Assembly (NCBI RefSeq): GCF_006345805.1
Contig: NC_043022.1
Span: 6,882,001-6,946,000 of the forward strand
Origin: Octopus sinensis
Taxonomy: Eukaryota
Length of the DNA: 64,000 nt
Direction: 5' to 3'
The notes under the pieces were generated by a model, which did no database searches, had not been told where the DNA came from, and worked only from the letters and a program-made list of their open reading frames with translations. The translations under genes were made by a program, and so were the position numbers. Positions within the stretch are counted from its first letter, which is position 1. Every line of letters begins with the position of its first letter. This document shows positions 1 to 64,000 of this stretch, piece after piece.

Positions 1-1
1 A

Positions 2-124
2 GCTCACCTCACCAAGGTGTCAGGTGATGCCTGTGAGAGCGCTTGGCTTTCCCAATGTCTTAGTCTCGCCATCACCTGTGGTAATGCTACGAGCGTGCTG
101 GCTTGCTTCAGTAGGTTCCATTAA
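2..124 (+). mobile_element. C-terminal remnant of a CRE-like non-LTR retrotransposon ORF
   Basis: Frame 2 reads AHLTKVSGDACESAWLSQCLSLAITCGNATSVLACF, resembling the 'QRLSxAxQRGNAxxxL' C-terminal motif of CRE-clade elements. Cut by the window edge. Confidence 0.5.
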
Positions 125-145
125 ACCTTGTGGTGTGTGATATAT

Positions 146-562
146 CTCTCTTTTACTCTTTTACTTGTTTCAGTCATTTGACTGCGGCCATGCTGGAGCA
201 CCGCCTTTAGTCGAGCAAATCGACCCCGGGACTTATTCTTCGTAAGCCCAGTACTTATTCTATCGGTCTCTTTTGCCGAACCGCTAAGTAACGGGGACAT
301 AAACACACCAGCATCGGTTGTCAAGCAATGCTAGGGACAAACACAGACACACAACACAACACACATGCATATATATATATATATATATATACATATATAC
401 GACAGGCTTCTTTCAGTTTCCGTCTACCAAATCCACTCACAAGGCTTTGGTCGGCCCGAGGCTATAGTAGAAGACACTTGCCCAAGGTGCCACGCAGTGG
501 GACTGAACCCGGAACCATGTGGTTGGTAAACAAGCTACTTACCACACAGCCACTCCTGCGCC
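146..562 (-). mobile_element. SINE family A (tRNA-like head, CORE-like segment, internal TA/TG microsatellite, (GAGTAAAA)n tail), full length
   Basis: Minus strand has GGCGCAGGAGTGGCTGTGTGG (A box), GGTTCAGTCCC (B box), CCTTGGGCAAGTG, an internal microsatellite and the tail repeat. More than 20 copies or fragments in the window. Confidence 0.9.
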
Positions 563-822
563 TATATATATATTCTTTTATTATTTTTATATGTTGCAGT
601 CCAATGACTGTGGCCATGTTGGAGCACCGCCATTGCGATCATCTTTCCACTCTCCACTTTTGTCAGAGCAGAATTTGGTGAAGGATTGAGTTTGATGTTA
701 CTGCCCTCTTTTGAGTTTCTTGCCTAGATATTGGCTCATCCGGGGTCTCAGTGAGCCAGAGGTGAAGTTCACGTTTGAAAACGTCTACATGCACTCCATA
801 GTGGCTCCTCAGATACTTCGGC

Positions 823-867
<45 letters not shown>

Positions 868-1742
868 TGTGTATGACGGAGCAACAACAGTTTCTAAATT
901 TTTGCAGTCAGTTATTTTTCTCCTTGACTCAGCGTTTGGTGTTGGCGGAGGAGAAACTATTTTCACCGACTCGTCTTGCACTTTGGTGCTTGCATCTGCT
1001 CACACACCACACTCAACCACACCCACGTGTGTGCGTGCACAAACTCACGCGCACATATCTGCTTCGTCTGTGTGTATGGATATGTGCATGCATATATATA
1101 TCTATATCTACATATATATACATAACATATATATATATATACATACATATAAATATATATATATATACATACATATATAGTATATATACATACATATATA
1201 ATATATATATACCTAACATATATATATCTATCTACATACATATTATATATATATATATATACATACATATATATATAGATATATACATACATATATATAT
1301 TATATACATACATACATATATATAATATATATATATAAAATAAATATAAGAGAGTGGTCACTATATGGCTCACTCTAGCACTATTAATCCAAGTTTCAAC
1401 CACAAAAAATACATGTTTCCCATGAAAGTCAGTACGATTGTTAGCTCACACGGACAGGCAAATAAAAAATAACAAAAATACAGATTATTTTGGACAATTG
1501 TTTTCGCTATTAATGATAAATGTAATTTTACTTACAAAAAAATCCACTTGTAGCTCGTCAGCCAAAACTATCTGGATGAAATCCACTCAATCACACGCCA
1601 GATTTTACCATAACGATAAATACACGTGTGGTTCAATTGATTACATCCGACGTTATAATAAATCAAATTCAATGCCCCAACTAACAGCGTGCCAAACTCT
1701 CACGGAAACAAATACTGCATTTAGAAATAAATGTAGCATAAT

Positions 1743-1830
1743 TATAATTAATTAATAAGGGTGAGAGAATTAGATACTAATTTAATAGATATACTATTAA
1801 ATTAGTATCTAATTCTCTCACCCTTATTAA

Positions 1831-1839
<9 letters not shown>
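1743..1839. repeat. Perfect 46-bp-arm palindrome abutting a (TA)n tract
   Basis: 1743-1788 is the exact reverse complement of 1794-1839; loop ATATA. Confidence 0.95.
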
Positions 1840-1917
<78 letters not shown>

Positions 1918-1959
1918 CATACATATATATATATTTCTTTACTATACTATGCCATTGAT

Positions 1960-2156
1960 TCGTTAGCTACTGCACGCATTTTTTTTCTCTCCTCTTTCTG
2001 TGTTTTTCTCTCTCTGTGTATCTTTCTGTTGAAGAGCGTAGGCTCGAAACGTTAAAGACTTGTTTTTATTTATATTTCCTGAGCGCCATACTAATACAAT
2101 TGTTCGTTTGTTTTCCACCTGCCTTCGTCTTTTGTTTATTTTCATAAAGCTTCCCG

Positions 2157-2158
<2 letters not shown>
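1960..2158 (+). mobile_element. Penelope-like pseudo-LTR fragment with degenerate minimal hammerhead motif
   Basis: TCTTT-CTGTTGA-A-GAGC-GTAG-GCTC-GAAA-CG-TT-AAAGA at 2021-2057, flanked by (TA)n. Diverged copy on the minus strand at about 26640-26770. Confidence 0.55.
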
Positions 2159-2200
<42 letters not shown>

Positions 2201-2363
2201 GCACACCACATCAAACACTCTATACACACATATATACAGATACACACACATTTATACATATATACACACACTCGTGTGTGTGTTCCTTCTCTCTTTGCTC
2301 TTTCTCTCTCTCTACTTAGAGAGAGAGAGAAAGAGAAAGCATACGTATTTATGTATGTATGTA

Positions 2364-2404
<41 letters not shown>

Positions 2405-2529
2405 CTATATTTGTATATAAGCACACACATAAATGATGATGGTCGTGGTGGTGATGATGATGACCTATATATATATATATATATATATACTCACACATAC
2501 GTGTATGTTTTGTATCGGAAAACTGCTGA

Positions 2530-2570
<41 letters not shown>

Positions 2571-2894
2571 ATAGATAGAGAGAGAGAGAGGGAAACGGTG
2601 GTGGGGCGGAGCAGAGATAAAGTTATAAAATTTACAAGAGTTGGATTGTAAGATCATGTCTGCCTAAATCCCCATATCATGTTTTGGCGGTGGTGGTCGT
2701 CGTGGGGAGAGCCGGCTGTTGTTGGTCTTTGAACAGAACTGGTTCGGTTCTCCCCCCCCTCCCCGTTTTTGTTTATTTATCTAAGTGGCAGGGAGCGGAG
2801 GGCGTTATGTGACTTTGAACTCAAAACCACGCGTTTGTGGTACACAGGCAGCCATTAGTGTAGCCAGCAACGAACTGATTTGACCCTTTCCCAG

Positions 2895-2958
2895 ACGGAA
2901 AACAACGAAGAGAGAAACTATGGCAGGCCATACAGTTTGGGGGGAACGTAAATATAAG
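2895..2958 (+). CDS. Candidate start-codon exon (ATG at 2920; MAGHTVWGERKYK) of an unidentified gene
   Basis: Unique, locally CpG-rich sequence with a GC box upstream; acceptor-like CCCTTTCCCAG (AG 2893-94); strong Kozak ACTATGG; weak phase-0 donor AAG|GTCAGC. No homology recognised. Confidence 0.25.
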
Positions 2959-3004
2959 GTCAGCTCTGTTAAGTTACTTAAAATAGGGGTGAATGGGACC
3001 GTGG

Positions 3005-3199
3005 TTCTTTTTTATTCCTTCACTTGATTCAGCCATTTGATTGTGGCCATGCTGGAGCACCGCCTTTAGTCGAACGGATTTACGACCCCCAGGATTTACT
3101 CTTTGTAAGCCTAGTACTTATTCTATTACTCCCTTTTGCCGAACCGCTAAGTTACAGTGTAGTAAACACACCCGCATCGTTCGTCAAGCGATAGTGGGA

Positions 3200-3259
<60 letters not shown>

Positions 3260-3745
3260 GAAGGTCTTCTTTCGGTTTCCGTCTACCAAATCCACTCACA
3301 AGGCTTTTGTTAGGCCCGACGCTATATTGAAAGACACTTGCCCAAGGTGCCACACAGTGGGACTGAACCCAGATCTATGTGGTTGGAAAGCAAGCTTCTT
3401 ACCACACAGCCACTGCTATTTTTAAAGAATTGTTTTATTTACTTGTTTCTGTCATTAGACTGCGGCCATGCTGGGGCTGCACCTTGAAGGATTTTTAGTT
3501 GAACAAATGAACTCCAGGACTTATTATTTTAAGCTTGGTACTTATTCTGTTGGTCTCTTTTGCCGAACTGCTAAGTTATGGTTGTCAAGCAGTAATGACA
3601 CACACACACACACACACACACACATGATGGGCTTCTTTCAGTTTCCCCTCTATCAAATCCACTCACAAGGCTTTGGTTGGCCTGAGGCTGTTGTAGAAGA
3701 TACTTGCCCAAGGTGCTGTGTAGCGGGACTGAACCTGGAACCATG
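3005..3745 (-). mobile_element. Two diverged SINE family A copies
   Basis: Colinear with 146-562 at about 3005-3416 and 3437-3745. Confidence 0.8.
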
Positions 3746-4074
3746 TTTGTATCTATTAAGTGAAATCTTACTTTTTGGTGGTGGCCCTAGAAGGAGTGTC
3801 ACACTCACGACATTTCCCTGACATTATTAGTACACTGGTGTTTTGCCATTGTTGTAATCTAGAGTTCAATGTTTTGTTCTGACAGAACTAAACACACTAC
3901 CTATGTACACCTAGATGGACTAGGCCTTCTTTTCTTCTTTCTTGAGGGTTACCCCATTTCTTCAAGTTATTTCAAAATGTGGAGTGGGGAAAGTATAACA
4001 ATTGTGGAAAGGAGATAAAATGCTATTTGCATACATTATTATTGTTGTTGTTATTATTATTATTTCATTATTTA

Positions 4075-4563
4075 GTGAGAGAGCAGTGCATGCCATCAAA
4101 GTAACCCTGGGGTAAAATATACGAGATCCAGTATACCCATCATTTGTCATCTCTTGTGAAAGGTAGGAGAGTCCAGTTTGCTGGACATTGTTGTAGAACT
4201 GAAAAAGAAGTAATTTCTACTCTTCTCCTCTGGAAGCCATCTACTCGCAATACCAGAGGGCGCACACTCTCCTACCCTGATGTAATCTCCAGGGATACAG
4301 GCATCCAGCAACAGGACCTCCGTAATGCTATGATGGACCGTGAAGTCTGGCGTAACATAGTAAATTCCATTGTCTCGACCACGGTCGAACAATGATGAAT
4401 GATGAATGATACCCATCATGAGTGATAAGGATACACCAGGCACATGCATCACAACCATATGTGCGTGACATGATGATCTCATATCAAGATAAACAGAGCA
4501 TGATCTTGCAGTGGGGCCCAGTTAGAATTTTCTTCGGGTCAAGTAGCCCATCCCACTCAAAAG
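4075..4563. mobile_element. Interspersed repeat family E (about 460 bp, AAT-tailed, unclassified), interrupted by an RTE fragment
   Basis: Same sequence at about 16385-16677, 21722-22190, 22620-23090, 23280-23370 and, inverted, 44480-44957. Confidence 0.75.
4144..4408 (+). mobile_element. 5'-truncated RTE-like LINE 3' end with GAT/GAAT tail
   Basis: Encodes VQFAGHCCR...LLLWKPS...RGRTLSYPD...DREVWR. 11-bp TSD ATACCCATCAT at 4133-4143 and 4409-4419. A roughly 40-bp copy of the same 3' end lies at about 5076-5115. Confidence 0.85.
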
Positions 4564-5117
4564 TAGTTACCTTCTGACCAGGTCTCAACCAGAGACCTTA
4601 AAGCATGTATATATTAGATGGAGAGGAACCTTGTGAGAATGTGGGCAATTGATGTCAACACAGTTTTTTGAGTCTTGCAAATTGTTGGTTTCCCTGGGAT
4701 CTAGTCAAAAATTTTTTACTACCTTCCTTGATCATCCCATACTGGAATATGTTGGACAATCTGACAGGAGCTGCAGGCCAGAGAGTTGCACCGGGCTCCA
4801 GTTGTCTCTTTTGGCATGCTGTCTATGGCTGGATGCCCTTAATACCTATTTCTTTAGGGCTCCTTTGCCGTAGTGAAGGCAATCTATCTAGGGAGATAAC
4901 CTTACAATAAATCACTCGGTCCATAGTTTAGAAATACTGGGTTGACGTCCAGTGGGAACAGCTTTGTTTCATGGAGGAGGAAAGATCTTCTTTAATACTT
5001 GGTTGTACAATGCTTTCCAATGTGTGTAGTAGTGGCGCGCGCACACATTATTAGCCATTTGAAAAGACTATGAAAGTCTCGACCACGGTCGAACAATGAT
5101 GAATGATGATGATGATC

Positions 5118-6288
5118 ATCATCCCCAGGGCACCTGCAACAACAGGGATGGTTTTGGTTTTTAATTGCAACATCCTAGATATCTCAATCCCAAGGCCCTT
5201 ATATTTCAACAGTTTTTCAGGTTAAATTTCTGAGATGTTTCTATCAGTAGCCATTGGCACATCAGTTAATAGGGATGTTTTATGTCTCAGATCTTTGACG
5301 ACGATGTCTAGTTTGTTGTTGTTTATTTGCCTGTCTGTATGTATCCCATAATCTCATAGGAAGGTAACATTCTCTCCCTCAGTGACTGGCTCTGGATGGT
5401 GTTCATACCAGTTCCTAGGGTGCAGGATATCATAGTGATGGAATATATACTCCAGGACAAGTATTGGCCAACTCGACCTCACCTGCTTTTATATTCTGTA
5501 GGGGCAACGACTGAGCAACCGGTGACCATGTGGTCAAATACTCTGAAGTTTATCATTGTTGAGTCTACCACATTTGTGTGTCACATTAGATTGATGATTG
5601 TTCCGAGTGTGGAGACTCTGAATTGTACAAAAGCTATTCTATGCTTTCTTAGCATGGATGTTGTCTTGAGGTTGGATGATAACAAGTCTCCTCAATTCTC
5701 AAGAATCTTCTTTTTAGGATTCTTGCACAGTAAAGCATGCTACTTTTCAGCATGTCCCCATTGTTTATCTCAATTCCAATCCCTTTCATTCTCTTAGATA
5801 ACACTAGCAGTATCGCCTGGCGTTGCTCGGGTTTGTAAGGGAAATAACTATAAAGCATTTTAGAGAGTTATAGTCAAAAAATAGAAAAAAAATGATGGTA
5901 AATTTTTTTTGAGAGTTAAAAAGGTCGAGTTGCGTCCCCTAGACAGTCTGTGGTTTGTGTTTCTGATTCTCGACCCCATGTCGAATTTATCGATTTTTTT
6001 CAGAACTGGGGGAACTTTTCAAAATTTTCGCTGCGTTAGTTTTGAATTATGACATTGGGCTATGTGTGTGTCAAGTTTCATCAAAATCGGTTGAAAGCCG
6101 TGGTCAGGGTGAGGGTACAACCTGACAGACACACACAGACAAACTGCCGTTTTTATAGAGAGAGATTTTGGGTTTTATGCCAAGTGTACCAATTAGCACA
6201 AGAGCAATTGTTGTTTTAGTCTTTCATCTTTGCATCTCTCCAGCTAACTCTTGATAGTTCTCAATTGTTTTCAATTCCTTTAGCATCC

Positions 6289-6290
<2 letters not shown>
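5118..6290 (-). mobile_element. Decayed restriction-like-endonuclease non-LTR retrotransposon (R4/Dong-like), split by a Helitron
   Basis: Minus-strand pieces ...DHMVTGCSVVAPTEYK... and KYKGLGIEISRMLQLKTKTIPVVAGALGM match the Zn-knuckle/RLE C-terminus of R4-type elements. Confidence 0.65.
5804..6165 (-). mobile_element. Non-autonomous Helitron
   Basis: Minus strand starts TCTCTCTCTATA and ends with a subterminal hairpin (CCCGAGCAACGCCAGG) plus CTAG. Inserted between A and T with no TSD. Near-identical to 42276-42650. Confidence 0.8.
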
Positions 6291-6333
<43 letters not shown>

Positions 6334-6334
6334 T

Positions 6335-6824
6335 AAAGTGACAAGTTGGCAGAATTGTTAGCATGCCGAATGAAATGCTTTGCGCCATTTCTTCCATCTT
6401 TACATTTTCTGTTGAAATTCTTGTGAATTCAACTTTGTCTTTCGTCTCTTTCATGGTCAGTGAAATAAATACCAGTTGTACACTGGGGTTGATGTAAATG
6501 ATTAGCTTGCACCCCAAATTTCAGCCCTTGTATCTCTAATAGAAAAGATTATCATTATTATTATCATTAAGGCAGTGAACTGGCAGAGTCGTTAGCGTGC
6601 TGGACGAAATGCTTAGCTGCATTTTGTTCATCTTCACGTTCTGGGTTCAAATTCTGCCAAGGTCCACTTTGCCTTATGTGCTGAGTTTAAATTCTACTAA
6701 GGCTGATTTTGCCTGTCAGTCTTTTTGAGGTCTATAAAAAAAATACTAGTTGAGTACTGGGGTTAATGTAATTGACTAACCCCCTCCCTGCAAACCTCAG
6801 GCTTTGTGCCTATAATAGATTACC

Positions 6825-6858
<34 letters not shown>

Positions 6859-7165
6859 TATTACAAGATCATCACTTCTGAGGTTGATAAATGTAATTAA
6901 CTTCTAAGATATTAATGACTTTGTGCCAAAATTAGAAAGAGTTCTTATAAAGTGGTGTGAGCTGGCAGAATTGTTTGTGTGCCAAACCAAATGCTATGTG
7001 GCATTTCTTTGGACTCTTTCTCTGCTGAGTTCAAATTTCACTGAGGTCAACTTTACTTTACATCCTTTCAAAGTTGATAAAATAAAGTACCAATCAAGTA
7101 GTGGAGTTTATGTCACTGGCTTATCCCCTCCCCTCAAAATTGATGGTCTTGTACCAAAATTAGAA
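6335..7165 (+). mobile_element. Cluster of diverged SINE family B copies (Nin/Deu-like central domain)
   Basis: Repeated GAGCTGGCAGAA...GAGTTCAAATTC...CTTTGCCTTTCATCCTTT...GATAAA..AAGTACCAG motif. Confidence 0.75.
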
Positions 7166-8624
7166 TTTAGTCAGGCAGAAGGGCAATGGGCATCACTGGT
7201 TACATGTTGTCAAAGACTGGCAGGAAACGAAAGTGAAAGTTATCTGTGAACTGGAAATCGGTTCATTTGGTTAATTAATCATGGTGACGTAAACATTAAA
7301 TTAATGGAGTGTTTGTCTACTGACAGGACTGAAACTTGTGACCCCCTGCCTTGATGTTCTGTTAACCCTAACCCCAGTAGACAATTCTTACTGTTCATCA
7401 ATTCATCAGGCTTCTTCACAGTTTCCGCCATATGACTTTCAGAGGTGTTGCTCCTTAGTTCATACAATATTGAAACATTAATCCCTGGCATCACTCTGAC
7501 CTCAATCTTCTGGTGTCCAGTGTTGTTGTTTTTATTTTGTCCAGAAAGTGACAGATCATAGGGTGTAGGGGTGGGTGGGTGGGTGTCAGATGTCTGTAGG
7601 GACATAAAGAAATACTTGTGGAATGAAAGAGCACTTTGAGAGGATGCTGTAGCTGATATAATTTTGGGCATTCTGATGGTGACCCCTGACCCCTCTGACA
7701 AAATGCTTTAAAAACATTTTTTGGTTTCCCTCCTCTTTTTACTGATAACATATGATATAAAATGTACATATAACACACACATATAACACACGCATACATA
7801 TATGTGTGTGTATATGCATATACACACACACACACACACACACATGTATATATAAAGTGTATATACTGCTTTATCAATAGATGAAGTGTTGAAGTGTTGT
7901 TAGTCAAGGAGGTGTTGGGGCAGGGGTAAAAATAAATTTTGATAAAATTTTGTATTTTATCACGATTTGGAATCTTTGATGTTTAAAACATTGAAACCTG
8001 AAGACTTGGAAAAAAAGTTTTGATGGAAACCGAAATAAAAAGGAACCAATTAAAAAGGAACCAAAATAAAAAGGAGCCAAATTGGCTTATTTTTGAAATA
8101 ATTCTTTCGTTTCAGAAATTCATCCCAGTTTTTAATTATATCACTTTTGACCCCTTTTATCCTGTTATGGAATCCCTAACAGAAAACATCTTTATCTTCT
8201 CTCTTCCACTTGTTTCAGTCATCAGAGTGTGGCCATGCTGGAGCACAGCCTTGAAGAATATTTTAGTCAAACGAATCCACCCAAGTACTTATTTTTTTTT
8301 AAAGCCTGGTACTTATTCTATCAATCTCTTTTGCTGAACTGCTAAGTTACAGAGATATAAACACACCACACTGGTTGGCAAGTGGCGGTGGGGGATAAAC
8401 ACACACACCATCATCATATATACATACATACACACCATGCACACGCACCACAGATTTTCTAGAGAAGTTAGTGCTGGCTTGAAATTCTATAGAGAATCAG
8501 TAGAGACAGGCTTAAAAGCTGAAAAGACAGCACTGCTAACACAGCTAGGACACAGTATTGATTTCTTAAAAACCTTTACTATACCTGGCAGTATATTATG
8601 TTGCAAATTGAAATGCACTCCCCC

Positions 8625-9140
8625 GCCAGCCTCATCTGGCACCTGTGTCGGTGGCACATAAAAAACACCATCCGAGCGTGGCCGTTCGCCAGCCTCGTCT
8701 GGCACCTGTGTCGGTGGCACATAAAAAACACCATCCGAGCGTGGCCGTCTGCCAGCCTCGTCTGGCACCTGTGTCGGTGGCACATAAAAAACACCATCCG
8801 AGCGTGGCCGTCTGCCAGCCTCGTCTGGCACCTGTGTCGGTGGCACATAAAAAACACCATCTGAGCGTGGCCGTCTGCCAGCCTCGTCTGGCACCTGTGT
8901 CGGTGGCACATAAAAAACACCATCTGAGCGTGGCCGTTCGCCAGCCTCGTCTGGCACCTGTGTCGGTGGCACATAAAATCACCCACTACACTCTCGGAGT
9001 GGTTGGCGTTATGAAGGGCATCCAGCTGTAGAAACACTGCCAGATCTGACTGGTCTGGTGCAGCCTTCGGGGACCCCAGTTGAACCGTCCAACCCATGCT
9101 AGCATGGAAAGCGGACGTTAAATGATGATGATGATGATGA
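8625..9140 (+). mobile_element. SINE-like family D with a 5' array of 63-bp tandem units and a (GAT)n tail
   Basis: Units start at 8625, 8688, 8751, 8814, 8877 and 8940 (last partial). Body GGTTGGCGTT..GAAGGGCATCCAGCTGTAGAAA (Meta-domain-like, from memory); ends GGACGTTAAA(TGA)n. Confidence 0.85.
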
Positions 9141-9445
9141 TGAATAACAATAATAATAAATAATTTGGACAAATAAGTATAATTTGATTGGTGTGTTTAA
9201 ATGTTGAGTAGAACTCCTGCACAGTTTAAGCTACCTGTTGTCATCCGCAGTCGCGATATACTTCTGTTGGATCTACTTCATCCCCTAATTTGATGGGCAT
9301 TTAACAACAACAGGTCAGCCGACACTAAAAATCTCAAGTGAGACTTCTTCATCAATGAGCCTGAAAAGACCCAGACTGATCGGTCGAAACATATGTTGTA
9401 CCTAATAAAGGTCTAATATGAAATCCATCTCCTACTATTAATTAA

Positions 9446-9488
<43 letters not shown>

Positions 9489-9498
9489 ATATATATAC

Positions 9499-9708
9499 AA
9501 AGTATAGAAGCCATCTTATCATGGCTAACCACATTGGGGAGGGGGTTGTTACTGTAGCTTTATAGCCCCAAGAGATCTTTGTCTCTAGCTGGCTCTAAAC
9601 ACAATATCTGTGTCTTTGGAGTAGACGAAGATCTCTTGGGGCTATAAAGATACAGTAACAACCCCCTCCCCAATGTGGTTAGCCATGATAAGATGGCTTC
9701 TATACTTT
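9499..9708. repeat. Long inverted repeat (81-bp arms, 1 mismatch, 48-bp spacer) between (TA)n tracts
   Basis: 9499-9579 versus 9628-9708. Confidence 0.95.
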
Positions 9709-9777
9709 ACATTATCTAGCGATTACTGTTTCAATCTCATTCTGAGATTTAATTATGCCTATATATATATATATATC

Positions 9778-10318
9778 ATCATCATCATCATCATCGTTTA
9801 ACGTCCGTTCTCCATGCTAGCATGGGTTGGACGGTTCGACCGGGCATCTGGGAAGCCAGAAGGCTGCACCAGGCTCCAGTCTTATCTGGCAGTGTTTCTA
9901 CAGCTGGATGCCCTTCCTAACGCCAACCACTCCTTGAGTGTAGTGGGTGCTTTTTACGTGCCACCTGCACAGGTGCCAGGCGAGGCTGGCAACGGCCACG
10001 GTCGGATTGGTGTATTTTATGTGCCACCGGCACAGAAGCCAGACGAGGCGGTGCTGGCATCGGCCACGAGTCGGATGGTGCTTTTTACGTACCACCAGAC
10101 CAGGGATCCGGCTGGTTCAATTCGATTTCGATTTCGCTTGCCCCAACATGTCTTCGCAAGCAAGGGGGTTGGCATGGGTGCCTGTTGTACGGTTAGATTG
10201 GTGTATTTTACGTGCCACCGGCACGGAAGCCAGTGGAGGCGGCGCTGGCATCGGCCACGAGTCGGATAGTGCTTTTTACGTACCACCAGACCAGGGAACC
10301 TGGCTGGTTCAATTCGAT
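9778..10318 (-). mobile_element. SINE-like family D with heterogeneous unit array
   Basis: Same body as 8980-9140; nearly identical to 59912-60250, with an added duplicated block. Confidence 0.85.
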
Positions 10319-10776
10319 ATATATATATATATATATAATGTGATGGGCGGTTTTCAGTTTCTGTCTACGAAATCTACTCATGAGGCTTTGGTGAAGACAC
10401 TGAGGCTTTAGAAGAAGACACTTTCCCAAGGTGTGATGCAATGGGACTGAACCCAGAACCATGTAGTTTGGAAGCAAGTTTCTTACCACACGGCCACACT
10501 GGCACCTATATATTGGTGTTCGTTTCTCGACAAAGCCAGAAATAAGAAGACTAAAGCTAACTTTATAGATGGAGACCAAAAGTATAAGCATTTGTTGTAT
10601 TTAGTGGGTGGTGGCCATATTTTCTGGTTTAAAATATTAAAAATGTGAAATTAAATAAAACTGATTAAGAAAATGACATTTAATCTTCTTTAAGCCGATT
10701 TAAACATTGATAAATTATTTTATTATCTTGGTGAAAAGATATTGATTGCTTTATACAGTTACAAAACCTCACGATT

Positions 10777-11110
10777 AGTGTGTGTGTGTGTTGGCATGTG
10801 TGTGTGTGTGTTGGCATGTGTGTGTGTGTATGTGTGTGTGTGTGTGTGTTGGCATGTGTGTGTGTGTATGTGTGTGTGTGTGTGTTGGCATGTGTGTGTG
10901 TTGGCATGTGTGTGTGTGTGTATGTGTGTGTGTGTGTGTTGGCATGTGTGTGTGTGTGTATGTGTGTGTGTGTGTATTGGCATGTGTGTGTGTGTATGTG
11001 TGTGTGTGTTGGCATGTGTGTGTGTGTTGGCATGTGTGTGTGTGTGTGTATGTGTGTGTGTGTGTGTGTGTTGGCATGTGTGTGTGTGTATGTGTGTGTG
11101 TGTGTGTGTG
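10777..11110. repeat. Compound minisatellite TTGGCAT-(GT)n
   Basis: About 10 TTGGCAT cores separated by (GT)n tracts of variable length. Confidence 0.9.
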
Positions 11111-11387
11111 TTTATGTATGTGTGTATATATGTATGATGATCATCATTGTCAGTTAACGTCTGTTTTCCCTGCTGGCATGGGTTGGACTGTTTGACAGGA
11201 AGTGGCAAGGCTGGAGAGCTTCATCAGACTACAGCTGTCTGCTCCAGCCTGGTCTCTATGACTCGATGCCCTTTACCAGCGCCATACCCTCGTCCAGCAG
11301 CTTGATGCCTTTCCATTCACTTCTAAAGCAATCTCCCTCATCCTTGCAGCAGCTGACTCTAATGCTGACACACTACCTATTGCGGAT

Positions 11388-11770
11388 TGGAAGCACTCCG
11401 TCGGTTACGACGACGAGGGTTCCGGTTGATCCGATCAACGGAACAGCCTGCTCGTGAAATTAACGCGTAAGTGGCTGAGCACTCCACAGACACGTGTACC
11501 CTTAACGTAGTTCTCGGGGATATTCAGCGTGACACAGAGAGTGACAAGGCCGGCCCTTTGAAATACAGGTACAACAGAAACAGGAAGTAAGAGTGAGAGA
11601 AAGTTGTGGTGAAAGAGTACAGCAGGGATCACCACCATCCCCTGCCAGAGCCTCGTGGAGCTTTAGGTGTTTTCGCTCAATAAACACTCACAACGCCTGG
11701 TCTGGGAATCGAAACCGCGATCCTATGACCGCGAGTCCGCTGCCCTAACCACTGGGCCATTGCGCCTCCA
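11388..11770 (-). mobile_element. SINE family C (tRNA-derived head), full length
   Basis: Minus strand GGAGGCGCAATGGCCCAGTGGTTAGGGCAGCGGACTCGCGG...GGTTTCGATTCC (A and B boxes). Imperfect TSD CCTATTGCGGAT/CCCATTGTGGAT. Confidence 0.9.
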
Positions 11771-12702
11771 CCCATTGTGGATTACACCTTCCTCAATAAC
11801 CTGATTCACAATTCCGGTGACCAGACTCTATCCAATTCTGCCAGATATTTGAAGCATCCCACCAGTAACTCCGTCTTCATATCTCTAAAGTGCCTTATAT
11901 ATGTGTGTGTGTGTGTCTGTATGTGTGCATGTGAGAGGTACACTATATTTTATCAACCCTGGAAGGATGAAAAATAAACTCAACCTATGTGAGATTTGAA
12001 CTTGCACTCTAAAAGGTCAGAACTAAATATAACAAACCCTTTCTTCTGCCAATTTGATCTACTCTTCCCCAGGCCCCTGACTTTATTATTATCCATTCTT
12101 TTACTCTTTTCAGTCATTGGGCTGTGACCATGCTGGGGCTCTGCTTTGCAGGGTTCAGGTGAATAAATTGACCCCGGTACTTGAGTTTTAAGGCCTGGTA
12201 CTTATTATTTTGGTCTCTTTTGCTGAACCACTAAGTTATGGGAAAGTAAACAAAGCAACACCGGTTGTCAAGTGGTGGTGGAGGGCAAACAAAAGCACAG
12301 ACACACACACACACGACGGGCTTCATAGTTTTTCAAACTCCAAATACCACTTCTGAGGCATTGGTCAGTTCAGGGTTGTCATAGAAAACTCTTGCTTATT
12401 GTAACTGACAATGAATTTGAACCCAAAACCATGTTGTTAGTAAAGCACCTTTCTTAAGGATAAGCTTATATATATACCTTTTCAGCACCCCTTTGTGTGT
12501 GTATGTTTCATCATCATCATCATCATCATCGTTTAACGTCCGTTCTCCATGCTAGCATGGGTTGGACGGTTCGACTGGGGATCTGGGAAGCCAGAAGACT
12601 GCACCAGACTCCAGTCTTATCTGGCAATGTTTCTACAGCTGGATGCCCTTCCTAACGCCAACCACTCCGTGTGTGTAGTGGGTGTTTTTATATATATAAA
12701 AC

Positions 12703-12918
12703 ACATGAGGGAATGCTGAAAAGTTCCTGGTTTTAAGGGTTTTGCGAAAGGCCTGGGTGGAGGCTCAACCTTCTGGGCTGTTTTACTGAGCTTAGAAAAA
12801 CTGAAGGACCACTGCAATAAGTGTGTGAATCTGAGAGGGAGTATGCTGAATAACATCCTAATTAATCATCGTGTATTTTCTTTTACCCAAAGCCAGCCAT
12901 TTTTCAGTACCCCCTTGT
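12703..12918 (+). mobile_element. Internally deleted mariner-like element (MITE)
   Basis: Imperfect TIRs GAGGGAATGCTGAAAA / TTTTCAGTACCCCCTTG; internal residue ..KDHCNKCVNLRG.. resembles a mariner transposase C-terminus. Confidence 0.6.
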
Positions 12919-13384
12919 TTTATATATGTGTGTGTGTGTTTATGAGTTTATGCAGGTGAAATAAATTTATTTTCTAACCAGGAATGGAAACCAGTTTTCT
13001 TGAGAATTCCTAATCTTCTCAAAAACATTTGTGACAGCAACAACAATAAACTAATAGAAAGATGGTGACAATAAACAAAACAATGCACACAATAACACGG
13101 ATTGTCCATGTACTACCACCACCACCACCACCAATAACAACATAGACACTACAACCACTACAATGTTGCTACTGTATGCAACAATGTATGCATTCACACA
13201 CCCACATACACACACACACACACCTCAATCGGATGTCCTGGATTTCAGCTGCATAGAATTCTGCATTATACTCTTCTGTGTTGAATTGTTATGTGGTCTG
13301 ATAGCCAGGTTTGCTCGAAGAGCTTACTGTAATAGCCACATGATTCTATGAATCCATGTATGTATGTATGGATGTATGCATATA

Positions 13385-14235
13385 TAGGGTGCGATGGGTA
13401 AATTGTCACCATTTTTTATTTTAATTTTGTGCGTATGCATTGATCATTTTATATTTTGTCAACTACACAGTGTAGTAGGGTCAGTTGGGCACTGTCTGTG
13501 AGCAAAACAGCACCATGATGCAATTTGCTGTGCCAGAAATTTGGAAATGACATGCTGTTATGCTTGGCATTTGCACCAGAAGCTCCAATACGTACAGATG
13601 GTGAACACACAGAACCACCATTGGCTTTTGCCATGTCCTCAAAACATGTACCAAGAGAGATAAAAATCAAGCATCCAGTCAACATCATGGTGTTTGGAAT
13701 GATCACTAGTGATGGTGATGTTATGCCTCCATCCTTCTTTCCACACGGCCTCAGACTCAACACAGAGGCCTACATCAAGTGCCTAGAGGAGGTAGTACTG
13801 CCCTAGGTCAAGAGGGTGGCTGCTGGAAGACCCTATGTCTGGCAACAGGACTCTGCACCATGCCACACAAGCAGGAGAACCCAGTCATGGCCGTCAGACA
13901 ATTTCTGCAACCACATCACCCCTAACATCTAGTCACCTAACTCCCCAGACTGCAACCCCCTTGATTATTATGTGTGGGGTGCAGTTGAGTGAGAGACCAA
14001 CAAAACTCTTTGTAACACCAAAGATGAACTGAAGGCAAGGATTATGGCAGCATTCACCAACTTAAACAAGGAGACCGTCCAGAAGAGTTTACAGGAGATT
14101 CCAAAGTCGTCTGGAGGCTGTAGTTGGAGCCAATGGCGATTTTAGTGAATAAATTTACTCTTTAGTGTTTCAAGATATTTTTATGTAATTTTGGTAAACA
14201 TATGTTTAAACGAGATGTCAGTGTTATTTTCATGT
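13385..14235 (+). mobile_element. Tc1/mariner superfamily fossil, maT (DD37D) transposase pseudogene
   Basis: IMVFGMITSDG...YVWQQDSAPCHTS...SPDCNPLDYYVWG with 37 residues between the 2nd and 3rd catalytic D, and in-frame stops. Left end TAGGGTGCGATGGG; right TIR not found. Confidence 0.85.
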
Positions 14236-14622
14236 ATGTACATGTGTGCATATATTTGTGTGTACATATGTGTGTGTGTGTGTGTATGCATGAAGTGAAG
14301 TGCGTTGCCTTTGTCAAATCTGTTGACATATTGTAATGTGAAATCCCAGTCAGTTAATTTATTCATAAACGAAGTTGTAATGACATTCTCGGCAACAACA
14401 ATAGTGTCAGAATTAAATGCATTCACGCGCACACATACACACACACACACACACAGACAGACTGAGAGTGGCCTGGCACATGCACACACATTTATGTATA
14501 TACAAATGTACAACCATACTTACATATACTTATGTGTGTGTGTATCCAGAAATACATGTATGTATATATATATATATGTATGTATTATGTATGTATATAT
14601 ATATGTGTGTGTATCTATGTAC

Positions 14623-14668
<46 letters not shown>

Positions 14669-14689
14669 GCCAGAGCAACAAGCTGGTGT

Positions 14690-15092
14690 CTGAGCTGATG
14701 GCATGTTAAAAAAATCATTCGAGTGTGATCATTACCTGTGTCACCTTACTAGCACTTGTGCTGGTGGCACATGAAAAAACATTCGAGCGAGGTCGTTGCC
14801 AGTGCCACCGGACTGGCTCCTGTGCAGGTGACACATAAAAAGCACCATTTGAGCGTTGCTGTTGCCAGTACTGCCAGACTGGCCCTCGTGCCGGTAGCAT
14901 GTAAAAGCACCCACTACACTCTCAGAGTGGTTGGCGTTAGGAAGGGCATCCAGCTGTAGAAACTCTGCCAGATCATATTGGAAAATTGGAGTCTGGTGCA
15001 GCTATCTGGTTCGCTAGTCCTCAGTCAAATTGTTCAACCCATGCTAGCATGGAAAGCAGACGTTAAACGACGATGACGATGATGATGATGAT
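14690..15092 (+). mobile_element. SINE-like family D with diverged 62-63 bp units
   Basis: Colinear with 25485-25942. Confidence 0.8.
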
Positions 15093-15499
15093 ATACACAC
15101 ACACACACACACACATAATACTCACAGATCCACCAATTCACGCACCAAACAGGATATTACAGCAATTTCTCCCCCTTCCAGCCATTGCCAATCTGCAGTG
15201 AGCCCCCCCCCCCACCTGACAACCTTGAGGAAAACCTTGACCTGAAACTTATTTTACACTCTTCAGAGCAAAATAAACCTTTCAAATAAGCCAACTCTCA
15301 TTATTAACTGACAATCCAATGATGACCATCCTTTCTATGTCAATACTATATCATTTCCATTGTGTCCTTGCTTTGTAGTCAGTGATTTCATTGTTATTTC
15401 CAGCATGCTTGTTGTCCACATAAACCAGTCACTTTTCAGTGTTTTTCCTTGGAAATAGCACTAAATGTGCCATGGAACTATGAGTGTCATGGCACTATG

Positions 15500-15946
15500 G
15501 GTGTTGTAATGACATGCATAAGATCTGGTCATCAAATCTAAGTAGAGACTTCAAACTTGAAATCTTCAAAGCCACAGTCGAACCAATTCTACTATATGGC
15601 TCAGAAACCTGGACGTTATCAAAGAAGCTTGAGAGGCGGTTGGGTGGAACCTACACTCGCCTCCTTATGAGAGCTCAAAATCTCTCATAGAAGCGTCATC
15701 TAACCAAAATGCAAATATATGGGAAACTACCACCTGTGTCATCTCTTGTGAAAGGTAGGAGAGTCCAGTTTGCTGGACATTGTTGTAGAGCTGAAAAAGA
15801 AGTAATTTCTACTCTTCTCCTCTGGAAGCCATCTACTCGCAATACCAGAGGGCGCACACTCTCCTACCCTGATGCAATCTCCGGAGATACAGGCATCCAG
15901 CAACAGGACCTCTGTAATGCTATGATGAACAATGATGATGATGATG
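15500..15946 (+). mobile_element. RTE-like LINE 3' fragment (same family as 4144-4408)
   Basis: KIWSSNLSRDFKLEIFKATVEPILLYGSETWTL...VQFAGHCCR; (GAT)n tail. Confidence 0.85.
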
Positions 15947-16804
15947 GGTGTTGTGGCACAACTGTAGGTTTTCAAATAAATATTGAGGCCTGCTGCATAT
16001 AGTTGCATATGCTGCACTTCGTTGCAGAATAAGAAAAATGCAAGGGTGATGTGGGGCACTTTGCTAAGTGTCCTGGTATTTTCTGGGGAGAATATTTTCT
16101 GTGGCACACAAGGGGAACATAGATGGTACACAAATGACACACTGGCAGAACTTAAATGGCTACTAGTAGTACATTGATGGCACACAAGGGGAACATAGAT
16201 GACACACATGCAGGACATAGATGGCACATATGTGGAACACTAGCAAAACTTATATGGCACGCTAGTGGCACATATGTGGAATACCTGTACATGTATATGT
16301 CACACCTGTGGACATATGTAACACATCCGTAACACACACAGCACACCTGCAGCACATGTGACAGTCCTGTGGTACTGAATGAACCACCCATGTTTCCAGA
16401 GGTGAATTATCCAAACCCCAAAGATTCCCTCCCAACACACAGCTATGATGCTCCCCCACTACTTCTGCTCATGATCAGAGATGCACATATAAATCAGCCA
16501 CAAAGGGACATCTCAACTGGTTAAGGTCAAATAACTGACAAGCAAATCTGTGGTATTGAGCAGAATATTTGCTGTAGCCCATCTTTTATAGCAAGACCAA
16601 ACAATGTACACGATAATAGTTCCAATCAGTTAAGATCAGAAGCCATGAGAGCCACCGTCTAGTACTGCATCAGGACATGTTGTTGTTGTTGTTGCTGCTG
16701 CAGCAGCACCACCACCAGTGCTAATAGTGTTATTGATGTTGTAGCAGTTTTTTGTCAATTCTTAATAAGCTGACACCCCACCCATGACCCTCTCCATTTT
16801 TTTA

Positions 16805-17230
16805 GGCGCAGGAGTGGCTGTGTGGTAAGTAGCTTGCCTACCAACCACATGGTTCTGGGTTCAGTCCCACTGCATGGCATCTTGGGCAAGTGTCTTCTGC
16901 TATAGCCCCGGGCCGACCAATGCCTTGTGAGTGGAATTGGTAGACGGAAACTGAAAGAAGCCTGTCGTATATATGTATATATATATATAAGTGTGTGTGT
17001 ATATGTTTGTTTGTGTGTTTGTGTTTGTCCCCCTAGCATTGCTTGACAACCGATGATGGTGTGTTTACGTCCCCGTCACTTAGCGGTTCGGCAAAAGAGA
17101 CCGATAGAATAAGTACTGGACTTACAAAAGAATAAGTCCCGGGATCGATTTGCTCGACTAAAGGCGGTGCTCCAGCATGGCCGCAGTCAAATGACTGAAG
17201 CAAGTAAAAGAGTAAAAGAGTAAAAGAGTA
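16805..17230 (+). mobile_element. SINE family A, full length
   Basis: A/B-box head through (GAGTAAAA)n tail. Confidence 0.9.
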
Positions 17231-18788
17231 TATCCTGTATTTCAAGCAGGAACAATAAAACTTAAACGACATGGTTTTTTTTCTTTTCTTTTATGTGAGA
17301 CTCAATGGATTTGGCTAAAAAGAAATTCTATGTAAAGTGGCTGGGGTTAAGGAGGGCATCCAGGTGTAAAAAGCGTGCCTAGCAGACCTTGCCGGTGGGG
17401 TGTGGGGGTGCCAGGTTAAAAGCATCCAGTCCACTCTACAAAGTGGTTGGCTTTGGGAAGGGCAGCGTCCCATCGTTGAAACCAGACCTAAACAGATAAC
17501 GGAACCTAGAACAGTCCTCTGGCTTACCAGCGTTTGTTGAACTGTCCAATCCATGCCAGCATGGAAAGAGGACACAGGATGATGATGATAGAAATATTTA
17601 TATGAAACTGCAGATGATAGGGACACTGCAGTAAAGAGATTATTGAAGAAATTAGGGGACAGAAAGCTTTGTTGTTACTTTTGAGCCACATCATCAAATA
17701 TGTTTTTGTGCAGTAGCAGAGCAGATGGACTGCGATTTCTAAAGTATAGTCCTTGATTTAGCTGCTATTTCTGACAGATTATGCAGTCCTATAGAGTACC
17801 CCCACCATCACATTGCAGTTGTTGTTTAGCCCCAGGTCAGCCTTGATCTAGCAGACCTTCAATCAGAAGTATGCCAGCCATGACCATCCCATCTGGTAAG
17901 GTGCGTCTGGGCTTCGATTATCTAATGTGTTGCCTGAAGGAAATTGACTGCTATTTCTAAAATCTAGTTCTAGATTTGGCTGCTATTTCTAATAGATTGT
18001 GCAGTCTCAAACAATAGGTTTTTTGTTTTTTAACCTTTAGACGACAGTATATGGTTTGAGGGAGGTTTTACTCCTATTTCTAGCAGGAAGTGACTTTATA
18101 CAGGCACCCTTCATGTCTCGGAGGGTTTTGGAAGTTTTACTGGTGGGGAAGGTGGGTAGGTGTGTGGGGTAGTTTGGTATTAAGGGAGTTAATATAAAGG
18201 CTGAGGCATGGCACCCCTCCCCCCACAAACAACAACAGCAATTTAAAAAAACAAAAACAGGAAAAATAAAGAAATAAAAAAGTAAATAAAAGGAACTGTT
18301 CTTAGAAAGTCCCTAAAAAAGGTCAGGAGTCAAATAAGTTTGGTAAAAATTGGTGGCGCATTTTGGGGTTGAAGGTCAAAGTGGTGCCTTGTGAAGGTCA
18401 GACTGTTTTATAGACAGATAGACACACAGACAGACAGTCTCAGACATTCACACACACACACACGTGCACATGCGCAGAGAAATTACCATCACAGTCTTGG
18501 TTCTTAACGGGGCACATAGCAGCTATTGTGTGTGTGTGTGTGTTTGTGTGTGTGTGTCCATGTGTGTGTATGTGTGCCTGTGTATATGTGTGTGTATGTG
18601 TGTGCATGTGTGTCTGTCCATGTGCATGTATATGTACCTGTGTGTGTATGTGTGTGTGTTAGTGAAGACTGCACCAGATCAAAATAGAAAGAAACAGGAA
18701 CATATAATTAACGTGCCTCTCCCCCCATGCCACTCACTACTAGTGGAATCATTAATACATTGGACAAAATACTTAGTGGTATTTCTTC

Positions 18789-19045
18789 TGGCGAGCTGGC
18801 AGAATCGTTAGCATGCCGGGTGAAATGCTTAGTGGTATTTCGTCTGCCGTTACATTCTGAGTTCAAATTCCGCCGAGGTAGACTTTGCCTTTCATCCTTT
18901 CAGGGTCGATTAAATAAGTACCAGTTACGCACTGGGGTCGATATAATCGACTTAATCCGTTTGTCTGTCCTTGTTTGTCCCCTCTGTGTTTAATGGGTAG
19001 TAAAGTTTAGTGTTTAGTGGGTAGTAAAGAAATAGGTATTTCTTC
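18789..19045 (+). mobile_element. SINE family B, well-preserved copy nested in an older B copy
   Basis: GGCGAGCTGGCAGAATCGTTAGC...GAGTTCAAATTCC...GCCTTTCATCCTTT; GGTATTTCTTCTG appears on both sides (TSD-like). Confidence 0.85.
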
Positions 19046-19656
19046 TGATTCCTGATGTTCTGAGTTCAAGCCCCACCGAGGGCTACTCTGCCTTTCCTCC
19101 TTTTGTGGGGGGGTCAAAAAAGTAAAGTACCAGGCATGTACTGGGGTTGATGTAATTAAATTGCTCCTCCCCTCAAAAATTGTTGCTCCTGTGTCAGAAG
19201 TAGATTGAATTATGTTTGGTGATTATTGCGAAAGCGGTTTTGTGGTGGGCCAGACTGGAACGACTGAAGACAGACCCTTCCTTCTTGGGCCGTCTTTAGC
19301 CCTCTTCGACTTTTTAAAAAAAATTTCATTTGAAAAGAGGGGTGGGGGTTGAGAGGGATGTGCTGGCCCTTCTCCCCTGCCAAATTTGTTGGAATGTGGG
19401 TAAATATGGGGTGGAAGGAAGGTCCGAATAAGTGGGCCTGGTCTAAGCCAGCGCCTGGTCACAGAGGAGTATGGAGGAGAGAAGGGCTCTTGCCATGGTA
19501 CTCCGAGTGAATAGGGTCATCTTGCAATCTGTGGGGGTTCCTTGGTTGCTCCTGGCTGGTGGTTCCTCTCCCCCAATTAGTGATTTTATTAAGATTTTTT
19601 TTTGCAAATTATTTTTTTTATTACTGCTGTTTGTGAAGGTACGTGGTTTAGTGGTT

Positions 19657-20720
19657 AGGGTCTTTGGCTCACAGTTGTAATGTCATCATGAGTTCAATTC
19701 CAGGTGGCACGTTGGTTCCTTGAGCAAGATACTTTTTTTCCAGTCCACTCAGCTGGCAAAAATTAAGTTGTATCAGTAATTCAAAGGGGCCAGCCTTGTC
19801 ACATTCTGTGTCACGCTGAATTCTCCCTGAGAACTACATTAAGGGTATACAAGTGTCTGTGGAGTACTCAGCCACTTACTCTTTTACTTTTTTACTTATT
19901 TGACTGCAGCCATGCTGGAGCATTGCCTTAAAGGGTTTTTTAGTTGAAGAGATCGACCCCAGGATTTATTCTTTGTAAGTCTAGTACTTATTTTATCAGT
20001 CTTTTTCTGAACTGCTAAGCTATGGGGATATAAACACACCAACACTGGTTGTCAAACAGTGGTGGAGGACAAACACACACACACATATACTCTTACTTTT
20101 TCACTCTTATTTGTTTCAATCATTTGACTGTGGCCATGCTGGAGTATCACCTTAAGGGGTTTTAGTTGAACAAATAGATGCCAGACTTATTCTTTGTCAA
20201 CCTTGTACTTATTCTGTTGATCTCTTCTCTGAACTGCTAAGTTATGGGGATGTAAACGCACCAACATCGGTTGTCAAGCAATGGTGTGGGGAACAAACAC
20301 AGACACAAGCACATAAATATATACATATATATATATAGGCACAGGCGTGACTGTGGGAAGAAGCTTGCTTCATAATCACATGGTTCCAGGTTCAGTCTCA
20401 TTGCGTGGTACCTTGAATCTTCTATTATAGCCTCAGGCCAACCAAAGCCTTGTGAGTGGATTTGGTAGACAGAACCTGAAAAAGAAGCCCGTCATATATA
20501 TATATATATATATTTGTGTGTCTGTGTTTGTACCCCCCACTATTGCTTGATAATTGATGTTGGTGTGTTTATGTCCCTGTAACCTAGTGGTTCAGCAAAA
20601 GAGACCAATAGAATAAGTACCAGGCTTATAAGGAATAAGTCCAGGGGTCGATTTGTTTAACTAAAGGTGCTGCTCGAGCATGGCTGCAGTCAAATGACTG
20701 AAACAAGTAAAAGAATAAAA
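19657..20720. mobile_element. Stack of diverged SINE C and SINE A copies in both orientations
   Basis: C-like at 19657-19880 (+); A-like at about 19880-20335 (two minus fragments) and 20338-20720 (+). Confidence 0.75.
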
Positions 20721-21451
20721 GATATATATATATATATATATAAGAAAGTTGGTTTGTGAAAGCACGTGGTTGAATATATAGAAAATAGAAAAAAGTGAAA
20801 AAACTACAGAAGGCTTAAAGGTTAAAAAATATATATATTTTTGCGTCAATATGTCTGAAGAATATTAAAAATTTTTTTTCCTTACAATGACATAGTTTAG
20901 AAGAAAGACCGGTTTCGCGTTTAGCTTTTCAAATTTCTTACGACGTTATGTTTATATATATATATAGGATAGGCTTCTTTCAGTTTCTGTCCACCAAATC
21001 CACTCACAAGGCTTTGGTCGGCCTGTGGCTGTAGTAGAACACACTTGCCCTAAGTTCCACACGAGTAGGCTGTTCCATTTATCAGATCAACTGGAACCTA
21101 TGTCTTCATAACCGAACGACTGCCTCTCATATTATTATTTTTACATGTTTCTGTCTAAATCCCCACTGTCCTTTTGGCTTTGTATTGTCCTAAATATTTT
21201 TGCAGCCCTTGTGGCTAATAACAAAAGAATTCTCATTGCCAGCTGCTAGAATTGTTGGTGTGTCAAACAAATTGCTTGGCAGTATTTGTGTTGGTTCTTT
21301 ACATTTTGAGTTCAAATTCCACTGAGGTCAATTTTACCTTTCATCCTTTCGGGGTCAATAAATTAAGTACCAGTTGAATACTGGGGTTGACATGATTGAC
21401 TTGTTCCTCTCCACAGAATATCAGCCTTTTGCCTATAGTAGTAGAAAGGAT

Positions 21452-21452
21452 T

Positions 21453-21484
<32 letters not shown>

Positions 21485-22351
21485 TATTATTATTATTATT
21501 ATTATCATTATTATTATTATTATTATTATGGAAGCGAGCTGGCAGACTTGTTAGGACACTGGGCAAAATGAGTTCTAATTCTGATGAGGTTGATTTTGCC
21601 TCTCATCCTTTCAGGGTCAATAAATTAAGTACCAGTTGCGTACTGGGGTTGATCTAATCGACTGGGTCCCTCCCCCAAAATTTCAGGCCTTGTGTCTATA
21701 GTAGAAAGGATCGTTATTATTATTGAGTGAGAGAGCAGGTACAAATATACGAAGCCCAGTATACCCATCATGACTACCCTTCTAATAAGAGTAGGCCAGG
21801 TGCGTGCATCACAACCATATGTGCACGACAGAGTGATCTCATATCAAGATAAACAGCGAATTATCTTGCAGGTGGGGCCCTGTTAGAATTTCCTTCAGGT
21901 TGAGTAGCCCATCTGCTCAAAAGGTCCCAGAATGAAGGCTGTTTAAGGATGTTGAACAAAACACCCATGTTTCCAAAGGTGAATTATCCAAACCCCAAAG
22001 AATCCCTCTCAACACATGGCTATGATGGTCCCCCACTACTCCTGCTCGAGATCAGAGATGCACATATAAATCAGCCACTAAGGGACATGCTCAACTGGTT
22101 ATGGTCAAACAACTGACAAGCAAATCTGTGGTATTGAGCAGAATATTTGTTGTAGCCCATCTTTTATACCAAGACAAAACGATGTTGTTGTTGTTGTTCT
22201 TCTTCTTCTTCTCCTTCTTCTTCTTCTTCTTCTTCTTCTTCTTCTTCTTCTTCTTCTTCTTCTTCTTCTTCTTCTTCTTCTTCTTCGCCTTCTTCTTCTT
22301 CTTCTTCTTCTTCTTCTTCTTTCTTCTTCTTCTTCTTCGCCTTCTTCTTCT

Positions 22352-22383
<32 letters not shown>

Positions 22384-23240
22384 TATTATTATTATTATTA
22401 TCATTATTATTATTATTATTATTATGGAAGCGAGCTGGCAGACTTGTTAGGACACTGGGCAAAATGAGTTCTAATTCTGATGAGGTTGATTTTGCCTCTC
22501 ATCCTTTCAGGGTCAATAAATTAAGTACCAGTTGCGTACTGGGGTTGATCTAATCGACTGGGTCCCTCCCCCAAAATTTCAGGCCTTGTGTCTATAGTAG
22601 AAAGGATCGTTATTATTATTGAGTGAGAGAGCAGGTACAAATATACGAAGCCCAGTATACCCATCATGACTACCCTTCTAATAAGAGTAGGCCAGGTGCG
22701 TGCATCACAACCATATGTGCACGACAGAGTGATCTCATATCAAGATAAACAGCGAATTATCTTGCAGGTGGGGCCCTGTTAGAATTTCCTTCAGGTTGAG
22801 TAGCCCATCCTGCTCAAAAGGTCCCAGAATGAAGGCTGTTTAAGGATGTTGAACAAAACACCCATGTTTCCAAAGGTGAATTATCCAAACCCCAAAGAAT
22901 CCCTCTCAACACATGGCTATGATGGTCCCCCACTACTCCTGCTCGAGATCAGAGATGCACATATAAATCAGCCACTAAGGGACATGCTCAACTGGTTATG
23001 GTCAAACAACTGACAAGCAAATCTGTGGTATTGAGCAGAATATTTGTTGTAGCCCATCTTTTATACCAAGACAAAACGATGTTGTTGTTGTTGTTCTTCT
23101 TCTTCTCTTCTTCTTCTTCTTCTTCTTCTTCTTCTTCTCTTCTTCTTCTTCTTCTTCTTCTTCTCCTTCTTCTTCGCCTTCTTCTTGCCTTCTTCTTCTT
23201 CTTCTTCTTCTTCTTCTTCTTCGCCTTCTTCTTCTTATCA
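21452..23240. repeat. About 900-bp near-perfect tandem duplication bounded by microsatellites
   Basis: 21452-22350 versus 22351-23240; the non-microsatellite parts differ by about one indel. Confidence 0.9.
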
Positions 23241-23847
23241 TCATCATCATTATTATTGATTGAGTGAGAGAGCAGTGCTTGCCATCAAAGTGACACTGGG
23301 GTAAAATATACGAAGCCCAGTATACCCATCACGACAATCCCTCTGATAAGGGTACACTAGGCTCATGCTTATTTATTATTATTATTATTATTATTTAGAT
23401 AAACTGTAGCAGTAGCAGCTTAGTTTGTATTTTGAGAAACGACTCACTAACCTTAACTACTCACTGACACCATCTGCGTAAAAGAATAATAGTTAAGTTA
23501 ATGTTAAACTTTAAATATCAATTAAACATAAATATATAATTTGAAATAATTACTGTTGTTGTTGTTGTTGTAGCCCATTAGGTCAGCCATGAAATAATCA
23601 GCAAACCGGTGTGACTGGTTGTTTAACCTGCTAGAAATAACAGCTATATCACCCGCAAATCATAAATGCTGCTTACAATAAAGGAAGGACGTATTAGGTA
23701 ATGCAGTCTTAGATATTCAAAACAGTTGGATGGTCATGGTTGGAACATCTTTGATCGCTGATCTGGGGGTTAGGACTATACCTAGGATTAAATAACTAGT
23801 TTGGATTTTGTATTTATATCACATGTAAGAGCTGTGAACCTTGTCAA

Positions 23848-23892
<45 letters not shown>

Positions 23893-24335
23893 CACATATG
23901 CATGCACACACACTCACACATGTATACAAATATTCTAATACATACACATACATGCAGCCTGCTCATATCTAAATAAACAAATATACACACAAGCATACAA
24001 TTGCACATAAACATAGACGTATAGATACACATACATACACACACATACAGTTATACATCAACACACACACACACACACACTTACGCTCACAGATATCTAT
24101 ATATACACAGATATACACACACAAATACACTTATATACACAGTTGTGCTCACACATATACACACAAAGCTATATACATAGATACACACACACACCAACAC
24201 ACACATATACACATACATACACTCAGTTACACTCACACATACACACAAAGGTATATAGATGCACACACACACACACACACACTCATTTACACATACACAA
24301 ATCTATACCTCTTAGATACAAACATCAACACTCAT

Positions 24336-24373
<38 letters not shown>

Positions 24374-24917
24374 AGAGAATCCCCTGCCCCATTCCTGTTG
24401 AAAGCCTGATCTTTCAAAGACCATCATGCTCTGCCAATTATCCCAGTGGTCAAGTTTTGACTTAATTGACCAATCAGTGATGGGTTAATTGGTTAGTGAT
24501 AGGTTAATTATCTCTCACTCTCTCTCCCTCCCTCTCTCTCTCTCTCTCTCCCTTTCTACCATTCCTTCATCCAGGGAGAGACAGATAACAACTCCACTAC
24601 TGGCGCCATCAGATCGTACTTTGGAAAGACAGCAAGAGGGTGGAACGGGGGGCGGGGGGAGTTAGTTAATAGCTGTAATTAAAGAGGGGAATGTACACAC
24701 GTACAGGCATGCACACAAACATGCTTATACACACATCTATTTACATGCTTCTTCTATACTTAGACCCATACATGGATACATATACATGCTTATTCACAGA
24801 CACACATCATACGTGCACACAAATGCGTATTTGTATGTATACACTCATATGTATAATTAGATGTACATACACATGCACTTATATGTTTGTGTATGTATGT
24901 ATGTGTGTGTGTGTGTG

Positions 24918-24979
<62 letters not shown>

Positions 24980-25484
24980 ACGTGCACATATATGTATGCA
25001 TGTATGTATGTACGTATATACACACACATACATATGCATACATACATGGGTGTGTGTGAATCCATCTGTGTATGTGTCTGTGTTGCTCTTATATCCAACA
25101 TACTTCATTCTCAAATGGCACAGTCCACCATACCGCAAATGGGTACCACAGGATAGGTATTTCTAACTGCTGTAAGTGGTGGCAGCACTGTCAAGTTACC
25201 AAGTGTTTCGTTAGCCTGCATCGATACAACCACCAGTCCCTTTTTCTGCTAACTCAGTCCATTGCTTGGTCATCATCAATTATTTTATTGGTCACTCACT
25301 CACGGTTTGAAAGTTGTTTGGTCTAAAGGCAGAGGCTGTCCCCCTGTTTTGCATCCTCCATTTATCCACTACATATACCCAATTTCTCTCTCTCCAATCA
25401 CTTACACTCTGTTGCAAAGCCCACTGACATTAACCATCCAGCAGAACAAGCTGGCTTCATACATACACACATGCACAACCAAAT

Positions 25485-25942
25485 TCGATGACTGGCACCC
25501 GTGCCAGTGGAGCGCTAACAGCTCCATCTGAGCAGGATCACTGCCAGAGCAGCTGTCTGGCTTCCATGCTGGTGGCACATAAAGAGCACCATTTGAGTGT
25601 GATCATTACCAGTGTCGCCTCACTGGCACTTGTGCCGGTGGCACGTGAAAAAACATTCAAGCGAGGTCGTTGCCAGTGCCGCTGAACTGACTCCTGTGCA
25701 GGTGACACATAAAAAACACCATTTGAGTGTGGCTGTTGCCAGTACCGCCAGACTGGCCCTCGTGCCGGTGACACGTAAAAGCACCCACTACACTCTCGGA
25801 GTGGTTGGCATTAGGAAGGGCATCCAGCTGTAGAAACTCTGCCAGATCAGATTGGAGCCTGGTGCAGCCATCTGGTTCGCCAGTCCTCAATCAAATCGTC
25901 CAACCCATGCCAGCATGAAAAGTGGACGTTAAATGATGATGA
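25485..25942 (+). mobile_element. SINE-like family D with about 5 diverged units
   Basis: Recurrent GTG(G/A)CAC(A/G)TAAAA..CACC every 62-63 bp, then the family body and (GAT)n. Confidence 0.85.
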
Positions 25943-25974
25943 TATATATATATATACACACACACACACACGTA

Positions 25975-26388
25975 AGCGCAGGAGTGGCTGTGTGGTAAGT
26001 AGCTTGCTTACCAACCACATGGTTCCGGGTTCAGTCCCACTGCGTGGCACCTTGGGTATGTGTCTTCTGCTATAGCCCCGGGCTGACCAATGCCTTGTGA
26101 GTGGATTTGGTAGACAGAAACTGAAAGAAGCCTGTCGTATATATGTATATATGTATATATATATGTGTGTGTGTATGTGTCTGTGTTTGTCCCCCCAACA
26201 TTGCTTGACAACCGATGCTGGTGTGTTTACGTCCCCGTCACTTAGCGGTTCGGCAAAAGAGACCGATAGAATAAGTACTGGGCTTACAAAGAATAAGTCC
26301 CGGGGTCGATTTGCTCGACTAAAGGCGGTGCTCCAGCATGGCCGCAGTCAAATGACTGAAACAAGTAAAAGAGTAAAGAGTAAAAGAG
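25975..26388 (+). mobile_element. SINE family A, full length
   Basis: Head to tail; ATACACACAC..CGTA on both flanks. Confidence 0.9.
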
Positions 26389-26782
26389 ATACACACACAC
26401 ACGTATGTATTGTTGTACTTGAGGATGGTAATTTTCCTTTTGCCAAATAAACACATGCACAATATACTTGTTCTTCACTCATCTATTACTGTTCTTATTC
26501 TAACTCATGTCCATCGTCTGGAAATCTTTTGTCACACATCTGTGACCTCTTCAGCGACATTTTTCGTTTTTGTGTATATCTGTCTATAGATATATATAAT
26601 GTGTGTGTGTGTGTGTATATCTGTCTATATATATAGTTCAAATGTACAGAAAACAAAAGACTGACTAAGACAGGTGAGGGAACACCAAGCAGGTGTAGTA
26701 GTTTGACGCTCAGGAAGAATGGAAAAGTCTTTGATATTTTGAGCCTACACTCTTCAGCAGAAAGGGACGAGTGGAAAATATG

Positions 26783-26818
<36 letters not shown>

Positions 26819-26923
26819 TGGGGAGAGGAAATGTGTCGGTATTAATGGTTTCACATGGTGAAATACATACATTTATGTATGTATATATGTATGTATACAT
26901 GCATATATGTATGTATATGTGTT

Positions 26924-26971
<48 letters not shown>

Positions 26972-27242
26972 AAAAAGGAGATGTGGAACACGAGTTGTGA
27001 TATATAAAAAAGGAAATGAAGAAAATGCTGACAAAATGATTTAAGTAATTTAAGTAATTTAATTAGGTGAAAGTTCTTTTTACCGGTTGCGCATTTGTTA
27101 TGCTTATCAAAAGATATTTTTTTAAGAGAGATAGAGTTCCTTTCTGATAGATTTTTTCCTCTTATCTATATTTTTCCTCTATATATATATATATATATAC
27201 ACACACATGTTAAGATGACAACTATCAAAACAAAGCTGCTGA

Positions 27243-27289
<47 letters not shown>

Positions 27290-28888
27290 CCTACCGTGCT
27301 GGGGAGAAGACCTATGAAGCCAATTCAGATTGTAGTCATGGCTGATGTCAGTGTGGCAGCCGTGCCAGTGGCACGTAAAAGCACCCACTATACTCGGGGG
27401 GGGGAGTAGTTGGCATTAAGGAGGGCATGCAGGTGTAGAAACCATGCCAAACCAAAGTGGAACCTGGTGCAGCTCTACACCTTAGTGAAACCCTCCAACC
27501 CATGCCAGCATGGAAAGCGGATGTTAAATGATGAGGATGATGATGATTATGTTGATGATGATGATATCAAGTGTTAGTGTTTCAACTGCAAAGCAAATAA
27601 TTAAAATGACATTAATTCTTTATTGTTGTAATCTATTTCTATTACACAACTCTAAATCTATTAATCTGGTGAGATAATCCCCTGTTCCCTCTCCTCTCCC
27701 ACTCAGTATGTGTGTGTGTGTGAATATTTGTGTATATCTATCCCCCCACTTTGTATATATACATATATATACACACACATTCTTGTAACCTATTGATGAT
27801 GTTAGCAGTCGTTACATTGTAGTTGTTGACTAATGTATTCATAATAATAATAATAATAATAATAATAATCCACTTTTAATCTGCTCTGAGCTCCTTGCTC
27901 GAAGATCATGATGTAATTTTTCTCATGGATTAACAGGAATGATCCAGACAAGCTGCATATATAATTGGATTGTCAGATTAAAACAACTACTACTGTGTCC
28001 CAGAGATGTTCTACCTTTGCAGGTTCGATGACCTAAAACAACTTAATGTTTGGTCTTATTTGATATTTTGTTGAACATGTTGTTGTTGCTGTTGTTGTTG
28101 AGGAAGAGCAACCAACAGCAGTGAGTGGATAGCGTTGAAGGAAGAGGAGATAATTGGCTGGCATCATCAGTGAAATAAGCCAGCCTGCTACAGCTGACTG
28201 AAGAATTATGTCATGGATTTAATATCTTTTGTTGTTTAGTAAAATGTGTGTTCAGTCATTAGACTGTGGCCATGCTGGGGTACCACCTTGATGAATTTCT
28301 GGTTGAATGAACTGACCCAAATACTTATCATCATCATCATCATATCATCGTTTAGCGTCCGTTTTCCATGCTAGCATGGGTTGGACGGTTCTACTGGGGT
28401 CTGTGAAGCCAGAAGGCTTCATCAGGCCCAGTCAGATCTGGCAGTGTTTCTACGGCTGGATGCCCTTCCTAATGCCAACCACTCCGTTTGTTTTAAAACC
28501 TGGCCCTTGTTCTATCAGTCTACTTTGCTGAACTTCCATGTAAACACACCAATACCGTTTGTCAGTGGTGGTGGGGACAAACACACACACATGATAGGCT
28601 TCTTTCAGTTTCCGTCTACCAAATCCACTCATAAGGCTTTGATTAGCTGAAGTCTATAGCAGAAGACACTTGCTCAAGGTACCACACAGTGAGACCGAAC
28701 CTGGAACCATATGGTTGGGAAGCAAGCTTCTTACCACACAGCCACACGTGCACCTATCAATATATTGATAGTTTTCATTTTCACTTTGACTGGTTTCAGT
28801 CACTGAATGTGGCCATGCTGGGGCACTTTATATTGACCTCAGTACATTGCTGTAAGTAGAGATAATTTAGGGGACATCAATATGAGAA

Positions 28889-29127
28889 GACCTATTTCTG
28901 TATTACCCACAAGGGGCTAAACATAGAGGGGACAAACAAGGACAGACATAGGTATTAAGTCGATTACATCGACCCCCAGTGCGTAACTGGTGCTTAATTT
29001 ATCGACCCCTGAAGGATGAAAGGCAAAGTCAACCTCGGCGGAATTTGAACTCAGAACGTAACAGCAGACGAAATACGGCTACGCATTTTGCCTGGCGTGC
29101 TAACGTTTCTGCCAGCTCGCCGCCTTT
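28889..29127 (-). mobile_element. SINE family B, full length
   Basis: Reverse complement of 46040-46278; flanked by TSD-like TATGAGAAGACC. Confidence 0.9.
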
Positions 29128-30076
29128 ATGAGAAGACCAAGGAATTGGGGTGAGGGTGTGTGTGGAATATAGTGTAATGAAGAAATCTAAAATATTGTCC
29201 ATCCTCTTGGAAAAATTTGGTGAAGATCAGAGACACACAAACACCCTAAATAAGGCCAACCCAAGTCCTGGACTTTGTCTTTTCTTGGGACTAAGTCTGA
29301 CCCAGAAACATGCTGTGTCTCCTCTCTCTCTTTGACCACTACTACTACATCTTCTGCTCCTTGACCCTGTCTCATGTCACCCTCATCCAGCTGCTCCGAC
29401 TCACACTTTTACCCTTGTCCCCTAATCCTTCTACACCCGGATCATCAGATCATAGAATTGGTTGCTCTCTCACTCTACATGTTTTTCCTTCTTCTTCTTC
29501 TTCTTCTTCTTCTTCTTCTTCTTCTTCTTCTTCTTCTTCTTCTTCTTCTTCTTCTTCTTCTCTTCTTCATTCTTCTTCTTCTTCTTCTTCTTCTTCTCCT
29601 TCTTCTTCAAGGTAGTGAGCTGGCAGAATTGTTAGCACACCGGGCAAAAATGCTTAGTGGTATTTCATCTGCCATGGTCTACTTTGCCTTTTATCCTTTT
29701 GGGGGTCGATAAATTATGTACCCGTGAAATACTGGGTCAATGTAATTGAGTAGTCCCCTCTGCACCAAATTTCAAGTCTTGTGCCTCCATTAGAAAGGAT
29801 TATTATTATTATTTTTGCCTGTCCTTACGTTACAGTATTTTGCCCATTGCTACATTTTCAGTTTGTTCTTCCAGAGTGAATGTCCGCTTGTTAATGGTAG
29901 CATCGACCTTAAGCCTTCTTGGAGACCCCTGTTCTCTCCCTTCTGCCACATCAAACATCCACCAACCACCCATTCCTCACCAAAACCTTCTCTTTTCTGA
30001 CAGACTTCCTCAAATTTACCCTTTATACACTCACTCTTGTATTCACATATGCATCCATGTACACATACTCCAACAT

Positions 30077-30118
<42 letters not shown>

Positions 30119-31227
30119 ACACACACATACACACACACACATCCACACACACTCACACACACATCCACACACACACACATACACACACACACATACACAC
30201 ACACACATACACACAACACAATCCACACACTCACACACACATCCACACACACACACACACACACACACACATGCACACACACACATATCCACACACACAT
30301 ACACACACACATCCACACACACACAAACACACAAACACACACACACATCCACACACACACACACACACAATATCCACACACACTCACACACACATGCACA
30401 TATTTGCAGAAATACATACACAACACATGCTTATGTGGCGACACATACGCACATGCCGATAATCACATAATTATATAAATGTTCATATATACCCACATGC
30501 ATACGCATACAGATAGTACCATAGATACATAATTATGCACACATACACACACACAAACTCTCACACTCATACACATACAGATTCATACACATACACATAC
30601 ATGCACACAACACCCTCTTCCTGAACCCCCCTCCCACCTCTCCCCTATAATAAACCTGGGTGGGGCCACTATTAAGTGCTGCCAACATCATAATAATAGA
30701 AACGGGGGGGTGGGTGGGTGGGGGGTTTGTAGGGGTGAGGTGGAATTCCTACATGTCATTGAGTGATGTGGGAGGAGGAGAGTAGAGAGAGAGGGTGGGG
30801 TGGAGGAGTAGACAAGCAATTGTGGCAAGGAGACCTTGTGGGTCTGTGATGGAGAGGAAATAGAATTTGGTGGGGGTGGGTTATCTTTTAATCTTTGCAG
30901 CTGGCAACGGTGGGGAGAGGAGGAGGAGGAGGTGGGGACAGAGCTGTTGTATTGAAGTGTTGCTGTTGTTTAACCCTGGGAGTCAGTCCTGATAGAGGTA
31001 TGCAGACAGACCCGTGACTAAATGTCATTCCAACCATGACCAAGCCAATTGAATGTCAGCTTCATTAATGCATCAGATTGAATGACGTGCAGTATTTATT
31101 CGTGGCCCTTTACGTTCTGAATTCAAATTCCACTGAGGTCCACTTTGCCTTTTCATTCTTTTAGGGGTCAAGGAAATAAGTACTAGTCATGTACTTAGGA
31201 TCAATGTAATCAATCATTCAAGACCTA

Positions 31228-31297
31228 CTATATTAGTGCTTGCGTCCACTCAGAGTGGAGATGTCTCCACTCTAAGTGGACGCAAGCACTAATATAG
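31228..31297. repeat. Hairpin palindrome, 34-bp arms, 1 mismatch, 2-nt loop
   Basis: 31228-31261 versus 31264-31297. Confidence 0.95.
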
Positions 31298-31457
31298 GAT
31301 TTATAAAAACATGCGACTTATTAATAAATATCTGTAAATATAAATCCATCCAGATTTCTGAGTACGTTTCTAACATATAATACCTGTACATCACCTCCAA
31401 ACCTTCTAATATATGCATATATATAATATCTATATATGTCTGTATGTCTGTCTGTTG

Positions 31458-31521
<64 letters not shown>

Positions 31522-31887
31522 CATACACACACACATACATACACACACACAGAACCACACTTGTATATATACACATATTTATACACATATATGCACACAT
31601 GTGTATGTATATGCATGCATAGTCATATACTTACACTTATAGATACACACATACTTGTGTGCATATATACACATACACATATATACGCTTGTACACATAT
31701 GTACCCTCACATGTATAGATATCCATCCTCACAGCATGTAAGGCCAAGTGTGTCGTTCGGTGACATAGAAAAGCATTTACATCATCAGAATTCAAAGACC
31801 GTGGTTTCATTGAGGTGTGTAGATAACTTGCTGTTACCCACAGATGCACACTCGGACTCAAATTCGTACATATACACTCATACAGAT

Positions 31888-32270
31888 GGAAGCACTCCGT
31901 TGGTTACGACGACGAGGGTTCCGGTTGATCCGAATCAACGGAACAGCCTGTTCGTGAAATTAACGTGTAAGTGGCTGAGCACTCCACAGACACGTGTACC
32001 CTTAACGTAGTTCTCGGAGATATTTAGCGTGACACAGAGAGTGACAAGCCGGCCCTTTTGAAATACAGGTACAACAGAAACAGAAGTAAGAGTGAGAGAA
32101 AGTTGTGGTGAAAGAGTACAGCAGGGATCACCACCATCCCCTGCCGGAGCCTCGTGGAGCTTTAGGTGTTTTCGCTCAATAAACACTCACAACGCTCGGT
32201 CTGGGAATTGAAACCGCGATCCTATGACCGCGAGTCCGCTGCCCTAACCACTGGGCCATTGCGCCTCCAC
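31888..32270 (-). mobile_element. SINE family C, full length
   Basis: Near-identical to 11388-11770; perfect TSD CTCATACAGAT (31877-31887, 32271-32281). Confidence 0.92.
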
Positions 32271-33028
32271 CTCATACAGATACACACTGGTACATATACA
32301 CGTACATACATACAACCACACTGGCAGACATACTAACATAGATAGATGAATACACACACAAGCATGCACACACCACCACACACATACTATCATACATGCA
32401 TTTATACACACACACACACACACCACACACACACACACACTCTCATATACAATGAAGTATGTGTGCGTGTGACACCCCCCGCCCGTTCCCCTACACACGG
32501 ATACTGTAATAATGGTGAGAGTTACTGAACCTCTGAAAAGCTGTCAAGTAGTTCAGAAATGGCAGCTAGCCGCAGACTTCCTGTTGTAGTGTGTTAGTAA
32601 TAAGAAACTGGTGTATCCTTGACTCAACGAAGGACGAGCCTGTATCAACCCGTCAGAAACAGCAGCCAAATCTCCCTCAACTCACACCTACACATTGAAT
32701 AATGAAGTTAGTGTTAGCTACCACTTGATCAACTAAAAAGGCAGGGTGGTTGGAGCTGAAACATTGATTGTTTCAATGAGTCTGCTTTGATCATGGCTGA
32801 CCTGGGTGTATGTGTGTGTAAATGTGTATGTTTGTGTGTGTGTGTGTGTGTGTGTGTGCATGTATATATATAAATACACATACACACGTCTACCTCTGAT
32901 GAGTGCAAGGTTACATAATTGGACTGTTACCTAACACTTCATTGAACCCCTACTGATTGGTAAGATCAGCTGTAATAGATATATCATATTGTACATCTTG
33001 ATTGATATATACACATACATATATATAA

Positions 33029-33192
33029 GGCGCAGGAGTGGCTGTGTGTAAGTAGCTTGCTAACCAACCACATGGTTCCGGGTTCAGTCCCACTGCGTGG
33101 CATCTTGGCAGTGTCTTCTACTATAGCCCCGGGCCGACCAATGCCTTGTGAGTGGATTTGGTAGATGGAAACTGAAGAAGACTGTCGTATAT

Positions 33193-33228
<36 letters not shown>

Positions 33229-33232
33229 ATTA

Positions 33233-33267
<35 letters not shown>

Positions 33268-33500
33268 TGTGTGTGTGTGTGTGTATGTGTTTGTGTGTCT
33301 GTGTTTGTCCCCCTAGCATTGCTTGACAACCGATGCTGGTGTGTTTACGTCCCCGTCACTTAGCGGTTTGGCAAAAGAGACTGATTGAATAAGTACTGGG
33401 CTTCCAAAGAATAAGTCCCGGGGTCGATTTCCTCGACTAAAGGTGGTGCTCCAGCATGGCTGCAGTCAAATGACTGAAACAAGTAAAAGAGTAAAAGAGT
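33029..33500 (+). mobile_element. SINE family A, full length
   Basis: Head to tail; ATACATATATAT on both flanks. Confidence 0.9.
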
Positions 33501-33510
33501 ATACATATAT

Positions 33511-33680
33511 ATCACTTTGATCACTTTGACCGACCAGTCCGTCAGGCGTCCATTTGACACCGCTGGTCACAGCATGCTGTCCACTCTTCTCTGGATCACT
33601 TTTCTCATCCACGTGATCCCAATCGTCCCCTTGAAATCGTCTCTCCACCGTTGTGGAGGTCTTCCGGGTGGTCTTTCTAT
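33511..33680 (-). mobile_element. Short 3' end of another RTE-like LINE
   Basis: Minus strand RPPGRPPQRWRDDFKGTIGITWMR; tail (CAAAGTGAT)2. Confidence 0.65.
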
Positions 33681-33864
33681 ATAGTGCACAGAGGATATCC
33701 AGAGATTCTCAGTATAGAAGACAGTTAGTAGTGTTCCAATGATTCAACGTTTGATGTCTTTACAGGGGACCAATTCCTTGGGGTAAAGAATGGCTCCAAG
33801 AGGGATCAAGTTGAGCAGATATGCAGATAAACAAATTAGATATATTGAACATAACAGTTTGGGT

Positions 33865-35948
33865 CCTTCCTTTGGCATCCGTCCATCTCGAGAGACGATG
33901 GTGTAGCTCAGAAAAAGTGGTGGGTTTATCTGGACTTCCTGGTGTGGCTGTGCAGACCAATCATCGAGCGGCAGTCCCTACCACATCTGGTGTAAGTGAA
34001 AGGGGACGAGAGCTGTGGTTGCTGCTGCTGCTCCTTTCGCCTGGTTCTCTTTACTTTGGCAGTAGTGGTCCTCAGGTTCTCTGCTGTCATGGCACTGTGC
34101 TTGACACTGTGTCACCAGGCGCTTCTGTTGGCAGTGGCGAATTCCCATGTTTTGGGTGTTGATCTGGCATAGCTTTAGGTCTTTCTTGCAGATATCCTTG
34201 AAGCGCAGTTTGGGGCGTCCCATTGTTCTGGAGCCTTCCGCTAGCTGTCCGTACAGTAGATCTTTTGGAATCCATCCTGCATCCATTCGGCTGACATGAC
34301 CTAGCCACCGAAGACGCCTCTCACAGAGTGATGTTTACATGCTGTACATGTTGGCACGGTCCAAAACCTCTGTGTTAGTGATCCTGTCCTGCCATTTGAT
34401 ATGGAGAATGCGCAGCAGGCACCTCAGGTGGAAGCTATTGAGTTGTTTCTCATGTCGGGTGTAGGTGGTCCATGTCTCGCTTCCGTACAGCAGTATGCTC
34501 AGTATGCATGCTCGGTAAACTCTCAGTCTAGTATTCTTAGTGAGACTGGTGTTGTTCCATACCCATTTGTTAAGCTTGGCCTTTGCTGCTGTTGCCTTGC
34601 CGATTCTGCTCGTAACCTCTGTGTTGATGGACACAAGAGTTGGATATAGTGGGCCCGAGATAGGTGAAATTGTCGACCACTGCTAGGCTGTAGCCATCTA
34701 TGCAGATTGATGGGTTATGCTCTGCACCCTGCACCATGACGTCTGTCTTCTTCAGGCTGATATTTAGACCAAATTCTTTGTAGGCGTGGGACATGCAGCT
34801 CACAAGTTCTTGGAGCCCAGTTTCTGTGTGTGATGTCAGTGCTGCGTCATCTGCGAAGAGCATCTCTCGAATGAGTATCTTAGCGACTTTGGTTTTGGCT
34901 CATAGACGGGCGATGTTGAAAAGCTATCCGTCGCACCTGGTGTTGATGTAGACTCCCTCCTTGCTGGTCTTAAAAGCAAACTGTAGGAGCAGCGAGAAGA
35001 ATATTCCGAAGAGTGTTGGTGCAAGAACACAACCTTGTTTCATTCCGCTGTTGACTTCCGATATTGCGCTGTTGTAGCAGACAGTGCTGTGCATGTTGTT
35101 GTGGAATGAGGTTTTCACTTTGAGCAGGTGCGGTGGGCATCCTATCTTCTGTAGAAGTGTAAAGAGTCCATTCCTGCTGACGAGATCGAATGCCTGGGTG
35201 AGGTCAATGAAGGCTATATAGAGAGGCATCTGTTGTTCTCGGCACTTCTCTTGCAGTTGTCGTAGTGAGAATATCATGCCCACTGTGGATCATCCTGCTC
35301 TGAAACCACACTGTGACTCTGGGTAAACACGGGTTTGCCAAGGTCTGTAGGGGCGCTGGTGTGACTCGTGCGAAACTTTACCGACCACACTGAGTAGAGA
35401 GATACCCCTGTAGTTGTTGCAGTCGCTGCGATCACCTTTCTTTTTGTACAGGGTGACAATTTTAGCATCTCTCATGTCTTGCGGTATGTGACCATGTTCC
35501 CATGAGAGGCAGAGTAGATCATGCAGGGGGTGTAGCAGTGCAGGTTTCCCACATTTGAGGATTTCTGATGGGATGCCATCGTTCCCGGGAGCCTTGCCAC
35601 AGGCTAGTGAGTCGATTGCCTTGCTGAGCTCTTCCAGTGTGGGTGGAGAGGGTCTAGTTCATTCATAACCGGTAGGACTGGGATAGCGTTGAGGGCCGGC
35701 TCTGTGACGACATTCTGTGTGGCATACAGTTCAGGGTAGGGCTCAGGCCAGCGCTGCATTTGTTTCTCCTGGTCTTGGATTATTACTCCCTCGTTGGTCT
35801 GGATAGGAGCCGTCTTGGTAGGAGCTGGGTCTGTTGCCTTCTTTATGCCCTCATACATCCCACGCACATTCCCTGAGTCTGCTGCACTCTGTATGCCATT
35901 GCAGAGGTTCAACCAGTAAGTGTTGGCGCAGCGCCGGGCTGTCTGCTG
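33865..35948 (-). mobile_element. RTE-clade (BovB-like) LINE, 5'-truncated, frameshifted reverse transcriptase
   Basis: QQTARRCANTYWLNLC, KKKGDRSDCNNYRGISLLS, LRQLQEKCREQQMPLYIAFIDL, GMKQGCVLAPTLF, LFADDAAL, ILLYGSETWT, LYGQLAEGSRTMGRPKLRFKD. Shares the TSD AACAGTTTGGGT with the adjacent rRNA piece. Confidence 0.95.
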
Positions 35949-35949
35949 A

Positions 35950-36396
35950 GAGGAAAAGAAACCAACCGGGATTCCCTAAGTAATGGCGAGTAAACCGGGA
36001 GAAGCCCTATGCCAAGTCTCGTCGGCCGCACTGGTTGTTGAGAGCTGTGGTGCAAGGATCATACACGGTCGATTGTTTCGCCCGGCTAGGTTCGGAGTCC
36101 CCTCGATCGGGGCTGCCCAGAGCAGGTGCCAGGCCCATTCGGAGCTGGCGGCGATCAGTGGTGTTCATTGGCTCGAGAGTCGGGTTGCTTGGGAATGCAG
36201 CCCAAAGTGGGTGGTAAGCTCCATCCAAAGCTAAATTCGGGGGCGAGTCCGATAGCCAACAAGTACCGCGAGGGAAAGTTGAAAAGACCTTTGGAGAGAG
36301 AGTTCAAGAGACCGTGAAACCGCCCAGTGCGCTGCCCTCGACTTGGACTAGATTACCCGCCGAACTTAAGCATATTGCTAAGCGGAGAAAAAGAAC
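35950..36396 (+). pseudogene. 28S rRNA 5'-domain fragment, circularly permuted retrocopy
   Basis: Conserved LSU motifs GAGGAAAAGAAACCAAC, GAGTCGGGTTGCTTGGGAATGCAGCCCAAAG, AACAAGTACCGCGAGGGAAAGTTGAAAAG and GAGAGTTCAAGAG..CGTGAAACCG (35950 to about 36327) are followed by the true 5' end ACCCGCCGAACTTAAGCATAT..AAGCGGAG (about 36334-36396). Confidence 0.93.
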
Positions 36397-37424
36397 AGTT
36401 TGGGTATGAAACACAAAACATGTCTCTGTGTATACAAGCAAAACGATAGCAAGCAAAAAGTGGAGACTTTCAGGCGATGAATGTCTAAGTATATTCTTTA
36501 TCTGAAAGTCTTCAGTTTTTGCTTTCTCTCGTTTTACATGTATACATCATCACCATCATCATCATCATCATTTAATGTCCATTTTCCATGCTGGCATGGG
36601 TTGGACTGTTTGATAGGAGCTGACCAGCTGAAGGGCTGTTCAGGCTCCAGCTGTCTATTTTGGCATGGTTTCTTCTGCTGGATGCCCTTCCTAATGCCAA
36701 CCACTTTACAGGGTGGACTGGGGGCCTTTTATGTGTCTCCAGCACCTACAAGCCCACAAGATTAGGGATGCTCAGATGGAGAGGGTTGCAGGGGGCAACC
36801 ATGTTTTTACTTAGCTTGACGTGCGTGTGTTTGTTTCTGCATTTCTTGCCATGAATACTATTGAGACAATGTTGGTTTGTTTGTGTTCCTTACAAACGAA
36901 AAGTCCAGCTGTTGGGCTGCGAGACTTTATAAAAACCTTACTGGAAAAATATCAAATAGGAGTTGGTGTCAGCAGGGATGCTGGCTCCTAGATTACAGTC
37001 GTGAAATGTCTCGTGTAATCCATGCCAGCATAGAAAAGCAGATGTAAAAACAATGATGATGATGATGATGATATCCACACGAGGCGTTCATTCATTCATA
37101 AGATGGCTGTTCAAATGCCTGAGTTCCTTTTTCTCTTGTTCTTGATTGAGACGTGAAGTCACACACACACACACACACGTCCACTCAATGAAGGAATTGC
37201 TATACATTTGCTTGATCTGCTAGAAATAGCAGTCAACTCACACTCAAATCATATCTTACCAACTTCAACAAAAACAGACACATTGGAGACTGGTGTAGTT
37301 GTAAATACACTGCGTGAATTATAGATGAGATGGTCACAACTGGAGTGTCAGTGATCATAAAACTGCTTCCAAGCTGACTGTTGCCTAAACACCCGCTTCC
37401 TGCCTGGTCATTTATAAGAGACAT

Positions 37425-37593
37425 TCTGCAGTCATTAGACCATGGTCATGCTGGGGCACTGCCTTGAGGAATTTTTAGTTGAATGAATCCACCACAAAAC
37501 TTATTCTATCAGTTTCTTTTCTTTTGCTGAACCACAAGTTATGAGGATGTAAACACACCAACACTGGTTGCCATGCAGTAGTGGTGGACAAAG

Positions 37594-37651
<58 letters not shown>

Positions 37652-38045
37652 GCATGTCAGCCCGCATAGCTCAGTCGATAGAGCATCAGACTTTTAAGAA
37701 CTGGCCTGTTATGAAATCTGAGGGTCGCAGGTTCAAGTCCCTCTGTGGGCGACGATTTTTCTTTTGACTGATAGAATAAGCACTCGGCTTACAAAAGAAT
37801 AAGTCCCGGGGTCGAGTTGCTCGATTAAAGGCGGTGCTCCAGCATGGCCACAGTCAAATGACTGAAACAAATAAAAGAGTAAAAGAGTAATATATATGCA
37901 ACAGGCTTCATTTTAGTTTCTGTCTACCAAATCCCTTCACAAGGCTTTGGTCACCCAGTAGGAGACGCTTGCCCAGGGTGCCATACTATGTGATTGAACC
38001 GAGGACTATGTGGTTGGGAAACAAACGTCTTTACCATACTGCCCT
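37425..38045 (-). mobile_element. Old SINE family A copy hosting the tRNA-SINE chimera
   Basis: The family A sequence resumes at 37901 after the insertion. Confidence 0.8.
37660..37751 (+). tRNA. tRNA-Lys(UUU) with 19-nt intron (37697-37715); probably a pseudogene/retrocopy
   Basis: Acceptor GCCCGCA/TGTGGGC, D stem GCTC/GAGC, anticodon stem TCAGA/TCTGA, anticodon TTT at 37693-95, intron between positions 37 and 38, T loop TTCAAGT, downstream TTTTT. Defects: D-loop GG>GA and two T-stem mismatches. Confidence 0.85.
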
Positions 38046-39765
38046 GCCCTGCCTGTGCCCCTATAATTTTACGTTTCTTCAGTTTTATTTCTAAATATGG
38101 CAGAATTATTCTGTGAAGATAAAATAAATGAAATAATTGATTTAATGAGGTTTAATTAGAAATAACTTGTTAATTCTCCACATATGGCCATCACTTCTCA
38201 TGTCCTTCATCCATTACACATCATAATGCAGTTGTTCCAAAAATTCTTTATACTCCAAGCCCTATTATCCTGCCCTCTAATTTGCTCCTTATATTCCATA
38301 TATTACACTACAAATTGATATATATATATATTCACATACACACACACCTGTATATATGTTACTACCTACCTTATCTCTCTTCGTTTTCTGCCTTTATCAA
38401 CCATTATATCTTCATACGCACACCCTCTCCCATCCTCTTTGCAAATTTTTCTCTCTCTCTCTCTCTTGCTCTCTCCCTTTGAAAATCTCTCTCTTTTTCT
38501 ATTTATATACTTTTTTATCTGCCTTTCTCTCTGCTTTTTAAAAAAATCTAAATCTATTCTTTTTTCTCTGTTTTTGTCCCGCCTCTCTCTCTCTCTCTCT
38601 CTCTCTCTCCCCTCCATCCCTCCTCTCTAGCATGGAGCTAGTCACAGTCACCTATGTATGACACCAGTTCTATAAAGATTAACTTCTCTCCCTCTCCACT
38701 TCCTCCCCCTCCTGGTTACTGCTTCCTCCATAATTTGGTCAACTAAACCCTTAACAAAACAACACAATACTAGATTGTCCTCCTCTTCCTCCTCAAAATA
38801 CTGACACACCTGCTCTACCTTCAACAATTTACCTTCTCTCTTTCATTGCATACACACCTGTCACTCATTACATATACACCTGTCCAGCATAGGTGTCTGT
38901 AGTGCAATGGGAAAATCGGTAGAGCGTGAAACAAAATGCCTTGTGCTGTTTCTGTTTCATTCCTTGTCCTTTCTGTTCTGAGGTAAAAATTTACGGTTCC
39001 AACTATTTGGAATGTTGATAAAAAAGACCCCCACCTGGTAAATAAATTGGCAGCAGGTTAATTAAAAGTGTTGATCTATTGCAAGATGCAGTGAGCAAGC
39101 AATGGGAAGGAACAAGTGCTCCACCCATCCATGGGGTTAGGACATCAAGTAGACATGCATCAGATGGAAATCCCTACCATCACATCAGTACCCCACTGTA
39201 AAAACCACCCTGTACGTAGTGCCAATACTTAAGAATATTCTACATACATGCATTACATACACACACACATATATATACACACACATATACATACATACAT
39301 ATATTCATATATACATACTCTTGGAGTGGTTGGTGTTAGGAAGGGCATCCAGCTGTAGAAACTCTGCCAGATCAAGATTGGAGCTTGGTGCAGCCATCTG
39401 GTTTGCCAGACCTCAGTCAATATCGTCCAACCCATGCTAGCATGGAAAGTGGACGTTAAACGATGATGATGATGATCATACATACATATTGATGATGGTG
39501 ACATATCTTTTATCTTTTGCTTGTTTCGGTCATTAGACTTTGGCCTTGCTGGGGCACTGCCTTGGAAAATTTTAGGCCAAATGAATCGACCCCAATACTT
39601 CTTTTTTTTTTTTTTTTTTGAAGCCTGGCACTTATTCTATTGGTCTCTTCTGCTGAACTGCTAAGTTACAGGAATGTAAACACACCAATGCCAGTTGTCA
39701 AGTGGTGGTGGATGAACATAGACACAAAAACACACACACACAGATATGTGTGTGTGTGTGTGTGC

Positions 39766-39811
<46 letters not shown>

Positions 39812-40018
39812 AACACGACAGGCTTCTTTCAGTTTCTGCTTACCAAATCCACTCACAAGACCTTGGTTGGCTCAAGACCAATATCAAGACACTTGCCCAA
39901 GGTGTCACATAGTGGGACTGAACCCGGAGCCATTTGGTTGAGGAGCAAGCTTCTTACCACACAGCCACCCTGCACCTGTTTTTACCCTGTGTATGTATGT
40001 TGGTGTTCTTATGTCCAA

Positions 40019-40406
40019 TCTATATATATAAAGCCGAAGTTGTCTGTGTATGGCAGGTTTGGTAGACTTCAACTAACACTATCTCCTCCGAGACCTTGCG
40101 GTGCAAGTTGACCAAACTTGAGAGTATTATAGAAGGCTTGCTCTTCATTCTGTAGAAGATAAAATTCAAATCGGACCATGTTAACACCAAAAATTATTTA
40201 CATCAAAAAGGTGCTTTTTTCTACGAAAATCCCTTTTTCTTAAACGATTTTTTTACTGCTGTGTTGCCATTTTGCGGTGTATTTCAACCAGAAAAATGTT
40301 CACTTAAAGAGAATAACAAGCTACACAATGCAAAACTTTTACTTTTCAAAAATTCCAATTCTAAAGGGTTGAAACAAACCCAAGCTACGCCAGGCGATAC
40401 TGCTAG
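40019..40406 (+). mobile_element. Non-autonomous Helitron (second subfamily)
   Basis: A|TCTATATATATAAA ... CCCAAGCTACGCCAGGCGATACTGCTAG|T. Confidence 0.75.
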
Positions 40407-40602
40407 TTATAATAAAAACCAATTTTACTATAATCTGCTAGGTTACTCCATGCTATTCATTGAGTACAAATTTATTCTTCTTAAACAAGAATGGTATTGA
40501 CAGGGACTTTGAAATTTTTCTAAAGGTAGGCCATTGTTTGATTCTCATTGATGGAACTTCATGTCACTGTCAGTAATGTTTTCGTTCAAGAATAATTATA
40601 TC

Positions 40603-40988
40603 TACTCTTTTACTCTTTTACTTGTTTCAGTCATTTGACTGCGGCCATGCTGGAGCACCGCCTTTAATCGAGCAATTCGATCCCGGGACTTATTCTTTTG
40701 TAAGCTCAGTACTTATTCTATCGGTCTCTTTTGCCGAACCGCTAAGTAACGGGGACGTAAACACACCAGCATCGGTTGTCAAGCAATGCTAGGGGGACAC
40801 ACACAGACACACATACACTCATATATATATCATATATACGACGGGCTTCTTTCAGTTTCCGTCTACCAAATCCACTCACAGGGCTTTGGTCCCCGAGGCT
40901 ATAGCAGAAGACCTTGCCCAAGGTGCCACGCATGGAACTGAACCCGGAACCATGTGTTGGTAAACAAGCTACTTACCACACAGCCACT
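40603..40988 (-). mobile_element. SINE family A
   Basis: Colinear with 146-562. Confidence 0.9.
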
Positions 40989-41403
40989 ATTATATTTGGA
41001 GATGGTCATCTTTTGCCAATTAAATACATGCTCTGTTTATTTCATCTTCATTTTTTTTTTTATCGTTGTTGTTGTCGTCATCGTCGTCGTCATCGGCGGC
41101 GTCACGAAGGCAGTGAGATGGCTGAATAGTTTGCATGCTGGACAAAATGCTTGGTGGTATTTTGCCAAATTGCTATGTTCTGAGTTCAAATCCCACCGGG
41201 GTTGACTTTACCTTTCATCCTTTCGGAGTTGATAAATTAAGTACCAGTTGAGTACTGGAATCAATATAATTGACTTAACCGTCCCCCAAAATTTCAGGCC
41301 CTAAAGTAGAAAGGATTATTAAGATTAGCAATATCATATCTTTTCCACTACGATTCCCTAAAACTTGTGAACTACACAACCAATTTTATTCAAATTTTAC
41401 ACA

Positions 41404-41710
41404 TCATTTAGCGTCCGCTTTCCATGCTAGCATGGGTTGGACGGTTCAACTGGGGTCTGTGAAGCTGGAAGGCTTCGTTAGGCCCAGTCAGATCTAGCAG
41501 TGTTTCTACGGCTGGATGCCCTTCCTAACGCCAACCACTCCGTGGGTGTAGTGGGTGCTTTTTACGTGCCACCTGCACAGGTATCAGACAGTGCTGGCAA
41601 TCGGCCACGAACGGATGGTGCTTTTACGTGTCACCGGCATGGGGCCAGGCGATGCTGGCAACGGACAACGAACGGATGGTGCTTTTACGTGCCACCGGAC
41701 ACGGGGCCAT
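41404..41710 (-). mobile_element. SINE-like family D with shorter (about 58-bp) units
   Basis: Family D body plus repeated GGTGCTTTTACGTG(C/T)CACC. Confidence 0.8.
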
Positions 41711-41737
41711 ACATATATATACAGACTATATATATAT

Positions 41738-41779
<42 letters not shown>

Positions 41780-42275
41780 CTATATCTATGTATGTATTTA
41801 TATATGTATATTTGTCTTTATATATGTATATATATGTATTTTATTGTGTATATATATGTATTTATATATGTATATGTATATATGTATATATATATTTATA
41901 TGATATATATGTATTTATATATGTATACTGTATATAGGTATATATATGTTATTATATATGTATATATTATGTATTTATATATGTATTTAATATGTATATG
42001 TATATCTATATAATATATATATAGATATAGATATTTATTCTTTAGTATATATATATATATACACATGTATTTATATATGTATGTGTATATATAGATATAT
42101 ACATATATTAATAAATAAATAAATAAATATTTATATATATAGTATATATATAGATATATATATATATATAAATTATATATATATGGTATATATGTATATA
42201 TTATGTAAGCCTCATGCTGACCAAAGCTTTGTGAGTGGATTTTGTATATGGAAACTGAAAGAAGGCTGTTGTGTA

Positions 42276-42650
42276 TCTCTCTCTATATAAACGGCAGTTT
42301 GTCTGTGCGTTTTCTGTGTGTCTGTTTTCTCGTACCCTCACTCTGCCCACGGCTTTTAACAGACTTCTGATGAAACTTGACACACACATAGCCACCATGT
42401 CATATTCAAACGAAGCAGCGAAAAATTTGAAAAGTTCCCCAGTTCCTGAAAAAAATCGATAAATTCGACATGGGGTCGAGAATCAGAACCCAAACCAAGA
42501 CCGTCTAGGGACGCAACTCCACCTTTTTAACTCAAAAAAATTTACCATAATTTTTTTTTCCATTTTTGCTATTTTTTGGCTATAACTCTCTAAAAATGCT
42601 TTATAGTTATTTCCCTTACAAACCTGAGCAACGCAGGGCGATACTGCTAG
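42276..42650 (+). mobile_element. Non-autonomous Helitron inserted in a SINE A copy (about 42205-42860)
   Basis: A|TCTCTCTCTATATAAACGGC ... hairpin ... ACTGCTAG|T. Confidence 0.82.
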
Positions 42651-43253
42651 TATGTCTATATTTATGTGTGTGTCTGTATTTGTGCCCCCACCATTGCTTG
42701 ACAACTGGTGTTGCTTTGTTTATGTCTCTGTAAATTAGCAGTTCGGTAAAAGACACCAATAGAATAAGTACTAAGCTTACAAGGAATAAATCCTGGGGTC
42801 GATATCTGTTTAACTAAAGGCTGTCCTGTAGCGTGGCCACAGTCACATGACTGAAACAAGTTAGCAATAAAAAAATATGCTATTTTCATCCTGGGCAACA
42901 CTGGGCATCTCTGCTAGCATAATATATATATATATATAAGCACTACAACCATTTACCTCTGATGTAAAATGTACTTTAACTGGTACTCCCCCCCCCAAAT
43001 GAGGGGCTGCTCTTTTGTCCTTCTTACTCCTCGTCCCTCTGTTGCTTTACCAATACCACCACCACCACCACCACCACCACCACCAGCATCATCAGGAAGC
43101 GTCTACATTGTTACCGAACCTGCTAGAAATAGCAGCTATATTTGCTTCAACTCACATCATGCCATCTGAGGAAAAGAGGGATGCACCATTGGTGGATGTA
43201 GATCTAGATACACGATTCCTGTAACAATAAATAATATAAAAATAAAGCTGGGA

Positions 43254-43668
43254 TTACTCTTTTACTCTTTTACTTGTTTCAGTCATTTGACTGCGGCCAT
43301 GCTGGAGCACCGCCTTATTCGAAGCAAATCTACCCCAGGACTTATTCTTTTGTAAGCCAGTACTTATTCTATCGGTCTCTTTTGCCGAACCGCTAAGTGA
43401 CGGGGACGTAAACACACACAGCATCGGTTGTCAAGCATGCTAGGGGGACAACACAGACACACAAACACCACATATATATATATACAGTATATATATTACA
43501 TATATAAACAGGCTTCTTTCAGTTTCCGTTTACCAAATCCACTCACAAGTCATTGGTTGGCCCGGGGCTATAGCAGAAGACACTTGCCCAAGATGCCACG
43601 CAGTGGGACTGAACCCGGAACCATGTGGTTGGTTAGCAAGCTACTTACCACACAGCCACTCCTGCGCC
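43254..43668 (-). mobile_element. SINE family A, full length
   Basis: Colinear with 146-562. Confidence 0.9.
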
Positions 43669-44479
43669 TATGTTTTTCTTTGACGTTCGGGCAGCTGGAT
43701 GAAACCAGACCTGGGGTTAAATAGCAACAACAACAACAACACAACTGCCTCTGGAATATTTTCTGTTTGAAATGTAAATATTAATGTTTGGTTCGTTTCT
43801 ATATCAGGGTAGATGTTGGTGTTTGTATATCAGGGTAGCTTTGGTTCCCAGATATCAGGGTAGATTATATAGTGTGGTGGATGGGGGGGGGGGAGAATGA
43901 GAGAGAGAGTAAAGAGGAAGGAGATGGTGAGGGAGGGTGTGAGAAGAGGTGGAGAAAGAGTAAGAGAAGAAGGAATGATGGGGAAAAAATATATATAGAG
44001 GGAGGGAGAGGGATGGTAAGAGATGAGATGAAAAGGGAGTGAGAAGTAGGAGGAAAGAGTGGGAGGGTAAAGAGGAGGCAGATACAGTGAAGGCAGGTAT
44101 GAGAAGAGGTGGGGAATGGGGGGAGTGAAAGGGATGGTAAAAGATGAGAAAACGAAGGGGTAGTGATAGATAGGAAGTGGTAGGAGGGGAGAGAGGAAGA
44201 GAGAAGATATTAAACACCTCTCCCCACCCTGTCTCTCTTTCTCTCTCAAACCATTTCTGTAATGAATTGGTTTCAAATTTTTGCACAAGGCCAGCAATTT
44301 CGCCGAAGAGGCTGAATTGACTCCATTGACCCTGAAAAGATGAAAGTCGATTTTGGTGACATTTGAACTCAAAATGTAAAGAGGCATGAAATGGCGCTAA
44401 GCATTTTGCCTGGCAAATGAACAACTCTACCAGCTTGCTGCCTTAAATAATAATAATAATAATAATAATAATAAGTACA

Positions 44480-44975
44480 TTGGTTTGTCTTGGTATAAAA
44501 GATGGGCTACAGCAAATATTCTGCTCAATACCACAGATTTGCTTGTCAGTTGTTTGACCTTAACCAGTTGAGCATGTCCCTTTGTGGCTGATTTATATGT
44601 GCATCTCTGATCATGAGCAGAAGTAGTGGGGGAGCATCATAGCCATGTGTTGAGAGGGATTCTTTGGGGTTTGAATAATTCACCTCTGGAAACATGGGTG
44701 GTTCTTTCAACATCCTTAAACAACAGGGACCTTTTGAGTGGGATGGGCTACTCAACCTGAAGAAAATTCTAACTGGGCCCCACCTGGAAGGTCATGTGCT
44801 GTTTATCTTGATATGAGATCACCATGTCGCGCACATATGGTTGTGATGCATGTGCCTGGTGTACCCTTATCAGACGGGTAGTCATGATGGGTATATTGGG
44901 CTTCGTATATTTTACCCCAGTGTCACTTTGATGGCATGCACTGCTCTCTCACTCAATAATAATAATAATAATAAT
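44480..44975. mobile_element. Interspersed repeat family E within an (AAT)n tract
   Basis: Reverse complement of 21722-22190. Confidence 0.8.
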
Positions 44976-45055
44976 GGTCCTTTCTAGTATTGGAACAAGG
45001 CCTGAAATTTTGTGGGTAAGGGGCGAGTTGATTACCCTGACCCCAGTACACAACT

Positions 45056-46278
45056 GGTATTTGATCAGTTAACCCTGAAAGAATGAAAGGCTGCCTTTTG
45101 ATGCTTTTGGCAAGCTGGAAGTATTTTGTCTGCTGCTATGTTCTGAGTTCAAATTCTGCTGAGGTCAACTTTGCCTTTCATCCTTTGGGGGGGGGGGGTT
45201 GATAAATTAAGTACCAGTTACACATTGGGGTGGATGTCATCGACTTAATCCCTTTGTCTGTCCTTGTTTATCCCCTCTGTGTTTAGCCCCCTGCAAGCAA
45301 TAAAGAAATAAGTATTAGTGCTGATGATAATGGTTTGAAATTTTGGTACAAGGCCTGAAATTTCGAGGAAAGGAGTAAGTTGGTTACATCAACCCCAGTG
45401 TACAACTGGTATTTAATTTATGAGGCAGCGAGATGGCAGAAACGTTAGCGCGCCGGGCGAAATGTTTTACGGTATTTCGTCTTCCGTTACGTTCTGAGTT
45501 CAAATTCCGCCGAGGTCGACTTTGCCTTTCATCCTTTCGGGGTCGATAAATTAAGTACCAGTTATGCACTGGGGTTGATGTAATCGACTTAATACCTATG
45601 TCTGTCCTTGTTTGTCCCCTCTGTGTTTAGCCCCTTGTGGGTAATAAAGAAATAGGTATTTGATCAGTTAACCCTGAAAGAATGAAAGGCTGCCTTTTGA
45701 TGCTTTTGGCAAGCTGGAAGTATTTCGTCTGCTGCTATGTTCTGAGTTCAAATTCTGCTGAGGTCAACTTTGCCTTTCATCCTTTGGGGGTTGATAAATG
45801 AAGTACCAGTTACACATTGGGGTGGATGTCATCAACTTAATCCCTTTGTCTGTCCTTGTTTATCCCCTCTGTGTTTAGCCCCCTGCAAGCAATAAAGAAA
45901 TAAATATTAGTGCTGATGATAATGGTTTGAAATTTTGGTACAAGGCCTGAAATTTCGAGGAAAGGAGTAAGTTGGTTACATCAACCCCAGTGTACAACTG
46001 GTATTTAATTTATCAGTGTACAACTGGTATTTAATTTATGAGGCGGCGAGATGGCAGAAACGTTAGCGCGCCGGGCGAAATGCTTTACAGTATTTCATCT
46101 GCCGTTACGTTCTGAGTTCAAATTCCGCCGAGGTCGACTTTGCCTTTCATCCTTTCGGGGTCGATGAATTAAGTACCAGTTACGCACTGGGGTCAATGTA
46201 ATCGACTTAATACCTATGTCTGTCCTTGTTTGTCCCCTCTATGTTTAGCCCCTTGTGGGTAATAAAGAAATAGGTATT
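45056..46278. repeat. About 600-bp tandem duplication of nested SINE B copies
   Basis: GGTATTTGATCAGTTAACCCTG at 45056 and 45655; each unit holds an old and a young SINE B. Confidence 0.88.
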
Positions 46279-46633
46279 TAATTTATCAACCCCAAAATAA
46301 TGAAGGACCTAAGTCAATCTTGGTGGGATTTGAATTCAGAGCATGAAGCCAGAGGAAATGCCGCTAAGCATTTCGCCTGCCATTCTAACGAATCTGCCAA
46401 TTCTCCACCTTATCTCTCCAGAAGTAAATTAAACGATAATTAACAGCTGAACCTCTCATTCTCCTCCTTTCTCTCTCTACATCTGTTTCCCCATTTCTCC
46501 CTTCTCTCCCCACCCTTCATCTCTTGAGCATCTCCCAATATCTTCACCTTCCCTTTACCCCCTTTCTCTCTCTCTCTTTCTCTCAACCCTCCCTAGATTG
46601 AATGCTGTTGGACTTGCCCCTCTTTCTGTCCCT

Positions 46634-46745
46634 CTTCTCTCACTCTCACTCTTCTCTCACTCTCACTCTTCTCTCACTCTCACTCTTCTCTCACTCTCAC
46701 TCTTCTCTCACTCTCACTCTTCTCTCACTCTCACTCTTCTCTCTA
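46634..46745. repeat. 17-bp tandem repeat CTTCTCTCACTCTCACT (about 6 copies)
   Basis: Direct inspection. Confidence 0.9.
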
Positions 46746-46935
46746 ATAGGAAACTTACTCATCTTATAACCCCCCCTCCACATTAACCTTACACACTCAC
46801 ACACACACACACACACACACACCACACACACACCCACACCCACACCCACACACACGCCCACACACACACACAACTGGAATGTATAAAACTTTATATTTTC
46901 TATCACAAAATAAATATTTCATGATCTGGATTAGA

Positions 46936-47602
46936 TGTGTGTGTGTGTGATATTACATTGTGTGTGTGTGTGTGTGTGTGTTGTGTGTGTGTGATATTAC
47001 ATTGTGTGTGTGTGTGTGTGTGTGGTGTGTGTTGTGTGTGATATTACATTGTGTGTGTGGTGTGTTGTGTGTGTGATATTACATTGTGTGTGTGTGTGTG
47101 TGATATTACATTGTGTGTGTGGTGTGTGTGTGTGTGTGATATTACATTGTGTGTGTGTGATATTACATTGTGTGTGTGTGTGTGTGTGTGTGATATTACA
47201 TTGTGTGTTTGTGTGTGATATTACATTGGTGTGTGTTGTGATATTACATGTGTGTGTGTCTGTGATATTACATGTGTGTGTTTGTGTGTGTGTGATATTA
47301 CATTGTGTGTGTGTGTGTGTGTGTGGTGTGTGTTGTGTGTGATATTACATTGTGTGTGTGGTGTGTTGTGTGTGTGATATTACATTGTGTGTGTGTGTGT
47401 GTGATATTACATTGTGTGTGTGGTGTGTGTGTGTGTGTGATATTACATTGTGTGTGTGTGATATTACATTGTGTGTGTGTGTGTGTGTGTGTGATATTAC
47501 ATTGTGTGTTTGTGTGTGATATTACATTGTGTGTGTGTGTGTGATATTACATTGTGTGTGTGTGTGTGATATTACATTGTGTGTGTGTGTGTGTGATATT
47601 AC

Positions 47603-47639
<37 letters not shown>

Positions 47640-47790
47640 TATTACATTGTGTGTGTGTGTGTGTGTGTGATATTACATTGTGTGTGTGTGTGTGTGTGTG
47701 TGTGATATTACATTGTGTGTGTGTGTGTGTGTGATATTACATTGTGTGTGTGTGTGTGATATTACATTGTGTGTGTGTGTGTGATATTAC

Positions 47791-47823
<33 letters not shown>

Positions 47824-47837
47824 TATTACATTGTGTG
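46936..47837. repeat. Compound minisatellite GATATTACATT-(GT)n with a higher-order duplication
   Basis: More than 25 GATATTACAT cores with variable (GT)n spacers; the block at about 46990-47230 recurs at about 47290-47530. Confidence 0.92.
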
Positions 47838-48500
47838 CTTGTCTTTTATTCTTTGCCTGTTTCAGCCATTCGAGTATGACCAGGCTGGAGCACCACCTTG
47901 GAGAAATCGTAGCCAAATGAATTCAATCCCGGTACTTATTCTTCCTAAAGCCTGGTACTTTAATCTATCAGTTTCTTTTGGCTGAACTGCTAAGTCACAG
48001 AGACTTAAACAAACCAACACTGGTTATCATGTGGTAGGGGTGGGGAGACACACACACACACACACACACACACGTGTGATGGGCTTCTTTCAGTTTCTGT
48101 CTACCAAATCTACTCACGATGTTTTGGTCAGCTTGAGGTTATAGTAGAAAACACTTGCCCTGGGTGTCATGCAGTGGGACTGAACCTGGAACCATGTGGG
48201 TGGGAAGCAAGCTTCTTACCACACAGCCAGCCATGCCTGCGTCTGCGTGTATATGTGTGATACATAGCAATATGTGTGTGCTTATGAGTGAGACACTATA
48301 TTGCCTTCCGTTGTGCGTCTCTTATTGTATGTCTCTACCAATAACATTGATGTAATTGAGTGATCTTTGTCCCCTAATATGGTGTGGAATTGTCCAGAAT
48401 ATGACCATTCCATAGGGACTCTTGCTCACATCTGATAGCAGTGGACAAACAAACCCTACCCTGCCTTGAACAGCAACAATAATAGAGATGGGTAGAATAT

Positions 48501-48907
48501 TTTACTCTCTTTTACTCTTTTACTTGTTTCAGTCATTTGACTGCGGCCATGCTGGAGCACCGCCTTTAGTCGAGCAAATCGACCCCGGGACTTATTCTTT
48601 GTAAGCCCAGTACTTATTTTATCGGTCTCTTTTTGCCGAACCGCTAAGTAACGGGGACGTAAACACACCAGCATCGGTTGTCAAGCAATGCTAGGGGAAC
48701 AAACACAGACACACAAACATACACACACATACATATATATACAGATACACGACAGGCTTCTTTCAGTTTCCGTCTACCAAATCCACTCACAAGGCATTGG
48801 TTGGCCCGAGGCTATAGCAGAAGACACTTGCCCAAGATGCCACGCAGTGAGACTGAACCCGGAACCATGTGGTTGGTAAACAAGCTACTTACCATACAGC
48901 CACTCCT
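48501..48907 (-). mobile_element. SINE family A
   Basis: Colinear with 146-562. Confidence 0.9.
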
Positions 48908-49109
48908 AAATCTTTCCTTTGATCTTGCCTTCACAGACGTTTGGTGTATGGAAGGTCGAGGCCGGCTCGAAGTTCCTGCTTCCTGCCATTTTCCAGGTTT
49001 TCTCTATATTTCATGGCCCCCAAAGGAAGCCAGCTTTGTCGACATGTGAAGTAATTGATTGTCAAGTGACAAAAAGATGTGTGTGTGTGTGTGTGAATGT
49101 ATGTATGTG

Positions 49110-49437
49110 AGGGCGTGTGACTTAGTGGTAAGAGTATTAGGATCATGATGCAAAGGTCATGAGTTCAATCCCTGGTGGTGCATTGTGTCCTTGAGCAAGA
49201 CACTTTATTTTCACATTGCTCCAGTTCACACAACTGGTGAAAACAAGTTGTACATGTAATTCAAAAGGGGCCAGCCTTGTCACATTCTGTGTCATGGCTG
49301 AATGACCCTGAGAGAACTCTGTTAAGGGTACGTATGTCTGTGGAGTACTCGGCCACTTGCATGTTAATTTCATGAGCAGGCTGTTTCAGTGATTGGATCA
49401 ACTGGAACGCATGCTGTTGTAATCAATGGAGTGCCAG
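49110..49437 (+). mobile_element. Old SINE family C-related copy
   Basis: tRNA-like head with GAGTTCAATCCC; 3' half shared with 11388-11770. Confidence 0.75.
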
Positions 49438-49440
49438 TTT

Positions 49441-49475
<35 letters not shown>

Positions 49476-49829
49476 ACCTATGGACATATATAAAAAAAAA
49501 TAATGACCAAAACAAAAACTTATCCCCACCCACCACCCAACTATTCACTCTTAATAGTACAATAGATTGTAGCACAGTAGTAGTAGTGGTGGTAGGAGAT
49601 ATTTTTTAGTGTTGTTATTTTTTATCCTAATCCTCAGTGATTAACTCAAGATTAACTGATTTAGTGTGTGGGTGTGTGTGTGTGCATGCATATGTGAATG
49701 TGTATGTCTGCAAAGGTATGTATATATATATGTATGTGTGTGTGTGAGTGTATGCATGTGGAAGTGTGTGTGGGTGTCATAATCTACACATGAGTTGGAG
49801 TTCAGCTGTTTTCTTACTTCTCGTAACTG

Positions 49830-50035
49830 TGCCCATCCATCCTTCCAGCCATCCATCTTCTCCAGCAACTGTTTCTTGGGTAGAGTCCTCAGGCCCCACC
49901 TCCATACAGTCCTATCAGAAGCAACCATCATTACACTTCCCTGCTGAATTCCCAATTGTAACGAAGCCGAGACTTTGGACATTGCCCAGCCGTCTCATTC
50001 TTGGTCTACCCCTTCGTCTCCTGCTGGTTAGAATT
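49830..50035 (-). mobile_element. Decayed RTE-like LINE 3' end
   Basis: Minus strand RRRGRPRMRRLGNV...ASDRTVWR; GGAT-type tail. Confidence 0.5.
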
Positions 50036-50728
50036 TATCTTTTGATTCTTTCCTATGATGTTCTAATCATGTGTCTGATTAAACCTGGAGAGACTCCCTG
50101 ATCTTGAAGCTATGCATGGTATATATTCACCTCTCCTTCCTCCTCGCTTTTCATGAACTATGCACACCTCATGCAATAATTTCATCAATTGGATCTCCTG
50201 GATTTCTGCTGCATAGAATTCTACATTATGCTCCTTTGTATTGGATTACTATGTAGTCTGGTAGCCAGGTCCAGTAGTGGAGCTTTCTGTGATGGCCACA
50301 TAATTCTGTGAATACATGTATTGCCCAACAAATTTGTACATACATATATAAAGACCCCCTTTGGTCATGAATGACTATGGGATTGCACCTAGAAAGTTCC
50401 CCTCCAAGGCACAATCTGGGCAAGGTTTTTTATGGAAGACCAGATATTATCCAAGGGAAATGCAAAGGGACCAATACAGCTTGCCATCAGTGATGTCGCA
50501 ACTCATTTCTACAGATGAGTGAACTGGAAAGAGACCCTGTGAGACCTTTCACAACAGGGTGCTGTCTGCTCTCATGGAATTAATTGGAGCAAGTAAGACC
50601 AAAAGCGCTGAGAAGTAAAATAATAATAATCCTTTATAGGCACAAGGCTTGAAATGTTGTGGGACCCCAGTACATTGACCCCAGTACTTATCTTAATGAC
50701 TCTGAAAGAATGAAAGGCAAAGTTATCC

Positions 50729-51128
50729 TTTTTCTTTTACTTGTTTCAGTCATTTGACTGTGGCCATGCTGGAGCACCACCTTTAGTCGAGCAACTCGAC
50801 CCCGGGACTTATTCTTTTTGTAAGCCCAGTACTTATTCTATCGGTCTCTTTTTGCCGAACCGCTAAGTGACGGGGACGTAAACACACCAGCATCGGTTGT
50901 CAAGCAATGCTAGGGGAACAAACACAGACCCACATACACACACATATACATATATATATATATATACGACAGGCTTCTTTCAGTTTCCATCTACCAAATC
51001 ACTCACAAGGCATTGGTTGGCCCGGGGCTATAGCAGAAGACACTTGCCCAAGATGCCACGCAGTGGGACTGAACCCGGAACCATGTGGTAGGTAAACAAG
51101 CTACTTACCACACAGCCACTCCTGCGCC
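50729..51128 (-). mobile_element. SINE family A nested in a SINE B copy
   Basis: SINE B sequence on both sides (about 50630-50728 and 51129-51220). Confidence 0.88.
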
Positions 51129-51687
51129 TTGGCAGAATTTGAACTCAGAATGTAAGGACGGATAAAATGCCGCTAAGTATTTTGCCTGGTGTGCTAACAA
51201 TTCTGCCAGCTTGCCACCTTAATAATAATAATAATGATAATAATAATAATAATAATAATGTTCTGTTTGTCCTGACCTGTGTTTCAGTGTTTGGCTTTAA
51301 GTAGCCTTAACTATGGAACTGCATAAAAGCCATAATGAAAATTGTTACAATAATCCTTTCTAATTTTGGCACAAGGCCAACAATTTTTAAGGGAGGGTGC
51401 AAATTGATTACTTTGACCCCCACCCTCCAGTGTTTGACTAGTGTTTTAATTTATTGACCCCAAAACGATTAAGGGCAATGTTGACTTTGGCTCCTTAATA
51501 ATGTTCTGAAAGTTTGGAAATTTCCAAATGAAGATAGCTTTTAGAAAATGTGTATATAGTTAATGTATTGTGTATATGATTAGTATATTTAATTGCATAT
51601 TTAATTACAGAAAAAATATTGCAGATTTAATTACAAGTCTTTTTAAAACTGAAACTATTAAAAACACCCCATTTTTTACGAAAATAT

Positions 51688-51749
51688 GTTCTCTTTCTTT
51701 TCAGGTGAGTGGTTTTAACTTCTGTACAACTGATGTGGTTTTGGTGAGG
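51688..51749 (+). promoter_or_regulatory. Candidate recursive splice site (CAG|GTGAGT) with 39-nt RS-exon
   Basis: Polypyrimidine tract TTCTCTTTCTTTTCAG directly followed by consensus donor GTGAGT (51705); second donor TTG|GTGAGG at 51744. Confidence 0.4.
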
Positions 51750-52811
51750 AACTAGATACGTGCTCTGTGGAGATGGTCACATTTGGAGATAAATACTGGC
51801 TTTACATGTGAAGACACTTTTTTACTTCCACTTGTATTCTTTAAACTGTTGCTGCTGTTATTTAACCTTGTCCTCCAGGTAAGCTTTGTTAAATGGGAAT
51901 GGGTGGGTAGGTATTAAATATGATTTTGATTCCATCCATGACCATCCTACCTTTCCCTTGGGACCATCAACAACTCCAACATCGAATATGTTTGTTTCTT
52001 TTTCTGTGATTTGAAGGAGATTGGACTGCTATTTCTAGCAAGTCAGCAAGCCTATAAAACTTTCTCTCGTGTAGGATTATTGTTGTTGGGGTTGCTATTT
52101 AACCCCTTCGTTAGTTCTGGTTTACATAATGTCCCCCTTTTGTTCTAATATGATTTGAAGATGATTTAGCTGCTACTTCTAGCTGGTTGAGTGACTGTAC
52201 GATGTGGTGTTGGTGTTAAATGGAAGTCCACCCTGATGTCTTGTTTACCAAAGATCAGAAACTGGTGCCAAGAGGCCAACCCTTGTTCAAGGACTGGCTT
52301 TAAGGACCTCAGTTGTTTTATGAGCAGGAGGTGAACTATACAGCAACAGTGGCCCTGGACTGCATGAACTTGTACAGGACAACAGACACTGGAAACCAGT
52401 TCTAGAGGAAGCAGTGGTCACTTGAGTGACCAAAGCTAACAACAGGTGCTTGTTGTACTCATCATCATCATCATCATCATCAACACCATTGTTGTCACCA
52501 TCTCCATCATCATCATGATCACAACCACCACCACCACCACCACCATCATCAGCATCATCATCGTACATCTGTTTTCCCTGCTGGCATGGGTTGGACAGTT
52601 TGACAGATCTGCACCATGCTCCAGTTGTCATATTGGTCATGGTTCTTCCGACTGGATGCCCTTCCTAATGCCAATCACTTCACTGTTTCACTGTGTGTAC
52701 TGGGTGCCTTTTATGCGGCACCATCACCAGTGTGTCTTATGTAGCATCAGCACTTGATGAACTCCATGTACTCTAGAATGAGTACAAAATCTATGTCAGG
52801 AGAATTCTTGA

Positions 52812-53070
52812 AACAGGATCCTGCTCAGGATATTGACTTCCTAGAAACTGTTCAGAGACATGCAGCCAAGCGAATCCCCTCCATCAAGCATCGACCATAC
52901 GCTGAATGCCTTGCTTCCCTGGGCATGGACACATTGAAGCTCTGATGTCTGGCAACTGACTTAACAGACACCCACAAATTTTTTAACCATCGTGCCAACA
53001 ACCTTCTTGAGCACCTTTTTGAGTTCTATGTGTCTATCACACGTGGGCACGCCAACAAAGTCAGAAAACT
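52812..53070 (+). mobile_element. CR1-like LINE 3' fragment
   Basis: QDIDFLETVQRHAAKRIPSIKHRPYAECLASLGMDTL...TRGHANKV matches the 'LExVQRRAxK...Y..RL..L...TRGH' C-terminus. Confidence 0.75.
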
Positions 53071-54095
53071 CTTCATCATGAAGGATATAAACACCCATCA
53101 AGCAGATTTATGAATGAAGACAATCCACCTGTGGCCATCCCTATTTCTGAGGCACAGTGGACCTAGGGCACGCATTATTCAATGTGCCATGTTTCTAAGA
53201 TGATATGGTGCATGAATTGAGAAAGATTTGACTGTTATTTCTAGCTGGTTAGGTGACAACCAAGAGGTTTTCTTATTGCTCAACATGAAGATTATGTTGT
53301 TTAGCTCCAGCTCAGCCTTAATTGAGCAGATCTATGACCTAAGACACTCCAGATAAGACCACTCTGTTATTTTCTCCTTAGACATTGTGCATCATTAATT
53401 ATAATATTCAATGTATTTTATTTAAGGCAGTAGAGTGTGAGTTGGGGGAGGGGGCAGGGTTTGGCTGCTGTTTCTAGGATATAATGAGACCATATAGAGA
53501 TTTCCCTCGAATAATATCTTGGTTGTCTGTAAGAAAAAAATGATTATCTGGAGATTTTTATGAATTATCTTGTTTAGCCTCAGGTCAACCCTGATCTAAC
53601 AGGCTGATGATCACCGACAGCCCAGCCATGACTGTCCCAGAAAGACTACACTGTGTCATGCGTTTTGTTTTTATATACAAGAGACATCAGCAGTTTATAA
53701 TTTGAAGGAAATTAGGCTGTTATTTCTAGCTGGTTGACTGACCACATAGCGGTAGGTTCCTTCGTTAAGGATTATTTAATTAACTGTCATGTGATGACAT
53801 AAATCTTCTGTTAATTCCATTTTGACTTTGCCTGACACAACTCCTTCATATTGTAATCTAATCTGGCATCTTGGCACCAATCTCATTATTTATGTTGCAT
53901 TTAATTTATAACATTCTTTGTTTTAGCTGTCATGGTTAAGCCCATGCTGGAGTACCAGTCTTTTTATATTCCATATTGAGAACAGTTTATTAGGCTGGTA
54001 CAAATGCTCATTTGGCCAAAGCAAATGTTTTGGTCTCATTTGATGGCCTCAGTGTTGCATATAGTTCGTTATTCACAAGAATAATTGCTATAATA

Positions 54096-54510
54096 GGCGC
54101 AGGAGTGGCTGTGTGGTAAGTAGCTTGCTAACCAACCACATGGTTCCGGGTTCAGTCCCACTGCGTGGCACCTTGGGCAAGTGTCTTCTGCTATAGCCTC
54201 GGGCCGACCAATGCCTTGTGAGTGGATTTGGTAGACGGAAACTGAAAGAAGCCTGTCGTATATATGTATATATATGTATGTATGTGTGTGTTTGTGTGTC
54301 TGTGTTTGTCCCCCTAGCATTGCTTGACAACCGATGCTTGTGTGTTTACGTCCCCGTCTCTTAGTGGTTCGGCAAAAGAGACCGATAGAATAAGTACTGG
54401 GCTTACAAAGAATAAGTCCCGGGGTCGATTTGCTCGACTAAAAGGCGGTGCTCCAGCATGGCCGCAGTCAAATGACTGAAACAAGTAAAAGAGTAAAAGA
54501 GAGTAAAGAG
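54096..54510 (+). mobile_element. SINE family A, full length
   Basis: Head to tail; its 3' flank is shared with the 55596 copy. Confidence 0.9.
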
Positions 54511-54791
54511 TAATATAAGGGGCGATAAGTACATTTATTCAGAATCCTCTTTATCTGGGAAAGGTAAGTTTCATCACCATCACCAATGCTATAAAGGAAT
54601 ACAAATCAAGTCAACTGGGATTTCATTACCGTACCTGAAAGTACTGGCAAGTGCACTGGTTTGTTTGTTGTTTGTAGTATATCTACGCAAATATGTAAAG
54701 ATCAAAGGAAGCTTTCAAGCTATATCTTATTGTTTGGACCATAATTAGCTTTACTGACTTGTCTACTCTGTTTCATTCAAATGAAATCATC

Positions 54792-54848
54792 AGGAGCTTC
54801 CTGATGATTTCATTTGAATGAAACAGTTCTAGTCCTGTAGAAGCTCCT
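54792..54848 (+). ncRNA. Type I hammerhead ribozyme motif (probably Penelope-like-element derived)
   Basis: Stem I AGGAGCTTC/GAAGCTCCT (9 bp), core CTGATGA (54801-07), weak stem II TTC/GAA, GAAA (54820-23), stem III ACAG/CTGT, cleavage triplet GTA (after 54839). Confidence 0.7.
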
Positions 54849-54954
54849 TCTATAAAATAAATTAATTTACTCTGCTATGTATTGAGTACCTTATTTACTG
54901 TGGTTAACCCCGACTCAACCCGGGACCTACATATATATAATATATATACATATA

Positions 54955-57911
54955 CCATATTTGCTGGTGTATTAACTGGACTTTTTTTCAGATAGGAAAA
55001 TCTGAGAAAAGGGGGTGAAGGTTATACATGGGTACAAGGAAAACTTGGTCTAAAACATGGACATTATTTCATGTAATCATCCAAGTTTCATGTGGTACTA
55101 GCTCCCCTTACAATTCTTACCATTAAAACTAGTAAAAAAACTGTTTAAATATTCTTATTTCAGTGGCATCATCCATTTTGTCCATCATAAACTCATATAA
55201 CATTACGCATTTCAAGCCAACGTGCTCCGGTGTCATCTCAGTTGCAGCCTCCACTCCAATGGTGCTGCAGCCCTGTATAAGATGGACATGCGCTGGTAGA
55301 AAAGTGGCAAGAATATCTGTTAAGACTTACCTTTTATCCGACAAATGCCCCATGATTGACAGCTGATCGCAATTTCCACTCAGCCTCTGTGTCACTGCGA
55401 TTTATCTGAGTTTAGTAATCCCCAGGTCTACGACGTAAACAACTATTGTTCGGTGACCCGGATGTATTACTTATCTTGCCAAATAGGGAAACGAGAGAGA
55501 GGGAGAGCTGTGGTTCATTCTCGAATGTGATTGATGAAATGTATTTACTGGGTAACAAGTAAATTAAAATGGAATATGAAAAATTATTTCATATAGGCGC
55601 AGGAGTGGCTGTGTGGTAAGTAGCTTGCTAACCAACCACATGGTTCCGGGTTCAGTCCCACTGCGTGGCATCTTGGGCAAGTGTCTTCTGCTATAGCCCC
55701 GGGCCGACCGGGGCTATAGCAGTGGATTTGGTAGACGGAAACTGAAAGAAGCCCATCGTATATATGTATGTATATATATATATATGTGTGTTTGTGTGTC
55801 TGTGTTTGTCCCCCTAGCATTGCTTGGCAACCGATGCTGGTGTGTTTACGTCCCTGTCACTTAGTGGTTCGGCAAAAGAGACCGATAGAATAAGTACTGG
55901 GCTTACAAAGAATAAGTCCCGGGGTCGATTTGTTTGACTAAAGGCGGTGCTCCAGCATGGCCGCAGTCAAATGACTGAAACAAGTAAAGAGTAAAGAGTA
56001 ATATAAGGGGCGATAAGTACATTTATTCAGAATCCTCTTTATCTGCGAAAGGTAAGTTTCATCACCATCACCAATGCTATAAAGGAATACAAATCAAGTC
56101 AACTGGGATTTCATTACCGTACCTGAAAGTACTGGCAAGTGCACTGGTTTGTTTGTTGTTTGTAGTATATCTACGCAAATATGTAAAGATCAAAGGAAGC
56201 TTTCAAGCTATATCTTATTGTTTGGACCATAATTAGCTTTATTGACTTGTCTACTCTGTTCTTGAAGTCCCATCTGACTCATCTAATTTGCTCTTCAAGT
56301 CCACCAGTGGTCAAGATGAGCATTCACAGCTGTCCTCAAGCTCTCAGTTTCCAGGTTTGCTTAGGAGTTTGGAAACCGTGCAGTGGGCTGTCGTTTTGTG
56401 GCTGACAAGTCTGTTGTCCTATGATGGTGCTCCAATAAGGCCACAATCAAGTCAATGCCCAAGAAGACGACAATGAGGGGCAAAATGGTGCTGTGGCCAG
56501 AATTGGAGGAGAGGCTTGTTGGATGGGTGAGAAGAGAAGAGGATGGGAGGACTTGTGGTACTGGCACTCACCCTTCAAATTGAGGCCAAGAAGATCACCA
56601 AAGACATTGGTGTCAGAGACTTCTGTTCCAGCACATCATAAGCTTTTCGGTTTATGCACAGGCATGATCTGTCCATCAGGCATTGCACCCACATTGCACA
56701 GCGGTTGCTGGAAGATCTCGATGAGAAGACTGAGAGGTTCCAGTGGTTTATCATCAACCTGCGTAAATGGCGTCAGGACCCTCTGAGCTGCACTGGCAAA
56801 GCAGACTAGACTGCCCTCACGATCGATCTTCCAATGGCAAGAACTGTTGCTGAGAAAGGGAAGAAAACAGTGGAAATCATCACGATGGGTCACAAGAAGG
56901 ACCGTTTTATGGTGATGCTGGCTTGCATGGCTGATTGATGAAAGCTGCCACCATATGTCAGCCTCAAGAGGAAGAGACTACCCAAGGCTGCCAAGTTTCG
57001 GGAAGGGGCCATTGTTTGAGCCCAAGTGAAAGGTTGGATGGACCAAGCACTCATTGAGGACTGGCTTCGGGTAGTGTGGGTCAGTGCATCAGTGGACTGC
57101 ATCAGAGAAGGAGTCTCCTGGTTTTGGACGCATTCAGATGCCACAAGACAGAAGAAACCAAGGTGAAGATACGTCATCTGAACATCGCCGTGGCAATGAT
57201 CCCCAAGGGAATGACATCCCTTCTTCAACCCTTTGATGTTGCAGTCAACAAACCATTTAAGGACTGTCTGAAACACCGCTGGGAGGATTGGATGGCCAAT
57301 GCACTGCTGGAAATGACAAAGACTGGGTGCACAAAGAAAGTTGACTTGGGGACAATCTGCGAGTGGATCCTGAAGGTCTGGGAAAACATCACCAAGTGGG
57401 CTTTCCTGAAGTGCTGTTTATCCAACGCACTTGGCAGCACAGAAGAAGACATCTTGTAGAAAAATGATGCTATCTCTCCCGACTCTTCTGATTCTAGCGA
57501 TGACAACGATGAACTGACATATGCAGATGATCAACTCTACGAGGTCTTCAATGGGTCGTCTGATGACAAAGAGTTCTTCAGCTTTGTGTGAAGTCTCTCC
57601 CCATTTGGATCGGTTCTTTTTAGGACCATACATTTCCAAGAAAGAATATAAAGATCACAATAAATCATATAAACACACATAATAAAAAGATGTTCTCTTA
57701 TTATCTCTTGCATTCAAAACCTGGACTTTTTCCATTAATAATTATGAGCATCAATGATTGCAGTTGGAATGAAATCATCAGGAAATTGAAGTTTGTATTC
57801 ATCCCGCATTTCTCCCTTTTCATTAGCCCTGGTTATTTCCCGGTTTCCCACATGATTTTTCCTGTGGGGGACTGAAAATCAGGGGTGCAGTTTATACACT
57901 GGCAAATTAGG
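54955..57911 (+). mobile_element. pogo-superfamily (POGK/Passer-like, DD35D) DNA transposon, full-length fossil
   Basis: Imperfect TIRs CCATATTTGCTGGTGTATTAACTG / CAGTTTATACACTGGCAAATTAGG. Broken transposase at about 56440-57550: FMHRHDLSIR (CENP-B HTH), KLPPYV, KGWMD, SLLVLDAFRCH...IPKGMTSLLQPFDVAVNKPFK with 35 residues between the Ds. Confidence 0.88.
55596..56000 (+). mobile_element. SINE family A inserted in the pogo element
   Basis: Full length; ATATA on both flanks. Confidence 0.9.
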
Positions 57912-58315
57912 CACGGGCATGGCTGTGTGGTTAGGGAGCTTGCTTCCTAGCTACATGGTTTCGGGTTCAGTCCCACTGCCTGGCACTTTGGGTAGGTGTC
58001 TTCCACTATAGCCCCGAGCCGACCGAAGCTTTGTGATGGAATTCGGCAGGCGGAAGTTACTGCCGTGTGTGTATATGTACGTGTAGGTGCTTGTGCCTCT
58101 CCGTAAAAAAAAAAAAAAAAAAAAGTGAATTTGCAAGGATATATCATCCATGCGGATTCCGTGTCTGCTCTCAATTCGATTCCAGATGCCGGCTAACCAC
58201 ATTTGATGCCTGTGCTTTCAATAAGTTGTTAGACATTGATAAATTTTCTCATTCAGTCATTCCTTATGTCCCCTACAAGACTGCAAAAGTTCTGTACAAT
58301 TTAAAATAATAAGAA

Positions 58316-58829
58316 CTAGCAGTATCGCCCGGCGTTGCTCGGGTTTGTAAGGGAAATAACTATATAAGCATTTTTAGAGAGTTACTTCCCTTATAGATGC
58401 CAATTCGGGCTTTCTTAGCCATTTCTGTTTTGGCGACTTCAAGCCATGAAGTCGTTGTTCTAAAAGAACGCTGGTCTCCTTGACAACGCATTACGACGTT
58501 GATTTCCTTACACTCCCTTCCCCACAGCTTCACGAGGGAGGGAAGAAGGGGGAGAAGCAACACAGGTGCAGGTGTGACCGTGGACGCCAACTCCGCCGCC
58601 ATCGACACACGAAAAATTATGCATTAAAATGGAATAAAAAATGATGTTAAATTATTTTTAAAATCGTAGGCTCATCGTAGACGCGCGCTAATAGCCAGAC
58701 GGGCTCGATATGAATCACGACTATAAGATACCCGAATTTGGTTAAACTGCACCGCAAAATGTGGGAGTAGTTAGGAATCTAAATCGAAGGGGACAGACAC
58801 TCACACAACTACAGTTTTATATATATAGA
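58316..58829 (-). mobile_element. Non-autonomous Helitron (third internal variant)
   Basis: Minus strand TCTATATATATAAAA ... CCCGAGCAACGCCGGG hairpin ... CTAG; A/T target. Confidence 0.8.
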
Positions 58830-59779
58830 TAAGAAGAATGGAGATTTGCACATTGATAATCTATTTTACCATTATTCATAGCATATTATGATGACTTACA
58901 TGTGGTTTCACTGCAGGAACTGTACACTGTTGCAGGTGCAACCTTGCAATATTGTCGGTGCAGTTTCATCAGGATCTGTACCTTGTGTAGGACTACATTA
59001 TGCAATGTGTCCTTTCCTTTGCCAAGATGGTAATGTCTGCTTTGATGGAGATTTAGTTGTTGTTTCTAGCAATTAGGTCAACCACGTTGAAGATCTGTTG
59101 CTGGTATATTGTTCTCAGTTCCACCCTCACAGCTGCTGATTTCACTACCACCACCACCACCACCACCACCACCACACCACCACCACCACTACTACTACTA
59201 CTACTAGTGGCAGCAGATCAATTCTTTTATGAGACATTGTAGTGATAGGATTCTGTTGGTGACAGCTGCAGCTGTTTATGTGCACTCACACCTGCAGACA
59301 CACATGTGCGCACACACACACACACACACAACTGCTACCCTCCTCCTCCTCATCATCATCATCATCAAGAACCTGTCTAGTCAGTACAAATATAATGTAC
59401 TGATTGACCATCTCCCTCCCTCCCTCCCTCCCACTCTCTCTCTCACTCTCTACCCCTACCCACCACCACACCAAAGACACTCACTCCCCCCCACATTCAC
59501 CACTCTGTCCTGCCCTCTACACTATGGCCACAGAAAAAGTGATGTATCCTTTTTAACCACCATGACCACCAGGCGCTAAACAGTAACAACATTCATAGCA
59601 TGAGGGATCCTACATGAGAGTCTCTATAGGGTCATTCAGCGTGCCAGAAACAGCAGTCAAATCAACCCTGCCATCTCAGGAATAGGAAGGCCAATTAGTG
59701 TAGTCTTAGATACAGTGTGGGTCACAGCTTGAACCTGTTTTAGCAGAATGCCTGCCAGATCAGTGCTGACTGGGACTAG

Positions 59780-59825
<46 letters not shown>

Positions 59826-59911
59826 TAAACAATCCCAGAAAGCCAGTTACCTCAGCTCTATCTTAGCAACCCATGGGGACATCAAAGAAAGGATGTCAGT
59901 CACTTCCCAAT

Positions 59912-60250
59912 CATCATCATCATCGTTTAACGTCCGTTCTCCATGCTAGCATGGGTTGGACGGTTCGACCGGGGATCTGGGAAGCCAGAAGGCTGCACCA
60001 GGCTCCAGTCTTATCTGGCAATGTTTCTACAGCTGGATGCCCTTCCTAACGCCAACCACTCTGTGAGTGTAGTGGGTGCTTTTTATGTGCCACCTGCACA
60101 GGTGCCAGTAGAGGCTGGCAACGGCCACGGTCGGATCGGTGTATTTTACGTGCCACCGGCACGGAAGCCAGTTGAGGGGGCGCTGGCATCGGCCACGAGT
60201 CGGATAGAGCTTTTTACGTACCACCAGACCAGGGATCCTGGCTGGTTCAA
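59912..60250 (-). mobile_element. SINE-like family D
   Basis: Near-identical to 9778-10122. Confidence 0.85.
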
Positions 60251-60276
60251 TATTTATTATTATTCTGGTGTGTAAG

Positions 60277-60856
60277 GGCAGTGAGCTGGCAGAATCGGTA
60301 GTGTGCTGGATGAAATGCTTAGCGGTGTTTCGCCCATTCTGAGTTCAAATTCGGCCGAGGTCGACTTTGTCTTTCATCCTTTCGGAGTCAATAAATTTAG
60401 TACCAGTTGAGTACTGGGGTTCATATAATTGACTTAACCCTTCATCCCCCTCAAGATTTCAGGCCTTGTGCCTTTAGTAGAAAGGATTCTACACTGGGCA
60501 AAATGCTTTGCAGCATTTCATGTCCTTATGTTCTGAGTTCAAATTCCACTGAGGTTGACTTTGCCTTTCATCCTTTCAGGGTCGATAAATTTATAGTACC
60601 AGTTGAGTACTGGGGGTCATATAATTGACTTAACCCTTCATCCCCCTCAAGATTTCAGGCCTTGTGCCTTAGTAGAAAGGATTCTACATGGGCAAAATGC
60701 TTTGCAGCATTCATGTCCTTTGTTCTGAGTTCAAATTCCACTGAGGTGACTTTGCCTTTCATCCTTTCAGGGTCGATAAATTAAGTACCAGTTGAGTACT
60801 GGGCACTAGCTCCTTTCCCCCCAAATTTCAGGCCTTGTACCTATGGTAGAAAGGAT
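60277..60856 (+). mobile_element. Head-to-tail triplet of SINE B segments (about 190-bp period)
   Basis: TTCTGAGTTCAAATTC recurs at about 60337, 60531 and 60723. Confidence 0.8.
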
Positions 60857-60889
60857 TATTATTATTATTATTATTATTATATTATTATT

Positions 60890-61180
60890 CAGTAGTCTTA
60901 TTTTTATCATGTGCTTTCACTGCACTACGAGCACAGCTCGTGTTTCCTTGGGGTATGGGCAGTGGTTTGTTGTGATGCTCTTATTTTCACTGTATTGAAA
61001 GTGTTTTATGTAGGAGGTGTGACCAGTAGTGCAATTTTCTGTATGTTATATATACTTGTTAGTCCTGGTGTTTTTGTTATGTATTTGTCTGAATACTTTT
61101 TATCATACCTAATGCGCCTACTATAATAGGAATTGTTTGTTTTCAGACTCCACATTTGAGTTACCTCTATTTCCAGATTT
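60890..61180 (-). mobile_element. R4/Dong-like non-LTR 3' end within a (TAA)n tract
   Basis: Minus strand QTIPIIVGALGMIK...TPGLTSIYNIQKIALL; TAA repeats on both sides. Confidence 0.65.
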
Positions 61181-61191
61181 TAATAATAATA

Positions 61192-61229
<38 letters not shown>

Positions 61230-61702
61230 GTTGTTGTTGTTGTTGTTGTTGCTGCTGCGGTGTGCTGCTCTTCTTCTTCTTCTTCTTCTTCTTCTTATTC
61301 TTTCTTCTTCTTCTTCTTCTTCTTCTTCTTCTTCTCTTCTTCTTCTTTCTTCTTCTCTAGTTTCTCTTCTTCTTCTTCTTCTTCTTCTTCTTATTCTTCT
61401 TCTCATTCTCATCATCATCTTCATATTCTGGCAAGCTGATTTTTTTCAAAAATTCAATTCCTTTTTATACTTTCCTCAACTTCCGTATATCCCCCCCACC
61501 ACCTCTGGCCAGCCACTCATTTTTCCCCTTAATATATCTTGGACTACATTACCCAGTATATCAAACAGTGGAGTTTGGTATTTCAAGAATATTTAGCTGC
61601 TATTTCTAACAGCTTGAGCAACCACATGAATGAAGAGAATATTTGTGAGGGGAAGGACACATTATAGTGTAATCCTTATAAACAGGCAGAAGCGGATTGT
61701 CA

Positions 61703-61802
61703 NNNNNNNNNNNNNNNNNNNNNNNNNNNNNNNNNNNNNNNNNNNNNNNNNNNNNNNNNNNNNNNNNNNNNNNNNNNNNNNNNNNNNNNNNNNNNNNNNN
61801 NN
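61703..61802. other. Assembly gap (100 N)
   Basis: Run of N. Confidence 1.
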
Positions 61803-62740
61803 TACCAGCATATGGACACTAACCACACACACACACACACAACACACATATATACCAGCTATGGACACAACCACACACATATAATACCAGCATATGGACA
61901 CTAACCACACACACACACACACACATATATACCAGCATATGGACACTAACCACACACACACACACACACATATATACCAGCATATGGACACTAACCACAC
62001 AACAACATATAGTACCAGCATATGGACACTAACCACACACACACACACACACTATACCAGCATATGGACACTAACCACACACACACAACATATATACCAG
62101 CATATGGACACTAACACACACACACACACACATATATACCAGCATATGGACACTAACCACACACACACACATATATACCAGCATATGGACACTAACCACA
62201 CATATATACCAGCATATGGACACTAACCACACACACACACACACATAATCAGCATATGGACAATACCACACCCCACACACACCATATATACCAGCATATG
62301 GACAACTAACCACACACATATATCCAGCATATGGACACTAACCACACATCACACACCATAATAACAACACATATGGACCACAACCACACCACACACATTA
62401 TACCAGCATATGGACACTAACCAACAAACACACATAAACAGCATACCACTAACTAACAACAACACACAAAATACACAACACACACACCACAACAGATATT
62501 CCAGCATATGGACCTAACCACACCACACACCACCATATATACCAGCATATGGACACTAACCACACACACACACATATATACCAGCATATGGACACTAACC
62601 ACACACACACACACAACACACATATATACCAGCATATGGACACTAACCACACACACACACCACATATATACCAGCATATGGACACTAACCACACACACAC
62701 ACATATATACCAGCATATGGACACTAACCACACACACACA
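61803..62740. repeat. Minisatellite TACCAGCATATGGACACTAAC-(CA)n
   Basis: About 20 or more copies of a 21-bp core with variable CA/TA spacers; noisy at about 62240-62520. Confidence 0.92.
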
Positions 62741-62947
62741 TACGTACACACTACATAAACGCACACAAACACGTACACACAATGCACAGTGTAGATGGCA
62801 TGTGACTTAAACTCTTTCTTTCAAAAGCGATGAATCAACCAAATTGTTAGAACATCCAACATTGTCAGTGGCTGGTATTTAGTCCCGGCCCTTTGCATTC
62901 TCACTTCAAATCCCTTTTGGGTTTAAAAAAAGACTGGGATTGGTTTC

Positions 62948-63331
62948 AACCAACCACATGGTTCCAGGTTCAGTCTCACTGCGTGGCATCTTGGGCAAGT
63001 GTCTTCTGCTATAGCCCCGGGCAGACCAATGCCTTGTGAGTGGATTTGGTAGACAGAAACTGAAAGAAGCCTGTCGTATATATGTATATATATATATATG
63101 TACGTGTGTGTGTGTTTGTGTGCCTGTGTTTGTCTCCCTAGCATTGCTTGACAACCGATGCTGGTGTGTTTACGTCCCCGTCACTTAGCGGTTCGGCAAA
63201 AGAGACCGATAGAATAAGTACTGGGCTTAGAAAGAATAAGTTCTGGGGTCGATTTGCTCGACTAAAGGTGGTGCTCCTGCATGGCCGCAGTCAAATGACT
63301 GAAACAAGTAAAAGAGTAAAGAGTAAAGAGT
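62948..63331 (+). mobile_element. SINE family A, 5'-truncated
   Basis: Starts within the tRNA-like head. Confidence 0.88.
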
Positions 63332-63343
63332 ATAACCCTTTAA

Positions 63344-63526
63344 CCCTTTTAGCAATTCACATTATTCTGTTAAATGCTAATCCTTATTTATTCGCGTTGT
63401 CTTGAATCAGTCCTGCATTATCTCATAGCTTTGAGATTTCAATGATGTCATTATGTTTAGGGTAGGTGTAAGAGGGTCAGGTTTGGCCAGCTGGGTCTGG
63501 ATATAGCTGGTTTACATGCTAAAGGG
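63344..63526. mobile_element. piggyBac-like MITE (second diverged copy from 63718)
   Basis: TTAA|CCCTTTTAGCA ... TGCTAAAGGG|TCAA. Its right end is part of an about 80-bp tandem duplication (63480-63640). Confidence 0.5.
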
Positions 63527-64000
63527 TCAAAGAGAGTAGGGTGTTTGTCGAGGGAGAGATTTGGCCAGCTGGGTCTGGATATAGCTGGTTTACATGCTAA
63601 AGGGTCAAAGAGAGTAGGGAGTTTGTTGAGGGAGAGATTTGGCTGTTGCATTGTATAAGGTCACGTGACTATAGAGAAAGCTTCCTCACTGATTCATGTG
63701 GTCCCTATTTTAATTAACCCTTTAGCATTCTTCAGATTACCCTCTCAAATATAAAGCTTATTTATTCCCATTGTTTTGAACTAATCAGACATTATCTCCT
63801 AGCTTTGAGATTTCAATGATTGGATTGCTTTATTCTTAGAATGACATTGTCAGGTAGGTGTGAGAGGTAGGATCTGGCCAATTTGAGCCTGAAACCTGTA
63901 ATTTTATTTATGGTGGGCTGCTCACTAGAACAACCATTCATAGTACAAGGACAGGATAGGGATATAATAAGGACCAGTTAAGGAGCAGCTGGAGCTGCAG

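What the first reader, a model, noticed from the sequence alone, without database searches (positions are those of the whole stretch)
33853..36405. Single retro-insertion fusing an RTE LINE to an inverted 28S rRNA fragment, bounded by a 12-bp TSD
Seen: AACAGTTTGGGT occurs at 33853-33864 and 36394-36405 and encloses both the minus-strand RTE (33865-35948) and the plus-strand 28S piece (35950-36393). The two are joined with no spacer and in opposite orientations. Known: LINE/cellular-RNA chimeras made by template switching are normally co-oriented, and inversions arise by twin priming on the LINE's own RNA. Inference: the second target-site nick primed reverse transcription in trans on a ribosomal RNA, using the TSD's AAC as microhomology to the rRNA's GAAAAGAAAC. 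That would be a two-template twin-priming event by RTE machinery.
Basis: partly seen in the sequence, partly recalled or inferred. Interest (0 to 1): 0.85.

Follow-up and report, generated by a model that had tools for sequence, protein, structure and literature searches.

The report
LINE-captured, wrap-around 28S rRNA fragment
A truncated jumping gene and a backwards piece of ribosomal RNA sequence sit inside one target-site duplication, and the ribosomal piece has its end joined to its start, as at four other places in this genome, likely because the copying enzyme ran off the start of a ribosomal RNA fragment and jumped to that fragment's end.

Summary
The single insertion is real. The 12-mer flanks a 5'-truncated RTE-like LINE (minus strand, 33865-35951) and an inverted 28S piece. 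The host is an older repeat: 8 of 9 paralogues run left flank, one 12-mer, right flank, which stands in for the empty site. Both parts are equally old (2.8% vs 3.5% non-CpG divergence), with 2-nt microhomologies at both 28S ends.

Four unlinked loci carry the same kind of junction, from nt 413-436 to the predicted mature 5' end, in two rDNA age classes. Four of five donors lie at the edge of the predicted 5.8S:28S helix. The likeliest cause is an end-to-end jump of the reverse transcriptase on a 28S(1-435) decay fragment; a covalent RNA circle is the main rival. No junction-spanning reads were examined.

The parts
33691..33852 (.). Left part of an older dispersed host repeat (pre-insertion site)
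   Evidence: Aligns to paralogue L263 at 144/172 from 33691; 8 of 9 paralogues match at least its last 40-50 nt
33853..33864 (+). Target-site duplication, copy at the LINE 3' end; inferred first-strand primer
   Evidence: In LINE sense it starts with A, is 12 bp long, and has a T run about 10 nt upstream of the 5' copy, the RTE signature of PMC6007223
33865..33873 (-). Short A/G repeat tail of the LINE after the conserved GGATGCC end
   Evidence: Other copies end GGATGCC plus variable GAAG/GAC-type tails
33865..35951 (-). 5'-truncated, frameshifted RTE-like LINE (linker, RT, C-terminus; endonuclease lost)
   Evidence: RVT_1 hits; 92.6% to the longer copy L098 over 2081 nt, which has Exo_endo_phos plus RVT_1; non-CpG divergence 52/1848
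35950..35951 (.). 2-nt microhomology (GA) shared by LINE and 28S at the inversion junction
   Evidence: Intact LINE copy and rDNA compared with the window
35950..36327 (+). 28S rRNA nt 55-432
   Evidence: 93% to rDNA units; 27 differences in 378 nt, 18 of them CpG transitions
36328..36329 (+). TG at the permutation junction: untemplated bases, or nt 433-434 with one change
   Evidence: Sequence
36330..36395 (+). 28S rRNA nt 0-65, beginning at the predicted mature 5' end with no ITS2; the last AA overlaps the TSD
   Evidence: Rfam LSU model position 1 at 36333
36394..36405 (+). Target-site duplication, copy at the 28S end; inferred second-strand primer
36406..36546 (.). Right part of the host repeat, with a 54-nt inverted repeat
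   Evidence: 434 candidates, 40 scored; hairpin I1

Best explanation
An RTE-like LINE and an inverted, end-to-start permuted 28S copy lie within one 12-bp target-site duplication, likely made in one twin-priming event in which the second nick primed on a 28S 5' fragment and the reverse transcriptase likely jumped from that fragment's 5' end to its 3' end. Steps: (1) shown: a staggered target inside an older repeat was duplicated. (2) Inferred: the first nick primed on the LINE tail and the cDNA stopped after 2087 nt. (3) Inferred: the second nick primed at 28S nt 65 through AA pairing, and the copy ran to the mature 5' end. (4) Inferred: after adding a base or two, the enzyme jumped to the 3' end of a 28S(1-~435) decay fragment whose end had been protected by the 5.8S helix. 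It read on to nt 55, about 10 nt past its own priming site. (5) Inferred: the two cDNAs were joined through GA. The copy is a dead fossil; what it records is a recurrent RNA substrate and an enzyme behaviour.
For: Single event: paralogous empty sites, equal ages (Fisher p=0.48), no second locus with this LINE/28S junction among 6 matches. The family can twin-prime: L045 has a 24-nt inverted LINE piece inside a 13-bp TSD (1 clear of 21 copies). RNA-level junction: five unlinked loci join nt 432-434, 436, 436, 433-434 and 413 to nt 0-2. They fall into two rDNA allele classes (nt 23 and 272) and by my reading of the alignment share no non-CpG change that older rDNA copies lack. No microhomology is visible between ITS2 end and donor. 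The donors coincide with the end of the predicted 5.8S:28S helix (5.8S 3-8 with 28S 434-429). For a jump: junctions vary by 1-3 nt, and R2 RT needs untemplated bases to jump (PMC8857657, passages). In this genome 27 of 60 dispersed 5.8S loci have a SINE head directly behind the 5.8S end, against 0.002 expected per locus. SINE RNAs are expected to carry a 5' triphosphate (my recall), which argues for jumping rather than ligation. Two of five copies lie within 11 nt of one unit (post hoc simulation p=0.014).
Against: A jump from 28S nt 1 should often land on the 5.8S 3' end that pairs beside it, yet 0 of 60 5.8S loci show 5.8S fused to 28S nt 1. 5 of 7 ITS2-less copies that reach nt 1-2 are permuted (5 of 8 if L066 is counted), a high rate for an occasional jump. 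Self-pairing that would bring the fragment's ends together is weak (P=0.08). The other four permuted loci have no convincing TSD or adjoining LINE, so their enzyme is unidentified. Microhomologies are only 2 nt. The 1-435 fragment and the mature 5' end were not observed as RNA, and no reads across the junctions were examined.
Confidence: 0.48

Rival explanations
1. Same twin-priming insertion, but the template was a covalently closed circle of 28S nt 1-~435, made by ligation of a decay fragment. The enzyme was primed internally and went once round plus about 10 nt.
For: Most copies that reach nt 1 without ITS2 are permuted (5 of 7); none of 60 5.8S loci is fused to 28S nt 1; priming points are internal and scattered (nt 34, 43, 65, 98, 412); two copies are about one unit long and one is 1.2 units. 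circRNA-derived pseudogenes are known (PMC4897178, main text).
Against: Junctions differ by several nt and one donor is at nt 413; the same genome shows frequent end-to-end joins best explained by jumping. PMC4897178 itself warns that RT passage through open-ended structured RNAs gives the same pattern. My searches listed no eukaryotic circle of this domain.
Confidence: 0.3
2. The 28S(1-435) fragment was first copied to a free cDNA that circularised. This DNA circle was then captured at the 5' end of the truncated LINE by repair synthesis, not by twin priming on RNA.
For: It explains the mature-end junction and the unit-length copies, and the lack of TSDs at the other four loci. LINEs can make RNA-derived DNA circles (PMC3510499, abstract).
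Against: It needs two rare steps; orientation would be random, whereas the observed one is what second-nick priming on sense rRNA requires; the 75-nt overlap at the C3 locus needs rolling synthesis anyway.
Confidence: 0.12
3. The permutation arose once as a DNA rearrangement or tandem duplication and spread by copying, or the 28S piece arrived at the LINE 5' end in a separate later event.
For: DNA-level tandem duplications of rRNA pieces exist here: the L150 5.8S units share mutations, and some L188 18S units do.
Against: Different junction bases, two rDNA age classes and no shared derived changes; all acceptors at nt 0-2 (about 1e-6 for the four loci not found by a junction pattern); equal age of LINE and 28S, and exact abutment to the TSD.
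Confidence: 0.06
4. Mis-assembly joining a LINE, rDNA and flank.
For: All parts are repetitive, and no spanning reads were examined.
Against: The 28S piece differs from rDNA at 7% of sites with CpG decay, like an old genomic copy; the TSD matches the paralogous empty site; the junction type recurs at four other loci.
Confidence: 0.04

Closest known systems
Inverted small-RNA/L1 and 28S/L1 chimeras by twin priming in trans (PMC4476161, passages; PMC13174262, abstract, passages and 15 of 18 LSU supplement rows)
   Same: Antisense cellular RNA at the 5' end of a truncated LINE within one TSD, with microhomology at the priming site; an L1HS with 362 nt of antisense 28S and a 15-bp TSD is a direct precedent.
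   Different: The carrier is RTE-like, which PMC4476161 says forms only template-switch chimeras. The captured piece is permuted; the 15 human rows seen each list one collinear interval, and the main text has no 'permuted' or 'circular'.
circRNA-derived pseudogenes (PMC4897178, main text)
   Same: Genomic copies with a non-collinear end-to-start junction, at several loci of different ages.
   Different: Those come from back-spliced mRNA exons with a fixed splice junction; this is Pol I rRNA with a variable junction and no demonstrated circle.
End-to-end template jumping by non-LTR RTs (PMC8857657, passages) and double-jump chimeras (PMC2104539, abstract)
   Same: Continuous cDNA across a 5' end onto a 3' end, with a few untemplated bases; three-segment insertions within one TSD.
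   Different: Shown in vitro for R2 or inferred for different RNAs in one orientation; here the jump would return to the same rRNA domain during second-strand priming.
Circular and circularly permuted archaeal 23S rRNA (PMC7758197 and others; search listing only)
   Same: Large-subunit rRNA ends joined out of order.
   Different: Those are whole-molecule processing products in archaea; this is a 435-nt animal fragment known only from DNA copies.
Octopus H88 and protostome rRNA breaks (PMC13321053, passages)
   Same: Defined post-transcriptional breaks in 28S.
   Different: They lie at H88 and D6; the passages seen report no break near nt 435.

Membership tests
RTE-clade LINE | AP-type endonuclease followed by RT in one ORF, no ORF1 | tested here: met
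   Longer copy L098: Exo_endo_phos then RVT_1, broken by frameshifts; no ORF of 100 aa or more upstream
RTE-clade LINE | 3' end in short tandem repeats; TSD about 10-12 bp starting with A, T run about 10 nt upstream | tested here: met
   Tails; window TSD and flank against PMC6007223
RTE-clade LINE | RT phylogeny places it in the RTE clade | not tested
   No reference RTs were held; the label rests on anatomy and on C-terminal motifs that I recall
Twin-primed in-trans LINE/RNA chimera | One TSD encloses both parts | tested here: met
Twin-primed in-trans LINE/RNA chimera | Cellular RNA antisense to a 5'-truncated LINE, its 3' truncation at the TSD | tested here: met
Twin-primed in-trans LINE/RNA chimera | Microhomology at the priming site and at the inversion junction | tested here: met
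   AA and GA, 2 nt each, weak on their own
Twin-primed in-trans LINE/RNA chimera | Both parts arrive together (orthologue presence or absence) | tested here: inconclusive
   No orthologues held; equal divergence and paralogous empty sites agree with it
circRNA-derived pseudogene | Non-collinear end-to-start junction in the genomic copy | tested here: met
   Five loci
circRNA-derived pseudogene | Junction at back-spliced exon ends | tested here: not met
   rRNA, variable junction, no splice sites
circRNA-derived pseudogene | A covalent parent circle exists as RNA | not tested
   No RNA reads examined
28S-derived SINE or composite element family | Many copies sharing ends and a common tail | tested here: not met
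   The five permuted loci differ in ends and junction bases; the LINE/28S junction is single

The most novel reading that the evidence does not exclude
The 5' domain of animal 28S rRNA (nt 1-~435, the part clamped by 5.8S) is released and ligated into a covalent circular RNA in the germ line of this animal. LINE machinery has written it into the genome at least five times over two evolutionary periods, once by twin priming during an RTE insertion. These would be fossils of an undescribed rRNA decay or repair product.
Probability: 0.3. Interest if true: 0.8.

Novelty: new variant of a known kind. Interest (0 to 1): 0.56.

Why it matters
The inverted chimera extends twin priming in trans from L1 to an RTE-like LINE, a modest step. 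The recurrent permutation matters more. It predicts a specific RNA species (28S nt 1-~435, ending at the 5.8S helix) and either in vivo end-to-end jumping by a non-LTR reverse transcriptase or a covalent rRNA circle in an animal. PMC8857657 suggests that jumping may not be needed physiologically and that L1 chimeras arise by prior ligation, so five dated copies plus 27 5.8S-SINE joins in one genome make that open question testable. One outward-primer RT-PCR with and without RNase R separates the two readings.

Tried and rejected
Reads: 24 runs were listed, none holding half of the words (best share 0.42), and no RNA holder was listed; this is no evidence either way. No reads were laid, so assembly of the junctions and RNA-level junctions remain unchecked.

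A loose junction pattern was uninformative: 442 matches against 219 in the control, 100 listed. Further permuted loci: none among 26 more loci; L063 was a chance pattern match. Five is a lower bound, since DNA searches score 40 candidates and patterns allowed 2 mismatches.

Self-pairing of the 28S ends as the cause of the junction was rejected (P=0.08, energy rank 36%). DNA microhomology at the junction: none seen. TSDs at the other four loci: none convincing; a 6-nt ATATGT at C9 lies in microsatellite. Clustering of 3' ends of plain 28S fragments at nt 411-445 is visible but biased by my queries, so it is not used as evidence.

The same permutation at other rRNA ends: 5.8S none of 60 (L116 and L150 are DNA duplications); 18S one ambiguous tandem of 40 (L188). 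L060 was not counted as a twin-primed LINE because its inverted match is AT-rich and unresolved. No similarity was found between the SINE and RTE 3' ends, so the SINE's partner LINE is unknown.

Literature searches for a precedent of the permutation listed none; subscription papers are not covered. Three LSU rows of the PMC13174262 supplement and all other papers' supplements were not seen. Three look-ups of earlier findings returned nothing.

Full report
What is there. The window is G000:C26:6882001-6946000 in a 2.7-Gb assembly. From its repeats and size I take it to be an octopus; that label comes from no call. AACAGTTTGGGT stands at 33853-33864 and 36394-36405. Between the copies lie a frameshifted LINE on the minus strand (RVT_1 in two frames) and an LSU rRNA match on the plus strand. 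A longer copy of the family, L098, is 92.6% identical over 2081 nt and carries an AP endonuclease followed by RT, with no upstream ORF of 100 aa. Copies end in GGATGCC plus short variable tails. The window's TSD is 12 bp, starts with A in LINE sense and has a T run about 10 nt upstream, as described for RTE elements (PMC6007223, abstract and passages). RTE LINEs are reported in octopus (PMC9115989, passages). I did not place the element on a tree.

It is one insertion. The right flank, TSD included, belongs to a dispersed repeat (434 candidates, 40 scored). Of 9 paralogues fetched, 8 run from sequence matching the window's left flank through a single 12-mer into the right flank, and the ninth begins at the 12-mer. 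The LINE differs from the majority of other copies at 52 of 1848 non-CpG sites (2.8%) and the 28S part from rDNA at 12 of 340 (3.5%; p=0.48). The LINE extends to 35951 and shares GA with 28S nt 55-56; the TSD shares AA with nt 64-65. The 6 matches to the LINE 5' end include no second copy of this junction. The family can twin-prime in cis: 1 of 21 short copies, L045, has a 24-nt inverted LINE piece inside a 13-bp TSD. Among 147 loci with dispersed rRNA pieces, the window was the only opposite-strand case; 36 were co-oriented rRNA-then-SINE. No reads across the junctions were examined.

PMC4476161 (passages) attributes inverted U5, U1, U2 and U6 chimeras with L1 to twin priming with microhomology. 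PMC13174262 (passages) reports mostly antisense 5S and tRNA chimeras and 18 28S/L1 chimeras, 83% sense. Its supplement lists an L1HS with 362 nt of antisense 28S and a 15-bp TSD (15 of 18 rows seen). The residual novelty is the carrier: PMC4476161 says RTE and L2 form only template-switch chimeras.

The rRNA part matches rDNA in two blocks in reversed order: 35950-36327 is 28S nt 55-432, and 36330-36395 is nt 0-65, where Rfam model position 1 falls. ITS2 is absent. The insert is one ~435-nt unit plus 11 nt. Four other loci on four other chromosomes show the same kind of junction: C9 (416-436 then 1-412), C3 (24-413 then 1/2-98), C18 (329-433/434 then 1-34) and C13 (255-436 then 1-43). C18 was found with a junction pattern; the others were not. 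For those four, acceptors at nt 0-2 have a chance of about 1e-6 and three donors within 5 nt about 0.002 under uniform draws. By my tally, 69 places with a match to this domain were examined, many of them rDNA units or duplicates. Of the 7 that reach nt 1-2 without ITS2, 5 are permuted. The window and C9 carry younger rDNA alleles at nt 23 and 272; C3 and C13 carry the older allele at both sites and C18 at nt 23, the only one it covers. By my reading no non-CpG change absent from older rDNA copies is shared, so these are independent events from at least two periods.

Why nt 433-436. Co-folding pairs 5.8S nt 3-8 with 28S nt 434-429, and 5.8S nt 142-158 with 28S nt 21-4. Four of five donors therefore sit at the outer edge of the helix that 5.8S makes with 28S, where a nuclease would be expected to stop. 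The acceptor is the mature 5' end by homology with human and yeast (my recall of those ends). There is no microhomology for DNA recombination, and self-pairing of the two ends is weak. The known octopus break is elsewhere, in H88 (PMC13321053, passages).

Jump or circle. For a jump: junctions vary, the window has two extra or altered bases, R2 RT jumps end to end through untemplated bases (PMC8857657, passages), and this genome joins SINE 5' ends to 5.8S 3' ends very often (27 of 60 loci, several with TSDs of 9-17 bp around the pair). For a circle: the high permuted fraction, no 5.8S-28S fusion in 60 loci although the 5.8S 3' end lies beside nt 1, scattered internal priming points, and copies of 1.0 to 1.2 units. 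PMC4897178 (main text) describes circRNA pseudogenes and notes the same ambiguity. I put the jump at 0.48, the RNA circle at 0.30, a captured cDNA circle at 0.12 (PMC3510499, abstract), DNA rearrangement or sequential arrival at 0.06 and mis-assembly at 0.04. The other four loci lack clear TSDs, so RTE involvement is shown only here.

Novelty. Six searches listed no report of permuted rRNA retrocopies or of an animal circle of this domain; the library omits most subscription papers. The chimera is a new variant of a known kind. The recurrent wrap-around at the mature 28S end is the part a specialist would find surprising and can test at once.

Noticed in passing
L108-L167 (60 dispersed 5.8S loci, e.g. 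L144 = G000:C14:66364300-66366100, L121, L165): 27 of 60 have a SINE head directly behind the 5.8S end on the same strand (31 with any SINE part), several inside TSDs of 9-17 bp. Linkers start T-rich in 9 of 13 copies ending at nt 145-158 and in 1 of 14 ending internally, where they are mostly A-rich (post hoc p=0.001, linkers delimited by hand). This may record uridylated and adenylated 5.8S decay intermediates. Possibly an undescribed chimera class (one search).
   Followed up: partly
L188 (G000:C21:7196700-7199000): Four head-to-tail copies of 18S nt 1-~128 joined at the predicted mature 5' end; some changes are shared between copies, so concatemer or later DNA duplication is undecided.
   Followed up: partly
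L150 (G000:C25:15621900-15624200) and L111: Short tandem repeats of the 5.8S 5' end upstream of the copy; L150 also has a 143-bp DNA duplication and ends in an A-rich linker plus SINE.
   Followed up: partly
window 37660-37751 +: tRNA-like gene with about 20 extra nt after the anticodon arm (Rfam 48 bits). It looks like tRNA-Lys(UUU) with an intron-like insert by my reading; ARAGORN calls it tRNA-Stop. An intron in an animal tRNA-Lys would be unusual (recall).
   Followed up: no
window 33691-33864 and 36394-36546: The host repeat has hundreds of candidates and an internal 54-nt inverted repeat; MITE-like, unclassified.
   Followed up: partly
L045 (G000:C2:26175035-26178284): Classic cis twin-primed copy of the same LINE family: 24-nt inversion within a 13-bp TSD.
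   Followed up: yes
L048 (G000:C29:14881865-14885124): A copy of this LINE whose internal ~66-nt segment has expanded into a minisatellite of about 20 units.
   Followed up: no
L196 (G000:C4:121781100-121783100): 18S nt 5-83 joined tail to tail with 28S nt 1920-1982.
   Followed up: no
L070, L071, L072, L079 (unplaced contigs C6303, C8597, C9496, C2502): rDNA only 69-87% like the host's in the 28S 5' domain, with a different ITS2 end: probably from another eukaryote in the assembly.
   Followed up: no
L173, L180, L182, L075, L087: 18S 5' fragments (nt 1-64 to 1-69) and two 28S pieces followed by co-oriented SINE sequence; L075 is more likely a SINE inserted into a 28S copy.
   Followed up: partly

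Follow-up and report, generated by a model that had tools for sequence, protein, structure and literature searches.

A permuted 28S rRNA copy joined in opposite orientation to a LINE remnant in the genome of Octopus sinensis

Analysis of a 64-kb stretch of Octopus sinensis DNA (64,000 nucleotides, here called the window) identified a copy of the 5′ part of 28S rRNA, in two pieces of permuted order, abutting the truncated 5′ end of a LINE. The locus is classed with twin-primed inverted RNA/LINE chimeras on four features: RNA at the LINE 5′ end, opposite orientation, one target-site duplication (TSD), and internal priming, the last a weak match with 2 nt of complementarity. A known mechanism explains the locus in outline, and the second, permuted 28S piece is an unusual addition. 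Our preferred reading of that addition, to which we give a probability of about 0.5, is twin priming in which the second reverse transcriptase (RT), on reaching the 5′ end of a linear 28S 5′ fragment, jumped to that fragment's own 3′ end.

Anatomy of the insertion and its surroundings

The features of the insertion are as follows, in window coordinates.

33853..33864, plus strand: left copy of the TSD, AACAGTTTGGGT, abutting the LINE 3′ end; 2 occurrences in the window
33865..33928, minus strand: LINE 3′ untranslated end, about 64 nt; the C-termini of homologs align down to 33929-33935
33929..35949, minus strand: decayed, 5′-truncated LINE open reading frame (ORF), probably RTE-type, from codon ~368 to the end of an endonuclease and RT protein of ~1040 amino acids (aa)
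35949..35953, no strand assigned: LINE/28S inversion junction, with 0 to 4 nt of possible microhomology, depending on the DNA of the LINE family
35950..36329, plus strand: 28S piece A, aligned by Rfam to LSU model positions 53 to ~412-414, right end ±2 nt
36328..36332, plus strand: jump or ligation junction between model 412 and model 1, with 3 to 5 bases outside both pieces
36333..36395, plus strand: 28S piece B, LSU model 1-63, the last 2 nt common to the TSD
36394..36405, plus strand: right copy of the TSD, 12 bp, the putative primer for the minus-strand 28S cDNA

The whole insertion, LINE and 28S copy together, spans 33865-36393 (2,529 bp), and a single TSD brackets both parts, with the LINE on the minus strand and the 28S copy on the plus strand. 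The 12-bp exact repeat at 33853 and 36394 is the sole exact match of at least 7 nt between 33780-33900 and 36370-36480; among random window pairs (20,000 drawn, 15,272 kept as non-low-complexity), 33 had 12 nt in common. No TSD was found around the 28S copy alone, where the longest repeat is 5 nt, and a later, separate insertion of the 28S copy was rejected because it lacks a TSD of its own. The one shared TSD and the lack of a TSD around the 28S alone suggest that LINE and 28S arrived in a single event. Most likely, the two were inserted together, in opposite orientations. An R2/R1-type insertion into rDNA was also rejected, since the flanking DNA is not rDNA in an Rfam scan. The earlier note had described the 28S copy as a stand-alone insert of 447 bp and had overlooked the LINE context. 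The copy is instead the end of the 2,529-bp insertion that it shares with the LINE, and as an inverted RNA/LINE chimera it falls in an already known class.

The LINE ORF carries 3 frameshifts and 5 stops over 669 codons, and the decay of the copy is estimated at about 6% (95% range, 2 to 16%). Mapping with tblastn places codon ~368 at 35948 and the C-terminus near 33930; homology ends at 35948-35949, and the 28S copy starts at 35950, directly at the 5′ end of the truncated LINE. RVT_1 matches were obtained in two of six pieces, and this copy retains the RT only. The LINE homologs (n = 34) match at up to 73% across the full query, many of them with PF03372 and PF00078, and the full-length homologs are endonuclease and RT proteins (PF03372 plus PF00078) of 1041 to 1093 aa. 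The residue before the QQTARR motif is Ala in 18, Ser in 14, and Cys in 1 of 33 homologs, and Ser in the window. RTE elements are described, in the part of the source available, as having a single ORF of ~1000 to 1100 aa with an apurinic-type endonuclease and an RT (PMC9115989). The LINE 3′ end has an AAGG-AAGG tail (two units) and no poly(A), and the tail runs straight into the TSD. A short 3′ end with a simple-repeat tail instead of poly(A) is a feature of the RTE clade. Two RTE features are present here: the endonuclease and RT layout, seen in the homologs, and, as a weak feature, the short 3′ end with its AAGG tail. Domain layout and these general clade features together suggest that the LINE is RTE-type.

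A host exon beside the left TSD was considered and rejected, as stops occur in all three frames. No host gene was found near the locus in a Pfam scan of 90 of the 276 candidate frames, which gave three matches, one of them above the cut-off (DDE_1). That match is a DDE_1 transposase remnant at 57058-57456 on the plus strand (E = 3e-17). Another LINE remnant lies at a distance (15484-15717, plus strand); it matches the LINE studied here at 30% over 63 aa in tblastx and has a weak DUF6451 match below the cut-off. On the minus strand at 33469-33708 is an 80-aa frame that gave no Pfam match and resembles the C-terminus of a different LINE; its tail may be represented by short 9-nt repeats at 33511-33532. 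To the right of the insertion, 36429-36546 forms an imperfect inverted repeat with 54-nt arms that are 81% complementary. Its DNA fold is -30.9 kcal/mol, a value without a shuffled control, and the repeat is possibly a small MITE-like remnant. Farther right, a tRNA-like gene (37660-37751, plus strand) has 20 extra bases in the anticodon arm that are left unaligned by the Rfam model. ARAGORN calls it a TTA "Stop" tRNA. The gene reads as a TTT-anticodon tRNA, which we take to be tRNA-Lys, interrupted by 19 nt where a canonical intron would sit and followed by T runs. To our knowledge, such introns are rare in animals. Several substitutions suggest that this gene is a pseudogene.

The permuted 28S copy

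The permuted order reported in the earlier note was confirmed by alignment to the Rfam model, with model 53 to ~412-414 preceding model 1-63, and the position given there as about nt 430 is correct in the copy's own numbering (about 432). In a separate Rfam scan of 36318-36420, piece B was recovered with an E value of 3e-8 and 37.8 bits, a score that is under the gathering score of 50 owing to the short length of the piece. The end of piece A at 36327-36329 is a judgement from the Rfam LSU_rRNA_eukarya alignment, in which confidence falls at this point. The bases between the two pieces may be a continuation of the 28S, the 28S 5′ leader or ITS2 end, or non-templated.

Read by eye, the right end of piece A falls on the strand pairing with the 5′ end of 5.8S, immediately ahead of the D2/ES7 expansion. 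In the Rfam consensus lines, also by eye, model 405-414 shows complementarity to positions 3-12 of the 5.8S consensus, as does the 28S 5′ end to the 5.8S 3′ end. As both ends are complementary to 5.8S, the copied unit appears to be the stretch of 28S that 5.8S holds at both ends.

Only one rDNA locus of another eukaryote was found for comparison. This locus (L001, positions 234-895) lies on a metagenome contig from an unrelated eukaryote and has 5.8S, ITS2, and the first part of 28S in the normal order 5.8S-ITS2-28S 1-302. It was the one locus returned from metagenome contigs in a scan with an exact 27-nt motif, and it matches piece A at 81% over 58 nt and piece B at 93% across 46 nt; the same motif scan of viral and prokaryote collections returned 0 loci, and rDNA of the species itself was not found in these collections. 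A sequence-run search was also made: among the matches listed, 15 of 24 hold part of the insertion (7 studies, 4 organism labels), the best share of the insertion is 0.42, and all are assembled contigs, from which no inference is drawn. No RNA dataset holding the insertion occurs among the matches listed. Within the 64-kb window, no second copy of 35950-36160 or of 36230-36395 was found, and a check for an rRNA-derived SINE found the 28S copy to be single there.

The two copies of model position 53 lie 435 nt apart. The motif of roughly 12 nt that the earlier note placed at both ends of the copy does exist as a repeated stretch, but only 9 nt of it (model 53-61) are repeated 28S, with 2 nt more shared with the TSD. 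The TSD already begins within the right-hand motif, whose final three letters (36394-36396) belong to it, and the repeat has one mismatch, a G-to-A difference of piece B from piece A at model 56, where both the Rfam model and L001 have G. The Rfam structure line shows no pairing across model 57-64, which contains the putative priming site.

A proposed twin-priming path and its alternatives

In twin priming on a foreign RNA, as presented in the available portions of two reports (PMC4476161, PMC2912911), the second nick primes within the other RNA and the cDNAs are joined, and the internal priming site is often single-stranded with short complementarity. Opposite orientation together with internal priming is the signature of this process (PMC4476161 and PMC13174262, each as accessible). 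The primer role given here to the right TSD copy is taken from the twin-priming model (PMC4476161, in its accessible part). The first nick would have primed cDNA synthesis on the LINE RNA, over ~2.1 kb, and the second nick, 12 nt off on the opposite strand, would have primed inside the 28S at model 62-63. This site would be A-rich and unpaired and complementary to the target over 2 nt, a weak match to what is expected of internal priming. The template would be a 5′ fragment of 28S, trimmed from its 3′ side as far as the helix formed with 5.8S. The junction, within 3 to 5 nt of LSU model position 1, points to a processed RNA rather than rDNA as template. No free 28S fragment ending at ~nt 432 was documented in the literature searched.

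The enzyme would have left this template at the 5′ terminus of mature 28S and, perhaps after adding several bases, continued from ~nt 432. After one lap, it would have met its own RNA:cDNA hybrid, or an end trimmed by RNase H, and stopped 9 to 11 nt on. The two cDNAs would then have been joined, and the copy would later have decayed by ~6%. In the accessible text of PMC13174262, the usual outcome of such events is an RNA 5′ start at the LINE junction, as for 5S; here synthesis ran on into piece A, which departs from that outcome. The R2 RT can add 3 to 5 bases that are not templated and then jump to the end of another template (PMC4117753, as far as accessible). The 3 to 5 junction bases fit an R2-like addition of this kind, or may instead all be templated, which would remove this hint of a jump. 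Such support for a jump is by analogy, as it comes from R2 RT, a non-LTR RT other than RTE.

The path proposed in the earlier note (priming at about nt 60, a run to the 5′ end, resumption at about nt 430, and one lap) fits the map, and the LINE and shared TSD now supply the enzyme and the primer that it lacked. Its idea that both pieces were copied from the same molecule retains modest support. Piece A stops 9 to 11 nt beyond the priming point, that is, past one lap of 435 nt. Under a uniform distribution of stops, the chance of a stop this close to one lap is 2.5% one-sided and 5% two-sided, for a measure chosen post hoc. The lap stop favors a single molecule, as the enzyme would there meet its own RNA:cDNA hybrid or the end that remained after RNase H action. 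The enzyme need not have halted there, however, because the R2 RT displaces annealed strands efficiently (PMC4117753, in the part accessible). A same-molecule template is modestly favored, on a post hoc figure from one locus.

The same twin priming with a jump to a second 28S molecule, either to the 3′ end of a fragment or to an internal site, is unlikely but is the alternative that survives best. Ribosomal RNA is abundant in cells, which is in keeping with such a jump. In the available parts of the sources, the R2 RT jumps between separate templates (PMC4117753) and tripartite LINE chimeras formed via double jumps are known (PMC2104539). The near-lap stop would then be a coincidence or the result of microhomology with the LINE cDNA, and up to 4 nt of microhomology are possible at the LINE junction. 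A second molecule requires the 2.5 to 5% coincidence and, in addition, that the acceptor too came from this 5′-most tenth of the 28S. The overlap copies differ at one of nine sites, as two molecules might, but a mismatch is expected at ~6% decay, and the affected position is G in both the Rfam model and the comparison rDNA. At the observed decay, the probability of at least one mismatch in 2 × 9 sites is about 0.66 to 0.71 (range, 0.30 to 0.94). Since decay suffices, the G/A mismatch is not evidence of two rDNA variants, and a derivation of the two pieces from different variants is not supported.

Doubtful, too, is a covalently closed RNA circle of ~435 nt, with the 28S 5′ end ligated to ~nt 432 and copied in one RT lap with no jump. 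The sequence fits a circle and a jump on linear RNA alike, and the lap geometry suits both equally. Pseudogenes derived from circRNAs, with non-colinear junctions, are known, and the same report cautions that an RT can cross open-ended structured RNAs (Dong et al., PMC4897178, in its accessible portion). A candidate ligase, C12orf29, joins 5′-phosphate and 3′-OH RNA ends and has reported cephalopod orthologs; it brings about RNA self-cyclisation in vitro, and knocking it out leaves 28S more sensitive to oxidative damage (PMC9931718, as accessible). Against a circle, no animal circular 28S 5′ fragment was found in the literature listings, and the 3 to 5 bases at the junction fit non-templated addition. 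In its specific form, which we regard as rather improbable, the locus would be the fossil of a ~435-nt 28S circle ligated by a C12orf29-type enzyme, arising from rRNA damage or turnover and copied once by an RTE RT during twin priming. The seal of such a circle, a similarly speculative element, would connect the 5′ terminus of mature 28S with the end of the helix that pairs with 5.8S. If true, the circle would provide an exact junction for seeking circular products of rRNA decay or repair in an animal.

An origin at the DNA level, in which circular or tandem 28S DNA was captured at the LINE 5′ junction, is improbable. A single crossover at the 9- to 11-nt motif, for example, would give exactly one lap with the motif doubled, and no extra assumptions would be needed for this lap or for the single base by which the motifs differ. 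A DNA breakpoint would, however, have no reason to lie as close as 5 nt or less to the 5′ terminus of mature 28S, the motif is missing from the left flank, so that chance filler at the LINE junction would be needed, and the two 28S stretches queried (35950-36160 and 36230-36395) have no second copy in the 64-kb window. An assembly chimera of high-copy rDNA reads is very improbable: rDNA and LINE reads are both high-copy, but a misassembly would not predict a perfect 12-bp TSD at borders 2.5 kb apart or a junction at a mature RNA end.

Relation to known chimeras and significance

Twin priming by mammalian L1 on foreign RNAs is reported for U5, 5S, tRNA halves, and 28S in the accessible literature. 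The locus resembles the inverted snRNA/L1 chimeras, as described in the available part of Doucet et al. 2015 (PMC4476161), in its foreign RNA next to the truncated 5′ end of the LINE, the opposed orientation of the two parts, the single TSD, and internal single-stranded priming with target complementarity. It differs from them in that the LINE is probably RTE-type, the host is not a mammal, the RNA is 28S rRNA, and a second, permuted piece follows the RNA 5′ end. Human 28S/L1 chimeras (Law and Burns 2026, PMC13174262) are likewise fusions of a 28S fragment of a few hundred nucleotides to the LINE 5′ end, and 3 of the 18 lie in antisense, an arrangement attributed to twin priming. Unlike the octopus copy, all 18, as given in the accessible part of that report, have a contiguous 28S interval, none with nt 1 or a permuted order. 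No permuted rRNA retrocopy was found in the literature listings searched, a scope outside which most subscription papers and bioRxiv supplements lie.

Two other systems share some aspects of the locus, as far as their sources are accessible. The circRNA-derived pseudogenes (Dong et al. 2016, PMC4897178) likewise have a non-colinear junction and lack poly(A), but they consist of back-spliced exons with a matching circle in RNA-seq, whereas the sequence here is rRNA with no splice sites. Membership in that class was rejected, as the junction is not an exon back-splice and both of its sides are rRNA. In R2 RT jumping (PMC4117753), the enzyme comes off a template at its 5′ end and, after the addition of several bases, continues from a 3′ end, much as proposed here; the octopus event would differ in starting from a second-strand twin-priming primer and in returning to the same molecule.

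The insertion is a single dead locus that probably has no function. If the LINE is RTE-type, the locus extends twin priming in trans from mammalian L1 to such elements. The element added to the known process would be a template jump or a circle crossing on the second-strand primer, which is absent from the 18 human chimeras as listed in the accessible part of their report. The junction of 28S ~nt 432 to nt 1 offers a precise and inexpensive test for a discrete, possibly circular, 5.8S-clamped 28S 5′ fragment in animals.

Follow-up and report, generated by a model that had tools for sequence, protein, structure and literature searches.

Penelope-like elements (PLEs) leave 5′-truncated copies with an adjacent inverted copy and a tail of 30-40 bp, and carry hammerhead motifs in their pseudo-LTRs (pLTRs; Craig et al., PMC8557442; see also PMC6765202). 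In Adineta vaga, palindromes are abundant at the inverted junctions and TATA boxes occur in the pLTRs; self-priming on an antisense template has been proposed for these inversions (Arkhipova et al., PMC3846280). In the anole element, Poseidon PAc of Anolis carolinensis, both strands are nicked and extended at AT-rich DNA, the ribozyme is protein-assisted and uncleaved RNA serves as template, the later steps of insertion being 'yet to be validated' (Frangieh et al., PMC11167929). Metazoan PLE hammerheads number thousands per genome, are mostly solo and minimal, show low activity even as dimers, and conserve a G10.1-C11.1 pair (Cervera and de la Pena, PMC4209133). For octopus, 31 recently active Penelope-like families are given for Octopus vulgaris (PMC13282606).

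The locus analysed here lies in a 64,000-nt stretch of octopus DNA (the window), in which a hammerhead motif faces a truncated, inverted copy of itself. It resembles the EN+ Penelope elements of Adineta vaga (PMC3846280) in its head-to-head inverted copy and junction palindrome, in the TATA box upstream of other family copies (theirs lying in the pLTR), in what may be an optional tail, and in microhomology, which occurs at some of their 5′ joins. It differs from them in its small remnant, some 130 bp of pLTR-like sequence plus an arm of 28 bp, which has neither an ORF nor a target duplication, in the position of its axis on the first bases of stem I, and in an outer end fused to a local 273-bp duplicate.

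With the minimal hammerheads of metazoan PLEs (PMC4209133) the octopus motif shares type I topology, a full core, a palindromic loop 3, high copy number and a predicted weak monomer, theirs being mostly solo truncated copies. Its stem II, however, is 3 bp behind a U.U pair, whereas theirs is long with G10.1-C11.1, and its stem III, unlike theirs, is closed, with 4 bp and a loop of 8 nt. Like PAc (PMC11167929), the family has AT-rich targets, two 3′ end points and an intact hammerhead in inserted copies, as expected of an uncleaved template; in contrast to PAc, whose ORF starts inside the hammerhead, the octopus repeat has no such frame, and its tail is about 65 nt rather than 30-40 bp. Metazoan non-LTR retrozymes (PMC7229834) are likewise non-coding, abundant and low in GC with a type I hammerhead, but form head-to-tail tandem arrays with canonical ribozymes, whereas the octopus unit is single, head-to-head and on (TA)n.

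Openly accessible literature, searched for octopus PLE hammerheads and for head-to-head PLE palindromes, described neither the repeat family nor pivoting at the transcription start. A 20-nt probe was absent from one supplement file of PMC8557442. Repbase or the repeat library of PMC13282606 may already hold the family.

An exact foldback over a hammerhead motif

Positions 54768-54795 of the window are the exact reverse complement of 54799-54826, giving 28-bp arms with a 3-nt loop. The chance expectation for such an inverted repeat in 64,000 nt is about 2 × 10−11. An earlier note, made from the sequence alone, had described a 28-bp foldback over a hammerhead core, and the complementarity was confirmed in full. 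The left arm (54768-54795, minus strand) is a truncated mirror copy of the core.

The core, cleavage site and stem III described in that note were each found in place on the plus strand: CUGAUGA at 54801-54807, GAAA at 54820-54823, stem III ACAG/CUGU at 54823-26/54835-38 with CUAG at 54829-32 in its loop, and the cleavage triplet GUA at 54837-39, with the predicted cut after 54839. Its 9-bp stem I holds for the present copy (54792-800/54840-48) but probably not as a family trait. The outer 3 bp use AGG of the arm, and the best-agreeing family flank ends in CAGCC at these positions, which would leave 6 bp. The family stem I is probably 6 bp, with the AGG of the 9-bp version borrowed from the arm, and the predicted type I motif common to the family, judged by sequence, descriptor and folding, spans 54795-54845 on the plus strand.

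All core elements of a type I hammerhead (CUGANGA, GAAA, NUH, stems I and III) are present by sequence and descriptor. A stable stem II with G10.1-C11.1 is not; the stem has 3 bp behind a U.U pair, so that the weak stem II with a U-U closing pair noted earlier is real. No common stem II change occurred among the depth-table rows listed for the public runs considered below. The family carries a putative hammerhead variant whose stem II has U.U at its base.

The site is recovered by motif search but not by profile search. Our own type I descriptor matched this single site in the window, compared with two matches in 100 simulated 64-kb order-3 Markov windows. In Rfam, no hammerhead reached the gathering score in the window; the best hammerhead match in a narrow search, Hammerhead_3, scored 12.7 bits (E 2.4), where the cut-off is 48.5. 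None of 27 weak Rfam matches in 54500-55200 was a hammerhead, the other matches being generic miRNA-hairpin and C/D snoRNA models only, far under cut-off. A C/D snoRNA reading was rejected, there being no CUGA box D before the 3′ stem. Pattern scans gave no matches in metagenome contigs, viral contigs or prokaryotic genomes.

Predicted folding of the motif

Folding was predicted under two constraints: stems I and III were forced to pair, and the core was held unpaired. The energies omit non-canonical core contacts, so the values serve as a guide only. Hammerhead-compatible structures made up 3.9 × 10−4 of the predicted ensemble for 54795-54862 and 7.8 × 10−3 for 54792-54862. Without the arm, a rival hairpin, UUUCAU/AUGAAA, was predicted to occupy the GAAA core with a probability of 0.72-0.92. 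With the arm, the hammerhead-compatible share was 1.5 × 10−21. The hairpin and ribozyme folds had been proposed to be mutually exclusive, and a predicted reduction to about 10−21 agrees with this. Any plus-strand transcript would, on this model, have its ribozyme blocked by the hairpin, though as a by-product. Dimer-cleaving PLE hammerheads have reportedly been described by Lunse et al.

A very high-copy repeat ending on (TA)n

Public contigs were aligned to 54505-55595 for four of 24 listed runs (X1, X2, X7 and X9; four organism labels, three studies). The analysis draws on 40 of the 376 differences and 12 of the 65 indels, together with 15 of the 17 joints, 24 of the 190 loose ends and 32 of the 8927 pieces. 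Summed contig depth over 54801-54911 was 0.93-1.01, 0.86-2.21, 0.35-0.51 and 0.030-0.052 million in the four runs, against 92-1267, 33-776, 10-145 and 5-86, respectively, in flanking bins. From 54795 to about 54927 the summed depth is thus some 1,000 times (about three orders of magnitude) that of the flanks, a ratio that is not a copy number, the flanks themselves being already repeated. The motif lies within this very high-copy repeat, as would a hammerhead in a terminal repeat. Most of the aligned contigs agree to 95% or better (in X1, 731 of 950), which indicates that the family is young.

The 3′ part of the repeat (54846-54927, plus strand) contains AATAAA at 54856-61. Many copies stop at 54859-66, and the loose ends listed behind this zone read (TA)n in all four runs. 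Other copies run on, with depth continuing to about 54927, where the present copy meets a (TA)-rich run (54928-54954) that is its likely target site. Both observations fit insertion into AT-rich or (TA)n targets. The two end zones amount to an optional extension of about 65 nt, compared with a published PLE tail of 30-40 bp. Head-to-tail tandem repeats of 170-400 nt, typical of retrozymes, were not found: the unit is a single copy in the window, and copies in the runs end on (TA)n.

Among the loose ends listed before 54795, TATAAAT occurs about 29-30 nt upstream in three of the four runs. The best-agreeing 5′ flank consensus, with its terminal CAGCC, came from X9 (five contigs, agreement 0.89). 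The TATA-containing native 5′ flank of other copies is absent from the present one.

Coding potential around the motif

No reverse transcriptase (RT) or GIY-YIG/endonuclease frame, and no open start, was found in the six frames downstream of the motif or the three frames through it. No Penelope RT or GIY-YIG ORF is thus attached in the window; the downstream DNA is a DDE transposon. In the Penelope/Poseidon clade the ORF starts inside the pLTR, and here all three forward frames are closed within 54795-54956. With its frames closed, the repeat is less easily assigned to that clade; it may contain an intron or be a non-autonomous derivative.

No host coding exon emerged when 97 of the 172 long frames and 46 of the 147 short exon-like ones were searched against Pfam, and the only above-cut-off matches in the frames scanned were the DDE domain and a LINE-type RT 20 kb away. 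Short or non-coding exons could have escaped this search, and a plus-strand intron may exist. The LINE-type RT (34573-35289), which we take to be an RTE element, was considered as a PLE RT and rejected, as it reads as LINE-type and is unrelated to the motif. Within 33600-36380, its decayed LINE-type RT sequence on the minus strand adjoins a 28S rRNA fragment at about 35934-36380.

A near-palindromic junction at AGCT

The forward copy starts at AGCT (54795-54798), a self-complementary tetranucleotide that forms the axis of the head-to-head junction. One extra A in front of it would complete the palindrome, so that the present junction is one A short of perfect. The locus has an inverted, 5′-truncated, head-to-head copy with a junction palindrome.

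An A inserted behind 54794 was recorded in X1 at a depth of 987.5 of 6270 (one contig), in X2 at 10071 of 33806 (nine contigs) and in X7 at 612.5 of 3819 (one contig), and in X9 at 0 of 14.6. A loose-end consensus from X7 also reads as the arm, with 11 of its 12 last letters agreeing. Read from such summary rows, these data suggest that the same head-to-head junction recurs at other loci in three of the four runs. Library foldback chimeras could contribute to the palindrome counts.

One tentative and rather doubtful explanation is that the inversion pivot of the family is the 5′ end of its RNA. A TATA box 29 nt upstream would direct transcription to start at the first base of stem I, with CA at −1/+1. 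Run-off cDNAs from both target strands would then end in the self-complementary AGCT and anneal to each other. If so, two sense templates would suffice for PLE head-to-head palindromes, the antisense self-priming put forward for Adineta would not be needed, and the abundance of the family would make the pivot model directly countable. The TATA-start reading is less generalisable because the Drosophila Penelope promoter is described as internal and TATA-less (PMC2377424).

The single locus itself matters little, being a truncated mobile-element end among decayed repeats. A young and very abundant family in which the same AGCT, 29 nt downstream of a TATA box, may have served as pivot many times would offer a simple test of how such junctions form, by genome-wide counting and 5′-end mapping.

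The outer join of the arm

The DNA to the left of the arm is a 273-bp segment (U, 54500-54772, plus strand) that duplicates 55988-56260 (U′, plus strand) with two differences. U′ belongs to the interior of a decayed DDE DNA transposon (54955-57907, plus strand), which we take, from its motifs, to be pogo-like. The element has a DDE_1 domain at 57058-57456 (Pfam, E 3 × 10−17) and degenerate inverted ends at 54959 and 57907, whose score was reached by none of 1000 shuffles. U′ runs on into the transposase region, as a native copy and the likely donor of U, from which U lies 1.5 kb away. The same element contains, at 57768-57784 and 3 kb downstream of the foldback, a 17-nt exact reverse complement of 54798-54814, a match found in none of 300 simulated windows.

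Two SINEs adjoin the duplicated segments. Copy 1 (54093-54499, plus strand) ends in a 3′ tail that forms the left join of U. Copy 2 (55593-55992, plus strand) has inserted into the pogo-like element, where it separates segment X from U′, as the alignment and a paralogue joint indicate. In three of the four runs, paralogous contigs among the joints listed connect 55590 to 54513, which places the native position of U after segment X. Copies 1 and 2 have about 25 differences up to 54440 and are identical at 54441-54488; copy 1, one of about ten near-full SINE copies in the window at 91-95% identity, has none of the private changes of copy 2. Because the SINEs differ ahead of the near-identical U and U′, U appears to have been attached to a different SINE through its tail. 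In copy 2, a 15-bp foldback at 55708-55722 (foldback region 55688-55722) replaces the normal sequence and is absent from the other aligned SINE copies. It looks like a template-switch inversion.

At the other end of U, the sequence CTGTT (54768-54772) is shared by the segment and the outer end of the arm. Microhomology of at least 5 nt arose in 0.6% of 200,000 random joins (p ~0.006).

The duplication did not look alike in all runs. In X2, one contig among the pieces listed (record 9; 803 nt, depth 36.9, single-locus) is unbroken over 54562-54772 and then leaves the stretch; it presumably continues into the transposase region. Four positions in U had a reference-like depth of 36.9 in X2, and four in X had one of 39.6-40.1. 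As read from these summary tables, X2 appears to be without the 273-bp duplication. In X1, reference-like depth reached 96.7-98.8 for four positions within U and 50.7-57.3 for most of those within X, about double at four of six informative U positions, a ratio to be read with care as overlapping contigs can also double a depth sum and X1 may be the source sample. Depth counter-values inside U, at 54547 and 54554, were 68.4 in X1 and 69.6 in X2; those inside X were 108.5 (55321) and 118.4 (55550) in X1. Reference-like depth was 7.4-8.9 in X7, and X9 had no reference-like contig over U, so that both add little. The outer join of the arm thus looks like a recent local rearrangement that is missing from one run.

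Origin of the foldback

The earlier note had proposed a Penelope-type terminus with an inverted 5′ end. The high-copy repeat, (TA)n ends, TATA-containing native flank and apparently recurring palindromic junction match published PLEs, and the repeat likely belongs to this group, as a pLTR end. Because no RT or GIY-YIG frame is attached, this membership is one that we infer. The motif would resemble a PLE pLTR end yet has two atypical features. Against a PLE stand a U.U pair in stem II where PLE hammerheads conserve G10.1-C11.1, an extension of about 65 nt rather than 30-40, and the lack of any ATG in the repeat that opens a frame, unlike in the anole element.

The hairpin is likely a scar of insertion and repair, rather than a switch protecting a host gene. 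We consider it probable that a PLE inserted at (TA)n with its cDNAs joined at AGCT, and that the palindrome later broke, invaded a SINE, gained the 273-bp copy and was rejoined at CTGTT. The steps that follow are a reconstruction from the arms, duplication, microhomology, very high depth, (TA)n ends and different native 5′ flank, which are observed directly. The element protein would have nicked the (TA)n run at the left end of the old pogo-like transposon, with cDNA made on both strands. The two cDNAs would then have been joined at AGCT to give a perfect palindrome. On breakage of this palindrome, the left end would have been resected to SINE copy 1 and have invaded SINE copy 2 by homology; the tail of copy 2 and 273 bp would have been copied and rejoined to the remaining arm through CTGTT. 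We infer the order of events within this last step. The mirror arm was likely cut back to 28 bp by this later local repair, and one A would have been lost from the junction axis at some point.

The same final sequence could also result from a single insertion, in which a second nick 1.3 kb downstream, at 56260, let CTGTT prime on AACAG of the element RNA (twin priming) and so produced the 28-bp arm; recombination between the SINEs would afterwards have reduced the 1.3-kb duplication to U alone. The microhomology lies exactly at the arm end, as this would require, and a median target duplication of 900 bp has been published, for a Dualen LINE rather than a PLE (PMC9977147). The anole PLE, however, begins cDNA synthesis at places in the RNA that have no homology to the cut DNA (PMC11167929), the PLE target duplications named in PMC3846280 are 8-10 bp, and a second event would still be needed. 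We regard this course as unlikely.

Less likely still, the arm would have nothing to do with retrotransposition and be a short template-switch inversion of the ordinary kind, left by DNA repair beside a 5′-truncated copy. The foldback in SINE copy 2 is similar, and both arm ends have short homologies. Against such an inversion, the same axis appears to recur in other copies in three of the four runs, among the rows listed, and head-to-head palindromes are a published hallmark of PLEs (PMC3846280).

We also find it very unlikely that the repeat is no PLE end but belongs to the non-LTR retrozymes or to some other SINE-like family with a hammerhead. Short, very abundant and free of an attached ORF, it does have a type I hammerhead with a closed stem III, and retrozymes are known in molluscs; those described in PMC7229834 are nevertheless 170-400-nt tandem repeats with canonical hammerheads, in contrast to a single copy with an inverted junction in a family ending on (TA)n.

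An assembly or library artefact is highly improbable as the source of the foldback and duplication. PLE inversions do trouble assemblies (PMC8557442), no listed contig spans the stretch, and no listed row directly shows the join at 54772. Against this, U and U′ differ at two sites, and X1 has about double depth at four of the six informative U positions, though it may be the source sample. The loss of one base at the axis and two microhomology joins are atypical of read chimeras.

That the arm was retained for its effect on a plus-strand host pre-mRNA, which it would keep from self-cleaving as the earlier note proposed for an intronic site, is hardly credible: the arm does abolish the predicted hammerhead fold, but that fold is below 1% (0.04-0.8%) even without it, the scanned frames hold no host exon, one run appears to be without the rearrangement, and published PLE hammerheads are weak or protein-dependent (PMC4209133, PMC11167929).

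Other features of the window

Further inverted repeats were observed elsewhere in the window. At 1743-1839, a perfect 46-bp inverted repeat with a 5-nt spacer is followed by (TA)n, possibly a further head-to-head insertion junction. Two more, at 31228-31297 (23 bp) and 9558-9649 (22 bp), are likewise perfect, contain internal spacers and are MITE-like. Local tandem duplications occur at 21456-23256 (about 900 bp, 97.7%) and 45056-46304 (about 650 bp, 91.6%), and a 100-N scaffold gap at 61703-61802 is followed by a minisatellite array. At 37660-37751, a tRNA match of 48.4 bits is interrupted at the anticodon loop by about 20 extra nt, perhaps an intron.
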